Source: Styela clava (Eukaryota). From it: DNA of 64,000 nucleotides. The stretch is from the NCBI RefSeq assembly GCF_964204865.1, contig NC_135262.1, positions 9,920,001-9,984,000 of the forward strand, written 5' to 3'. Every line of letters starts with the position of its first letter. Within the stretch, counting starts at the first letter, position 1. A program made the translations under genes and the position numbers. The notes below the pieces were generated by a model. It did not search any database and had not been told where the DNA came from. It saw nothing but the letters and a program-made list of their open reading frames with translations. Positions 1 through 64,000 of this stretch are shown in pieces.

Positions 1-1088
1 ATGTTGGTCGTTAAAAGTCTCTAACTGACATCCAATGTCCTGTCTTTCAACCTGTTCTTTGTATTAGATTTCAGACTCTCTACAACGGAGAATGTGCTTT
101 CGTGATTGAAGCGCTTCCGAACATCAATAACATGCCCTTTTAATTATATTCTTTTGATACCGTAACAACCTGCATACATACCAAGCACTGGGGCTTTGTT
201 TTTCGCATGCACATGCTGTTTTTTGTTATCACTGATCGTTACCTATATCATCAAATGTGTCGCAGGCCACAGATTACGATACAGCGGCTCTAATGTGGCC
301 CGTGGGCCTGGACCCGCGTGATTTAGACTGAAACTTTATTTTTTTTGTGTATGTGATATCAGAGCTATATCTTTAAACAGTGCCAAGTCCGCGGTGGCAT
401 AATTTTTGAATTGTGAGGTAGGCGTTTCATAGTTCTAGCCTTTGTTCAGGATATGATTTCGATGAAATTGTGAATAAAATATTTCGTTTTCCTTTCCGTT
501 TCCATATACTTAGGCTTTGCTCCTTTGTATTACTCATTTGGTTATTCATGTAGCTTAACTCCAAAGCGGCGTAAAAGAATATTACCAACTTCATTTAAGC
601 TTGTTAGTGAGTATATATAATATCATGAGTTATACCTTTATAGTGCGTACTATTTATCTCCAGTTAATGCCTGTGATATACATATATATATATATATATA
701 ATTCATAGGCTCGTAAAAGTAAAGTCGATCAGTACAATGATATGATTTCTTTTATTTCAACTAATTCTAAATAATATATTATTGAGTTTCAAAAAATATG
801 TTGCATTATGTTTCTAGGTCGGGGCAAAGTGATTGTATTCATTTATTTAGGCACAACAATATTTCCATATTTGTTTCGCATTACTTAAAACATAATATTA
901 TTATCCCGCAACTAAATCATACTTTCCATTCGTGGTGTGTCAGAAATGAGTAATTAATTAGTTACATTGTACTCAACAAGCGTTTATAAACAAAAATACC
1001 AATTATGCTCCATGAAATTTATACAGGGTATACCAATATGATGCATTATCAGGTATATATATACAATGCATAATAACAATGTGGTTAT

Positions 1089-3362
1089 TCAACAAACTGG
1101 CTGTAGCTTCCTGAATAAAGTGTCCCAAGTAGAAGCGTGGCGATGATTCAGGTCATCGTCGATATGAACCGGATCTTTTTTTCTGAAATCCTGACCCCAT
1201 CTGAGATTTTCGTCACCTCTGATTTTTCCCGTAAAACAGTTTGCAGCGATATTATTTCCACCTTTTTGTTTGTAAAAAATTGCAATTATAAAGGCATGCT
1301 CCTAACATATGTAGCAACAGGAAACAATTTTTTTAATGATTACTCCAAACAAGACTGTGCTAAAACAATCAGATACAATTGCTTTTGCAAATGAAATAGT
1401 TTTGTAACTTTAAAATTCTTTTTGCATTTGTTAGGCATATAAAAAATATTTATACAGACGCGCAGCTAGGATTTTTAAAAGGGGGGGGGGGTTATATATG
1501 TTATATTTTAACGTTTCCTGTGCTATTTTTGTTTTGAATCATCAAATGCAAACGGTAGACTAACTGTAATCAAAAAGAAAAGAATATATAGTTATAAAGA
1601 TTCATCAATTGCTTATGTCAATTAGGTAGTGAGTGTGAAAGAAACAATATGAATTTTACCTGCAAGGCATTCACTGTTGCACCAGCCTTTCGATGTCTGC
1701 AGATTCATGTCAATCGCATGCCCTACTTTGTGATTTGATTTCACGGCTGGTGTAACAATGGCTCCTGGAACTACCGCGTTATCTTTTCTGTATGAGTCTG
1801 TCACCCAAACCTGTGGGGGATATGTAAAAACAGTCACAAAATTTGAAAATGAGCTTGTTATAAAGTCTTTATTCGAGTAAATCGTTAAAAAAGCACGGCA
1901 ATAATGTTGTAGTGTGAGAGCGGTATTAACCTATTATGTTCCTTACAATTACTTTACAATCTTCTGCATATCCATCGATCCTATTCATTGCGTTTTTGAA
2001 TCCTGGTTCAATCCGAACAGCTTTGTTGTTGTATCCTCTCACATTACTGGTGGTGTATGTTTCCAGAGTGCAGAAACCAGAAGTAGTTCCTGTCATATGT
2101 AAAAGAAGTCGTCTTAAGTAGGCTAACATTTTCCACCTCAACATCTACAGACGTCGTGTGAATGGAATTTATATATATATATATATATATAAATATTGCC
2201 AAATGAAAATATAATCGGTATTTTATTCAACATTAATGAAATTACTGACAGATTTGTTTGTTTTTGGCGCACGTACACTTCGGGATAGCAACCATTTCCT
2301 CGTCTCGCCCAGGAACTTCAAATAGGGAAAATGAGGACGTGACAAATGCCTCTTAAAAAATTACAAACTATACCTCCTGATGGTACACAACATTTTCTGC
2401 TCGACGACCCTCCGCACATACTACTTTTCCATTGTCCTGAGCAATAGTTGCTGTCATGCTTGCACTGTCCATTTTGGGCGCCGCATTTGCTATCTCGATA
2501 TTTGACATAATAATTTTCCGTGCTTTTACCTTGTACAGACAAATTTCATGAGAACAATACAATGGCTGATTTAATTCGTATGTCTGACACTCTAAATTGA
2601 CCTGAATCTAAAAATCTTCCTCATCCATACGAAAATGACAAATATCAAAATAGAAATAGGTTGCTGATTTCGAGTTTAAAATCGCTCATAACAAAAGTTG
2701 ACCACCGTTAGAATTTTAACATCGGTTCTATTGATTGTCAAACAGTTGTTTTAATAAACGTTCTATGACCCTAATTTCTTAAAATTGTATCTTAAATATA
2801 GCTCAAGCACACATTTCCTTATAATACAAATATAAAATATTTTGTGAAGCAACGATAAAATCACTTACAAGTGGAAGAGCAAGGTTTACAGCAACGTATG
2901 AATAAATTCCCGCTGCACTTTCCACGTTCATACCCTGCTATGCAATTATGGGTTCGGTAATCGTGACATGTTCCGCCTATTCTGGTACAAGCAGAAGCTG
3001 AAATAAATAAAACGAAGTTATGTGAGTGTGTTACATTTTCTAACATCGCTTAAGTCAGGAGGGCTATATCGAAGTGAATTAAATTTGACAGAGAATATGG
3101 AGAAGATTTTGAAAAATTTCGACAAAAATTTATCCAGAGAAAGTTCGATTGTTAATCCTCTCGCGTAGATAATGCCAATACGCTAAATAGCATGCAAATG
3201 GGTAGGTCGCAAAATCGTATCTTTATGTAATGTATGCATGTAATTGGAGGCAAAACAGCCGACAAAATTGGTAGAATTATGATAACTAAACAGATTCAAC
3301 TTACTTTGTCCTCCTATGACGAAACACCCAAGAACAACACACGCAAATATTAGAAGCTTCAT
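1089..3362 (-). CDS. Secreted protein: signal peptide + 2 beta-defensin-like Cys modules + peptidase M15 (LAS, L-Ala-D-Glu peptidase-like) domain, ~269 aa, 6 exons
   Basis: GT-AG exons 3362-3305, 2997-2869, 2529-2374, 2089-1947, 1810-1660 and 1261-1089 join in frame (810 nt). Signal peptide MKLLIFACVVLGCFVIGG; motifs TDSYR, SNHKVGHAID (SxHxxGxAxD), LRWGQDF and DPVH. Confidence 0.88.
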
Positions 3363-3435
3363 ATTCACAGGCGCGCACAGACAGACCGCTCGAATCAGAG
3401 GCTTTGTAGATATAATACCTATAAAAACCAGAAGT

Positions 3436-3459
3436 CGCTTATATTTGCGGGAATTTTCC
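3436..3459 (-). promoter_or_regulatory. Rel/NF-kB-like site (GGGAATTTTCC, 3449-3459) next to a TATA-like element upstream of the M15 peptidase gene
   Basis: Minus strand reads GGAAAATTCCC-GCA-AATATAAG, ~75-95 bp upstream of the ATG at 3362. Confidence 0.5.
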
Positions 3460-6400
3460 ATACATTCTTTATTATGGCACAATGAGTTTCGCTTTGCCAT
3501 TGAAGCGGTTTCTTATGTAGGAAATCGTGCTCTATTGTTATGTTTTTACGATATTTTAAAAATGGCCCGTGTATAAATATCTTTTTTATTGCGTTGCGTC
3601 GGTAGGCCAAATTTAAAAAATGGTAATTGGAGTGAGACCACGCGGATGATTTGCATAGGCGTATGAAATAGATTAAAACAAGGTCAGGAAAGCATGTCTG
3701 CTGTCTCACAATGGGTTGCGAAGTATTAAGGAAATTGATTCAGTGTTCTAAACTCGGATTCCACATATTGTTTTCAACGTAACCTCGAAAGCAAGAATTT
3801 ATAATAATGGTGCTAGGAAACCAAGACTCATGCGATAAGGAAAAAACAGTCATTAAGAGTCGTTTAGTCAACCAGACATGAATGCTTCATCCCATTGTTT
3901 TCCAACGTTTGTGTGCCTCTAAGTGAGAGTCAACACAAAGGCAATTCATGAACTTCGATACAATATCACTTAATTAAAGAAATCTTTTCTTATAGTAGTT
4001 GTATACACTTTCATATAAAATTTGTAAAAACTGGAATTGGGATAACCACAGAGAAAACAATAATTTGTTTGCTTGGTAAAGATAGTATAATTAGCCATGT
4101 GACCCTATGATTAATTACCCTCATTTTTCGTTAAATCTTTATATTTGTAGATATGAACAAAATCTTGAAACTTTTGTCACAATCACGGCAAACTCAAATT
4201 GCACAGATTTTTGTGATATGCATTTATGGGTGAAGCCCTTAATTATCCAAAAAATAAATAGAACATGGCCTCGAACACTCACATTAACATCTCATAAACA
4301 TTTTACCCCTGGAAACCTTTGTTGACTTCCCTGAAACAAAGCGGTGTCTCTAATTTTCATAAATCAGCAGTGTTTACGCGGGCTTCGCTAACTATCTATT
4401 GAGCATATTTGAAACTACTTAAACATAATTTAGTATATAACTCGAGCTGGGAAATATCAAAAATGAATTGCAAAAATCCTAGTTTGTGAGAAAGATTTAA
4501 TTTCGGTGACTTTCGACTTCTGAACTTCTCGTTAATTGGCCAATCACAATTACCGACATTGTTGATGTTGCCGAGCTACGCAAATTGGACCTTTGGCGAC
4601 CTCTTTAAAACTCATAAATCACAATTGACGATATTTCCGACAAAGTTGGCATTGCTGGCTTGTGCAAAGTAGACACATGCAATTCAAATATACTAAAAGT
4701 GCGGTTGCTAACTTATTTGTAGGGTTTCTCCGTTTTTCTTATTCATATGGGTTGATTCAGGTACGCATAACTGGCGATGCCGCTTTTTTGAATCACCGAA
4801 TAAAATAATTTTTCTGATTAAAGCGGTACGATGGTCGACGGATGACGTGGCACAAAAGTCAGCACCATATTATATAATCAAAAGAGTGACACATATATAT
4901 TTGGTAAATGTTATATAAATTCAAAAGACAGAAAACAATTTACATGAGAGAAATGAACCAGAGTTCTTCAATGCCGAGGTTGAGTTATTACGCATAAAAC
5001 GTTAACAAAATAAATAAATATTATTCAAAAAGGCTACACCTCATTGTTGTTGCTGTTCTGAACTGAGTCACACTTTTGCGAATGGTGCTTGACTTGTCAT
5101 ATATGCCACGCACCTTCAGAATATTATTGTTATTTCAAATGCAGAAGTTTCTCCAGCATTGTTTGACATTCTATAGCCAGCGGATAAGACCAACCGTTGA
5201 CGTTTTCTGTCACTTTGCTTCCATCTGACGTTACAACATTGCATCTTGGATCTTTTTAGATTTTGCACCCTCTCGTGATTTGCTGCGTATTTGTTTGTTT
5301 TTCCTTGTATTGCTTCTTTATTATGTTGTAACGGAAAATCGAAATGAACTTACTAAAATTATTCTGAGAAGGCTGAATCAAATATATAAATGTGGTTGTC
5401 AATGTCCGCGCGGTCAAATCGTCATTGATGCGCAAAGTTATGGGTCATTGATGGGTGCAAAAGCGCTGCCACCGTACTTTGCAGTCGTTAGTATGAATGG
5501 GATGTGAGTTATAGATGCAATGTAAGAATTCTTTTGTAGTAGCGTTTGATTCAAGATTTATTCAAAATTTTAATATATGCGTTAAGATAAAAAATGCGAC
5601 ATCAAATCTTTTTCGCATTAGAAGGTTCATTGAACTGGTATACATGGTAATTGAATGTGACTGGCAATAGCAGCACAATGGAAACGAACGGCAGGATGGT
5701 TTTCTACGAAACTCTAGTTAGCGTTTATCAAGATTTAAGCTAAATAGATTTAATACAATGGTATTCTGCGAAACAGAGACTCATATTGTCTGCTTTCGAA
5801 CGGTAACCGCAATCGAGCGAGGCCCTACGTGTTTCTAGTCGCAGTTGAAATAGAATACAGAAAATGGGACATGATATACCAATACATTCGAGATTAGACA
5901 TATAAACGACGGAAACTCAAAAGTTGGGAATGCTTTGTACTTTGTACATACTTTGTTGAATTTAACAGAATGCCCCATTGTGTATTCGAATGTGCCCCAC
6001 AAGTGGGGTACAGTGAGACACTTGACAAACGTTTTTAAAAGCATTTTGGTGGTGAGGTGTTCGTCGCGATGGAATTTCTTAGTCGCTAAATAATACCCCT
6101 CTCGGCATTAGCCCCGTAAAGTGAAATGAATGTGCAGAATATAGGGTTCAAAATATGCAAAATAAAAAAGTGTTCCAACCTTCCTCCTACAATATTTGCT
6201 CCAGGAAACCATAAAACTTGTATATATACACTATTACGGGCAGGGCAGAGAAGGATGAATAACATTATGAAAGAATATGGCTTCAAGTACTGAATTAAAG
6301 TTTTTTAAACTATCAGCATGGATGATCATAAATCCCTTTTTTGTTGGTTGGTTCTGCATACTTTGGTGCAGTCAATTTGAATACATTTTTCTTTCCTTCC

Positions 6401-6876
6401 ATCAAATGTGATGATGGTACTTTGTTATCAAAGTTGGCAGTGCTTGAATTTTCCTCATATGGTGAAGAGGGCAAGGTTTTACAACATGAATTCTGTTGCG
6501 TTGCAGACGACGACCGCTTCCTATTTCGATGTTGTATGAACGAACATCTTCTTTTGAGATAACGTTTGCAGGAATCAACATATCTTTTGCTTTACAAACA
6601 CTCTCGATCGCAAACTCGCGCACAAGAAAATGTCAGTGAATTGAAATAGATGAAATTTGATACGTGCAGAAAAATCATAAAAATTACAGCAAATGCAGCA
6701 GCAGAAGGGTATTTCTTCTCAAATCGACTATCCTCGGATGTGAAATATGATAATCGATTCTATCAAAACGACTGCTTGCACAACATAAGTTTCACAAAGC
6801 ATATGAATTTTGATTTATACTATTCGCACTGGAGTTGAAACGCTCGAGCATCGAATGTTTTTGTTATATTTTACTT

Positions 6877-7240
6877 ACCATACGTCCCGTTCTAGACGGG
6901 ACAGTCCCACTTTTTAATGTCTTGTCCCGGCGTCCCGACCGGTCAGCCAAAAGTCACGCTTTGGCGTTCACGCCGTTCAGCCAGCCAGCATAACACACAA
7001 GCATTACCATTTAGCATGTTCAAGTACTGTTGAAAAGGCACATGTTTGACCGTTGCAAGCAAAAACGCTGGCAAATTGCGTCTTTGAAACAAAAGTGGGT
7101 CGAGATGTTCAAGGAATTTGACAAAAAAAAAAACGCACATGCATTTCAAACTTTCAAGAGCTGGTGGAGATCATATTTTGTTTACCTGGAACGTTCGCAT
7201 CCGTTAGAAGAAAAGTATGATGGGACGAATAAGTAAATTA
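6877..7240 (+). mobile_element. Decayed hAT transposon fragment (left-end-like sequence + transposase C-terminal remnant)
   Basis: ACCATACGTCCC...GGGACAGTCCC subterminal pattern; frame at ~7158-7210 reads ELVEIIFCLPGTFASVRR, resembling the hAT dimerization motif LPGTNAxVERxFS. Confidence 0.5.
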
Positions 7241-7290
7241 TCAATGCTTGAAAACGGCAGGCTATTTTATTATTCTTTCTAATTCGAATT

Positions 7291-7592
7291 ATTACTTATC
7301 GATTTTAATCGGTAAGTATGTTGATAGGTATTTGTCTGTCTGTTTGTTTGTCTGTTAGATGCACGCGATATCTCACGAAAGCGAGATTGAATCTGCTCCA
7401 GATTTTGCATGTGCATTCATCATATGTCGTACCAAAAGCCTATTGATTTTGGATGAATTATGTCGTATAATTAGCGAATTATTAATAAATTAGTGATGGG
7501 ACACAAGGTGTGACTATGGAGTAAGAGCGCTGATTTGGGATCCTCTAACTTTCGATCGATAAGTCTTTGGTCTCTGACCGATATTCTTGTTT
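7291..7592 (+). mobile_element. DINE-1/HINE-like (Helentron-associated) interspersed repeat, copy 1
   Basis: Subterminal inverted repeat ACTTATCGAT/ATCGATAAGT, partial palindrome, (TGTC/TGTT)n microsatellite and 3' hairpin GGTC-TCT-GACC. A reverse-complement copy lies at 27331-27620. Confidence 0.7.
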
Positions 7593-7605
7593 ATATCGTT
7601 AACAT

Positions 7606-8648
7606 CAAGGCTGCCCAACCGGCCCGTCCTATGAAGTTTGTAAGCAGACTTTTTATTCTATGTTATATATCAATATACAGGCTTAAGTATGTTTCGTGAT
7701 TTTGATGTGATTATTCCTGCCATCTATCTACATTCAAATGCCGGTTCTTATTATTACGTATGTGTCAAGTCTTGCACCCTGTTGGACATCGACGTCAGTT
7801 TTTCATTTCTCTCAGAACTGAGCGTTCTGTTCGAGGAACTCGAAAGATATTGTGCGATCATTGAGGACGAACGCTGAGCGCAATTAAAGGAGTGAATTTA
7901 GATCCTAATTGCAAATTAATTTCATTCTGATTGTTTCTTACGTGTCTGCTTTGATCGTCTTCATCGCTAACGTTAAATAAAAAGTCAACAATATCTTTGG
8001 TACTTACTGGTCCCGGGACTCGCTGTCCTTTTATGTTTGTACTTTTTTTTTAATATTTGAGCTAAGTAAGATTTGTGAAATGTCGTCAATTGAAATTGCT
8101 GCATATTGGTTACAAATCAGTATATATAAGCTATTAGTCCAGAAATCTCTGTAATGGTACTTCATTAAACACTTGTATTGGTGTTTCAATTACACGAAAC
8201 TGCCCACTAAAACTTGATATTCCCGCGACATTGGCGCACATTATGCTCATTTGAACATTGAGGCAGTATCATATCTACTGAAAAAGAATGAATAAAAACA
8301 CTATAACGCGAATACAACACTCAATTTTGACGTGATGTGTGTGTTCTCGTGTGGTCGTCAAAAAACCGCAAGTACACGCCCGTGTTAGCAGATATTCGAA
8401 TAGTAACCTGCTCTTCTATTATTCGACTTGATGTTCGAATAATCTGCCTGCTCTACTCAGTAACCAGAAAGCAATTATTAAATTGATTGATTTTATGTTA
8501 ATAAGCTTGCCCTTTATGTATTATGTACATTACCTACAGCGAAATCAGGACTTAGCTGATATTAATGTTTGGTACAAACGTTTGCGGCCCGCAACGAATT
8601 TTGTCATGTGAAAGTGGCCCGCGAGACGAAAAAAGTTGGGCAGGCCTG
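7606..8648. mobile_element. Degenerate non-autonomous hAT element
   Basis: Ends CAAGGCTGCCCAACC and GTTGGGCAGGCCTG, subterminal GGCCCGC repeats; TSD only partly preserved. Confidence 0.5.
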
Positions 8649-9126
8649 GTAACGTAAATTCCTTTTTTTTTTATAAGTTTATCTAATATTCTAATTGAAA
8701 GCGATATTTAGACAGAGAATATAATATGCGCATGAACTCTCGATGACAATATTGTCAATGAAGACAACTGGGATGGCTTCAAATGTAGGCCTATGTAGTA
8801 AAATTGGAAAAATATAAAGTTAAAAATATCACAGCTAAGGGTTGGTCTTTGAAGGCGTTCCGCTCTAAAGTCACAAAAATATGGTAATCCTAATTTTACT
8901 TCGTTGTTGTTTATCATTTACTTTTACGATGCTTTTGTTATTGTTTTTATCCTTCAGCAGACTATTAGTTACTTGCGATTAGAATCACATATTACTCGCA
9001 AATTTCTTGTATACAATATATATAATAGAAATTGTGTGTTCAAACTCCACACTCAAGTATATACGCTCGAATGGTCTTTCGTCTATTTTTTTAAATAAAA
9101 TCTCTAACCACAGAAAAATGTGAAAG

Positions 9127-9262
9127 CAATTGGTCCAGTCGTTGGAGAGAGAGGCAATTTTTCCATAAAAATGAGAAAAAAATACTAACAACATAATAAT
9201 ACCAAAACGCAATTGGTCCAGTCGTTGAAGAGAGAGGCAATTTTTCCATAACAATGAGAAGG
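9127..9262. repeat. Short tandem duplication (~82-bp period, 2 copies)
   Basis: GCAATTGGTCCAGTCGTTG..GAGAGAGGCAATTTTT..CCATAA.AATGAGAA occurs at ~9127 and ~9209. Confidence 0.7.
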
Positions 9263-10069
9263 AAATACCAACAGAGAGAGATGTTTGAATTTATTTTCAT
9301 CGTCTGCCATGTATTTCAATCTGTTTTTCTGTCTTTTTTCTATGAAGCTAGAAGAGGCAGTTTTTATGACCTCGATATTTGACAGCACTTAGGCTACTTG
9401 TAAGAGCAACTTTTTTCGCGGATGAATGATGAATGTCAAATATCCCGCGTGAGATCACTAATTCATGACGATCAGATGAAAAATTCGCTCTGCATTGCTA
9501 CATCGCCAATCGGACCGAATATTAACAAACTTATTGGATAAAAGCGATGTCATACTTGACATTGAGCATTTTTTGTAGCAATCTGTAGTCGGTGTAGTGA
9601 AAACTAGAAAATAACGACCATGTCAAGTGGCCCGCGCAGTCATCCGTAAACTAAATGTGGCTCTTCGGCCAAAAAGGTTGGACAACCCTGGATTGAATGA
9701 ATATGGACGATTTCACGTGCAAGAAATTGAACAAATGGTTTAGCGAGTATATATATTTGAGTGGCGAGATTTTGTTGACGAACTTGTTAACCGACTCTTA
9801 CCAACGTTCCCAGTCCGCTCAATTTAATTTTATTTGCAGTCACTAACGTATACAGAATAGCCTACAATCCTGAAACTTCTCAAGATCCCATATCTACATT
9901 AAAAAGAAATTGAGCAGTAGGTAATACGTTAATCGAACGGCAAAATAATATTGAAAGCGTGATCTCGTGGCTCACGTCATAAACAGCATTGTAATTGTGA
10001 AGTATTCAAATAAGTCGTACTAGGTTGGGAAGATATCTATGAACAAAAACAAGTTTCTTGAATCTCAAA

Positions 10070-10289
10070 GGATATTATGTACGAAGCCCCCTTCGAAAAA
10101 TACACCTCCACTAACATTCAAAATAAGTAATTATCCAGACAGAAATGCAGATTGATCTGGAAATTCGAATTTTCAAGTGATTCCTAACGACCTAACCTCA
10201 ACTGGATAATTACCAAAAACGTGGCGGAGCCGTTTTTCTGAAATCTCACATTTTTGCATTTGTGGCGGGAGCTTTGTACGAAAGATCCA
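10070..10289. mobile_element. MITE with ~22-bp imperfect TIRs
   Basis: GGATATTATGTACGAAGCCCCC ... GGGAGCTTTGTACGAAAGATCC. Confidence 0.5.
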
Positions 10290-11099
10290 TCATAAATTAT
10301 ATATATAATAAGTTTCTTACGAAACTCATAATGAGGAATTTGGAGAATTTACCTTCGTTATCATAATTTTAATCCCAATTGGGATGAATTAGGGGTTTTG
10401 TTGCTAATGGAACCAAATCAAACATTTCCGTTACAGAAATTAATTCTGTCTGAAATTACCCATAGTAAGGATTGGATCGAAAAAAAACAGGCTCAATTCA
10501 TTTATACAAGAAAGTACATGTAATCAATAAATAATTTCAAAACGAACTATTGATACATATTACTCTATTGACATAACATTAATGTCGTGACATACTTCCA
10601 CTCAAAAATGCCGAATTTAACTAGATGATAATTTAAACCAAATTATAGGGCCGACGCAAAAGCCCTGGGGACAAATTGATCGTTGATGAAAGGTTCACGA
10701 GGGAAAATATTCTGTGAGCGATGGGTATACGACTACGTGTTAATTCATTATTATTTTCAAAAAAAAATTTGTCCTATGACAGGGGTGGGCAACCTTTTTA
10801 GTCTCGCGTGCCAAAATCGGCTAAATTTGACCACAAAATTCTTCCGCGTGCCGACCGAAATTAAAAACAATGCTTTGCTACTTTCAAAGCAAAAAAGATT
10901 CACTATTCGGGAAAATATCAGTCCGACAAATAGATTTTATTACTTTCTTATTATATATCCGTGAGACTTCTGCTGCTGCATTACCGCTGATAGAGATTTT
11001 ACATTGGGTTTATATTTTTTAAGTTTCAAAGAAATACACGAACTACTGGTTTCATCTTTCAGGCTACTCCTGTTAGGAGACTTAATTAAGGGTCATAAC

Positions 11100-12715
11100 C
11101 AGGGGCGGATTAGGCCCCTTTGGTGCCCCTAATCACTGAAGATTTTGGTGCCCCCTCATGTGCAATTTAATTATAAAAACAATAAACCACATAAGTGTAT
11201 TATCCATTAAAATTATCACACCCAACAGTAAATAAAAATTTTACCAATATTTTTAGGTTTTTTAACAGTTATATATAGCCTATATATAAATCGGCCGTTC
11301 ACTGCCGATATGATATATCGGCAAGCACGCAATATCGGGACGATATATCGGTTGAGCTCTAATCCCGAGGAAGTGTGACAATAAAGATTCATGCCTCCAG
11401 TCTCAACGTGAATCGAATCGTCAATCAAAATACGTCAATCGAAATACCAAAGGATACAAGTCACAACTGTATTTGGAATTTTACCGATACCGAGTAGTCT
11501 ACCTCAGGGTGGTTCAAGGTTGCTAGGTTGAAGGAACGCAAAAACTTTTGAGGAGGTCTCGCGGGCCGCAAGTCGGATAAAATTCAAAAGTGATCGAAAT
11601 ATCGCGAGTTTACTTACTTTAAATTTATTAAACAACGAGAGTTTAACGTTCTAATCAGACTATTATTACGTTGCATGGATGGCGTTCTTTTAATTAAAGA
11701 AGATATATAAAGCCTTCAGTTATTTCAAAGTTAATTCCCGAGAATTACCGTTGGCTTTTGCGCATCTCGCGTTTAATATGGCTTCAAATTATATTATTTT
11801 GTGACAGATATTACTTGAAATCAAACCAGACACTGTGTGATGGGCAAGGAAATACGTTACCCTTGTTTTTTCCTATATATATCACCTTTCTTGGGACACA
11901 CATTTTATTACGAATTGTTGTATTGAGTAATTTAGACACTTGCAGCGTGAGCAAGCTTAGTGCCATTGTCAAATAGTAATACCAACCAAGTCCGTCTAAG
12001 TTGGTATTTCGGGACATAGCTAAAAACAAACTGGATTGCGCGGCGTTAAGTCGGCTCTGCGTTTCGTCACTACTGTCACATGGCCGACGCTTAAAACAGA
12101 GGAGTGTTTTTACTAAAATAAAGGCACAAAGCGTTAGAAAAAGGGTTTGAATCTCGAAATCCCAAACCCCAGTTGGAATAGCTAAAAAAACTCAAAAACC
12201 TTTTCCCCATTAGATACAAATATACGCTAAAATTGTTAGGTGAGGGGTGAGCCGCCCGGAATGTATCAGCGTGACAGCGTTTGGACCACCCTGGTCTATC
12301 TTATCAAAATACTCCCGACTTCGCTGACCACTAAATCGTTGAAATGCGATCGTGGAACCGCCGCATAGTGTAAATAGTTCATTGGTCCAATTGTTGAAGA
12401 GAAATCAAATTTTTTTAAAACAAAAATGCAGCAACAAGGAGAATACCAGAAAGAAAAAACAAGAACACATTAAGAAAACGACTCATAGGCCATTTCGTGC
12501 CCAAAAAAAAGTTACAGAGTTTATTTTTAATAAAGAAGGTTAATATGATACTTTAGGACGGAAAATGAGCGGATATTTTGAAGTTTGAGTCATCTGGTGA
12601 ACTCGTAATATTTTAATGAACATCGATAAACTATATAAAATTTCTGTGGTGCCCCTCTTTGCTTGGTGCCCTAAGCACGTGCTAATATCGTTTATTATTG
12701 GTTTATCCGGCGCTG
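11100..12715. mobile_element. Non-autonomous hAT element B nested in A
   Basis: Ends CAGGGGCGGATT / TATCCGGCGCTG; internal GGTGCCCC repeats; perfect TSD GTCATAAC. Confidence 0.85.
11505..12293. mobile_element. Non-autonomous hAT element C nested in B
   Basis: TIRs CAGGGTGGTTCAA / TTGGACCACCCTG; TSD GTCTACCT/GTCTATCT (1 mismatch). Confidence 0.85.
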
Positions 12716-12999
12716 GTCATAACTGAGAACAGAGATTCACAAGCATATGTAGATGAAAACATGAAGAGTAATGTAATTGCAAAGTTTTTAAGACATGAAA
12801 AATTCTCGGGAATGGCATCCAAATCACGCAATAGTTCGTTTTCTGCACTTCTCTCTTGTATTCCCTTCCCTAATCGCTTATACTTCTTTCGAAATCAATT
12901 GATAACAGTAAGTTAGCAAGTAACTCTAACCAACATAAGCTGTACAACTTCATAAATCAATCAGAAATAAAGAAAAAGTGTGGCACAGACGATGTAGGA

Positions 13000-14077
13000 C
13001 AGTATGTTCCCCAGCTTTTCTCTTTAGGGGGGATGTTTCAAAATTTAGGGGGTGGTAAATAATTTGCTATCAGAGATAAAACTAGGCTATTTGTATTCTT
13101 AAAAAAATGGTATGTATTTAAGAGACGATGTACATGGGAGCCCCCCCAAGTTGATTGACGGCAAGTCAAAATCCACAGCAGAATGAAATTGTAGGGCCAG
13201 AAAAGGGGAGCTAAGAAAAGTGCGGGATGACACGGCTGGGGTTCAGGGCGCGCTTAAGCGCCCTGAAAAAAATTTGAGAAATAGGCGCCAAAATAGGCTC
13301 TAAGCTTGATTTTAGATACACCTAGCATCGCAGTTTGTTATGTAATAAAATCAATAATTATAATATTTAGCTGATAGAATTCCCGGGGAATAGATAACAA
13401 GCACGGCTTTCAACCGTAAATATATACTACTACGTTTCAACAAGTAATTTGCAAATGATAGTGACTAATGAAGTTACTTGCTCATCTGTCATTGTATGAA
13501 TGGCTACTTATGGCTAGTTTTGTTACACATTTCTAATTTTTTTGAACATGTTTGTTTGACTTTTGTATGAATTAAATTTTGAAATACGCTCGTCAACTGA
13601 TCATAATGTTGTATTCCTTCAGAACTGAAATATTTTGTTGGTAAGAAGACAAATCGCTGAAGTTTGATTCTTTTCGATAAAGAAATAAAAACGCTGTCAT
13701 TCATCTAAAAAACGTCTGTTTTCAGTGCCTAGTTTTCGTTTTGTGACATCTTTAAGCTTTCTTAATATACGGCTGATATCTAAAATACTGCAGTGTGTAA
13801 TCATTATACCCATACATAAGATACCAGAATAATTCAATTGTTACGAAATAAACGTGCTTAAACTGTGATAATGATGTAACAATAGACGGTATCTAAAACT
13901 CAAAAGGTACCACATGAAGGGTTAAACTATTTCACTCAAGTTCGGCGGGCCATTTTAAATGGTCACGCGGGCCGTAATTGGCTCGCAGACTGCGGTTTAG
14001 AACCCCTCAGTGTGGAATCGCACCTCAAAATTAGGGGGGGTGTTCACCCCTTATAGGGGGGTGTAGGGAAATCACTG
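13000..14077. mobile_element. Non-autonomous hAT element D nested in A
   Basis: Ends CAGTATGTTCCC / GGGAAATCACTG; TAGGGGGG subterminal motifs; perfect TSD ATGTAGGA. Confidence 0.85.
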
Positions 14078-16857
14078 ATGTAGGATATGTAACAATGTAG
14101 CCAAATGAATGGAGTGTTCTTCTCGACAAAATTCGTCGAGAGCGCTCACTCAGTTGTTACGTCATAATATATTTCTTTCTAGCCATATGTCATGAAAAGA
14201 CAAAACGAGTTCGCATGAATAACGGATTGTTTAGAAACGATAATGAATAAACGAACACCGAGTTCATCACATAATTCAGAGTCTCGAAACTTTTTATCTG
14301 AAAGAGAATGATCTCGTTTCTGAGGCCTCGCTCGCGTGCCGAATAAATGGGCTCGCGTGCCAAGTTTGGCACGCGTGCCAGGGGTTGCCCACCTCTGTCC
14401 TATGATATGCTCGGCTTTCGGATAATTCCGTATTTCGTTTGTTCTTGTTATGCTGTATATAGGAGGACCAACATAAATGATTACCGATTGATCACAAATT
14501 TGCGATGAATAATTTGAAATGCGTGCTGAATTTGTAATGGCGTCGTGATTGTCTCGTGGTCTTGAAAGCGGTACATTGCAGCGGTGATCGAAAAGTGTGA
14601 TTAGGAAGCTTATGAAATTAACAATTACCATAAAGTTACACTTTCCTTTTTTATTTCATTTTATTATTTTTTGGTGATGGCGTTACAATGTGCAGAGTAA
14701 AAAAGCTACGCGGAAGCAGCTTAAAAGTCTGAAATCTACTCAGTCTTCAAGTATAAAAGCAACATGTCAAATTCAGCTTTATTCATTGCACAAAGCAGAA
14801 AATTAAGAATAAACAGTAATAATCCTTCAAAACAATATTCAGTAATTAAACAAAAAAAAAATTGTATGATAGACTGAAAATCTTATAATCATATTTTAAT
14901 GTGCATACGCTTAGTCCCGCTTGATAGGGAATAATATGTAATCAGTCAGATGACTTCTTACTTGGGGAGCTTTGGGCTATTTCCATCAGTACCAGATTTT
15001 AATGAAATTCTAGCAAACCGATGCTATTCCTATTAGCTTAGAATTACAAAATAATAAGAACAAAAAACAAACAATAGATTACTTTTTGAAAAGCAGAAGA
15101 TGTTTGTACTTATAAGCTTTATATTGATGAAAATATTGAACTTCTATTGGTGATATTCAGAAAACAACATTATAAGTAAAAATATGGTTCAGATATATAA
15201 TTAGTCTGAAAATCTTAAAATAAAACACTGTAACACGATTGGTTGGCTTACATATGGTGTTATTATCTTTTTACCTATGATTACTGCAATTATAATAAAG
15301 GAATTTTCCTCGATATATATCCCTGTAAATTTAATAATCACAATAAATAATTTTGAGGGAGGAGTAAAGTCGATAAGATTGAAAAATAGCTAACCAGTTA
15401 CGTGCTAATAATACATTAAAAGTTGGGTATGAGGGACAAGTACAGTTTCAAGTATTTTATGGAGTCTGAAGCTGCCGCAAACCATGGCGACATGGCCACT
15501 ATGGCCAAACAATGGCGACTGACTTTTTAGCTGCCTCAAACTAATGGCGAGCTGCTGGTACCACGGCAGCAAATTTAAAACCAATGGCGGGTAAAATTTT
15601 GCTGCCGTAAACAAGGCATGTCGGCTGTCACTGATGGTGAAAAATATTGTGTAAGTTGGAACATTTTTCTTATGGATACAGTTTTGATGGGTCTGGGGTT
15701 AGGTTTCAGGTTTAAGTAGATATAATTCTGCATGATAAACGAAAATCGGGTACATGACTTTGTGAATATACCGGTAATACTGATTACTGAATAGCGCCAT
15801 AAAACCATGGCGAGACACGCCGTGGTTCTCTGAGACTTGTGAGGGAAGCTGCGTCAAACGATGTTCAACCATATAACATTGGTACATGACACCATATAAA
15901 CAGGGGAACAAAAATGATGCAAACGGAGATAGTGGACAAATACATAATGTAATAACTTTGCTCACTAAGAAACTGTTATTTCAAAAATTAAGAAAGTATA
16001 CATATGCTAATCAAAATAATTTTAAGAGGACTTACAATACGACTAGCCACGTAAACATATAACTATCCGGAACAGTCAAGAATTATTAAACAACAGGTTT
16101 AATAAAATATATACAATTCAAAAAATACAAATTTTTTAGTGCAAGACTTATCTGGAACGACTTCTTAAATTGAAACTTTCTGAAAGGTGAACACTGCAGT
16201 CTTCACATATAACTTTGCTATAATGTCATAGTGTATTATTAATTTTGAGTCACGATATCCATTTGAACTTGTCCCAGGAAGTGTCTATCAAACTAAAAGT
16301 CAATATCGATTGTCTAGCTAAATATCATAAATCATGAATAATCCTTTGATTGAAAAAACGAGCAAATTTGATGAGCAATTATCATTCAGTCTTCAAAAAC
16401 AGGAGTATGAATTTCGCACAAGATTAACAAAATAGTCTGAATTCATGCATCAAGTCTCTCTCATAATAATATGCTGATCATATAGAAAGAAGATTAGAAA
16501 GAATTGCTTCATTATATTGCCAGTGCGCTAGTCTTGTCAACTGTATTTATTGTCAACAGTATTGACTGTCAGTAATGGTGACAATATTTAGTCTCCTATT
16601 TTGATCTTGATTATTCTAATGTTTTTCCAAATATAATTCATGATTATGTAAATAAAGTTGCATTGCTGAATTTATAAAAACCGGACACAAATTTGAATAA
16701 GGAGTATAAATAATTTGCTAATGAAAAAGAATTATCGCACATCAATTACACCATCCCGAAATTATTATGGACGTACTTATATATAATCATCTTGAAACAA
16801 AGCGACTGAAAAAGGTATGAAACCCATTTCTGAAACAGGCAGTTTAAGTCACTACAT

Positions 16858-18852
16858 TTATGATCCAAATTCTACTGTACTATCTTCAATTGGCTTGAAT
16901 TCGTATTTTCCTCGGCCATCCATATGAAGATAATATTCATGATGCTTCCATAATGATTTTCTATGTGACACAGTGAAAAGAGTAATTCCAACTGCACGAC
17001 AATGTTGGTAGATGAATCCTTCAACATCTACACTGACAGCACTTGTACATTCATCTAAAATAGCAAATTGAGGTTTGTGATAGAAAAGCCTTGCCATCGC
17101 CATACGTTGTTTCTCACCACCACTGAGAACATCCATCCAGTCTTGCACAGAGTTCCATCCACCTTCTCGTTCAAGAATATTTTCAAGTTGGACTTTTTGC
17201 AAAATTTCTTGCAACTGCTCATCTGAGAATCCATTTTTCAACATCTCTTTTTTTGAGTCTGGATAGATAACTTGATCACGCAAAGTACCCAATGTCATGT
17301 AAGGCCTTTGCGGAACATAAAACAACTTTCCTCGAGATGGTTTTGTGACCGTACCTCCAAACAGAGGCCATAATTCACCGAGAACTCTGAAAAGAGAACT
17401 TTTTCCACATCCATTTGGACCACAGACTAATACATTTTTGCCCGAGTGAACTGTAAAACTCATTTCTTCAATTAAAACGTCTCCATTTGGGGTCACAAGT
17501 GGGACTTTGTCAAAGCAAATAATGTAATCCTTGGTGATGATTTTTCCACTTCCAGGTACCAATTCCATGGATTTTTTGGATTTCCTCCCGTCTTTCTCAT
17601 CATTTTTGCTGACCATGGTTCTTTCATAATGCCCTTCATTCAATTCTTTCGTGACTTTCATCAGCTCTGTGACTCTCAAAGTAAAACCCGATAACCTTGT
17701 CATTTCTCGTCCGGCAAGTACTATCCTGCCAATCGCTTGTGAGAGTCGTACCAACATACGTCCACTCGTATAATAATCTTCCAAAAGCTCTGAATGAGAA
17801 TAATTATCAAATCTGTCATTCTTTAGATCCATAAATGGACGACTCACTATCAAATATCCACAGGTTGTCGCAGTGTATTTTGCAATGATATCATCTACAA
17901 TTCCCATTCTGAAGCGGAAACCAACAAATTTCTGTAAATGATCATACAACTTTTTGAACGTTAGAAGAATGGTATTCTTCTCTTTCTCATTACCATTATA
18001 GAAGGCAATTTCCTCGCTATTGGTAATTAAACGAGAGTTGACGTATCTGAATTCTCCTTCCAATTGCTGTTCTGTCACAGTCAATTTTCCAATAGGTTGA
18101 CGCATTCTCGTTAAAATCATTCCAGAAACGACAAGATATGCTATCATTGTTGCTGGCCCTTGTGCACCAATGGTATCTGTCAATCTATAAATGTAGATGA
18201 GAATGTCCAACAGCGGTTTACTGATATTTGAATACAAGTCGACAACACTATTGCAGAATCTTTCAATATCTTGAGTTAATAGTTGATCTGGATTGGCAAT
18301 TCTATTATCAAGATTACTCATTTTATAATAAGTATATCCTTGAAGATAATGCTCATACATGTGTAATGTGAACTGCTTTCTGAAATGAAGTTTGAGTGCA
18401 TTCAGTCCATACTTGAGCATTTGATTGGTTAGAGCAATCGCTGGTTGCATAGAAATATATTTAAAAAGATATCGAAGAAACCGGCTCCGATCTCTGGCAA
18501 TAATAGAACTTTCAATTGACGTCCCATTTTTGATCATCCACACATCAAATCTTGTTCGCATGATCAACATCAAAGCAACTAGAATCAAAAGGCCAGTTTC
18601 TTTTGACCACCAACCAGGCACCATAATTCGTAGAATCTGTTTGAGTCTACGAATGAAATTCATGTCTATAGCGGCTTTTTCTTTGGCGCCATTTTTACCA
18701 GATTTTGTGAAAACTATGTCACTTTCTTTATCTTTAGATTTGGTTCCAGATCGATATAATCCTAAAAAGTGTGCAGTAAGTACCAAACCAGTTCCATAAG
18801 CAGCAAATCGCAAATAACGATAATCCGCCAACTTGCTTAGAACAGGAGCCAT
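16858..18852 (-). CDS. ABCD3: Peroxisomal ABC half-transporter, subfamily D member 3 (PMP70), 664 aa, single coding exon
   Basis: NPDQLLTQDIE, EAA-like NSEEIAFYNG, Walker A GPNGCGKSS, signature LSGGEKQR, Walker B AILDECTSAVS, C-terminal EFGS typical of ABCD3. Confidence 0.96.
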   Translation of the reverse strand: MAPVLSKLADYRYLRFAAYGTGLVLTAHFLGLYRSGTKSKDKESDIVFTKSGKNGAKEKAAIDMNFIRRLKQILRIMVPGWWSKETGLLILVALMLIMRTRFDVWMIKNGTSIESSIIARDRSRFLRYLFKYISMQPAIALTNQMLKYGLNALKLHFRKQFTLHMYEHYLQGYTYYKMSNLDNRIANPDQLLTQDIERFCNSVVDLYSNISKPLLDILIYIYRLTDTIGAQGPATMIAYLVVSGMILTRMRQPIGKLTVTEQQLEGEFRYVNSRLITNSEEIAFYNGNEKEKNTILLTFKKLYDHLQKFVGFRFRMGIVDDIIAKYTATTCGYLIVSRPFMDLKNDRFDNYSHSELLEDYYTSGRMLVRLSQAIGRIVLAGREMTRLSGFTLRVTELMKVTKELNEGHYERTMVSKNDEKDGRKSKKSMELVPGSGKIITKDYIICFDKVPLVTPNGDVLIEEMSFTVHSGKNVLVCGPNGCGKSSLFRVLGELWPLFGGTVTKPSRGKLFYVPQRPYMTLGTLRDQVIYPDSKKEMLKNGFSDEQLQEILQKVQLENILEREGGWNSVQDWMDVLSGGEKQRMAMARLFYHKPQFAILDECTSAVSVDVEGFIYQHCRAVGITLFTVSHRKSLWKHHEYYLHMDGRGKYEFKPIEDSTVEFGS

Positions 18853-19012
18853 TTTAATAAATTACATATACGCTTGAGTACTAAATAGGAAAATGTGTCA
18901 GATTAATATAAATGACTACAATAAGCAGAAATGAGAGCAAGTCTACTGACCTACTTTGAATTTGAGCAAAACATGTAAAATTATTTCCAAAGTTTTATTT
19001 AAACTAATTTGT

Positions 19013-19208
19013 TAGGATAGGATTTACATATTTATCCTGGGCTGCCGAGGAGAGGAACCGACCAGCGGTTACGTGAACCTCCCTACTCCGGCGAGGAGTC
19101 CAGCAATCCTCTCGCACGTAATCAACCGTGCATGGAATTAGAACCCATCAGAGATGCAGTCGCGGACATATTCCTAACGCTTAACACGATGTGTCACATC
19201 GCCGAGCC
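19013..19208 (-). mobile_element. tRNA-derived SINE (degenerate)
   Basis: Minus strand starts GGCTCGGCGATGTG (A-box-like), has B-box-like GGTTCTAATTCC, and ends in an (ATCCT)n tail. Confidence 0.55.
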
Positions 19209-19765
19209 AAAATGTTGTTGAATACTGAAATACTGTATCCAGGTATCACTGTCTCAAGAGAAGAAGCAGAGAAGAGAGCGGGCCTACTAATTTGCTTGGG
19301 CCCGTAGGCCAAATACAGCAGTACGGGTACTGAATTACCACACTGCCACATCGGTCTGCTGGTACCGTAGGCCTGGCCTACCTCAGTTCAGCAGTCAGTC
19401 AGTGCATTGTTTCAGTTTTCTGGTTTTATATGACTCGTATAACTGTATAAATTTGACTGATGGACCGGAAGATAAGATTTTATTTTGATTCATTCGCAAA
19501 AACAAAATAAACATATATACAAAAAAGATTAAGGCGACTGGGCAGATTTTTGACTGATGGACTGGAAATGTGCAACATGGGCGCAAAATGGAAGATTTTC
19601 AAAGATAGTGTGAAAATAAGTTTGGACGAAATTATGCTCTGCTCAAATATGTGACCAGATATACAAAAGTTAAACTGCACGAACTGATATTTGAAAATTC
19701 ACAATCGATTTTTACATTGGTGTGTTAACGTTTTAGTAGATTTTACTAGATATATTTTTGCTACA

Positions 19766-20137
19766 GGGGTGGTGACTCCTCTACGACCCATGGGCCGGGG
19801 CCACGGCCCATCTAATTTGGCCACATGGGGCCCAATGGGCTGCGGCCCCGTCAGGAAAAATTCAATTATCTTACCAAAATTTTCAATTTTTACAAAATTG
19901 TCAATATTCAAACCAAAAAATAAACTCCTGTAGTATGTGTACCAGGTTAGGGTTAGGTTAGGGTTGTTCAGATTTTTTACATTATAGTTCTATTATGAGT
20001 TTGGGGACTGTCTGTGTTAGCCAAGTGAATAGTTTCTTTACACAACTTGATGGGCCGCGGCCCATAGCCTGATGGGCCGAGGCCCAATTTGATGGGCCGT
20101 GGCCCCGGCCCATGGGCCGAAGAGGAGTCACCACTTC
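19766..20137. mobile_element. MITE with long (~50 bp) TIRs and GGGCCG(C/T)GGCCC subrepeats
   Basis: GTGGTGACTCCTCT.CG.CCCATGGGCCGGGGCCACGGCCCATC mirrored by GATGGGCCGTGGCCCCGGCCCATGGGCCGAAGAGGAGTCACCAC. Confidence 0.8.
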
Positions 20138-21079
20138 CACTCTATTTTTGAGCATGAAACAGAAACATGCATTCGCACCTCATTCTAGGATTTTTTGAAT
20201 TGTTTGTTTACATGCCGCATCGCCTTAATCTTTTGTGTATAGCCTATATGTTTATTTTGTTTTTGCGAATGAATCGAGATAAAATATAATCTTAAAAAAA
20301 AAAGTCATTTGATACAACTCACGTGTCATTCAGTCATTGAGGCATGCTTGGCTGGAATGCCTGCCCGCTCAGCTATTCTACAGGCATAAGCAAAAACGTC
20401 GTAAAGCAAGATAAGGATAACTGTATAGCCTACGTATAATTGCAAGAGCTTCCGTTTGTACACCTGTATGACATCAGCAGTTTTTGATAATCTCGAACTC
20501 CCAAAGAAATTGCGAAATACGCCACCTCTAGGTCGCTCAACGGCCTACAATGCATTTCATATTGCCCACGAGTGGGCAATGGAGATCATAAAATATGTGT
20601 ACCGGTATGTAACCAATGACATTAAGTTACACAAAGTTACTTACGCCTGAAACTAGTTTTCGAGTTTTTCTGTTTGCTGTTTACCTTTTAGCTTTGTTTG
20701 TTTACTGAAAAAACAGCAGCTAATTACTATAAATCTTCCCTATGTTTTGACCATTATCCCGATCTCTCGTCGTCATTGTCTGTGCTTTTTTATTTACGGT
20801 ATTTAGTCGTGTTCTGTGTTGTAGACGAAAGATCGGAATAAAATTGAATTGTAATTGAACACGAAATGGGCCTATGGATCGTTTTGTTAATTATTATTAT
20901 GTTGTTGTTCTGTGGGCTTTATTCATGGTATTCGCACTTTGTGGCGTTTCCGCATTCGAAGCCGGTGGTCATAAGAAGTCCTGAAGAATGCAGTAGGCTA
21001 CTGGTAGCTACTGTTGAAGATTGCATATCCATACTACTTCATCCATACCACTTTGTAATTTTTTTTGATGACTGAAAAT

Positions 21080-21164
21080 AAAAGACATCCCCCAAAATAA
21101 GCCCTAGTGTCATTTTTCGAAAGAAAATTGAAATAAGACCGTTTTTATTCGGGGAAACACGGTA
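21080..21164. mobile_element. Tc1/mariner-type MITE right-end fragment
   Basis: Repeated AAATAAG(A/C)C motifs ending in TTCGGGGAAACACGG-TA. Confidence 0.45.
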
Positions 21165-21539
21165 CGAGTACCCTTCCTCGTCCGTGACCACTAAGAGCAG
21201 TGGTCGACAAACTGTGGACCGCGCCCAATCATGGGCCGTCGGGCATTTTCTAGTTGGACTCTAATAAATTTCAAATAGGACAGTGATATACGAAAGAGTT
21301 CTCTAAATTCAACATTACATCCAAATTTTTTGCCAGCTGGTTTATGTTCGTATATCAAACGATCTAATGACCTACTCTGCTTACAATAGCAGCAGTCATC
21401 CCCTAAAAACAATATCACCGGTACACAACCTGAGTATAATAATCTTCCTGCATCTGTCATAAATCCGTAGGCAATCAAGAGTCAGCATATTTTAATTTGC
21501 ATCCGCTATCCTAATTAACCTAATTAGCAATCAGGCTAA

Positions 21540-24500
21540 TTAGTAATTATAATTGCAAACACACCCTGCAGAAGGATCACAGCAAGGAATCAAGGATTTA
21601 TGCCCAGATTTATCTAACTCTGGTTGAGCAATACCGGTGAAAGTGGCTTCGTGTTCAGCAACAAGTTGAGCAATTTGGTTTACAACTTCTATTGTATTTG
21701 GATCGGTGGGGTCTTCTCTGCTCTTTTCTCGCTCACCAGGTAGTTTCGTAAAATCAAACACGAGAGGAGGATTCCATTCATGAATATCGGCACCATCATA
21801 GCAAGCAAAATCTCCCTGTGTTGAACCACATCCCGATGGTATCGCTGTAACGTGTATTCATTTTAAGATTTGGAACTCGCATCCCAAGATTTTTGAGTTA
21901 TTACACATGTACAAAGTTTTATGGTAGATAATATTTAACGATTTAAAAACGAGACACGTAACTTGTTTTTTAGCTTAAACCTCCAATCGGGATTGTCTAT
22001 TTGCTTCTAAATCGAGGCAAAGTTGACGTTTGCCTATTATACTCACGCAAATCGCCCATAGTGTGGTAATGCAGTTTGTAGTTTCCATGGCGGACTCCCA
22101 TAAGTCGGTCGGAACAGTAGTAAAACAAAGTATCACGGACTGAAGATTCAGGGACCAATTCTGTTATTAGTTGCCCATCCAATACAGTACCAGTGTTTTG
22201 CAAATGTACCAAGTAGTTGCTTCCACCTGTTAATGTATTTTAAAAGATGTGTAAAATTTTGATAATTGGATTTGGCTTAAGAAGTGTAGGATTCATTTAA
22301 TAGAAATTGACTGGCCTGCAAGATTGATTATAGTTGTGAAGATATCCATGTGATTCACAAGATTATTGCTGGTTGTTCCGGGTTCAATAGTTCCAGGCCA
22401 CCATAATACAGCAGGAACGCGATATCCTCCTTCCCAAGTGGTTCCCTTGCCGCTACGAAATATACCATTCGATGTGGTTGTTCGACAAAGCGGTGGTAGT
22501 GCACCGTGGTCAGAGGTGAAAATTGCAATTGTGTCCTGTTCAATTTCCAGGGTTTTAATTTTGTTTAAGACTTCTCCAACTGCCCATGACATTTCATTAA
22601 TGTTGTCACCGTATTCTCCTGAATATCGAAAATTACTGACAGTAAAACTGGGCGCAAAAAGAGAAATCTTGGCGATAATAAAATTGAAAAGTTAAGGTTA
22701 CAATCGGAGAATGAAAAATAACGGACAGAACCAAAGTGAATGAAAATGTCTAAGCTAATTTTCCCCTGTTGAAGTTGAATAATTACATCGTTTTTTTCTG
22801 GTGTCAAACGTTTTGTTAGCAAAACCATGAATATATAAATTACACAAATCAATAAAGTCATACCTCGACTCGATTTGCCACAGAATTGACTGTTGCAGAA
22901 ATAATCCATATGAACTTGTGGAAAAGCAAAATACAAGAAAAACGGTTTGGCTTTATTGGCATCAATAAATTTAACAGCATCATCGACAAGTTTCTGAGTT
23001 AGATCCGGTAAATTTATAGGTTGCTCAACTACAGTATCTCCAGAATAAACAAAGCATGACTTCACCATGTCGTCGGCCGCCTGAATTTAAATTATCGTTT
23101 GATATATAAATAAAATGATAAAATATAGACTAATATCGTTATATTACCATTTAAAAAAATATGAAAGGACTGATTGTCATTTATCAAAGAGGTCTGACCG
23201 ATTCATCTCCATAAATCAGTTCCCAACTAAAACCCTCCAGCAACGGCTGAAGAGGTAAATTTTGCCAGCAAGTATATGACCAAATGTTGCGATGGATCAG
23301 ATAGGACATTGTAACATTGTTGGGCGAGACTGTCCCCTGTCCTTCTTTCATAGTTCACTTATGTCACGCTGGAGACAGATTACTTACACAGTAGAATGGG
23401 TACAATATAATATTTAGATGTCGCCTATGGTAGAATAAAATCCGAGAACCCCTGCCGTAAATTATTATTTGTACCAGTCACTTAAGTTCCAGTGTACACT
23501 TTGCAATTATGCATATCTGGCTTAGAAATGTTGATATTCTTTTATTAGTGACGTACGTTGTTAATGTTACAATTTCCTGATTGACCCAAAGGCAGATTTG
23601 TTCCAACGAAATCGAATCCATGATTATGCGGAAGATGAACTCCGTCAGTATTGCTTTCTTTATTGAGTCCTTCAAATAGAATTATTATGTGTATAGCATT
23701 AACATAACAACTTTAAAAATAGTTAATACTATAATTGAATATGTCTTTAGGAGATAAAGTCCAAGCTTGACTTAATGTTTCATCAATACCTATGTGATAA
23801 CTTTATTCAATTCCCTGTACTTGAAAAATGTACTAGTAATTTATTATACCATGTTAATCAATTACTCTTGGTAAGATTTTTTTGGCATACTCGGTTCTCA
23901 CAGTATAGAACCATATTGATTAAAAATCTCCTTCCCCAGATTCGCAATTGCCTTTGCCCGAAAATACCAGAATTGTAATTCATAGTTAGTTAGTTTGTTA
24001 GGTTACCTAAATGCCATTTTCCCACCATTCCTGTGGCATACCCTTGATATTTTAACGCTTCAGCAATGGTTCTTTCCGAATCTGGAAGTCCACCACTATC
24101 CCTTGGAGCAAACACAAGAGAAGAATTTCCATAAACACCAGTCCTTCTTGCGTAACGACCTGAAAAATGTGTTGTTTACTAATATATATCAATGTTTTGA
24201 GAGGCGGTCGGTCACACAGGATAGAATAAAGGTGAGCTCATTAAAGTGTGGGGTTATTTTATGCTGTGAAATCGTCGAAAAAATATTTTTGGCTTCGGAT
24301 CATCATATTATGGCGGATTTTCACGAAACATTAACAGGGTCAGTAAGCGTGCAATTGATGTCACTGGGCCCACTTACCGCCCAACGATCATCACAAAAAA
24401 CACCAAAACTTGTTTCCTTAAAGCATGTAGGTTGCATTGAAAAATAGTACTGTATACATAAATACCTGTTAGCAACGATGCCCTGCTAGGGGTACAAATA

Positions 24501-24727
24501 AATGCCGCAGAAGTCCACTGAGTGAACATCATTCCTTCTTGTGCCATTTGTTCAATAGCGCCAGATTCTTGCTCCGTGTTTCCATATAAATTTAAATCAC
24601 CATACCCCAAATCATCAGCAAAGAATATAATTGTGTTCGGAGGTCTGGTAGATTTCTCATCGCGCGCTTTAGCCACGAGAAAGACGTAGAAAAGCAGGAA
24701 AGTGGAGAAAAAGATGCGAAACCTCAT
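21540..24727 (-). CDS. Secreted/lysosomal arylsulfatase (formylglycine-dependent, ARSA/GALNS-like family), 7 exons
   Basis: Exons 24727-24466, 24159-24007, 23669-23557, 23080-22864, 22618-22316, 22226-22047, 21844-21540. Signal peptide; [20 protein letters not shown] (CxPSR), [26 protein letters not shown]-terminal PCC motif. Confidence 0.93.
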
Positions 24728-27330
24728 AATCGTAAAATACTATATATATTGAAAATAATTACAAAATTAATTTCTATTTCTGCATAAACTTTATCTCAAT
24801 CCTGATTGACTTTTTCACTTCTTTATTAGATTGTGATTTATTTTGTAACATACTAAAGTGTTGGAATATTAATCAGAAAAAGAATCTTATGTAAGAAAAA
24901 GAATTTTATGTAAGAAAACTTCGTCGATTCCTAAATAACTGGACGCAAATAATAAACATTTTACCATCATACGAGTATATATACCAATCATGCTTTCCAA
25001 ATGCTGTAACTATTTGGGAAATGTGGATTTTAAAATGAGAACTTTCACTCAGCGATGTGCTTGATTGCAGCACGAAGTGAAATATATCTATCCTGTTCCT
25101 ATCTCAACACGCTTTGCAACAATTTCCCAGTTGCTGCCTTTATTTATATTACACAGAGCTATATAGATGTACATTTTGATGATATTTGATATCATTTAAA
25201 TATTATTAAGTCAAGAATAAGAAAATTATTATTTAGTCCATTCATATATTATGCCAAATTATTTAAATCTGAATATTATGACGTGATTTATGCTCTATAC
25301 AAATTACACACAAATTGAAGATACTTTTACAATATTTACTATTCTCGACCAATAATAATATTTAGCTTATAATCTTACTTTTTTACTTATATACGGAATT
25401 CTTATTCAAACAGATGGTATGTTCCCATACCTGGGGACATATATAGTCTTAGAGAAAACAACATCGACGTCACAACAAAGAATAATGAATATTTATTAAA
25501 AATATGTATGTATAATTTGCCTTGTGACCTATGGACATACTAGCTAGCATAAGTATACACAGCATGAATATGTATGTAACTTGATGTTTTTTCTGAATCA
25601 GGTTAATAACTTCAAATTTGCGAACTTGCTGCAAGATTACTGATTGAAAAATTGTTATTTTGCAGATGATTTATTTTATACTGCGGCGTCTCGAGTTTCC
25701 CACAGTTATATCACTTCTTGATTGGGTTTATTACTAAATTACTGATGTTTTGTAAGGAAATAGACTGTTTTCTGGTTTTTGTACCAAATCTCAAACCAGT
25801 AAAAACCACCCTAGAACAACTTCTCAAACCTTTTAATTAGTGATTTTGTATAGGACCAGTGTAAAATTCACTTCCATTTGTGCAAAAATATTTTTTGAAA
25901 GTTGGTTCTTTTCTAATCCCTAGATAATGTCAAGTTTATTAGACGGTTGTGCCTAAAATAATACTTGGGAGCCGTTACATTCATTTGCATCTTACTTATT
26001 CCCCCATTGTTCAGATCAATTAGCAGCCGATTCGACACTAATTTTTTTTATCTAGTCATTTCCCTAGACCTAAATTGATTCTTAACACAACCAGGGTCGG
26101 GTTAAGGCATGGTCTGCAGTCCGAAGCTCATCTTGTCTACTTACGTTTTCGACGTTGCCTCTGTTCTGTTTTCTGGCTTAACTACGAAGTAATTCGTTGA
26201 AAACGAAGTTTTGAAAACTTAATAGTCGGTTGAAGTAATTAAACCTATGCTTTGTCTAAATCCAGAAAACACGTCATTCAAATTCTGAGTAAAATTTTTT
26301 TGGTACTTAATATTTATACTTACATTCCGTTTGGTCATTGTACAATGAATGAGATGGCATGTAGGCGCAGACTACAGTGTTGCTGCATTCCTATGAAATA
26401 GGCAACTGTTAAATGACTACAAACGCGTGATATGCGTCTATTTTTTTATAAGTGATTAATATAATTTGATGACAATCTATAGAATCCCAAAGGACTGGAA
26501 TCTCCCAAGCTAACGATAACGTCCAGCTCTCCCAAAATATTCTGCGGAATATAAATTTATCTCGTGGGAATCAGTCAGTTCTCAGAATGCGACTCGAATA
26601 TATATCTCATCACATCACATTCCATGTTCCTAATATATTTTTTCATGAACGGACAAAACAAAAAATATTTATATAATTTTCTTTCGGATTTTGAATTACG
26701 CTGCAACACAACTTGTTTTTATCTTCATAAGTTCTTGCATTCTTTTTTAATTTAACTTATCAAATGATAAAGCATTTTATTTTACAGTCAAGCATAGCAC
26801 GACCTGAACAGGGGCATCATTAATATTTAACTCCTATCTGAGTAGCTTCTTGCCAAATTCAGTTTTAGCCAATTTTTCATGCATCTTACAATTTACATAA
26901 CAGATCATCTAATAAGTTATTAATTATTGAAAATTGAAATTAATGGAAATCCTTTTATCTGTGTTGCACTGATTTCAGTATACAGATTTATATAATGTTC
27001 GAAAATTACGGCTAATGTTAAGCTAATATAGCGCGCTAACGCATATTAGATTCTAAAATCGTACATGGGATGTAAATGAATGTCACTGTAAAAGTAGATT
27101 ATTCAAAGCCATGACATTGACATTATCAACTGCAGAAATAAAACTAAATGCCAGAAACGCATAAGCTATCGCTACATCTTTACTTGAAAAAACATATCGA
27201 TGGTCAACTGCATGTCCTCATCACACATTCAAGAATTAATCTATCAATAAATATTTTGTGAATTCTTAATAGGTAAACCTAATCAGCACTGATGCAATAT
27301 GCATGGAATTAGTTAATATCAACTAAATAA

Positions 27331-27620
27331 ACGAGAATATCCGTCGGAGACCGAAGACTTATCGATCAAAAGTTAGGGGATTCCCCATAACATCGCTCTT
27401 ACTCCATAGTGACACCTTGTGTCCCATCACTAATTAATCAATAACTCGCTAATTATACGACACAATTCATCCAAAATCAATAAGCTTCTGGTCCGAGCTA
27501 TGATGAATGCAAATTTTAAAGCAGATTCAACCACGCCTTCGTGAGATATCGCTTACATCTAACAGACAGACAAACAAATACCTATCAACATACTTACCGA
27601 TCTAAAGATCGATAAGTAAT
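27331..27620 (-). mobile_element. DINE-1/HINE-like repeat, copy 2
   Basis: Reverse-complement match to 7291-7592, including the (ACAG/ACAA)n microsatellite and subTIRs. Confidence 0.7.
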
Positions 27621-27983
27621 AAATAAATGATAAATGAATATTGTAATATTATGTACTATATACGTGTTAGAACGGTTAGAACGAATAACGGTAAAAGCAA
27701 ATGCAATATTCGGAATGTGTTTGTGATAACCTATAATCTTTGGCAAAAAGACAGTAACAAAATTCATTTACTTCCAACTAAGCCCGTTAAACGAAACGTT
27801 ACGAACGGCACTGCCTTGTACTTCGCAGCAAAGAGTTGTTTTGGATTGTATTGATTACAGCGAGACTCCTAACAGTAAAAATCAAAGTGTATATTCAAGC
27901 AGTTTTGTGAGGCTTGTGTGTAGCAACTTTTCGATACAGAGTTTTCTGTGCCATTTGCTGTTGTTACATACACATATTACAAT

Positions 27984-30498
27984 ATGAAGATAACTTTCGT
28001 AATTGTGTTCTTTATTGGATTGGTAAATCTAATCTCAGAATCAAATGAAGAATGTGTTTTGCCGGTTCATGAAGAAATAAATTGGAACATGGTAAGCATG
28101 AATGAATGTGCTTTTGTGTGTAATTCCAAGAGTTTTGACTATAAAAAAAAAAAAAAAAAAGTTAAATTGCTCACAATCCCTATAGGATGAGGAAAATATA
28201 TTAAATAGTAAATATTGTTCTCGTCGTAATTGGCTATTTGTTAAATATAAGGCATAAATTCAAAATTTACAAATTGTTTTTTTTTATATTCTTGTCCTTT
28301 TTTGTTTTGTGTATATTCTGTATGCTCGTGCGCCGGAAAAGGATCTTTATCATTGAGGTGATCAATCATTTTTAGGTTATACATTTTCAGTTTCCCAGGC
28401 ACAGGTACTCCTCTTTCCAATCACCCAGGATAAATCTATTCGCATGCTATGATTCATATTATTTATTAAGATTCCAGGAACTTGGTATCACATTCTGAAT
28501 GTGAAGGACCCTCTCGAACATAATGTACCGTGTTATGCAGTTAAAAATATGCGAGCACCAACAGCAATAGATGTCTTTGCTGAATTCAGATCAATTTTTA
28601 ACGAAACCAGGTAAATATTTTAAGTTGAAATAAGCGTTGCCGAAAGCTAGAATCATGGATGAAAAACAATAACTAATAACTCCAAACTATCGGTATCTAT
28701 AATATATTTAATTTTAAATTATACAAACTATCAAGACAACTTCCACTTTTTAGAGATTCAATTAGATATGGCATTATTCCTGTACACTGGACACATGGCG
28801 GAAACTCTATTGTGAAACTTGACGAAAAGTTTGGTGTGTTTTATTTTCTGTATCTTACAATTAGGTTGCATTAAAATATGTATAACTGCGGATTTGCAAC
28901 AACTTCACCCTGGTTTAAATCATAATGACAATTACTTTGATCTTTGACATCAAGTTCGAATACGCTTTTACAGGCGATTCTGCAAGTGTTCCAAATAAGC
29001 GCACCGTTTTCTTTACTGATTTGCTTTTACTGTAAAAATATGTGGTTTCTTAAGAATATTGACAAAATTATAATTGTAGAATTATTTTCACGTTTTCAGA
29101 ATTTTTGTGGCTTCATGAAGCAAAATCTATTGAATCTGGAAAGCTTGCTGATGAAGGCAAGAGTGATCTCTCATTTCATTTTTTACAATTGTCTGTTATA
29201 GTTATAGTTGGATACAAAATGGACATGGATCGTTTTGTTATTTTGTTGTTGTTGATTTCCTTGTTGGTATTTTTTTTTCTTCTTCTTGTGAAAAAAATCT
29301 TTTCAGTGGTTAAAGATTGTATTTCTCGCTAGAAGGCAATTACTTTTATTTATTTCAAATATTTCTGTGGCCTCTACGGAATTCGTTTTCTTTGTGTACG
29401 ATGGCGTTTTCGAAATTAAAAAATGCGCACCGTGTGACGTTCCCTTTTGCATTAGTACTAATCTGTCTCGCAGCTGCCATACGGTACAGGTGGGTTACGT
29501 ACCATTTCGTGTCCATATATTTAAGCATGACTCTGTTGTTTTAACCACTAGTTTATCAACGCTTAATTTTTTAGAGTTGAGTCGGAGTCGTTAAATGTTC
29601 AAATTGAAACAAAATATTTGTTGACTTTTGAAAATATTTCTACTCACAATATCGCCAACCCGGAATCAGAAGGTGATTAAACAAAAAATGGAATGCTGTT
29701 GTCGAAAGACGTTCTCAATTTTTTTGATAATCAGTGTTGGATCTATAGTCAAAATTAAATGGGTGGAGCGTAGTTAGTGTCAAAAAAATATTGTGTTCTG
29801 CTTTACTCATTTTAATTATTGAACAACGTTTTATTGCAGAAATTAAGGAAATGTACAACAACTCTATGAGTTGCATGACGGATTACGAACATTACTATTT
29901 GTGTTTACAGTGTATTTCTGGTGAGCATAACAGAATAATTAGATTCCCTACAGATCACATTTGAAATGACGATACCCGTAAGCTTGTACATTTTTGTTTG
30001 GAGCTAGGCGGGTATACAGAATCCTTATTTTAAAAAATTTTCTAATTTTGATCTAAAATGTAAACAATTTAAATTCGATTTTTGCATGATGTAACCGAAT
30101 TAGTGTCTTCATAATTTAAGTAGACTTCCACTGTAATGCACTCATGGTTTCAATGAGCATGAATATGCAGATTACATACTCCAGGTGTATGAACTCCTCA
30201 TGCATAGAAAAATCTAGTTGATCATGTTTCGTTTGAATATATGTGAAAATTTATAGTGTTTTGGGTGAGACAGTCCTGATAATTTCGAGTTCATATGTTT
30301 TGCAAAATTGTAAACAAACTTTATGCATTTTCAGGTGAAAGGAATATCTGGGCTCACAGTCGAAATCCTCATCCAACAGCTGAAGATATTTTGCGAATTC
30401 ATAACGTGCTAATAGACGTTGGAAATGGTTGGAGTGAAATTAAATTATTTCATTCTGGTTGTAGCAATATTGAACTATCAGAAAACGTTATTTATTGA
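27984..30498 (+). CDS. Secreted lipocalin (ApoD-like, divergent), ~209 aa, 6 exons
   Basis: Exons 27984-28091, 28471-28610, 28754-28833, 29100-29156 (or -29162), 29840-29920, 30335-30498. Signal peptide; lipocalin motifs SCR1 IPGTWYH, SCR2 MTDYEHY and SCR3 WAHSRNP; terminal Cys. Confidence 0.8.
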
Positions 30499-31856
30499 AA
30501 TGTTCAATTCGTGGTGATTTGTTATTCAAGTTATTAAAATGATTAGACAATAATTTCTAAATAATTTTTATCATTTTTTCATTGCACAAAGTTTACAAAA
30601 TTTCCTAACCCAAAACTATTCAAATGTGACCTGTGCAAAATGTAATCCGTGTTGGGATAAATTTATTTGGCTTCTCACGCAAAAGCACATTGCATAACTG
30701 TGTTAAATTCCATTTATTAAATTCTTCCACTTTGCATTCGGTATTATAATTAATGTTTAGTTCTTTCATTTTCTACTATATTATACAAGACGATAGAAGG
30801 TCATAAAGAATGGTTCATATACACAATTTTTAGCAATATTTGCATGATAACTTGAATAATTAAATTATAAAATTGTATTTCTTGCTTAGGTTGATGGGAA
30901 AGAAAGTATATCGAAGTAATGTTGTTAAGTTAATAAAAAAATGAAAGCTTAAAAGACCACCGAGAGTTGTAGTGCAGAGGACAAATATTTGATAATTTGA
31001 ATTTGTAACAAAATTAGCGAGTGACAAAAAGATATACCGTAATTTTCTTGTCTATATGCGAGATATATATGCGTGTAGATGCGATGTGTACAACAGAATT
31101 CTTAGCATGCATCAGAATATACCTGATACATGCTATTTCACAAATCGATCTGGGTGATATCGATTTAGTCAGTTGGATTGGTAAAGCTTTTAGTTTTGTT
31201 TTCTGGTCGCGTTCCAAATTGGTCGTGTTATTTTTACATTTATCTGACAGCTGGCGCGTGGTGCTTTTGTTTTAAAAGTGACCATATATGAGCATTGTGG
31301 CGTCATACCATGAAAAACAATAAGAAAATAAAGGCATTGTTATCCCGAGTGATAGCACGAATGTAAGCATAGTTGAGCAAGTCCCACTTCAAATATGGCC
31401 CCATGTAGTTTTGGAGTCGAAATGGTCGTGTCAGGCACGGTCGTTTATTCGTCATACGTGTATTCTGCTTTTAAATTATTTTGCTGCTCGGGGTCATGTT
31501 CTGCCTACGTAATATTAGCTCGATTACTCAACAATCAAAATCTTAACTATCCTATTTCGTGAAATATCCACCAGCTTCCGTATTGCTGGGAAAGATGTCA
31601 TTGGTTAATTGTTCACAGTACCACCAGTCGCGTGATAAACAACTACAAGGCTATGATTTCATAGTAGAATTCATTGATACCAAGTCATCTTTTCTTCGAC
31701 AAGTAAACTGAAACTACACAGCATATGAAATATGTTAAATTTTACATTTATATAATACAAGATGTAATACATGTTTTTTTAGAAAAGATCAATACATATA
31801 TATACACTTACAAATAATGACAACAAACCATATTTCTAAATAGTTTTGTTAAAAAG

Positions 31857-32783
31857 TTAAGAAGTCAAATTTGTTAAATCTTGGGGACTTCTATATTCTT
31901 CGGAACGCTCCTTTGCTGAGCAGGTATTGGCTTTAAAAAGAGGACACAGCCTCTCTTTCCAATCAGCAAAACAAAATAAAACGCAGCACAAATTGATTAC
32001 TATATTCCAATGATAAACTGCTGCAAAACCAGTTGAAAATAGAACCGATATTGCAAGAATGTCCGTAACTATTGCTATTGGTGTAATGATTAGAGATCTA
32101 GTCAATAATTTAATGAGATTTGTTGGTGGATTTTGTCCTGTGAAGGATTTTTTGAAATTTCTCCTGTGGCGAAGTAAAGGCACTAAAAACAATACTAGGG
32201 TAGCAATTTGCGTTTCAACTTGGAACAATAACAATAGAAGCATGGTCCAAACTGGGAAGCATGCAGCGTCTGTTAAATTTTTTATCATCACTAAATACCA
32301 AGTTACAAAAATGACCAATATGGCGAAAAACAACATAAAAAAGCCTTGAAATGAACTGAAAAATCCTAAAAACTTTGACGAAAGATGTTTTAATGAAGGA
32401 ACAGTATGATACATTGTTTGACGAAGCCACAATACAAAATAAACAGAAAAGTACGAATAATCAGTCAATAAAGCTTCACTCAAAAAGATCGCTGGTGTAA
32501 ATTGAAAGAAAAGTAAAATCGTTAATGCCATTCTGGATATTGCAATCAATCCTGTTACAACAATAACCATACTCATTACTGATCTGAGATTAGATGCTAA
32601 TGAAATATTTTTCAAATTTCCGATTTTGTACAGTTCATTGACGATCAGTACATATACTTGGCAGAGGGTAATGTAGATTAAAACAACCAGTGTAGCCACA
32701 TCCAGATAAAATTCCCATGTATATAATTTATCCGATTGTTTGTACGATGGTTCAGCATCAGATGAGCAATTCGTTTCAAACAT
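31857..32783 (-). CDS. Intronless 7TM GPCR-like receptor (lineage-specific family), 308 aa
   Basis: About 7 hydrophobic segments; N-terminal glycosylation sequon NCS; motifs YFVLWLRQ, QVETQIATLVLFLVPLLRHR and INLCCVLFCFADWKER shared with 48030-48926. Confidence 0.85.
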   Translation of the reverse strand: MFETNCSSDAEPSYKQSDKLYTWEFYLDVATLVVLIYITLCQVYVLIVNELYKIGNLKNISLASNLRSVMSMVIVVTGLIAISRMALTILLFFQFTPAIFLSEALLTDYSYFSVYFVLWLRQTMYHTVPSLKHLSSKFLGFFSSFQGFFMLFFAILVIFVTWYLVMIKNLTDAACFPVWTMLLLLLFQVETQIATLVLFLVPLLRHRRNFKKSFTGQNPPTNLIKLLTRSLIITPIAIVTDILAISVLFSTGFAAVYHWNIVINLCCVLFCFADWKERLCPLFKANTCSAKERSEEYRSPQDLTNLTS

Positions 32784-33071
32784 GGTTCCAAAAACTTGCA
32801 GACTTCAGTGCGTGGATACACTTTTCAGATGTATTATAAATTTTTATTTTTCTAGAGGAGAAGAGATAATAAATATCATATTTATTCAAATTTTTTACTT
32901 CACATGATCTTCGTTATAGAATTTCAATTTCATGTTATTTGAGTCTAATTGTGTCTAAGAACGCATACGGAATGGTAAATACGCTTAGATTCTTAAGCAA
33001 CTCACTCTGAAATACTTGTACATAATAGGAGTAACTAACAAGCTCATTCGGACAAAATACAATATTTAGAG

Positions 33072-33929
33072 CAGTGGTTTTCAACCTTTTACGGCTCGTG
33101 GCCCCCTTCCGGAGGCTTTTTGCACTCGTGGCCCCCCTGTTCGTCATTCTAAAAAAATTGATGTGTTAGATTGTATTATGTATTTGCGACCTTTTATAGA
33201 ATGCAAAAACAAACCATGGGTAAAAAAGTCAATGCTTTTTAGATTAGTGAACGATCATTGAAAATCTTGCGCTTGGGACTGTCTGACTAGGTTCCTTATA
33301 TTAGGCACCGCCTTTGATATAGTCAGGTGATTGTACTGTCAACATCAGGACGGTTCCTAGATTTTGCTTTGTTGGTAACAAGATCAGAAAAAATAGATTC
33401 GCACAGATAGGTTGTGGTAAATTGAACTAGCAACGAAGAAGCTTTCTTACTAAGTAGTAGGTAAGAATCACAAAGGAATACCCAGAAACTCGAGAAGTCT
33501 TCTTTGCTTGATTTCAAAGCAAACTTGTTAGCATACATCGGCAGCCATGTCATCAATAAAGTCAAAGCCAACATAACTGTCGTTCCATTTGGGGATTGGG
33601 AATTTACATATTAGGCTTCTGCAGTTATAACATGATATCGACCGTTATCTCGCAGTTTCGCGAAACTGCCCGTCTGCTGTTAGATGGCCTACCAACAAAC
33701 TATTCGGATTAGTAGATTCAAAATTCCATTATGATCAAACAATTCGCACACACAAAAAAGTGAATACACCTAGTGACTGGAGTAATAAAACTGAGGTGAA
33801 CGGGGACTTTTCTTTTAAATGAAAAGAATGCAAACGAAGTCGCTTTATAATAAATTATTAGCCTTGTGTCGTGGCCCCCCTTGAACTGCTTCGTGGCCCC
33901 CTTGGGGGGCCCCCGGTTGAGAACCACTG
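33072..33929 (-). mobile_element. Internally deleted Buster-type hAT transposon with transposase C-terminal remnant
   Basis: TIRs CAGTGGTTTTCAACC / GGTTGAGAACCACTG; perfect TSD ATTTAGAG; minus ORF 33323-33574 contains QFTTTYLCESIFSDL..NKAKSRNR (hAT dimerization domain). Confidence 0.9.
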
Positions 33930-35394
33930 ATTTAGAGGATTACAAATAATATCGTATATATATATATATTCGTCTCGGCCATTTTTCATTCAAATTTCCG
34001 CTTCCGATGTCTCTCGTATTTTGCCGTAGCCTAATGTTTTGCGCATTTTAATTGACTTGCACTTCTGTGACAAATGAAACTGAAAATCTTATGGTTTCAA
34101 CTTCTAAGTTCTATCTTGACATCACGTCATATTCTTTAGTCGCTGTCTTCAACTTCACACGTTTCTGCTTAGAGACAACACGCATACGAGCTACGTTTGT
34201 TTTACGCTATTTCCTATGTGCTATAAATCTGCTATTCTTCTTTTGTAATTTTTCAAAGTTTAAGTTTAAACAAGATACTAAACTTTAGAATACACAGAAG
34301 AATATAATCTTTTAAAGTATAAACTTCAGAGCGATCTATTATTTATAGTTGAATATAAGAAACGCCCCGAGTCATTCGGAAATGCGTGGTTCGTCACAAC
34401 GACTGTTTACAGTTTATTGTACATCTATTAGGAATTTATATTTTATAAAAATAATATCCTGCATAGCCCTAAAACAACCAAAATAGCTGAGATTATAATT
34501 GATATGCCCAAGATATATATATAAATTTTAACTTGATCCCTTGCCTATCGTATTACATTTCAATATTAATATCTTATCATATCATATCGTGGTGATGTCA
34601 AGCAGTTTCACACTTTATAGCCAATTTAGTAAGAAATTTCCAATTACTAAAATCATTTGCTCTTTTAAAAGCAAAAATAAAATTATTTGTGAAACTCGAG
34701 AATCACCCAGTCTGGATGCAGTTTCTCTTGCTCAACACTTAGGTTACTATTGAATTGAAGTAAGCAGTAATAAAATCATTCCAAGAATGTCTTGACTGTT
34801 ATGAGTCATTGAATGCGAATGAACTGTTAACATAATGACTTTTCACAGTTTAGTGAGTGGAGTTATTCTAGGTAATCTTTACGGCGTTTAGCAACTTCGA
34901 TAATTTTTTCTTCCTTTTCCTATCTAGATCGATTGGTGATTTCTTATTACATTTGTCATTTACGTGCATAAAATACCGCGTATTAGTGATTACCTAATAT
35001 TTCTCTTGAGGTACAGGAACTAGTATGCTTTCTATTATCTCATTAAATCATCACATCCATCAGTTTTCATTTGAATTATTGATGAGTTCAAGATCAAATG
35101 TATTTCTCTACATGGGGTTTTATTTGCGAAGTCTTGAGTTAATTTTTTGCTGGCTCATCCAGTAAATATTGTTCAAAATGATACTTTTTATAAAAAATAT
35201 AAGTTGGTAATTGATGTTCAAATTGTTATTCGAAAAATATATTAATTTGGTCAATCCCACGTATGCCTACAACACAAGGCAAATCTAAATATATATCGGG
35301 TTATTCTATTTTCAAATAAACAACAAAGAGTCAGCCTGGTGATTAGTAACAAAATATGTAAATAGTGATCTAAAATGATCCAAAATAAATAATT

Positions 35395-35463
35395 AGGTGC
35401 GGTCCAAATCCAATACTCGAAAGGTCCGGATTGGGACCGCGGTCCGCCAGTTGAGTAGCCCTG
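35395..35463. mobile_element. hAT MITE right-end fragment
   Basis: GCGGTCC repeats ending GTTGAGTAGCCCTG followed by GTCTATAG. Confidence 0.5.
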
Positions 35464-38173
35464 GTCTATAGCACGCTTATCTTCGCTATAAGCGTGTTGA
35501 TTGGGTTCGTGTTGGCCCGGGCGCAACATGATCGTTAATACGTTATTTGCTACATATGACCTGAATTTGGCAATTTTTCTAAAGTTCGGAATTTTTTTCA
35601 AATAAGATAAAACAACAAAGTAACCTAAACCTCTATACCTACAGGTGAAATGTTCTATCACGTTTAATTTTATTTTATAAATATATTGGTAATTATCTAT
35701 AGAAAATGAAAGAAAATACAATGTTATGTTATAAGGTCGCCGATGACGTCATTAAAAAAATGTTGATTCGATATTTAGCGGAAGTAAACGGTATAAACAT
35801 TGATCGAACATGACGGTACTTTACCGACAAGAACTTGTTCAAACTAGATTGTGTATTGTAGAACCTAGGATTGTGTAAGTAAATAGTTGTCTCATAACCG
35901 TTGAGTTATAGATATAAGAATTGATCCGATTACCTAATACCTATCTGGATTCCTGTCTCGATCACTTCCGGCATGGAAAGGAAATAGCAAAAAGAATAAT
36001 AGCCTTATAAACCACGTTGGTTTCGAAATGCTGAAGTATCGAGAATTATCTAATATACTAAGAGTAGCTAAAAATGGCAATGGCATTTTAATGCGATATA
36101 TAAGCCAGCTTCAATGAAAACAATTCCTTCTATTTTGCCAGGGATTGAGGAAAGCCGTTTCTGAAATGTTTTAAAGTTTATTTTCAAAAATATGTCCATC
36201 CTTGCTAAAGTGATTGGTTTGCCGTGGGGTGTGCCATAAAAAGAAACGTTGTTTGTAGGCTAACTATTTTTATGTCATGATTCCGAGTTTTAGAGTTCGA
36301 CACACTTGAATTTTAATCACGGAGATCCAATGGTGCACTGAACATCAGATGAAAATCACTGTATCGCCCTAGCACTACTATGTGTAAATACTGATGGGGC
36401 CGCTGTATTTTGCGAGGCCAAATTATGTCAAAAGTTCTTGACAGGAGCTGCCCTAGAGTGGTTTTAGTTGGTGCTACGGGAACTCCCTTAAGTATATAAG
36501 TCAGAGTAATGATATTATCTTCTTGGGTTATCAACTTGAAAAACTCTTGCGGTATTGCGCATGCAAAAGATCCTGCACGGTTGATGGGAGATTGGGCTTC
36601 GTGAGCGCAGTTAAAAAGGAATTTCCACGAGAACCTACCTAATGTTTAAACAAGCGCTACTTCAAGGCAGCTTGAAGACAAATTTCAAGTACACTTAAAA
36701 TAAGATAAGATCAACCACCTTTTAATACCCGATGATAAGTGAGGCGTTCGCGACAGACGTGTCGGCTAACTGATTTATAGGCTACAGGATTTATTAGAAA
36801 TGAGTGAAGCTTTCAATATAACTTTGTTAGGGACCGGTTTAAACTCGTTTCTACTATTACATATTATACTACAAACTAGAAGCATTGCTATTTTACACCC
36901 CGCAATCATTAAACTCGCTTCCTCTTGCGCAAAAGCATGAATATGTATAAATTTCAATTTTGCTTTCATTCTATTGTGCCCGTTTGCCTGAATGGCTAAC
37001 GAAAAACGATTTGATTGATTTCTAAAATTCGATCTTAGTATCACAATCAGCAATCATTGCTAAAACTTCCTATACGTACACTTAAAAACTTTTTTTCTAA
37101 TAATGTTGACACTATTCTTCCTAAAAATGAAAAAAACCCCACAAAAATAGATAACAATTCGCATAAAATTCCACAAAACGATAGTCACGCAGTTCCTCTT
37201 ATATCGAGAATTTCACATATGTGACTGTTCATTGATAGAAAAACCTATAAGCAAAAATGGAAGATATTTCAACCAAACCACTGTATGTAAGCTTTAAGGT
37301 TAAAACGATATGGAATGAGAAAAAAAAATCGATATGTACATTTTGCCTGGACAGTGTGGTCGATATTATGATAAGGACTTGATAATTTCTGAGTTTTTAG
37401 GATTAAAACACTGGTACTTGCCAGAATGTTATCTAGAAAAAAAATCTCGATTGGTTTTATACATGATGTCTCACTCCTCATATGCACATCCGCAACTGTT
37501 TTGTTTCTGACTGTTTCGTATAAGTCAGGGGTGGCCAACCTTCTACCGACCGCGATGGACTGATCGGTAAATAAGGTCCTATATACAAAAATGAATGGGC
37601 ACTGAATGTGCAGATAACTGTACACACGCATACAAAAAATTCGCAAAATCGTCACAAAATTTTTATTTTTTATCTTTTATTCAAGTTGTAGATTTGAATA
37701 TTTAATTGTACCCGGAGTAATTGATTCATTATTTATTTAAGATTTATTTACATCATACAATTCAGATAAAGAACGTGCCTAATTTTTAGTCTTAAGTGTT
37801 GAAAATTCTTCAAGAAACCTTGCCAAGTATTATCTAAACGGCGAAAAATAAATATTCTCAAACCATGAATGTTACATGACTGCTCAAACTTCAGTATCTA
37901 ATTTACAATTTCCTCCAAACGCGATTCTTCGCTTGATTAGAATTAGAACAAATTGGGCATTTTGATGCCACTGCTACCATTGCGAATAAAATTTATCACA
38001 CTACTCCTGGAGTGAGACAATAACTTTCGCTTACTGCGGAAGTTATTGTAGGATCGTTTGTCAGTCTAGACCAGGGTTGCCATCTACATAAAAAATTTAA
38101 AAACATCAAAAAGCCAAACGTGGAAATATTAGGCGGACAGCATTATTTTTCAATTCAGGTATATACAATACAC

Positions 38174-38634
38174 CAGGGTCGTCCAACCCTTGGCCAGCGG
38201 GCCCTATGTTGCCCGCGAAAGCATTTCGAGTGACCCGCGCTATATTTTTTAAAATTAAATAAAAAAAATTGGAATAAAATTATTTTTCGAGTAATGTGAA
38301 CAAACGTTTTGTTTATTTTCCTGAAATGCGCTCTGCCAGCCCTTTCAAACGAGCCATTAGTGCCATTTTTAATCGAAACCAACCGGGAGGAGATATCGAT
38401 AATAAAGGTGCCATAGCCGCTTACACACTTGGTCTCTTACTACTCTATATGACGTAATCGAAAACAACAGTTTCATTGGTATAATAATTGAGAAAGTTTG
38501 GTGTGCGGGTACTTTTTTTTTCATTAACCTGTAGTCAGTGTAGCAAAACTAGAACATAATGCCATGTTAAGTGGCCCGCGCAAATATTAGTAAACTACAT
38601 GCGGCCCTTCGGCCAAAAAGATTGGACGACCATG
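38174..38634. mobile_element. Nested hAT MITE
   Basis: TIRs CAGGGTCGTCCAA / TTGGACGACCATG; perfect TSD CAATACAC. A related right end lies at ~9580-9690. Confidence 0.88.
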
Positions 38635-39027
38635 CAATACACCATGTATGCCGCTTTAGGACGGATAAATGTACACGTTTTTACTCTAATGATTTGGTTT
38701 CTGCGAGATCTCTTAGTCTGTAATTCCTCATAGTTCTGTCGACATCTACTCTAACTACTCTAACTTGCGATATATATACCTCAGAAAATTCTCCCGATAT
38801 TTTACTATTGAAATTTTTTTATGATTGGTTTGAAGTGTTGGCGATTATAAACTGGTTCACATGTTTGAAGGAATCGTTTTTACTAAAATATTTAACCACG
38901 TGCCGCTTGCACAGATAGTCTACTGATATATGATTTTAGCCGAGATAAAACTAAAGCTCCTCGGAAGGCAAAATGATAATTACTGAATTAAGGCAACCAA
39001 CTATTTTTTGGAAACATAACTAAAAAC

Positions 39028-39420
39028 TAGGGCTGGGCATTTTTGAATATCCTGTGATTTCAGAATCGAATCGAATAATTTTTCCGAATTGAATCTGGAA
39101 TACTTGAAAATATATAATTGTGAGCGACTTTTTTTTATAGTAATTAGTCCTCTTAACAAATGAATCACCGAAGACATAGAATACATCCATCAGATAGATT
39201 ACTGAGGGTTCACACACACTAACACACACGTTTTATCAATACCTCACTACAGAAAATAGTCATATGTTAGAATTGCGTTGAAAAAATATGATTTCAATGA
39301 AAAAAAATTGGGAAATTCACCTCGACCATTGGCGGGAAGAAAAAAACATGTCGGCGATTCGAAATTTAGCTCTGAACCGATTCGAATAATTTACTATTCG
39401 ATTCGAAATGCCCAGCCCTA
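39028..39420. mobile_element. Nested Ac-type hAT MITE
   Basis: TIRs TAGGGCTGGGCATTT / AAATGCCCAGCCCTA; TSD CTAAAAAC/CTAAAAC; (T)TCGAAT subterminal repeats. Confidence 0.85.
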
Positions 39421-40847
39421 CTAAAACGGACAGATAACACTGTAACTATGAAACTATGAAAACGAAGCCTGCTTGAACATCTGTCTGAGCGGCTGCAAAA
39501 ACACAGGTCATGCTGCACACTAACACAAATATATTTTTGTAACGTTTGTCTGACCAAGGTCAGACTTCTTCATAGTTCAACCTAATCGATAGCACATGTT
39601 TGGCGCCAATATAGCAACCCTGGTCTAGACACGCAATATTCCACACTTTATTTTAAAACCTTGGCAGCGAAAAAACTTGCATTTGTTACTTGATAATATG
39701 CTTTATCGGGCTTGCCCAGACTCAAATACTGTATGTGTACCAGTATATTGTATTTTGCGCATGTGAAGTACTGTATTCTCCTTGTTGCTGAACACACAAC
39801 TGGTTCGAGACAATTTTTGGGGGTATTTCAATAAAATATACATCAGACGCAATCGACTGCTCGAGACGTGGCGATCGACGTGTTTGCCACCCCCGGTGAA
39901 TTGCACGCAATCTGAATATAAAGCGAGGCTAAATAATGCACCCACTGTCTATATTCATCTTTATTTTTTTTCAGATATACTGAGATTTGTTTTTTTTCAT
40001 TCGGTAGATAAACACATTCATTAGATTTTAACTTATATACATGTTTGTTCACAATCCAGATTCCTCACCCTTCTATATGCTGTTTTATTTTTGCGAATGA
40101 ATCAAACTAAAATCTATCTAATTATATAGAAATCAATGACGCGTGACTGTTGGGAATAATTAAGTACTTCACATGCCGGTGGGCTGTCTATGATGTATAT
40201 TCGTCGTGTACTCCCAAACATCAGCTTACCCATCTCTTGCACCTATTTTATAGCCACCAACTGAAGGTCGTATAAAACATCACTGGGCAACTCAAGTATT
40301 GAATCTTCAGATAAGTGAATATTTACAACGGAGTTAATGGGGATATGATCATTGCTATTAAGCACAATATATATGCATATAATAGGCTTATACTAGTATT
40401 TTATTTATATTTAATTATGTTATTTTGATTTGATTTTAGCAATGCCAACAAAAATATAACTTTATTGTTAAAATAAAATGAAATCAATCTTATAGATATA
40501 GTTTATGGAATAGCTTGACAATCTTGATAAATATGAATCCTTCCCGTCTACTTTGCAGTGACCATCCATGCACGACGAAAAAATTGTTTGCCTGTTATCT
40601 CGTCCGTGAGTGTCAGGGAACGCGAGCCTATGTTGAACTTAAATACACTGAGTTTCTTTCTTGAAAAAAAAAGATACCACTCTCAACGATATGATTATGC
40701 ACTTTTATATAAATTTGATAAAAACATGTTTCCTGATATTATATTGGAAACGTGTGGCAAGGTGGTGTAAATTTAGTTCAGCGGTAATTATATACAATTT
40801 GTTACCGATTAATTCTTGACACGACACTCAAGCCTAAGCTCGAGTTT

Positions 40848-43800
40848 CTATTTCCAATTTTTATTCGAAGCACCTTGACATTGTCTGAAGTTGAAACAAT
40901 CAATGCCGGGGTCATAGCTATCATTTACGGAGTTTGATTTTAAAAAGTGTTGTAGATGATGTAAACTAAAGTGTTGATATGAGGAAAGAATTTTCAATAA
41001 ATAGACAGACACCAACCGCTTGCCATTCAACTAAATTCTCCCAGACCTTTCGAGAATTCTACTTAATTAATGATCAAATTTACAATTATGATACTTACGG
41101 CTGAGTGGTTATTCCGACAAGAAACAGTTCACCATTGACAACAAGTGATTTCACGAATTTTCCTTCTATAAAAGGCCATTCACTTGCAATTTCCAGACAG
41201 CTCCATGTTTCATTCGGTATATCGAACATTTGAATTCCAATATCATCTGCATTAATAATCTCAATTTAGATATTTGTAAGATAGAATATAAATATCTTCA
41301 TAGCCGTTCACGAATGTTCGGCAAACAATTGGGAATATATTTGATGAAAATCGAGATTTATAGTAAACGTGATGCATTTTATGTGATGCATTTTAGTTTA
41401 TATTACCTGAAACATATATAAAGTCGTCCAATTTAACGGCACTTCCAAGACACGTTTTAGACAACAAGTGTTTGATTTTCTGCCAAGTGTTAGATTTGCG
41501 ATCATATTTCAAGGACAAATTCAAGATATTTCCTGCGGTATCTTGACCTCCAAGACAATAGATCCCGCCTGAAAAACCACCAAACTTCAAGACATGCTGA
41601 GTTATTACCCTGTCTCATTCTATACGGAAAAACTGGATTATAAGACCAAATTAATACGCATTTTACTATACCTTTTTCAGGCACTAAAATCACAGAAGTC
41701 CTTGCAAACTCTAAATCTTGAATATATGTCCATGTCTTTTTCCTGGAATCAAACATTTCTGCAACGTACGTAGTAACAGGGAAATTTCCTCCACAGACAT
41801 AGATACAATCTAATTAAAATTTAAAATCATATTCACGGAAAGGAAAGTTGTCGAAATTAATTAGATTAATTGGCGATAATTAATTAATTAGAGACCAATT
41901 AGAGATAATTTATAAACGAGATAATTGAGTCAATTTTACTGTGATGGAGATAAAATTACATTACAAATATGGGAGCGCCAACCATTCAATGCCGCAGCAG
42001 GCGGACAGAATCCGTGGTCCTTCAACATATCAGCCATTCTTTCCAAGGTAGAAGATGAATCAGTATATTTCAGACGATAAGTTGATTTTGTACATCCTGC
42101 TAACATGTAAACGTATCCATTCAAGGAAACAATTGAAAACCATTTGCAGTTTAAATCTCTCAGTGATATCTGAAAATAACAAGATATGTAAAATTAAAAT
42201 TAAGAAGATAGAAAACATGACGTTTATTATTATATATAGAGTTATAGACAGTAAGATATATAAACCTGGATTTCCTTCCACTGTTTAGTTTCTGGATTGT
42301 AGAGGTGAAAATGCTCGGAGTATTCGTCATATATCAACATAACCTCATCTAATCAATAATATAAAATATAATATACCAGTAGATAAGCAGAGCATATATC
42401 AGATAGATCACCAGTAGATAAGCAGGTTAATTTGTTTCTTTCTATAATTTTTTTAAAATTTCAAATTATTCGAAAATGTTTAGTGATATTTTCTACATTT
42501 AAAGAATTCCGTGTCACGGGTGCCATCAAATATGGACTTTTTAAATGTTCGCTTATCCTTGGAAAACTAATTGTTTATTTAAATACAACTTTTCATGTTA
42601 TTAATTCCTTCTATAAAGTAAAATATAAAATACAATGAAAAATACCTTGCGAGGAAAAAACTACAGAATACTGGAATAACGCATGACCTTTGAGTTCATC
42701 TGCACTTGGACGTTGGTATGGTTCAAATTTCAACATTCGACTGAGCATGTTTGTGGCCTTCTTCACGTGATTTATTAAGAGCCCCTCTAGGTTTAGATTT
42801 TTATTCATTTTTATGTTATAATTCCACAAATCAGGTTCTGCACCGAATGGATGCAGTCCATTACTCCATAGAAAATACATGACAAGACCAAGAGAGAATA
42901 TATCGGCTTGTTGAGATATAATATCATGTAGATATGTTTCAGGTGCCCTGAATCCATCGGTTCCAACACGTGCAATACTTTGAGCTGTTACAGAGCAACC
43001 ATGTCGTAATTCTTTGCTCAAACCAAAATCTGTGATTTTCACGTGTAACTTATCGTGAGTGAGTAAAATATTACTAGGCTTGAGATCTCGATGAATCACG
43101 CTCTTTGAGTGTATAAACGCTAAACCATTTATTAGTTCTTTTGCCATTGAAATACGTAAAGATGCTTCGAATGATTTCCTTGATAGTTTATGTTCTTTAA
43201 CCCAACTTTCAAGATTCTGTGCGTGACATAGTTCCATTGCAATGTACATACGTTTACTAAACGGTCCTTCATTATAGACGTCTGAGTGAATAATAGACAC
43301 GACATTTGGATGATGCGCCAGCTTAAGTAGTATTTTTGCCTCTTTGATATTCTGGCTGTTATATGGGAGGAATTTGATAACAATCGGCCTCGAACCTGTG
43401 ACTATACTTTTTTGTTCGCCTCGATAAATATGTGCTCTTTCGCATATTGGATCGCTTTTGTATACACGTAAAGAATCGGATAAATCCGCAAAATCTGTAA
43501 AAAAAATTTCAAATTAAACTAATTCAAGCAAATAAAATTCAATATTGGCAAAACTTTTTCGCGATATTTTTTTTTTATTAAATCGCGATAGTTGGCTGAG
43601 TACTATATAAATTGAGGGATATCCCATTTTATACTTATATAGTATTTACCTTTTTCCGCATTTGATTCTTTTTCTTCAAGTTCTGTATCTGAAATTAAAA
43701 ATCACAAAAATTTGTGAAGTCAAGTTTTAAGCGGTTGAAAGTCAGGCTCTTCACAACCCTAAAGTGTGAGCCACTATTCACCCAGTTTCCAGAAATTATT

Positions 43801-44624
43801 TAATTGAAGCTCTGAAATGACTGATAAGGTAATTCAAAAAAGTTTCGAATACCTTTTTCATTACTTTTGTAAAACTTTTATACTAATAAAATTCTCTGCA
43901 GATTTTGCTCTATATAGTCATTTTCAAAACTTACCGTATTTGGTAATGTACGTTTTGTTGATTATCCGAGTTCCGAAATGGGCTCCTTTTAAATCTGCTC
44001 CTGCAAAGTCTGACGAAAAGACAAAATTAGAAAGCAATCTAAATTTGAATGACAATGGATTTAGAGAGCATGATATGGCGTAAGTGTAATTAATAAATGA
44101 ATAAACAAACAGCCCCAATATCAAGAATATCTTTTTGCGTAAACTTAGAGGACTTAGTTGACCCAGATATCAATTTAAACGAAACGTTTTGACTGAGCCG
44201 AAAGACATAATTGTATATCCACGAAACCCATCGAAGAAACTCACTCTAATAACGTGGAATAACGCAGGTATAGCAACTGTAAAAATGGAGACAAGACTTA
44301 CCCTGTTTTTGCAAGTTGTAATTTTTTGCTCCAATCGAAGCCCCAGAAAGATTACTTCCGTCGATGTCAACTGAAATTAAAATGCGACAATTATACAAAA
44401 ATATTCATGATGTTCTTACTTGGTGTACCATGCCATTGACTATTTTGAATTTATATTATATGTTTCTGAAACCTTCTAGAAATAAATATATCATAGCTTA
44501 AAAATTAAAACGTTTGCGAATCATCGATTAACATAATCCTATAAACAATAAACTGAAAACAAATTATTGTTTGTTTAATCAACGCAGTATTATGCTAATT
44601 ATCCTCACCAGGCTGTGTATTCAT
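40848..44624 (-). CDS. IRE1-like Ser/Thr kinase fused to C-terminal Kelch repeats, with two short N-terminal pseudo-repeats, ~627 aa, 11 exons
   Basis: Phase-compatible exons 44624-44609, 44370-44302, 44009-43935, 43688-43650, 43494-42646, 42348-42266, 42169-41983, 41809-41672, 41568-41407, 41246-41099, 40965-40848 (first and last least certain). Kinase motifs IVIK, HPNVV, AMELC, IHRDLKPSN, DFG, GTDGFRAPE, HPFG; Kelch motifs IYVCGG..FDSRKKTW and IYCLGG..YDRKSNTW. Confidence 0.82.
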
Positions 44625-45543
44625 CAGGCTAAAGGCAATTCATTTCATTGTTATAAAATTCAATCAAATCACAACAAAGTGAACTGAGACACCTTCGTAA
44701 GTAGCCTAACCCTGAACGTCAAACCTAAACCATTTATGTAAAATGGTTTAAATGTAAAATCTGTGGTGAAATTAATTCGTATGTAGTTCTTGTCAACGTG
44801 GTCATAAAAGCATAAGTTGCCAAAAATTAATTTCAGGTTTCAAACAATAGGCAGAGTAAATGAAAATTGGCACATATTCCAATGTATGCAAATTAACGAT
44901 TTGCTGGAGGAAGTTGAATAATATATTCAAATTAAAAGACAATTTTGTGACTCATATGCCGTTATGTTGGGTAATGCAGTTACACACTTGCTTTCGAGAA
45001 TAAAAAATCACGACATGTTTGATTTTTATATTATGTATACAATAAATTTTCTATATATATTGAGTATTTGCTCTTTTCTAACACTGGATTATTTTTCAAG
45101 CCGTCACAACTATTTGTAAAGATACCCGGATTCAATTGGAAGTCTTGATTTCATGATACAAAAAATGTTATACGTTTTTACCAACTTTAAATATCAATGT
45201 AAAACACAACTGCCAAATTCTATGAAAACATTCTGATGATAAACTACACGTAAGTTGAAACAACATGTCAATAACTTTGCTTACAAACATTGTTTGGCTG
45301 GGTTGTCGCCGTTTCACCATCCTGACTTTCACTTCTTAAAAGGATTCGTTGTGATTCAATGTTGTCCAATATTTCCTTGTGAGCAATAGCTACTTTTAAT
45401 ATAATATATAACTGATTACCAACACGTTGACGTTAGTTACCAAAGATTGTAATATCCTAAATTATACGTGTTGCGAAATTACTTTTTTCTTTAGAACCTT
45501 GATAATATGCATGGTATTTAATATGAACAAAGTAGCAAAACAA

Positions 45544-45870
45544 AATCGTCTTAAGAAAACCTTGCAAGGGTATAAAAATAACTAACACGTTGGGTAATCA
45601 AAAAATTGTTTATGTTTTATTTTCTTGTGCTATTCTGCAAAAACAGCGTGTTCATCGTTGAAATTGTGTCAGGTTCTAGTTTTGCAATTTAAGTGTTAAG
45701 CTTTAAAGCTTAATCGTTTTAAGAAAACCTTGCAAGGGTATAAAAATAACTAACACGTTGGGTAATCAAAAAATTGTTTATATTTTATTTTATTGTGCTA
45801 TTCTGCAAAAACAGTGTGTTCATCATTGAAATTGTGTCAGGTTCTAGTTTTGCAATTTAATTGTTAAGCT
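45544..45870. repeat. Direct tandem duplication, 168-bp period, ~2 copies
   Basis: AAGAAAACCTTGCAAGGGTATAAAAATAACTAACACG... at 45553 and 45721, near-identical. Confidence 0.9.
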
Positions 45871-46495
45871 AAAATAGTGGCAACATTCAACTTTAAATGA
45901 CGCAATGTTTCATTGTTTATTTCCGTAAGGAGTGACACAAATATAAGATGAAAAAAATTATATTAAGAAGAAAGTTACCCCCTGGTTGTTCCTCCATTTA
46001 TTAGCTGGTAGTCCAAATGCAGTTAATTTCCACTTTGTAGTATTTTATATCTAGTTTTTCTATATTAAATATAATTACTGATTTTGAATTACTAATGTTA
46101 GATAATAAAGCACTAATTCCTCTGTTCTGATAACAACTCTTATCTTCAAATTGACTTTCCAATTGCTTACTACAATGCGAGTATGTAAAGTCAATAGAGA
46201 TCTGGTAACTAGCACCACATTAGACTAGCCTATTGGCTTTATTCTTAACAATTACACATATTTGTGTCATACTTAGACTAACCAGCTTACAAAGTGGAAT
46301 CAAGGAACATTGCATGTACAGGAAGTATTAAATAAAGAGCACAGTATGAGTCAATAGCTTAACAAAGCAGTAGCATGGTCCATATGTGGCCTAATCATGA
46401 GAAAAGCAAATAATAATTCCGAAACTTAGTATAGAACAATAACATATTACTCACATAAAGCTTGGGTCGAGTAAGCATATATTTCAAGTATATTG

Positions 46496-46972
46496 CATGA
46501 TTGCCACCAGGTAAACTCATGTTGATAATAAATAAAGCACAACCGGTGTTAGCAGAACGATGTAATTTGCCGACGTTTCGAATTTCTATACAGAAAAACT
46601 TCATCAGGGCATGATATGGAAAAGACACAAGTGGATATATATAGAGAAAGAAAAGGAAAAAAATATGAAAAAAAAAATTATCATCGCGTAAACTCTAATC
46701 TAAAAGGATGATGACAAGATAACAAGTATAAACATATATAACTTGCGCTAATTTGTTTAGATATGTCATCTTGTCATCATACTTTTAAATTAGATTTTAC
46801 GCCATGACAAATCTTTGTAATATTTTTTTTCCATTTCTTTCTGTATATATATCCACTTGTGTCTTTTCCATTCCATGCCCTGGTAAAGTTTTTCTCTATA
46901 GAAATTTGAAACGTCGGCAAATTACATCGTTTTGCTAACACCCGTTGTGCTTTATTTATTTTATTACCAACG
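46496..46972. mobile_element. Penelope-like retroelement remnant: ~200-bp inverted repeat flanked by an 18-bp direct repeat
   Basis: Arms ~46521-46723 and ~46764-46971 are reverse complements; TATATTTCAAGTATATTG at 46478-46495 and 46973-46990; arms contain a hammerhead motif. Confidence 0.7.
46568..46611 (-). ncRNA. Minimal type I hammerhead ribozyme motif
   Basis: UGCC-CUGAUGA-AGUUUUUCUGUAUAGAAAUUC-GAAAC-GUC-GGCA: conserved core, stem I UGCC/GGCA, stem II UUUCU/AGAAA, palindromic ACGU stem III, GUC cleavage triplet. Confidence 0.7.
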
Positions 46973-48029
46973 TATATTTCAAGTATATTGGGAATAAGGA
47001 ATGAATATTGGGAAAAATGAAACAACAAACAAGAACATAATTAGGGCAGTTTAAAATAGAAAAGTGCCACCATTTTCTCGGTTTTTGAAAATGCTAACGC
47101 GTTCAGATCCGAGTAAATAAATACCGTCTTACTAGTCCTAGTCCTATCCTAAAATTATTAGCATTGCTCAATGAATCCTATATGAAACTATGAAATTATA
47201 CTCAGATTAATTTATTTGTATATATTTATTGTGTGAATGTATACTTATATTGTACAAATTAATAACGCGTCCTTGCAAATTGATTTGGGACTGTTCTTTG
47301 CCAAATTGGCCGATTACTGAGAAAACATTTTGCGATTTCGTTTAATACCAAAAAAAATATGAGCTGATGTTATTTTGCGCGAATAAAAAATTGCGGGATC
47401 GTATTACTGCAAACAAGGTACGTTTACGCGTTTTCTGAGAAAACAAAATTCACATTTCCGCGAAAGACCATTCTTGCAAAAGCATGTTTTTGTAAAACTA
47501 CATTCTCACAATCGTATGTTCTCGCAGATGGTGGCCCAGAATAGATGTTTGAGCAACAGCCACAAAACATTAAAACAAAAATTGAAAAATTGCTGCTTGC
47601 AAAAGATCGAAACATAATGCAACTGCATTAGCTAAATATAAAATAGTAAGCATGTTCCAACATGATGTACGAATGATAGGCCACGACATATGTAAAAAGT
47701 AGCTATTCATGTAATTTTCATCGGCGACCAAAACGCTTTCGAAATAGATACTGGATCTTAGAACTAACTTATTGATGTTATTCCAAGGATCGTGTTAGAA
47801 ATCAAAAATCAAGACGATTATTCATATAATGATCTGTGAATCATTTTTGATTCGAATTTGAGAGTTGTACAACCCAAACGTCGACGCATCTCACGCATCG
47901 CCTCGGTATAAATAGAAAGATTGCGAATGAAAGAAAACAGTATGAGTAAGAGGATTTGTCTCGGGTTTCGACGTGGAGCGAGTAGTCAAGTTGTATTTCT
48001 CGCATTTGGTAAAAATATATTTCGAAGAT

Positions 48030-48926
48030 ATGAATTGTTCTTCGAACGTCACTGCTGCACAAACTGATTTACTGCCATGGGATTTTTATGTGGATGCGTC
48101 GATTTCTTCTATTTTATTTTACATTACATTGTGTCAAATATATATATTAATCAAAAAAAGACTTTGGAAAATCCATGCAGAATCTATCAAAGACATCTTG
48201 TCACCAACAAATCTACGGTCAATTATGAGCATATGCATTGTTGTATCAGGATTTCTTTCTTTGATTAAAATGTTCAGTCAGTTAGCATTGTATTTCGACC
48301 CAGCTCATCCTGTACACTATAGCATTTCAGTTTCTTTAACAGGATTTAGTTTTATGTTTGTGTATCTTACATTATGGTTTCGTCAATCTATGTTTCATAC
48401 TGTGATCTCTTTAAAGCATCTTTCGTCAAATCCTTTAAAAATATTTAGTTATATTCAATTTTACGTTATTGTAGTTTTTAGTTTTATCTTATTTGGTATT
48501 TTTATAGCACATCAAATTATGAGCCGAGGATATTTTAGATTACCATGTTTTCCAACTTGGTATTTATTTTTAATAATATTTTATCAAGTTGAAACTCAAA
48601 TTTCAACTTTGATTCTTTTTTTGATTCCTCTCCTACGACACAGAAATAACACAAGAACAATTTCGGCATCACAAGAACCATCCGTAGTTTTCATGCGTTT
48701 ATTAAAAAGATCATTCATAATCACACCCATAACGATTGTGACTGATATTATTGCACTAGTAGTTTTATATTTTGGAGATCACTCGCTTATTTATAGCCTG
48801 AATCTGGTAATTAATTTATGTTGCGTGATATTTTGTTTCGCTGACTGGAAAGAACGGTTTCTACCTTGTTTCAATTCTTTTAAAGATTGTTGTGAACCTT
48901 ACTGCTTAAAAGACAATATACCATAA
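48030..48926 (+). CDS. Intronless 7TM GPCR-like receptor, paralog of 31857-32783, ~298 aa from ATG 48030
   Basis: MNCSSNVT N-terminus with sequons; WDFYVD, YITLCQIY, YLTLWFRQSMFH, QVETQISTLILFLIPLLRHR, INLCCVIFCFADWKER. Confidence 0.85.
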   Translation: MNCSSNVTAAQTDLLPWDFYVDASISSILFYITLCQIYILIKKRLWKIHAESIKDILSPTNLRSIMSICIVVSGFLSLIKMFSQLALYFDPAHPVHYSISVSLTGFSFMFVYLTLWFRQSMFHTVISLKHLSSNPLKIFSYIQFYVIVVFSFILFGIFIAHQIMSRGYFRLPCFPTWYLFLIIFYQVETQISTLILFLIPLLRHRNNTRTISASQEPSVVFMRLLKRSFIITPITIVTDIIALVVLYFGDHSLIYSLNLVINLCCVIFCFADWKERFLPCFNSFKDCCEPYCLKDNIP

Positions 48927-49476
48927 AACAAAATAATATTACTGCCACCAAATAAATCACCAAATCACATTTTGTACTGTCATATATTGTTTTTATTGTG
49001 TTTAATACAACTGGCTCGAACGACTGACTGTTATTGACGAATAGCAACAAACTAGACATCGTGCATTGAGTTTGCTGTCAACGACAATTACTGTTAATAT
49101 TGAATCGAAATTTAAAACTATCATAGTTCAAATTGGAAGATTGAAACTCTTATGTCCACAATATTAATGTGTTATTATTAGTTTATTTATTATGTTTTAT
49201 ATCATTCTCAGTGTAAAAAAACTTAAATAGAATTGTTGTTATTGTTACATTGCAGTCTCATAAACATCATATTTGTTCTTGACGGCAAATTGAAAAAAAT
49301 TTTTTTTCACAATTCTTCACTTAAATATTTTGTTGTTTATTGTTAAATACATGTTACGTTTGAAAATTGTGGTAAGATTTAGTTGAGAAGATGCGCAATA
49401 TATTGATACTCAAATTTGGAATAACCCTCAGAATGAGTTATGAACTTATGACAAGTTGCAAGAAGAAACTTTAGAT

Positions 49477-50946
49477 CAGGGGTCACCAAACTTTTTTGAC
49501 CGCGGGCCGGGTATGACTCAAATTGTGTTGAAACGGGCCGGATGAATATTTTTGTCAATGCAATACAATAAATTCACAAATGTTGGTAATATCGCAGAAT
49601 ATAGATCGAGAACATCCTAGGAAAAAAATTAACAAGATTTCTATATCTAGACAATTATCCTGAGTTTAGCTGTTATCAAAACGTTGCTGTCATGAATTAG
49701 AAATGTTACAAAATCCGCGGCAAAAAATGTACGCATCACGTCTGCTCGTAAATATATACTACTACGGTCTGCTAAGTACCGTTACGCCGAGTTGAAATAC
49801 CTCTCATAAAAACGAGCTGTAAAAACCTGCTGTAGCTTGGAATTCTATGAAATTTTGACATAATTTAGATAAAATAAACAACTATTATCTGGTATTCGAT
49901 TTTTTTCATTAGCGCATAAATTTCCCAACATTCGACGCTTTTAAAAATTACGCTCCAGTTATACGTAGTGCAAATTAATGATATTGTCTATGGACACCAA
50001 TAAAATGTATGTGGACGTGTGTATTTCTTTCCTAACTTGATACAATTTTTATGAAGTTCGTACAATCAGCACATCGTTAAATATTACCCACAATGAACCA
50101 CTGTCAAACTATCATGCACAACTCCAGCGTTTATTTGCGACGATCTTTCGGCGGTGTCAATGACCGTTGCCAGAATAAAATTCTGAAATAGTCTCAATAT
50201 ACCATAGATGTGACGCACATCGAAAGATTAGTGATTGATATGTGTTATTTTTCCATATTTAGTTCAGTTCTTATCAAAAAAGTAATACAATCATTATGGA
50301 AAAAATTGGCCTGTCGGGCGGTACTAAAATACCGATATCTCCGTTATTTCTTGACCGTTTATTATAAACTTGGTATTGTTTTCTATTTTTACTCAGATCT
50401 TTCCACTGGAGCAGTTTTTATTTAAATCGGATGGACTTCAATTTTTTTTGTAACATACCTACATGAATATCCGCATTAAAGCAGTACAAAAGTTAGTGTG
50501 GCTTTTGAAAGTGGAGCAGTACGCGAGGGATTACAGTACTGCACAAAATGCACATTCGACGTTTATTTTAGCACAAAAAACAAACAGATTTGTCGAAAGC
50601 ACGCGCCACGAGTGTACAAGTGTATCGCAGAAAACGTTACGTTATGGTAGCATTCAAAGTCGCAAAAACGAAGTTTTGTTTACAACCACGACTGAAAATC
50701 TGTCAGGGTGACAAAAGTGTCTGAGCGGACGCGGAAATGCCTATTATTACGTCACTTTTATGCATCTTGCCGATTGGCCAATGTTACGAAATAAACAAAG
50801 ACGACGATGCTCGTGAAAATCTCTCTTAGAAAAAAATTTAGCCATTTTTGTGTGTTATTGCGGACCGGATAAAATGACGCCGCGGGCCGGATAAAATGAC
50901 GTCGCGGGCCGGATCCGGCCCGCGGGCCGTAGTTTGGTGACCCCTG
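49477..50946. mobile_element. Non-autonomous hAT element, copy 1 (~1.47 kb)
   Basis: TIRs CAGGGGTCACCAAACT / AGTTTGGTGACCCCTG; perfect TSD CTTTAGAT; CGCGGGCCGG subterminal repeats. Confidence 0.92.
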
Positions 50947-51358
50947 CTTTAGATAAAGTAAATGCACAAAATTCATGTTTAATGATTGGAGAGTGTAGAC
51001 ATATAAATAAAATTTCAAATTGACAATAAAATTCACAAAAATAAATACAAGTTGAAAAATTAAAATCTGAAATGCCTGATTTGTTTTCAACTGTACCACT
51101 ACTCTATACAACGCAGGTCGCCAACTACATAACATGTCAGTTTCAATTGCGAATTCCTCATATTGTCAACTTTTCAAACATTGCCCCTTTTTTTTGTATA
51201 TAGTACCTTTATATATATATATAAATATTACGATACAAGCTTTTATTTAGGCTGGTATCATTACTAATGCTACTTCTTTTATTTTCAGTATAACCAAGTG
51301 TTGATATTTATAACAGAATTCTGAAAAACGATCTTTAAAACGTCAAATATATATGAAA

Positions 51359-53539
51359 TTATAGATTGGCGTTTTTCTTTAATGCTTCTTTGTAAGCAAC
51401 ACGCAGATTCTTCACTGGTTCGCCACACGTTTTTTCGTAGTAAGGGAGCTCTTGTATTTTCTTTGTCCACGAGACGACATTTGGATATTCTTTCCATTCA
51501 TTGAAATCAGTCAGTGACAAAAGATGGACTGCCACATAGTAGAATATATCTGAAGTTGTGTTAGAACAAAACAAATCTATGTTAAAGTGCGTAAGAAGTA
51601 GGAAAGTTCTAAATATGTTTTTGACATCTTCCACAATTGTATTATATCCAGTAAATTAAAGCAAATTAAATATAGATATATATTTCAGTTTTGTTTTTCA
51701 AACATATTAATAATCGGTTGGTCACAGTTTTTTGAATAGAAATTATTGGAAATATATTTTTTATAGCTGGAAAAGCCAATATTGCATGTTACTTATGTGG
51801 TTCATATGTACAAACTTAGTTTATGTGTCTTGCTAATTTACATTAACTTACCTGCCAATGAAAAATGATCAGTTGCTGTGTAAGTATGCTTTTCTAGTAA
51901 CTTCTCCACTATTCGTAGTGCTGATTTTGCATTGCTAGTTTTTTCAGGTCTAATTAAATCATTCGACAACAAAACGCCTCCAACATTCTGTGAAAAAATA
52001 CTTAATACTTATCTTCTTTGTATATAACGGTTTTTTCTTAACAGTCTAACGATTTTTTCGTATTCATATTTTCCATTGATTTTACTTCATAGGATGATTT
52101 TACTAGGTTATCAGTCCTCCAGCTTTTTAAGCAAATCTGGGTCAAAGCAATACCAACTCGCTATTTGTCGATAGAATACGCTTTATAAAATTGAGAAATT
52201 TTTAGGAAACATTTGAAGTTTTGTAATTTATTTAGGAATTTGATAGTAGACAGGGTGTACAGGGTGACCCCCAAAAAACGGAACCCATAAATTTCCTAAT
52301 TATGTTAGTTAATAATTTTTTTTACCCTTGAACTTTTGTTTGTGCATAATTGTACCAGGAATCCAGTACGCTTTGCACAAAAATTATGTCACCGACGCCG
52401 AGGAGGTTATTTGAAACATTATGGTGAGAACATAACTTTTGTGTTGAGCGTCCTAGACTACTGAAACGTTGTGGTATAATCATACACAGACAGAATGTTT
52501 AAAGGTAAACTATAAATTTGCTCGATTTTTGTAGAAGTAATTAACAAATTCATGGGTCCTCTAATAATAATTAGGTCACTCTATAAGTGAATATCATTAG
52601 GCAAAAATTTGTTTACGTACAACGTGGCCCATGATTTCATCAAATACATGTTCTCCCACGTAAAGGTGCTGATCAATAACGGCTCTTTCTCTGAGGTCTG
52701 GTGGATAGAGTTGTTGCTTCTGAGTTTCCGACCCATACTGATTGATGAGATAGGTTGCTATTGCTCGACTGGAATAGTGTTGGGAAGGTGGTTATAAAGA
52801 TTTGTCGACAAAGTATCAAAATGGTGATTTTTAGGGGAAAAAAATTGATTTCAAATTTGGCCTCTGGGAAAAGATTTAAAACAAAAACAATAAGATAACA
52901 AGTCCCCCTAAAATTTTTATATACCTCAAGACAAAAATGTGACAATCAGCAGATAAATTGACGCCAAACACTGGTCACGAATTCTCAACTAACTCGATGA
53001 ATAAAAAAGATACTTTGGAAATATATAAACTGATGTCATCATGGTTTTGGACTTGAAAAAAAATTCTGCTAGTTTAAAAAAGACTAAAATTTGGACCTAG
53101 TTTACCTAAACAATCCTTTCACATTTTATTTGATTGAGTTGATGTCTCATTATTCAGTTTTTCAACCAATAGACTGAACCGCAAGTTTTAGTTTTGAGTC
53201 TACCACGCTTTAATTTTCGCGATTTTTTAGTGATTAAAATTAGAATAAAATATTTTTTTCAATCACCTATGCCAATTGCACAATGTAATTTTTCTCGAAC
53301 TCGTGTCAGGTCGAGGAAGGAATCAGTACTTACCTTTCAGCTAAGCGTAAACCGTTATCTTCTATTGCAGGTACTTTTTGTCGGGGATTTATTTCTGCAT
53401 ACCAATTTGTTTTGTGATCTTTATTAATTAAATTGACGTATCGTTCTTCGTACTTCACTCCCAAAAGTTCCAGCACCATCCAAATAGCGCGAGATGGCGC
53501 GCTTACATCCATGTAATAGAATACGATTGGTGACGTCAT
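51359..53539 (-). CDS. Glutathione S-transferase, theta/delta-like (GST-A), 4 exons
   Basis: Exons 53539-53334, 52768-52621, 51987-51852, 51549-51359; SAPSR, INPRQKVP, LAESRAIATYL, FSLADI motifs. Confidence 0.92.
52260..52583. mobile_element. Tc1/mariner-type MITE in a GST-A intron
   Basis: TA-CAGGGTGACC ... GGTCACTCTA-TA. Confidence 0.5.
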
Positions 53540-55210
53540 TGTTTTGATATTTTAAGGAAATAATTCTAGGTTTCAAAAACTAAAAGGGAAAAAATTATGT
53601 CAGTTTGCACCGAGAATTAAATTTAATTTTCACATCCTATTCAATATAGTTCAAATTTTAATTATATTGTAATTTTTTGTCTTGTCGTGCAAAACAATGT
53701 GTAGATTTAAATACTTCCGAAGCTAACGACTGCAAGTTATTATATTTCTCATGGGCATTAGGTTCACTATTCGCACAACAATCTCCAAATACCAGTCAGG
53801 ATCAAAAAAATGTGTTTGTTTCTAATTAATAGAATATTTAAAATCTTTGACAAAGCGTTTGGTAAGCAAAATTTATTATTTAGAAACATGCTATGAACAA
53901 ATTTATTGCTTACTTGATTCAAACTGAAGACTCAACTAGAATATATCAATCTATCGACAATGTAACAACACTGCTTTGTCCTCTAATGTTTTAGCTCTGT
54001 AGAATATTGCCCACAAACCTATATATATATATTTTATGAAAGGAAATTAATGGAAGTTTTTTGTATTAGATATAAGATGGTTAAAAACATCTAAGCATGA
54101 TTTGGCTAAAATTATTGCCCTGAAGCGTAACACAAATGCGCTTGAAATGATCTCAAGACGTAAAACAATCACGCATATGAAGTCATATTTTAGTTTTAGA
54201 TTAGTCAAATCATGATGTAGCATCAAAAATATTGTTGCTTCGAATCAATCAATATTAATTATTTTTTGCAATATCAGTATACCATGAAATCGTACTTATA
54301 ATTCACGTGCCAAAAATGAAATAGAAACGTATACTGGGATAAAATTATGTCATTGGTTGAGCTTTTGGCAATCGTTTATGATCAATAAAAACGAATTGCA
54401 AAACCCATATTGAATGAAAATAATCTCACGCAAAAATGCTAAATTTCAACATTGCCAAACACTCATTTTTAGAGATTTTCAGAGACTCATGCCAGAAGAG
54501 ATACTTCCGTCCTTTTTGAAGTCAAAGTAGACCTCTTTTAAATTATGGTTATATAAGGATGAATAAAAAAAGAAATCGGTGCGTTTTATTTTGTTGGCCA
54601 CCCTGTACGAGTAATTAAGTTAGATTATGTCATTATTACGATGATACTGAAAGTGCATTGGATGCCGCCAAGTCACGTTCGGCATCTTTTGCCAAAATCT
54701 TCAGCCGGATGTCGTATTACCAACTGTATGATTCAGCAACAGCTCGTTCAACACAAAAAATAACATATAAGCAAATTAGTTTAAATAAAAATAATAGCTA
54801 CAACTTAGTAAAAACTGTTGTATGGGTGTGTTTTCTGTTTTGCAATAATTCACAAAAAGAAATGGTAATATTAATAGCGTCATTGAACTATTAACGGCAT
54901 TATTAACTAACTAAAAACCAACTTTACGAATTGGGTCGTCTGACTGTTGCAGAAGTGCGTTTCCTTGTTTATATCCTCATGTCACAAAAAATACTTGATG
55001 TGAAGACAAAATTGCGGCATTGGATGGCTTTTAACTTGTCGCATCGCATGGATCACATCACTGGACTGGTATTCTGGTTCTGGGACTGAGAGTTACCTTC
55101 AACAGTCATCACACGTGCACAAGTTATCGCAATAATTAAGATTCCAAGTATAATTTAGAATAATCAATTTGATTTTAAACAAGAAAGATACGCTCAAATA
55201 TATGGACACG

Positions 55211-55227
55211 TAGCGCCACCTATTGGC
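55211..55227 (-). promoter_or_regulatory. CTCF-like motif between divergent GST genes
   Basis: GCCAATAGGTGGCGCTA resembles the CTCF consensus CCASYAGRKGGCRS. Confidence 0.4.
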
Positions 55228-57370
55228 AAATTCGAATGACGTCACACAGAACGTTGAAAAACACTGTCCACTATAATAATAATGAATTGACTACGCAACT
55301 GTCGTTTCGATGTAAAACCATTGTCAAATAAATATAAATTGCGTTGGCTGATGCTTTCATTGTTCAAATCGGGCATAGCACATAAATAAAGCTACTGAAT
55401 AGCTGTATAGGCAATGTTTACATCTTGTTAGATAATCATGTTGTACGTCATACTTATACCTAAATATAGTAGATACCCAATACTTGAAATAAGTCGTGTA
55501 AACGAAATGAAATACATATTTCGGCCATAAAACCTTGTGAGTAAATATGAAGTCTGGACAACAGTTATTTTGTGCAGCAACCGGGAAACAGACCGTGCCG
55601 TATCAAGTACCAAGCACATTTGTATTAGTTTAGATGTGATGTATGTAATTGTTATGAATAGTTTTTTTAAGCAATTGTCCTATTTGGAAATAATTAGTTC
55701 AATTTGGCATGTTTCAAAATGAGACAGGAATGAATAGATACAATAAGACCTTAACATAATCAGGAGAATCAATGTGCAATTATGATTCATCAATATCGAA
55801 TCGTCTTGAAAGACTAAATATTTTTCAGAACAAATTGGAACAACAAAACGCCCACCTTAATAACCTAAATCGTACGGGTTTTGCAATTCCGCCAAAATAA
55901 AGCATTGAAATCATTGAAATATTTGTGTCAAGCAAGAGTTATATGTTCTGTTTACAAACGTTTTCGCGTTCATTCGCTTTCGACAATGATTCAGCGAAAC
56001 CGATACGTTACGAATTAATTGTTGCGACTTGAATAGCAAGTTATTTTATTTATTTTATTACGGAGGATAAGCATTCATGCGGAAAATATTCAGCGTATCG
56101 TATAGACCGGTAGATTCCACAGAGAATACCTTCGAGTTCAATTCAGATTAAAGACTAGTTTTAAGTATGCAGTCCGACATATATGCTGGTACAGCGTTGT
56201 ATATCAAGGATGACAAAATATAAGCGTAGTGTTATACCTCAAACGTAGCAAACGTACATAACACTATGATGTAAAAAAGGCAATCGAAATTTTCAGACAG
56301 GTGAGTTTCCTGTTTGATCAAGATTTGATTGAAAAGTATTTTGCTTATAAGACTGTGAGAGATCGATCAGCGTTTGCTTCATACATAAGATTGCAAAGCA
56401 TCTTTATAAGCATGCAGAGTAGAAAATTAATTGCTGTAGGAACATGTCTTAATATTAAGATACTTGTGTACGTACCATAAGCTATGGTAACCTTTGCCCA
56501 GAATCAATTATACATTTAAATTACGACGTCGCTGTGAATTCTTCCTTTTTCCGGCTGTTTCGTAGAAAACAACTTACGTTTATTTTTGTGGAATCGAAAT
56601 CAGTATGCTATCCAAATAAATAACTCTTCTAATTCCTCGTGCTTTAAGATGCAATGTAGTTCTTCACTTAGCAGATATAAGTTAAGCATTTTTAAAAATG
56701 TTTAATTGTTTTATACAAAAATATGATTTATACTAATGGTGGAATGAAAAAAATTGCTTAAACTGCATCGCATCGTAACGATCAGTTCATTAAATGAATT
56801 GAGAATTGATCACGACAATATTGTATACGAGAATTCGTGGTGCGCGGAAATTGGGTCTAGCACTTGTTATGGCATCACTATGTACACACGTCGTATATCG
56901 GCGGTGTCTATATGGTATAAATTGATTTCAATGTCTATCAAGAAGTTGCAGTGCAGTACTACAGTAGTTGGTCACTAAAAGGTCGGTCTCGTTGTTTTGA
57001 AAGTTATAAAGCAAAAAACATTACTGAATGACAATACATATTTGCAGGTGTACATATGAAGAATAGCAAAGTAATGCACAGGCATAACAAAATCGTGGGG
57101 AGATGAAAGCCGATTATCTTTCTTTAGTACACATTTGTATGAAGACGATATTTGAGTCTTAACGGCGAAGCCTAATTTTAATGTGACCAACTACAAATAT
57201 TTAAAAAACATCATATATATATATTATTAGACTTTAATTGTAATTTTGATCTTCCAGTTTCGCTAACGCCGCCGAACAATAAGACACGTCATCGTTAACA
57301 TCGTTCTTATTTCCTTATTATATGTTATCTATTATATATTCAGCTTTGTATTTATAATTACAAATTACCG

Positions 57371-58932
57371 ATGATGTCGGATCTTCATTTTTACTACATG
57401 GATGCAAGTGCACCGTCTCGCGGTGCCTGGACTGTGATAGAATTGTTGGGATTGAAATACACCGAACATATTATTAATTTAATAAAAGAAGAACACAAAA
57501 CTGAGTCTTACGCAAAAATCAATCCCAGACAAAAAGTTCCGGCTCTGGTTGATGGAGATCTCCACCTATCTGAGAGGTGAAATATTCTTTAAAAATGAAA
57601 TTCAAACACAAATATAATCACAAATTTTATATATTTAAACGAATTTTACATTTTCAGTCGAGCGCTTGCTACCTATCTGGTGAGTAAATACGGAACGCAA
57701 TGTGGAAAACAACAACTCTATTCAATCGATGTCAAGCAGAGAGCATTGGTTGACAAACATCTTTACATAAGCGTGGATGTAATGGATATTGTCCAGAGTT
57801 ATGTGGTGAGATACAGTTTGGGTCGAGAATCGAGATATTTAATTACTTAGTAATCTTACTCACTTAGTAATCAAATATTAATTGTGCTCTGTATAAGATT
57901 TCTTTATACAACAGAGACCTAAATCAAAGATGATTAAAGTAAAAGATAATTTTAGCTGTACACCACGCTTCTTAAAACTGTTGAAGTTAAATATGATTCA
58001 TGTGCTATGCTTAATTCTACATTGTTTTTATTTTGTAATTTATTGTTTTGTTGTACAAGTGTACAAATATTAAATAATAATTTCAACAAATAACATGTGA
58101 TATATGTTTTCATTTAGTAAAGTAATATCGCAACTTTTGACTTGTTCGTATCAAACCCAAAAATTGTTAGCTCTCGTCATCTAATACGTTTGTACACACA
58201 AAAGAATTATGATGTGCTCGTATATGGGGTCTGCTATGGGTGTAACCGTTTTACTGTTATTTTATTCAACTACATTTTTCCAAACAAGATACACTGATCG
58301 TTTCAGAATGTCGCTGGGGTTGTGCTGTTTGGAGGACAAATGCATCCAGAAAACTTGGGTGAGGTTGAAAAAGTTTTTGCCATGGTTGAATCATTTTTGG
58401 CTGGAGTAACCTTCGTGGCAGCAGATCATTTAACATTGGCGGGTGAGTTATCCAAATGATACAAATTTTATAGATTTATTCTGTTTCATGCATTAATTTC
58501 TCGTAATTTAATTAAGTTCAGGCCCTTCCCATACCATGTCGCCTTCTATCTCAATTGTAAAGATTGAGCCATTGTTTTTGAACCAGAATATTAAATATAT
58601 AAAATTCGATGAACACAAAAAATAACATCGCCTGTCTAATCTATACGATCGGATATTATTTAGTCATATAAGCAACGTTCACGTAAGGTATTCACAACAT
58701 ATCTATCATGTAGCTTCAATTGGTTTATTTTTAAGATATTTTCTACTACGTTCCAATCCAATTGTTAACTTTGACTGAATTCGACGGCTGGCAAAATTAT
58801 CCAAACATCATGGAGTGGAGAAAAAAAGTAGAAGCGATTCCGTGCTATGATAAAACATTGGGCTCCCCTGTTGCGAATTTACGAGTTGTATATCAGAAGG
58901 CTCTGGAAGAAAACCCAAAGAAGAAACAATAG
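57371..58932 (+). CDS. Glutathione S-transferase, theta/delta-like (GST-B), 4 exons
   Basis: Exons 57371-57576, 57658-57805, 58307-58442, 58736-58932; same intron positions and phases as GST-A; SAPSR, INPRQKVP, LSESRALATYL, LTLADI. Confidence 0.92.
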
Positions 58933-58987
58933 TTAGAACAAACAAATATATAGTATATCATTTATTTGAGAAGAATATCCTTTAAAT

Positions 58988-60223
58988 CAGGGGTCACCAA
59001 ACTTTTTTGACCGCGGGCCGGGTATGACTCAAACTGTGTTGAAACGGGCCGGATGAATATTTTTGTTAATGCAATACAATAAATTCACAAAAGTTGGGAA
59101 ATTTATTCAACAATATATATTCTACATTTCTGAAGACTTGAAATTTAAATTCTATCTATATCACAGAATATATGTCGAAAACATCCTAGGAAAACAAATA
59201 TACAAGATTTCTATATCTAGACAACTATTCTGAGTTTAGCTGTTATTGAAACGTTGCTGTCATGAATTAGGAATATTACAAAATCCGCTTTTTCGCGCCA
59301 AAATATGTACGCATCACGTCTGCTAAGTACCGTTACGCCGTGTTGGAATACCGCTCATAATAACGACTGCGGACTGCCTGCTGTAGCTTAGAATTCCATG
59401 AAATTTTGACCTAATTTAGATAAAATAAATAACTATTATCTGGTATTTGATATTTTTTATTAGCGCATAAATTTCCCAACATTCGACGCATTCAAAAATT
59501 ACGCTCCGGTTATACGTAGTGCAAATTTATGATATTGTCTATAGACATCAATTAAATTCATTTGAACGTGTGTATTTCTTTCCTAACTTGATACTTAGCA
59601 ATTTTTATGAAGTTTTCACAATCAGAACATCGTTAATTATTACCCACAATGAACCACTGTCAAACTATCATGCAAGACTCCAGCGTTTATTTGCGACGAT
59701 CTTTCGGCGGTGTCAATGACCGTTGCCATAATAAAATTCCGAAATAGTCTCAATATTCCATAGATGTGACGAACATCGAAAGATTAGTGATTGATATGTG
59801 TTCTTTTTTCATATTTATTACAGTTCTTAGTAAAAAAGTAATACAATCCTTATGGGAAAAATTGGCCTGTCGGGCGGTACCAAACTTACAACTCCTGAGG
59901 AGGCAAATGATGATTGACTTATTTGATTCATACTTAAATTTCCGAAACACAACCAAAAACTAACGAATAGCATTCAAAGTCGCAAGAACGAAGTATTGTT
60001 TACAACCACGACTGCAAATCTGTCAGGGTGACAAAAGTGTCTGAGCGGATGCGAAAAGGCCTATTAATACGTTACTTATTTGCATCTTGCTGATTGGCGA
60101 ATGTTACGAAATAAACAAGAAAAGACGATGCTCGGGAAAATTTCCCTTGGAACAAAATTGTGCCATTTTTGCGTGTTATTGCGGGCCGGATCCGGCCCGC
60201 GGGCCGTAGTTTGGTGACCCCTG
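58988..60223. mobile_element. Non-autonomous hAT element, copy 2 of the 49477-50946 family (internal deletion)
   Basis: Same TIRs and collinear internal sequence; TSD CTTTAAAT/CTTCAAAT. Confidence 0.92.
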
Positions 60224-61815
60224 CTTCAAATTAAAAATAACGCCAAATTTCTATCCGTGATTCAAGTGTATTTCGTGCAGCATTTTTTTTCGTTTCAAAA
60301 CACTTTTATCTTAATAATGTTTTTACTAGTGCGACCATGACATTGTTGACATTCTGTGTAATAATAATTTCGATAACTGAGGAATGTTTGAAATAGTGTG
60401 GACCAAGTGAATATACCCCTTACCCACAGGCTTCCGTCCCTTTACACAACTAAATAAACAGCAAATAAACAGTATAAATAGTTGACTTACAAAATTTGAG
60501 TAATTAAGACAATTTTGAAGGTATTTTTATCTTGTGGTTGTCATGGAAGCAATGTGTTTTAGAGCAGGTTCGGTTTAAAATGAAGAAACATATTTAGTTC
60601 AATTAAAGAAAGATTGAAAGTCGCGTCCGCGGAAATTGTTTCATGCATGTTAATGACATGAATGTATATTAATGGATTTTCACGCGAAGACAAGAAGAAA
60701 AGCAATTAAGCGCAGTATTAATAGCGTGCAGTAGTTTATTGATTAATTATTAGAACTTGCAAATTGGTTGCGGAACGCGCGCTTCTCAGATACCGCGGTC
60801 TATAAAAAAACAGTGTCGTGTTAGGTTGACTGTACATAAGGCTGTGGTTGAAGTTATCGTTGTTGTGAAGTAGATTTAGTTATTAAACATATACTATGAT
60901 AGAGCCTTAGTAGGTGTGTTTATTTTTTATTGATTCAAGCCTTCTTTCCCATAATCCTACGACAATTATAATTTCGAAAACATTGCGGATTTTCTCAACT
61001 GGATATCCAAACACGTGTCGTACGTACGCACTGCTATCTTACATAACTCTAGAATATATGTTCTAACATGCTTTCAATTTTAAGCCCAGTAGAAGTATAT
61101 TCAATCAATATTAGGATAGAGTTTAGCGTTCTTCTGTACATTAATTCATTTTATCAGTTTGTAACATATGTTAATATTTTTCAATTCTCGACTCTCGAGT
61201 ATGCTTGGCCTCTACTTTTCACGAGTTAATTTGTTGTACGTCTTCGTGCGTTTTTGCCTTGAGGGTTTAAATGCGAGTAAATCCGAATATTATGATCATA
61301 TAGGAGAAAGATAATAAAAATTGCAGTACGCCGAAATAATATTAATTATTTTTTACGGTGTTCAAAGCGTTCAATAAAAACAAAACATTTTCATCAAGAA
61401 TGTGTATGTTATTTTACTATGGCGCTTCAAGAGGATTCTGCTTCAAAAATGATTTCTCAAGTGGTATTCGTTTCCTGTCTGCTGTCGATAGTTGAACATA
61501 ACGCTGTATGGTATGCATGGATGCGTGCATTCGTGCAAAGTACCATTTGGCGGAGCCAAGCAACGGTACTATAAGGACAATAGTAGGACAAATTTCCTGG
61601 TACAGTTGCGCTGTTAGTAATATTTAGATGAAAACGCTATTAGAGTTACTAATATTAGTATAGTCGTCGTAAATCCTTCCAATGCTGAGTATTATTTATT
61701 GGAAACTATCGAATCTATTGTTCAAATTGTAGCAAAAAAATACTGAATAGCTATATGCATTTGAATGTGTGCAGTAAATATATTTAGTTTCTTAGTTACA
61801 TAATCAACAACTAGC

Positions 61816-62382
61816 ATGTCCGATCTACATTTTTACTATATGGATAAAAGTTCCACATCACGCGGCGTTTGGACCGTGTTGGAATTGCTTGAATTGAAAT
61901 ACACAGAACATTACATTGACTTAATAAAAGGGGAGCATAAGACGGAATCTTATGCAAAAATCAATCCGAGACAACTGGTTCCAGCACTGATTGACGGAGA
62001 ACTTCACTTATCTGAGAGGTAAAATTACTTCTTTAGCTAGATGTTAAAATACAGTTCAAAGCCAAGTGTAAAAAACGAAACAATACTACGTGACTATAAG
62101 TGACCCCAATGATTTAGCACAAAGATTTTGTTGCGAATATTGAAAGAAGAAACCATATAGTTAGGAATAAAATCTCGTATATATTATAATATTTTACGGA
62201 CATTAGTAAATGCAAAAAATCTTCACTTTTTTAGTCGAGTTATTGCAACTTATCTTGTGAGTAAATACGGAACACAATGTGGACAACAACAACTTTATCC
62301 AACAGACGTGGAAAAAAGAGCATTGGTTGACAAACATCTTTATATTGGGCTAGATGTATCAGATGCGATCGGTGCCTTTGTG
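61816..62382 (+). CDS. Glutathione S-transferase, theta/delta-like (GST-C), exons 1-2 only; rest not found in window
   Basis: Exons 61816-62018 and 62235-62382, closely similar to GST-B; no exon 3 recognised before 64000. Confidence 0.85.
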
Positions 62383-62462
62383 GTGAGAAACATTTCGATT
62401 TCACGATATATACCGGTAATTTACGATTTCCAACACGATTGTAACTGTTTATATCTATAGAA

Positions 62463-62638
62463 CAGGGGGGTCCAAACCAATGCCCGCGAGCCACATGTGG
62501 CCCGCCGCTTCATCATCAGTGGCCCGCGTCGCATTTGCGAGAGGGTGAAAAAAAATATGGCATTTGATGTTGTTTCGTCATTATAAAATAGCCAGAAAAA
62601 TTGTGCGATCCCGAATCTGTCAACCTTGGACCACCCTG
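62463..62638. mobile_element. hAT MITE in GST-C intron 2
   Basis: Ends CAGGGGGGTCCAA / TTGGACCACCCTG; GGCCCGC repeats; partial TSD (..TAGAA). Confidence 0.7.
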
Positions 62639-64000
62639 GTCTAGAACCTTGTCGCAATATTGGTATTGATTACAGGGATGGCTATGAATCGACAAGTGAG
62701 CCATCCCAACAGGGATGGCGCACTTTATTCTTAACACTACAACAATATACCCGTTGATTGATATGCCACGCTCTATACTCACAATGCGATATTTTCAATG
62801 TGTTATATACTATTCTTGCCACCTAAACGTTAGAGATGTACATTGACCCTAATGCAATATATCGTCTTTAACGGATTATCTCATTTAAAAAAAAGTGTTA
62901 GGACACGGCAACAGTTTAATATTTTGCTTTGATGCACATACACCTCAGTGCTGTTAACATACTCACAGTTTTGTAACTCAAGTTCAAACAAGTTCGTTTT
63001 TCTAACCAGTTGAAATCAATCGTGCACTAACAAGAGAGATATGCCCAATTATATGGACATCGGGTTGCGCATAGGCGCCGATACGGTAACGCATGAAAAC
63101 ACCGGGTTTGCTGAAAATATCAGAGGGCGGTATACTTGCGAAAAGGGCAATTGTTTTCAAACCATAACAATCACTCCAACAGCAAGAATGAGAACAACAA
63201 AAATTTATCAAAGCATACATATATGTACACTTCTTGGTCAATTACGAGTAAAAAAATGATTACGTAGTTTCACTGAAAGCGAATGCCACTGGAGACAATA
63301 TCTGGTAATTTCGAAGCGACACCCAAGGCCTTGATATTTATTTGCATGGTATACTATCGGGAATTACAGTTTCGTAAAACTGTTATTGGCTGCGAAGTGT
63401 ACATATGAATCGATTTGTAAGCTATATATGAATTGATGGTGGGAAACACTAGATACTTGAAGCAAATGGAGTTACTTGAAACAATTTACAGTGTATGAGC
63501 AGCGACATTCTTTCATATTAACAGCTATCATATTAAGTACACCTCTATAATAAGTACATTACTTGCGTGCGCACCGCCCAATACTTATATATATATAGTT
63601 GAATATCCCTATTTTATGCATCCCAAAACTTTTGCGGAATTTTTTTTCTATTATGATCAAAGTTAGAAAAATGGTTGAAACGAAAAAAGCAATACCGAAG
63701 GATGGCCATGAAAACCTAAAATTTGTTGAAGTATAGACTACAGTAAATAGTTGATGCTGTTCCCTCATTACAAGCAAAAGACTAAGAATTTGGTACAAAT
63801 AAAAGAAGAAATAATCTGAAATTTAATGAATGAATAGCTCACAGAAGATGATTTCATCTGTACGATAGTAAACAGAAATCACACTGTAACGCGGTGTGCT
63901 TGTACTGTAGATTCGTCCGTCGAACACGGATTGCATATCAGAATACAACGTTTTAAAGGCGGAATAGAAGCAGGACATACTGCGCCAATCGCTAGCCCTT

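Follow-up and report, generated by a model that had tools for sequence, protein, structure and literature searches.

A rusticalin-type gene of the ascidian Styela clava encoding cysteine-rich repeats and a predicted LAS-fold Peptidase_M15_4 domain

Gene structure and expression

The DNA analysed here (the window, a stretch of 64,000 nucleotides of Styela clava) carries on its minus strand a gene of six exons, the coding sequence of which (3362..1089) comprises 810 nt and was found in a script check to encode 269 aa followed by TGA. All five introns are of the GT..AG type, the exons are entered in phases 0, 1, 1, 1, 0 and 1, and the coding sequence ends exactly at 1089. The six in-phase GT-AG exons and the protein of about 269 aa that a preliminary description had read from the letters alone are hence borne out, also by the annotated Styela clava protein P0155, which in a tblastn search falls on the same six exons in the window.

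Exon 1 (3305..3362) provides the ATG (3362-3360) and a hydrophobic leader of 19 aa that, by eye, resembles a signal peptide, is identical to residues 1-19 of P0155 and ends in phase 1. Exons 2 (2869..2997) and 3 (2374..2529) are phase 1-1 modules, each with one cysteine-rich repeat, of the spacing C-x6-C-x7-C-x8-C-x7-CC in the first and C-x6-C-x6-C-x8-C-x7-CC in the second. Exon 4 (1947..2089) encodes a short linker rich in Gly, Thr and Ser and opens the peptidase domain, of which it holds the N-terminal third and the first cysteine. The domain is split by two introns (1811-1946 and 1262-1659) and continues in exon 5 (1660..1810), which contains S-Y-R, the predicted zinc ligands His and Asp within S-N-H-x2-G-H-A-I-D (here S-N-H-K-V-G-H-A-I-D) and the cysteine pair C-N-S-E-C. 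Exon 6 (1089..1261) contributes W-G-x-D-F (here W-G-Q-D-F), the D-P-V-H-I-D-D stretch with the predicted catalytic Asp and third zinc ligand His, a C-terminal cysteine and the TGA stop (1091-1089). The SYR, S-N-H-x6-D, WGxxF and D-P-V-H motifs highlighted in the preliminary description are therefore present in exons 5 and 6. The 5' UTR reaches at least from 3363 to 3419, since a spliced contig of run X6 spans exon 2 and exon 1 up to 3419. The 3' UTR covers 900..1088, with contigs of X1 and X3 extending over 900-1205 and 900-1094, respectively, and continuing beyond 900.

All five junctions were found in spliced contigs of the RNA-type runs X1, X3 and X6, which derive from three independent studies; this is the check by RNA that had been proposed from the sequence, and no spliced joint occurs in the DNA run X13, which also spans the locus. 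Junctions 2997|3305 and 2089|2374 occur in X1, X3 and X6, junction 1261|1660 in X1 and X6, and junction 1810|1947 in X3, and the junctions of exon 3 are likewise confirmed by spliced contigs. Two alternative structures were considered and rejected. A seventh exon at the open stretch 2315-2250 would create a TGA at the joint with the next exon and is used by no spliced contig, junction 2089|2374 skipping this stretch in all three RNA-type runs. A shorter exon 4 with its donor at 1953 is ruled out by junction 1810|1947 in X3 and by the paralog, which place the donor at 1947.

Genome matches to the exons of the gene comprise two loci only, the second being a paralog on another contig (contig 2). 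Both loci bear introns, which excludes a retrocopy as the source of the spliced contigs. Given the prokaryotic type of the peptidase domain, bacterial or phage contamination might be considered, as might a dead pseudogene, but this explanation is already refuted and we regard its probability as negligible: the reading frame is intact, five spliceosomal introns are confirmed by spliced contigs, the locus sits 9.92 Mb into a large contig, the genome measuring 377 Mb, the paralog also has introns, and orthologs are present in Ciona, Clavelina and amphioxus. The gene is thus confirmed as real, expressed and spliced in Styela.

Identity with rusticalin

The protein encoded in the window is about 93% identical to P0155, which is the RefSeq entry "uncharacterized protein LOC120332593 [Styela clava]" of 269 aa. 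P0155 contains the peptide GNSYIRC, and a pI of 8.9 is computed for its mature form. It was by GNSYIRC, seen in mass spectrometry, that rusticalin was defined in the blood cells of Styela rustica; it is an abundant protein of the hyalinocytes with a pI of 9.33, first described from that species (Daugavet 2019, PMC6339383). Rusticalin (GenBank MH115429) and the rusticalin-like proteins, known from tunicates, amphioxus, the coral Alveopora and Trichoplax (PMC6339383; PMC7379824), have the layout of the window gene, in which a putative signal peptide precedes two Cx6Cx6-7Cx8Cx7CC repeats and an MD-clan peptidase domain at the C-terminus, and are of similar size (260-271 aa); five introns are found here as in the Ciona gene Cioin_1. 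The orthology to rusticalin is indicated by the peptide shared with the S. clava reference allele, by the basic mature protein and by the common genus, S. rustica rusticalin having been compared by its published features. We put the probability at roughly 80% that rusticalin has its Styela clava (or very close Styela) ortholog in the window gene and, jointly with this, that the enzyme and effector account given below applies to it.

Two differences from the published proteins deserve mention. The Ciona rusticalin-like gene has a tRNA gene within an intron, on which the 2019 paper based its argument for a phage attP site (PMC6339383), whereas a search for tRNA genes in the introns of the window gene found none. 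S. rustica rusticalin is reported to lack the last 40 residues, part of the active site included, and is nevertheless a major blood-cell protein (PMC6339383), while the window gene retains the full catalytic C-terminus.

The 18 residues by which the encoded protein differs from P0155 lie in clustered patches. In exon 2 the window reads GNLFIRC in place of GNSYIRC, and X1, X3 and X6 all show base variants at 2901, 2903 and 2904, inside the codons of the two residues concerned. Exon 3 is 100% identical to residues 64-114 of P0155, nine residues differ in exon 4 (T162I among them, read by eye), and exon 5 is identical to residues 163-212 while the neighbouring exons vary.

The cysteine-rich repeats

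The spacing of the repeats in exons 2 and 3 matches that published for rusticalin-like proteins, and the six cysteines are invariant over the four repeat modules of the two paralogs. As for the claim that these modules are defensin-like, the cysteine spacing agrees in both, and a possible likeness in fold was obtained for the first: its AlphaFold model (pLDDT 85.2) retrieved beta-defensins or defensin-like peptides in 11 of 13 Foldseek rows at TM 0.42-0.55, all with E >= 3. A profile of the repeats against the PDB gave only chance matches (antibodies, midkine; E >= 0.28), and in a Pfam search with single exons the repeats were unmatched, exon 5 being the only one to match. When the repeat pair was docked on the peptidase domain, the score of 0.01 gave no verdict and counts neither for nor against an interaction.

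Most likely the repeats stabilise or target the enzyme. Other animal cell-wall hydrolases carry the same repeats, among them the GH23 lysozyme PLys of Trichoplax and the oyster proteins PGRP-S1S and PGRP-S1L (PMC7379824, PMC12855814), and in these, as predicted for rusticalin, the repeats stand N-terminal to a prokaryotic-type peptidoglycan-degrading domain. Their catalytic domain is a glycosidase or an amidase, whereas that of rusticalin is of the stem-peptide peptidase type; the amphioxus protein C3YYL0 (P0032), named 'Lysozyme g', also carries repeats and an M15 domain. A possible but less favoured view denies the repeats any targeting or antimicrobial function and sees in them a pro-domain that stabilises the protein, or an inhibitor acting within the molecule, to be removed or displaced when the enzyme is activated. 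The homologous N-terminal repeats of PLys do stabilise that enzyme and are cut off in maturation (PMC12855814), and the repeat pair was found by HHpred to be similar to a tick carboxypeptidase inhibitor in the 2019 paper (PMC6339383). Against removal stands the 23-kDa rusticalin band of blood cells, which retained the repeat-1 peptide GNSYIRC (PMC6339383), so that the stored form of rusticalin keeps its repeats.

A peptidase domain of the LAS fold

Pfam, fold and profile results refer to P0155 and its relatives, the window exons having been searched one by one. PF13539 (Peptidase_M15_4), with a gathering cut-off of 25 bits, scores 35.2 on P0155 and 42.5 on P0158, the protein of the paralog. 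Exon 5 of the window alone reaches 21.8 bits (E 3e-4), below this cut-off because the exon covers only half of the model, and matches the endolysin family phrog_6523 with E 3e-5. A profile built from 86 relatives finds in the PDB only Ply500 (2VO9, E 2.4e-4) and LysB4 (6AKV, E 5e-3). The AlphaFold model (pLDDT 88.9) has Ply500, ChiX and LysB4 as its best three Foldseek matches, and the matches listed by Foldseek and by VIA-align (Z 8.8 for both Ply500 and LysB4) are LAS-fold proteins only. By sequence, the domain is linked only weakly to Ply500: P0155 retrieved nothing from the PDB with phmmer alone, nor from 50,697 phage genomes with tblastn. An NCBIfam search gave nothing meaningful. Ply500, LysB4 and ChiX (5OPZ), all of them L-alanoyl-D-glutamate endopeptidases, share with the rusticalin domain the LAS fold and the motifs S-x-H-x2-G-x-A-x-D and D-x-x-H at an identity of 14-23% in structural alignments, but neither the N-terminal cysteine repeats nor the additional cysteines of the animal domain occur in them, and they bind the cell wall through C-terminal domains that bear no relation to the repeats.

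The residues expected of an active enzyme are all present, namely the predicted zinc ligands His189, Asp196 and His245, the catalytic Asp242 and the substrate-binding candidate Arg170. H189-x6-D196 with the distal H245 is the zinc-ligand pattern of the LAS/MD-clan and is invariant in the 86 sequences, as are S187, G192, G235, D242 and D247, and D242, H245, D247 and D248 are invariant or near-invariant in the family. These data support the view that the C-terminus is a zinc peptidase domain of about 150 aa of the Peptidase_M15_4 family, with a predicted LAS fold and intact motifs, in agreement with what the motifs had suggested at the outset.

Which bond such a domain would cleave is less clear from the fold, as the structural scores are tied: VIA-align places the L-Ala-D-Glu endopeptidases together with VanX, LdcB and Hedgehog-N at Z 8.8 to 8.2, which leaves the cleaved bond unfixed. 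VanX, VanY and LdcB (M15 D,D- or L,D-peptidases) and Hedgehog-N have the LAS fold and the His/Asp/His zinc site in common with the rusticalin domain. An active enzyme of VanY/LdcB type, i.e., a D,D- or L,D-carboxypeptidase that trims stem peptides, would be in keeping with the name of the matched Pfam family (D-alanyl-D-alanine carboxypeptidase) and with the scores of VanX, BaLdcB and VanY (Z 8.7 to 7.2, tied with Ply500), but we consider it improbable. The sequence profile finds Ply500 and LysB4 only, the best three Foldseek matches are all L-Ala-D-Glu endopeptidases, and the general base points the same way. In VanX and VanY this base is a Glu, while Ply500, ChiX and the phage T5 endolysin have an Asp. 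The Glu of the E-x-x-H type is found in no family member; the Asp of D-x-x-H (D242-P-V-H245) occupies the position in every one of the 98 labelled rows of the table (79 prokaryotic, 4 viral, 15 animal), and the preliminary description had already matched D-x-x-H with the M15C L-Ala-D-Glu endopeptidases.

Somewhat more unlikely still is a mainly non-catalytic protein, which would bind peptidoglycan or signal, or carry the two defensin-like modules as antimicrobials, its LAS domain acting as a binding unit as in Hedgehog-N. The shortened rusticalin of S. rustica (PMC6339383) speaks for this: if it is 40 residues short it cannot be catalytic, and a non-enzymatic role consequently exists in the family. 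Hedgehog-N is moreover a structural neighbour (Z about 8.3), though it is a signalling ligand joined to a Hint autoprocessing domain and the window gene has no Hint. The strict retention of zinc ligands and catalytic Asp, in the window gene and in 15 of 15 animal rows, would be unexpected if catalysis were dispensable, and the identity of exon 5 between the two compared haplotypes, with variable neighbouring exons, likewise argues against it.

With zinc ligands, Asp242 and Arg170 all in place, hydrolysis of the peptidoglycan stem peptide is the most likely activity predicted from sequence and model.

Relatives and origin of the domain

Over the whole domain of about 150 aa, identity to bacterial and uncultured-phage relatives amounts to 38-47%, compared with 21% for phage A500. 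Members of the same M15_4 subfamily include a Chloroflexi MAG (L009), Geodermatophilus (L010), Victivallales, Flavobacteriales and IMG/VR contigs (L089-L093). The nearest of them, L009, has the four tracked domain cysteines (121, 206, 210, 269) in common with the animal protein. These prokaryotic and phage proteins differ from the animal ones in having neither introns nor beta-defensin-like repeats, and are instead fused to DUF4157, PG_binding_1 or SH3_3. The occurrence of PG_binding_1, SH3_3 or PG_binding_3 in prokaryotic relatives points to peptidoglycan as the substrate, and one relative on a viral contig adjoins a terminase gene and matches endolysin PHROGs.

The horizontal acquisition that had been suggested for this gene is plausible: the 38-47% identity to prokaryotic relatives and the patchy distribution of the family in animals fit a foreign, prokaryote-type origin of the peptidase domain, by one or more transfers. 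A quick tree was midpoint-rooted after pruning of five very long rows. The closer bacterial and phage relatives weaken the specific story of a transfer from phage A500.

Proposed function and significance

Altogether, we propose that the signal peptide would direct the protein into the secretory pathway, and that the mature product would consist of two beta-defensin-like repeats, each with a phase 1-1 exon to itself, followed by the peptidase domain. The bond hydrolysed is probably L-Ala-D-Glu, by analogy with Ply500, LysB4 and ChiX, and blood cells may release the protein as an effector that is antibacterial or digests bacteria. Gene structure, splicing, domain identity, fold and motif conservation come from the data presented here; enzymatic activity, cleaved bond and the role of the repeats are what we infer, and expression in blood cells is assumed by analogy with the S. 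rustica paper (PMC6339383).

The gene is of an already known kind, a member of the rusticalin family published in 2019 from the same genus, and its recognition is a rediscovery: this architecture, the similarity to Ply500, the likeness to beta-defensins and the idea of horizontal transfer have all been published (Daugavet 2019, PMC6339383; 2020, PMC7379824). It also clearly exemplifies a prokaryote-type gene that has been domesticated and carries introns; this, like the prospect of a third enzymatic route in animals (below), has been in print since 2019-2020. The window does not offer a new kind of thing, it adds a clean, RNA-supported gene model in an ascidian that is accessible in the laboratory. 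Further additions are small, namely the intact catalytic C-terminus, the closer bacterial and phage relatives and the clustered haplotype differences. Owing to this C-terminus, the S. clava gene is a better candidate for activity assays than the rusticalin of S. rustica.

We tentatively speculate, at less than even odds for the combined statement, that the S. clava ortholog is a fully active blood-cell L-Ala-D-Glu endopeptidase, that the surface patches 120-162 and 215-231 stay hypervariable among haplotypes through selection exerted by bacterial targets or inhibitors, and that the family stems from M15_4 proteins of Bacteroidota or uncultured phages (about 40-46% identical) and did not arrive via Listeria phage A500. 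If true, this would add three points beyond the published account. Lysozymes and PGRP amidases are the means by which animals are commonly held to attack peptidoglycan; in chordate blood cells, an endopeptidase of the phage-endolysin type acting on the stem peptide would constitute a third enzymatic route.

Gene Structure and Splicing

The rusticalin-type gene lies on the minus strand, where reading and a script check placed six exons (3362-3305, 2997-2869, 2529-2374, 2089-1947, 1810-1660, and 1261-1089, the last closing with a TGA that ends at 1089). All five introns (307, 339, 284, 136, and 398 bp) were found by script to be GT..AG, the entry phases of exons 1 to 6 are 0, 1, 1, 1, 0, and 1, and the coding sequence of 810 nt comprises 269 codons and the TGA; this matches the six GT-AG exons and the protein of ~269 aa proposed in the preliminary description. 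The peptidase motifs named there were likewise all read in translated exons 4 to 6, as S-Y-R, S-N-H-x2-G-H-A-I-D (the S-N-H-x6-D motif), W-G-Q-D-F (WGxxF), and D-P-V-H.

Sixteen public runs contain the stretch. Nine of them contain just 22-47% of its sampled words, a coverage more typical of transcript contigs than of genomic DNA, the RNA status of the runs being guessed by the tool. Splicing was compared in three RNA-type runs from three different studies and one DNA run of the same organism. In the RNA-type runs, contigs skipping exactly the predicted introns, within the tool's stated cut offsets, carry all five predicted junctions and run 5' to at least 3419 and 3' beyond 900; the DNA run shows no joint at the locus, although it covers it. 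Across the 377-Mb genome the exons have matches at only two loci; because both contain introns, an intronless retrocopy cannot be the source of the spliced contigs.

Within intron 3, the stretch 2250-2315 (minus strand), which is open, flanked by AG/GT and apparently in phase, was considered as a seventh exon, but joining it to the following exon would produce a TGA, and it is absent from the spliced contigs. Junction 2089|2374 is present in all three RNA-type runs and 2315-2250 is therefore unused, a decoy exon. Intron 3 also holds a (TA)n microsatellite (2159-2202) at which reads are cut, and intron 5 shows a 48-bp length polymorphism around a poly-G/C run (1444-1493) in one intron-retaining contig of run X1.

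Elsewhere in the window, an uninterrupted minus-strand ORF of 664 aa (16858-18852) encodes an ABCD-type half transporter (ABC_membrane_2, E 2.5e-100, plus ABC_tran). Animal genes of this family rarely lack introns, which makes a retrogene origin possible.

A Known Family and Its Alleles

An exon 5 profile built from both paralogs, searched against 1.8 billion representatives, retrieved 365 proteins at E <= 0.001. One of these, the unnamed homolog P0016 (270 aa), shares the architecture of the gene in the window, and a search with it recovered P0155, the RefSeq "uncharacterized protein LOC120332593 [Styela clava]" of 269 aa, whose mapping onto the window arrived at the same six exons. The only paralog in the genome (locus L002, G000:C2:17436617-17439763) shares the six-part architecture and corresponds to LOC120335622 [Styela clava]; the two matches make Styela clava or a very close relative the probable source of the genome. 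Its protein is acidic (pI 4.39) and mature P0155 basic (pI 8.9; both computed), a pairing also tabulated for Ciona (Daugavet et al., 2019; PMC6339383).

Rusticalin is a major 23-kDa protein purified from hyalinocytes of Styela rustica, from which the peptide GNSYIRC was obtained and the cDNA cloned; rusticalin-like proteins of 248-271 aa occur in tunicates, amphioxus, one coral, and Trichoplax (Daugavet et al., Mobile DNA 2019; PMC6339383). The same repeats precede Peptidase_M15_4 in Ciona, and elsewhere phage lysozyme and PGRP amidase domains (Daugavet et al., BMC Bioinformatics 2020; PMC7379824). Because these papers already contain the architecture of repeats plus Peptidase_M15_4, the earlier find correctly rediscovers a published family, and does so in the genus from which that family first became known. 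The pI of S. rustica rusticalin (9.33) is close to that computed for mature P0155, and its peptide is exact in P0155, whereas the window allele has GNLFIRC; all three RNA-type runs show base variants at 2901, 2903, and 2904, in the codons of both residues differing from the reference.

The window translation differs from P0155 at 18 residues (17 by computation, one by eye), of which two fall in exon 2, nine in exon 4, and seven in exon 6; exons 1, 3, and 5 are free of differences. In run X1, residues ~215-221 at the start of exon 6 (1234-1259) occur in a third form that diverges further, marked by loose ends at 1257 and 1658 and not placeable at 95%. This clustering of differences between window and reference alleles is new here; in exon 4 (1947-2089) and at the exon 6 start it may reflect diversifying selection.

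Peptidase Domain and Cysteine Repeats

Domain searches used the window exons singly, and whole-protein work used P0155 in place of the joined window protein. Exon 5 alone matches PF13539 (E 3e-4) and an endolysin PHROG (E 3e-5), and P0155 scores 35.2 bits against PF13539 (cut-off 25). Across an alignment of 86 relatives, S187, H189, G192, D196, G235, D242, H245, and D247 are invariant, and its profile matched only two PDB entries, Ply500 (E 2.4e-4) and LysB4 (E 5e-3). For the AlphaFold model from this alignment (mean pLDDT 88.9), the top Foldseek matches are Ply500, ChiX, and LysB4, then Hedgehog-N, LysECD7, and VanXYc; VIA-align Z scores are 8.8 for Ply500 and LysB4, 8.7 for VanX, 8.4 for LdcB, and ~8.3 for Hedgehog-N. 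The predicted LAS fold is thus clear and the proposed LAS/M15 assignment holds, while specificity for the L-Ala-D-Glu bond is suggested by the sequence profile and the Asp of D-x-x-H, the structure not deciding it. All 15 animal rows have domain cysteines 121, 206, and 210, which a minority of the prokaryotic relatives share, among them the best match, from a Chloroflexi MAG.

The repeats had been called defensin-like. In the model of module 1 (pLDDT 85.2), beta-defensins make up 11 of 13 Foldseek rows, but every row has E >= 3 and sequence searches with the repeats gave no matches, so that the term is consistent with the predicted structure and not established. In Trichoplax lysozyme, homologous repeats form a stabilising pro-domain removed at maturation (PMC12855814); the stored S. 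rustica protein still has its repeats (PMC6339383).

Relatives and Origin

Relatives of the peptidase domain are encoded by 209 prokaryotic species of the GTDB set, the best (Chloroflexi, Actinobacteria, Victivallales, Gammaproteobacteria, Bacteroidota, Myxococcota, and cyanobacteria) being 38-47% identical over residues ~110-269, and by five IMG/VR viral contigs (37-45%). On one of these, L090, the gene has a terminase gene as its neighbour and is itself matched by endolysin PHROGs; tblastn against 50,697 deposited phage genomes gave no match. Identity to phage A500 is just 21% (PMC6339383). Judged by identity, these non-animal relatives are far closer, which is new here, and closeness does not support an A500-specific transfer.

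In a maximum-likelihood tree of 96 labelled rows, whose viral rows are long-branched and flagged by a program warning, 13 animal rows (tunicates, amphioxus, and all unnamed repeat-bearing proteins) form one clade (support 95/84). Fusion of the repeats to the peptidase thus appears to have happened once. Next to the clade lie three viral contigs and six Bacteroidota rows (99/82); just outside it, within a 25-row set (98/92), come Oculina, a coral, and Plectus, a nematode. The foreign origin raised in the preliminary description is plausible, and a phage vector for entry into animals is possible. Monophyly of the 15 animal rows was not rejected by an AU test (p 0.106). The introns contain no tRNA genes.

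Several relatives stand apart. That of a Candidatus Woesearchaeota MAG (L017, CAZRTL010000006.1) has cysteines 121, 206, and 210 in common and groups with the Plectus protein in an animal-rich part of the tree; either contamination during binning or a separate transfer could explain this. Four unnamed metagenomic proteins (P0161, P0164, P0169, and P0044) carry an N-terminal DUF4157 (PF13699) instead of a cell-wall-binding domain, which may point to an effector-like setting in bacteria; DUF4157-bearing relatives are ~43-50% identical to P0016 where measured. The Branchiostoma floridae protein P0032 (C3YYL0, 699 aa) has cysteine repeats and an M15_4 domain in one chain and, if its source name 'Lysozyme g' holds, would join two peptidoglycan hydrolases.

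Altogether, the observation is confirmed, the interpretation supported, and the finding already known. S. rustica rusticalin is described as lacking the catalytic C-terminus (PMC6339383), whereas the ortholog in the window has all of it, which is new here. A full-text literature search found no published activity assay for rusticalin-like proteins. Most probably, the protein is a zinc peptidase that blood cells produce and secrete and that would cut the stem peptide of peptidoglycan, probably between L-Ala and D-Glu.

What the first reader, a model, noticed from the sequence alone, without database searches (positions are those of the whole stretch)
43935..44624. Two RHIM/cRHIM-like (beta-solenoid) pseudo-repeats at the N-terminus of a kinase-Kelch protein
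Seen: two symmetric phase-1 mini-exons (69 and 75 nt) encode VDIDGSNLSGASIGAKNYNLQKQ and DFAGADLKGAHFGTRIINKTYITKY, which align as D-(I/F)-x-G-x-(N/D)-L-x-G-A-x-(I/F)-G. Established: the RIPK1 RHIM core is IQIGAYNY and the Imd cRHIM core is LHFG; such motifs nucleate functional amyloids in innate immune and cell-death signalling. Inference: a RIPK-analogous amyloid-assembled kinase signalling protein. A pentapeptide-repeat-like reading (SNLSGA/ADLKGA) is the alternative.
Basis: inference. Interest (0 to 1): 0.8.

Follow-up and report, generated by a model that had tools for sequence, protein, structure and literature searches.

The report
Repeat motif mini-exons on sea-squirt kinase
Two tiny, genuinely spliced exons of a sea-squirt kinase gene encode two copies of a glycine-rich motif that sits where sister genes carry a death domain and that also appears in an NLR-type gene, so it is probably a docking or clustering module, but it does not meet the sequence definition of a RHIM.

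Summary
In Styela clava gene LOC120332687 (minus strand), exons 44370..44302 (69 nt) and 44009..43935 (75 nt) are phase 1-1. RNA-derived contigs from two studies splice them in series into an IRE1-type kinase exon followed by Kelch repeats.

The two peptides are real pseudo-repeats (11 of 5000 shuffles reach their score). They belong to a family motif, phi-x-G-G-[DN]-phi-x-x-[AP]-x-phi-G-x-x-x-phi-N, with a strong period-5 hydrophobic pattern.

RHIM membership fails: the tetrad is met in 0 of 10 instances, Pfam RHIM gives no hit, and the kinase is IRE1-like, not RIPK-like. Pfam Pentapeptide also fails, although the weak best matches among solved structures are QnrB1.

The context supports a homotypic docking or clustering module:
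- The closest paralogs carry a Death domain in the same slot.
- The motif exons are cassette exons in two paralogs.
- The motif recurs in small kinase-less proteins.
- A 69-nt phase 1-1 motif exon lies between Death-like and NACHT exons of an NLR-type gene; this hit is weak and its splicing is not shown.

Amyloid formation is untested. The scan had already noted RHIM-like motifs on other DNA of this genome.

The parts
45979..45997 (-). First coding exon stub: ATG at 45997, 19 coding nt (MEEQPG + 1 base), donor |gtaac; phase 1
   Evidence: First residues of stored P0151 located programmatically; loose ends of contigs beyond 45393/45395 match it
45285..45392 (-). Leader exon, 108 nt (VAIAHKEILDN...TTQPNNV), NAGNAG acceptor giving isoform X2 (lacks V7); phase 1-1
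   Evidence: tblastn of P0151, 100%; joint 44370|45285 in 4 of 4 runs; isoform difference; splice context
44610..44624 (-).
   Evidence: Zero depth in bins 44443-45218 in 4 of 4 runs; absent from RefSeq isoforms P0151-P0153
44302..44370 (-). Motif mini-exon a, 69 nt, phase 1-1: (F)DIDGSNLSGASIGAKNYNLQKQ
   Evidence: family profile hit 3.3e-5 genome-wide (circular) and E 0.07 leave-out
43935..44009 (-). Motif mini-exon b, 75 nt, phase 1-1: (D)FAGADLKGAHFGTRIINKTYITKY
   Evidence: profile hit 6.9e-5 (circular) and E 0.16 leave-out; paralog copies in L029 and L032 at 50% identity
43650..43688 (-). Acidic linker exon, 39 nt, phase 1-1 (DTELEEKESNAEK); variable between individuals and assemblies, alternative acceptor (isoform X3)
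   Evidence: X1 variant; 3 of 13 residues differ between assemblies
42646..43494 (-). Kinase exon, 849 nt, phase 1-1; IRE1/RNase L-type Ser/Thr kinase with Lys144, HRD Asp240 and DFG 259-261 conserved in the family
   Evidence: Pfam Pkinase 1.2e-40 on P0151; closest solved kinases IRE1; conserved columns; exon ends from contigs
40551..42352 (-). Six exons encoding the C-terminal Kelch beta-propeller (residues ~387-662)
   Evidence: tblastn of P0151; Pfam Kelch_6 3e-16 and Kelch_1 7e-15

Best explanation
The two mini-exons encode two tandem copies (types a and b) of a lineage-specific motif of about 23 residues, rich in Gly and Asn, with a hydrophobic residue every fifth position: phi-x-phi-x-G-[GS]-[DN]-phi-x-x-[AP]-x-phi-G-x-x-x-phi-N. 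It acts as a modular N-terminal protein-protein docking or clustering module of a large Styela clava expansion of IRE1/RNase L-type kinases. Inferred mechanism: motif copies on different molecules pair or stack as short beta-rungs. Partners would be other family kinases, small tandem-motif proteins such as LOC120338966, and probably an NLR-type Death-motif-NACHT protein. Stacking brings kinase domains together for trans-autophosphorylation, as oligomerisation does for IRE1, RNase L and RIPKs. The Kelch propeller binds a ligand or substrate. Copy number is tunable because each copy is a symmetric phase-1 cassette exon. Shown: exons, splicing, expression, repeat, family conservation, period 5, slot swap with a Death domain, cassette behaviour in two paralogs, occurrence outside kinases. 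Inferred: that it mediates homotypic assembly, and all downstream steps. It works like a RHIM or Death-domain adaptor module but is not a RHIM by sequence.
For: Real, expressed, spliced exons. Significant internal repeat and leave-out profile ranking. Genome-wide, all 15 profile hits with E<0.1 lie 1-9 kb upstream, on the same strand, of family kinase exons. The tandem a+b arrangement is shared by the genes of P0012, P0014 and P0156, at 47-57% kinase identity. The motif region has 0 of 48 differences between two S. clava assemblies, against 3 of 13 in the adjacent linker and 8 of 283 in the kinase. Slot swap: the closest paralog group has a Death domain there (PF00531, 22.9 bits against a 22.6 cut-off), and the Death-like exon is present upstream in 5 of the 7 closest paralog loci held. 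Cassette behaviour: P0012/P0163 and P0156/P0005 differ by exact 23-residue deletions of one motif copy. The motif occurs outside kinases: P0171, 192 aa with no kinase, and three motif-like segments at C16:16.386 Mb. An NLR-type gene at C13:22.057 Mb has a 69-nt phase 1-1 exon (ttttttcag|...|gtgagt) with a motif hit (21.8 bits, genome-wide E 0.11, not in the training set). It lies between a Death-like exon (44% identical over 64 aa to P0002's) and NACHT exons (PF05729, 34 bits against 26.7), and all neighbouring phases are 1. Family C-termini are shuffled (of 50 scanned: Kelch 5, Deltex-C 3, fn3 2, SH3 2, Macro 1, Med25-like 1, Ribonuc_2-5A 1), as in immune-type modular families. Kajava et al. 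2014 (passages) describe the same logic for amphioxus RHIMs: they sit at positions usually held by death-fold domains.
Against: There is no direct evidence of any interaction or assembly. The NLR hit is weak (E 0.11), single (no paralog copies), and its inclusion in a transcript is not shown. The genome searches scored only 21 first-look candidates, so both presence and absence elsewhere are weakly bounded. Cross-species conservation is only suggestive: with a profile from S. clava loci only, P0059 (another organism, at most 42% identical to any S. clava kinase) scores E 0.02 in a 193-protein set, and P0018 is not significant. The segment is 21% charged, and aligned in register it puts K over R, which does not favour a dry in-register stack. 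In this gene no exon skipping was seen (3 RefSeq isoforms and the contigs include both copies). No Pfam, hhalign or PDB-sequence relationship to any assembly-forming motif reaches significance.
Confidence: 0.5

Rival explanations
1. One reading: the repeats are divergent true RHIM/cRHIM motifs that nucleate a functional amyloid, making this a RIPK-analogous amyloid-assembled kinase.
For: ex2 shares G-x-x-I-G-A-x-N-Y with the RIPK1 core as quoted in the finding and in PMC4262963 (GIQIGA). N at G+3 occurs in 3 of 10 family instances. The two tandem copies recall two-rung HET-s-type solenoids and tandem RHIMs (PMC4262963 passages). The slot is shared with a Death domain. A possible NLR partner exists. 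ASM families need not share sequence homology (PMC8086366, abstract in listing).
Against: Tetrad met in 0 of 10, VxxG in 0 of 10. The G-phi-Q-phi-G signature said to be shared by RHIM, PP and BASS3 (bioRxiv 10.1101/2020.01.06.895854, passages) is absent from both repeats. Pfam RHIM gives no hit. No RIPK or HET-s chain among PDB sequences at E<=10. The kinase is IRE1-type. The same genome holds better RHIM-like candidates with full tetrads (NIQLGHNN, FVQLGSNN in L035 and L036), and these score no more than 4.2 bits with the kinase-motif profile, so this is a different class. The period-5 pattern is not what an alternating beta-strand core predicts (my inference). Charge content is 21%.
Confidence: 0.12
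2. The 48 residues fold within one molecule as a small pentapeptide-repeat-type right-handed beta-helix (about two coils, nine five-residue units). This would be a folded binding surface for a partner protein or nucleic acid, without polymerisation.
For: Lag-5 hydrophobic autocorrelation is 0.53 for P0151 residues 41-91, with all other lags at or below zero. The mean of 12 family proteins is 0.29, reached by 0 of 2000 shuffles. Units such as SNLSG, ADLKG and AHFGT fit A-[DN]-[LF]-x-x (that consensus is recalled, not from a call). 3 of the 4 weak PDB-sequence hits of the motif profile are the pentapeptide-repeat protein QnrB1, each through several repeated stretches (E 1.1-1.6).
Against: Pfam Pentapeptide gives no hit on 10 full-length proteins at E<=10 and none at these exons in the genome scan, which does find genuine pentapeptide exons elsewhere. 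hhalign against a genuine Styela pentapeptide exon gives probability 0.24%. The QnrB1 hits are not significant. Single-copy family members (for example P0048, about five units) and isoforms that drop one copy could hardly form a stable helix alone (inference). Conserved K/R falls at a position that would point inward in the fourth unit (inference).
Confidence: 0.2
3. The motif is a linear docking or regulatory segment (for example a pseudosubstrate, a degron, or a site bound by the protein's own Kelch propeller or by another enzyme) and has no self-assembly role.
For: It lies in a low-complexity N-terminal region next to a variable acidic linker. Kelch propellers commonly bind short peptides (general knowledge). 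No assembly evidence exists.
Against: About 23 conserved positions with two invariant or near-invariant glycines and period-5 hydrophobics is long for a linear motif. The motif occurs with many different C-terminal domains (Macro, Med25-like, none), so it is not tied to Kelch. It occurs in tandem in kinase-less small proteins. It swaps with a Death domain.
Confidence: 0.15

Closest known systems
RHIM (RIP homotypic interaction motif; Pfam PF12721) and insect cRHIM
   Same: A short (about 20-25 residue) Gly/Asn-containing beta-prone segment outside globular domains, attached to a kinase. It can occur in tandem and occupies slots otherwise held by death-fold domains (PMC4262963 passages).
   Different: Lacks the (V/I)-Q-(V/I/L/C)-G tetrad, the G-phi-Q-phi-G signature and VxxG (definitions). 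No Pfam RHIM score. N-terminal to an IRE1-type kinase rather than C-terminal to a RIP kinase. Conserved period-5 pattern.
Pentapeptide repeats (Pfam PF00805; e.g. QnrB1, PDB 2xtw/2xtx/2xty)
   Same: Hydrophobic residue every fifth position, with D/N before it and small residues two before it, in the first two or three units of each copy. QnrB1 is the best, though non-significant, PDB-sequence match.
   Different: Only about 4-5 units per copy and 9 in all, with a 2-residue break. Below every curated threshold. hhalign finds no relation. Invariant glycines and a K-x-phi-N tail are not pentapeptide features.
NLR-associated amyloid signalling motifs (HET-s/HRAM, PP, sigma, bacterial BASS)
   Same: A short motif with no homology requirement that is shared between the N-terminal part of an NLR-type protein and effector proteins. 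Two pseudo-repeats per protein, as in HET-s.
   Different: The genes are not adjacent (C13 against C17). The NLR instance is a single weak hit. The effector domain is a kinase. No prion or amyloid test has been done.
Death-domain adaptor modules on kinases (RIPK1, IRAK-type logic)
   Same: The same N-terminal slot in the closest paralogs holds a Death domain. That Death-like module is also shared with the NLR-type gene.
   Different: The motif is about 23 residues of beta-type sequence, not a six-helix bundle.
IRE1 / RNase L kinases
   Same: The kinase domain is closest to IRE1 (1.1e-26). One of 50 relatives keeps a Ribonuc_2-5A (KEN) domain. These kinases are activated by oligomerisation (general knowledge).
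   Different: No lumenal or ankyrin sensor and no KEN nuclease here; Kelch propeller instead.

Membership tests
RHIM | Core tetrad (V/I)-Q-(V/I/L/C)-G (PMC13506858, passages) | tested here: not met
   ASIG meets 2 of 4 and AHFG 1 of 4. The full tetrad is met in 0 of 10 aligned family instances (definition).
RHIM | Central G-phi-Q-phi-G signature shared by RHIM, PP and BASS3 (bioRxiv 10.1101/2020.01.06.895854, passages) | tested here: not met
   GASIG and GAHFG have no Q and a small residue at the first phi position.
RHIM | Score at or above the cut-off of Pfam PF12721 (20 bits) | tested here: not met
   No hit at E<=10 on the mini-exon peptides or on 10 full-length relatives. The genome-wide six-frame scan gives a best of 16.6 bits elsewhere and none at these exons.
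RHIM | Forms amyloid and mediates homotypic interaction | not testable with these tools
   Needs ThT, EM or cell assays.
cRHIM | VxxG core (PMC13506858, passages) | tested here: not met
0 of 10 instances.
Pentapeptide repeat (PF00805) | Score at or above the Pfam cut-off (20.2 bits) | tested here: not met
   No hit at E<=10. The genome scan finds 13 hits elsewhere and none at these exons.
Pentapeptide repeat (PF00805) | Five-residue periodicity with a central hydrophobic residue | tested here: met
   Lag-5 autocorrelation 0.53. Family mean 0.29, reached by 0 of 2000 shuffles.
Pentapeptide repeat (PF00805) | Profile or sequence relation to bona fide members | tested here: inconclusive
   hhalign against a genuine Styela pentapeptide exon gives probability 0.24%. 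However, 3 of the 4 weak PDB hits are QnrB1 at E 1.1-1.6.
NLR-associated amyloid signalling motif (functional class) | The same short motif on an NLR-type protein and on effector proteins | tested here: inconclusive
   One NLR-type gene (C13:22.057 Mb) has a 69-nt phase 1-1 motif exon, at 21.8 bits and genome-wide E 0.11, between Death-like and NACHT exons. Its inclusion in a transcript is not shown.
NLR-associated amyloid signalling motif (functional class) | NLR and effector encoded by adjacent genes | tested here: not met
   The NLR-type gene is on C13 and this kinase on C17. No NACHT-like ORF was seen in the part of the window examined (36-50 kb). The rest of the window was not scanned for NACHT.
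IRE1/RNase L-type kinase | Kinase domain closest to IRE1, with catalytic residues present | tested here: met
   The top 16 PDB rows are IRE1. K144, D240 and DFG are conserved.
IRE1/RNase L-type kinase | C-terminal KEN (Ribonuc_2-5A) nuclease | tested here: not met
   Kelch repeats instead. KEN is present in 1 of 50 relatives.

The most novel reading that the evidence does not exclude
Tunicates are reported to lack RHIMs and RIPK1. Styela clava may have evolved its own beta-solenoid or amyloid-like signalling motif, carried on 69-nt phase-1 cassette exons. These exons would have been shuffled among NLR-type sensors (Death-motif-NACHT), small tandem-motif adaptors or regulators, and an expanded set of IRE1-type effector kinases. 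Sensor-templated stacking of the motif would cluster and activate the kinases, and alternative splicing would set the number of rungs. This would be a metazoan counterpart of fungal and bacterial NLR-associated amyloid signalling, with a kinase as effector.
Probability: 0.2. Interest if true: 0.85.

Novelty: new variant of a known kind. Interest (0 to 1): 0.58.

Why it matters
Two papers state that tunicates lack RHIMs (PMC4262963, passages) and RIPK1 homologues (PMC12119088, passages). This locus shows what sits in the equivalent place in one tunicate. It is a large, modular family of IRE1-type kinases (121 kinase-exon matches). Their N-terminal adaptor slot holds either a Death domain or a short, exon-encoded, copy-number-variable motif that also occurs in small kinase-less proteins and probably in an NLR-type gene. 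If the motif mediates assembly, it would be a new class of short oligomerisation motif in animal innate-immune-type signalling. It would also be a clear example of exon shuffling of a 23-residue signalling module, and it is directly testable with peptides of about 50 residues. If it does not, the finding is still a correct annotation of an expressed, lineage-specific kinase family. My searches found no description of this family or motif: RHIM + tunicate, 84 papers, 15 listed; Styela clava + NACHT, 3 papers, none on this. This covers only the open-access library searched, and supplements were closed.

Tried and rejected
1. Window-internal paralogs of the mini-exons or the kinase: none.

2. Pfam on the mini-exon peptides alone: no hit, uninformative at 22-24 residues.

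3. A phase-1 mini-exon enumerator on paralog flanks was noisy. It recovered the L024, L027 and L029 exons but missed others. I replaced it with profile searches.

4. P0171's C-terminal part: no Pfam hit, and only a non-significant PDB match (E 0.42). Left unexplained.

I could only show they are not S. clava.

6. Two literature searches were swamped by irrelevant papers.

7. I considered and rejected a left-handed hexapeptide helix (the period is 5, not 6) and a coiled coil or helical N-terminal extension (the composition is Gly/Asn-rich with no heptads).

8. I did not test whether known RHIM sequences lack lag-5 periodicity, because no tool gave me RHIM sequences. That contrast is inference.

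9. Supplements of PMC4262963 and PMC12119088 (lists of invertebrate RHIM and RIPK proteins) were not opened and may hold tunicate entries.

Full report
WHAT IS THERE. The window is G000:C17:9920001-9984000 of Styela clava. The finding lies in LOC120332687 on the minus strand. I searched the window's exons one by one and did not join them. The full-length product was used only as the database's own protein, P0151 (XP_039255921.2, 662 aa). I found it with the kinase exon, and it maps back to the window at 100% identity.

Exons on the minus strand are: 45997..45979 (ATG stub), 45392..45285 (108 nt), 44370..44302 (69 nt), 44009..43935 (75 nt), 43688..43650 (39 nt), 43494..42646 (849 nt, kinase), and six Kelch exons down to 40551. 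Every junction at the 5' end is phase 1, so each internal exon is a symmetric module.

SPLICING AND EXPRESSION. I laid contigs of four runs from two studies on 42600-45500. The tool labels these runs 'RNA?' (a guess). They show GT..AG joints at 45285|44370 (4 of 4 runs), 44302|44009 (2 of 4), 43935|43688 and 43650|43494 (X2 and X4, with an allelic form in X1). Two contigs span all five exons.

THE REPEAT AND ITS FAMILY. The two peptides align over 15 residues with a BLOSUM62 score of 31, reached by 11 of 5000 shuffles. The kinase exon has 121 matches in the genome at E<=1e-10, and this is a lower bound. Relatives fetched from the 1.84-billion-protein library show similar short stretches ahead of the kinase.

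Ten instances align with one invariant and one near-invariant Gly (A1). Eleven instances taken only from genomic references align without gaps (A4). The consensus is x-phi-x-G-G-[ND]-phi-x-x-[AP]-x-phi-G-x-x-x-phi-N. A profile lacking the window's two copies still ranks them first and second of 2,920 six-frame segments of the window (E 0.07 and 0.16).

Genome-wide, all 15 A1 hits with E<0.1 lie upstream, on the same strand, of family kinase exons: 14 within about 4 kb and one at 8.5 kb. The tandem a+b arrangement recurs in the genes of P0012, P0014 and P0156. Between two S. clava assemblies the motif has 0 of 48 differences, the linker 3 of 13 and the kinase 8 of 283.

RHIM? Published definitions, from passages I read:
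- 18-20 residues with the core tetrad (V/I)-Q-(V/I/L/C)-G, and cRHIM VxxG (PMC13506858).
- A G-phi-Q-phi-G signature shared by RHIM, PP and BASS3 (bioRxiv 10.1101/2020.01.06.895854).

The window's cores are ASIG (2 of 4) and AHFG (1 of 4). The full tetrad is met in 0 of 10 instances and VxxG in 0 of 10. N at G+3 occurs in 3 of 10. Pfam RHIM gives nothing on the peptides, nothing on 10 full-length relatives at E<=10, and nothing at these exons in a six-frame scan of the genome, where the best score is 16.6 bits elsewhere against a cut-off of 20. The motif profile finds no RIPK or HET-s chain among 177,635 PDB sequences at E<=10. The kinase is IRE1-like (1.1e-26; top 16 rows).

The two weak Pfam-RHIM hits elsewhere in the genome do carry full tetrads followed by NN. 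They score no more than 4.2 bits with the kinase-motif profile. So if Styela has RHIM-like motifs, they are a different class from this one. RHIM membership is therefore tested and not met.

PENTAPEPTIDE? The hydrophobic pattern has period 5. The lag-5 autocorrelation is 0.53 for residues 41-91, with every other lag at or below zero. The mean over 12 family proteins is 0.29, reached by 0 of 2000 shuffles. One protein (P0018) peaks at lag 6 instead. Three of the four weak PDB hits of the profile are QnrB1, a pentapeptide-repeat protein, but at E 1.1-1.6.

Against this reading, Pfam Pentapeptide does not reach the peptides or the proteins or these exons in the genome scan, which does find genuine pentapeptide exons at C2:23.48 Mb. 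hhalign against one of those exons gives probability 0.24%. So the motif looks pentapeptide-like in rhythm but is not a detectable member.

CONTEXT.
(i) Slot swap. The closest paralog group (54-57% kinase identity, C18 cluster; P0002) has a Death domain at the N-terminus (22.9 bits against 22.6). The Death-like exon is found upstream in 5 of the 7 closest paralog loci I hold; the other two have shorter flanks.
(ii) Cassette exons. P0012/P0163 and P0156/P0005 differ by exact 23-residue deletions of one motif copy. In this gene both copies are always included in what I saw.
(iii) Shuffled C-termini. Of 50 relatives scanned: Kelch 5, Deltex-C 3, fn3 2, SH3 2, Macro 1, Med25-like 1, Ribonuc_2-5A 1.
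(iv) Outside kinases. LOC120338966 (P0171, 192 aa, no kinase) has motif copies. A locus at C16:16.386 Mb has three consecutive motif-like segments and no kinase.
(v) An NLR-type gene. The broader profile A4 gives a new hit at C13:22057524 (21.8 bits, genome-wide E 0.11). It is a 69-nt exon with ttttttcag| and |gtgagt signals, phase 1-1. Upstream are a Death-like exon (44% identical over 64 aa to P0002's, E 1e-11 in a one-locus database; Pfam Death only 14.3 bits) and a second 69-nt phase 1-1 exon. Downstream is a phase-1 exon carrying NACHT (PF05729, 34 bits against 26.7, with model positions 2-61 on the preceding open segment). The phases allow the motif exon to be included or skipped. I could not show inclusion. 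The exon has no paralog copies.

LIMITS. The genome profile searches scored only 21 first-look candidates. All named relatives are S. clava. Two motif-bearing relatives from unnamed assemblies are not S. clava (best identity 44% and 42%). With a non-circular profile, one of them scores E 0.02 in a 193-protein set and the other is not significant.

READING. The best-supported explanation is a lineage-specific, exon-shuffled docking or clustering module that works like a Death domain or RHIM adaptor without being either (confidence 0.5). True RHIM amyloid gets 0.12, a monomeric mini beta-helix 0.2, and a linear regulatory segment 0.15.

LITERATURE. Kajava et al. 2014 say tunicates appear to lack RHIMs, and that amphioxus RHIMs occupy death-fold slots (passages). 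The eLife 2025 paper found no RIPK1 homologue in tunicates (passages). ASMs are said to lack clear sequence homology (PMC8086366, abstract in listing).

Earlier notes of this scan, unchecked, report RHIM-like motifs on a TIR adaptor, on LRR-ZU5-UPA proteins, on an NLR and on an intronless tandem-motif protein in this genome. I tested only the link to P0171-type proteins and to my own NLR hit. I could not locate the other noted loci.

Noticed in passing
G000:C13:22054500-22061500 (L045), + strand: 929-1114, 1230-1298, 3029-3097, 4504-5888: An NLR-type gene with a Death-like exon, two 69-nt phase 1-1 mini-exons (one carrying the kinase-family motif) and NACHT exons. The Death-like exon is 44% identical to that of the kinase paralogs.
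   Followed up: partly
G000:C10:12572352-12572927 (L043 838-1431, P0171) and G000:C16:16382500-16391500 (L044 2125-3689); also C16:16.499 Mb: Small kinase-less proteins or loci with two to three tandem copies of the same motif class (LOC120338966, 192 aa, single exon, helical C-terminus with no Pfam hit).
   Followed up: partly
L035 (G000:C14:4568899-4571931, minus strand about 1500-1533) and L036 (G000:C13:16295565-16298618, minus strand 1477-1527): Short open segments with a full RHIM tetrad followed by NN (NIQLGHNNTM; FVQLGSNNL), below Pfam's cut-off (16.6 and 15.5 bits). These are better RHIM candidates than the kinase motif, in a group said to lack RHIMs.
   Followed up: partly
Proteins P0013, P0015, P0022, P0024, P0035, P0039, P0006 (S. 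clava); L026, L027: Other kinases of the family carry a second, different kind of short N/Q/S/G-rich N-terminal motif (of the types ...VQN-x-N-V-Q-x-M-V-I-L-K-Q and N-phi-phi-x-G-x-S-N-phi-x-phi-x-Q), often with a Deltex-C C-terminus. P0035 has the unit twice, and an isoform is 51 residues shorter.
   Followed up: no
G000, many contigs (C10:4.06-4.38 Mb, C5:2.65-4.43 Mb, C18:1.84-1.99 Mb, C6:22.27-22.52 Mb, C2:7.72-7.86 Mb): Massive tandem expansion of this IRE1-type kinase exon: 121 matches at E<=1e-10 (a lower bound). A few copies have in-frame stops.
   Followed up: partly
window 47973-48926 (+): A 317-aa open frame with several long hydrophobic stretches (it looks multi-pass membrane) and no Pfam hit at E<=10.
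   Followed up: no
window 43650-43688 and 45389-45395: NAGNAG-type alternative acceptors give isoforms lacking V7 or DT91-92. Run X1 carries an allelic form of the 39-nt linker exon with 10 replaced letters, matching the older assembly's protein P0001.
   Followed up: partly
L045 126-574 (+): Overlapping open frames with a tandemly repeated peptide unit (ISRSGGHGVYILDL...), probably a tandem DNA repeat upstream of the NLR-type gene.
   Followed up: no
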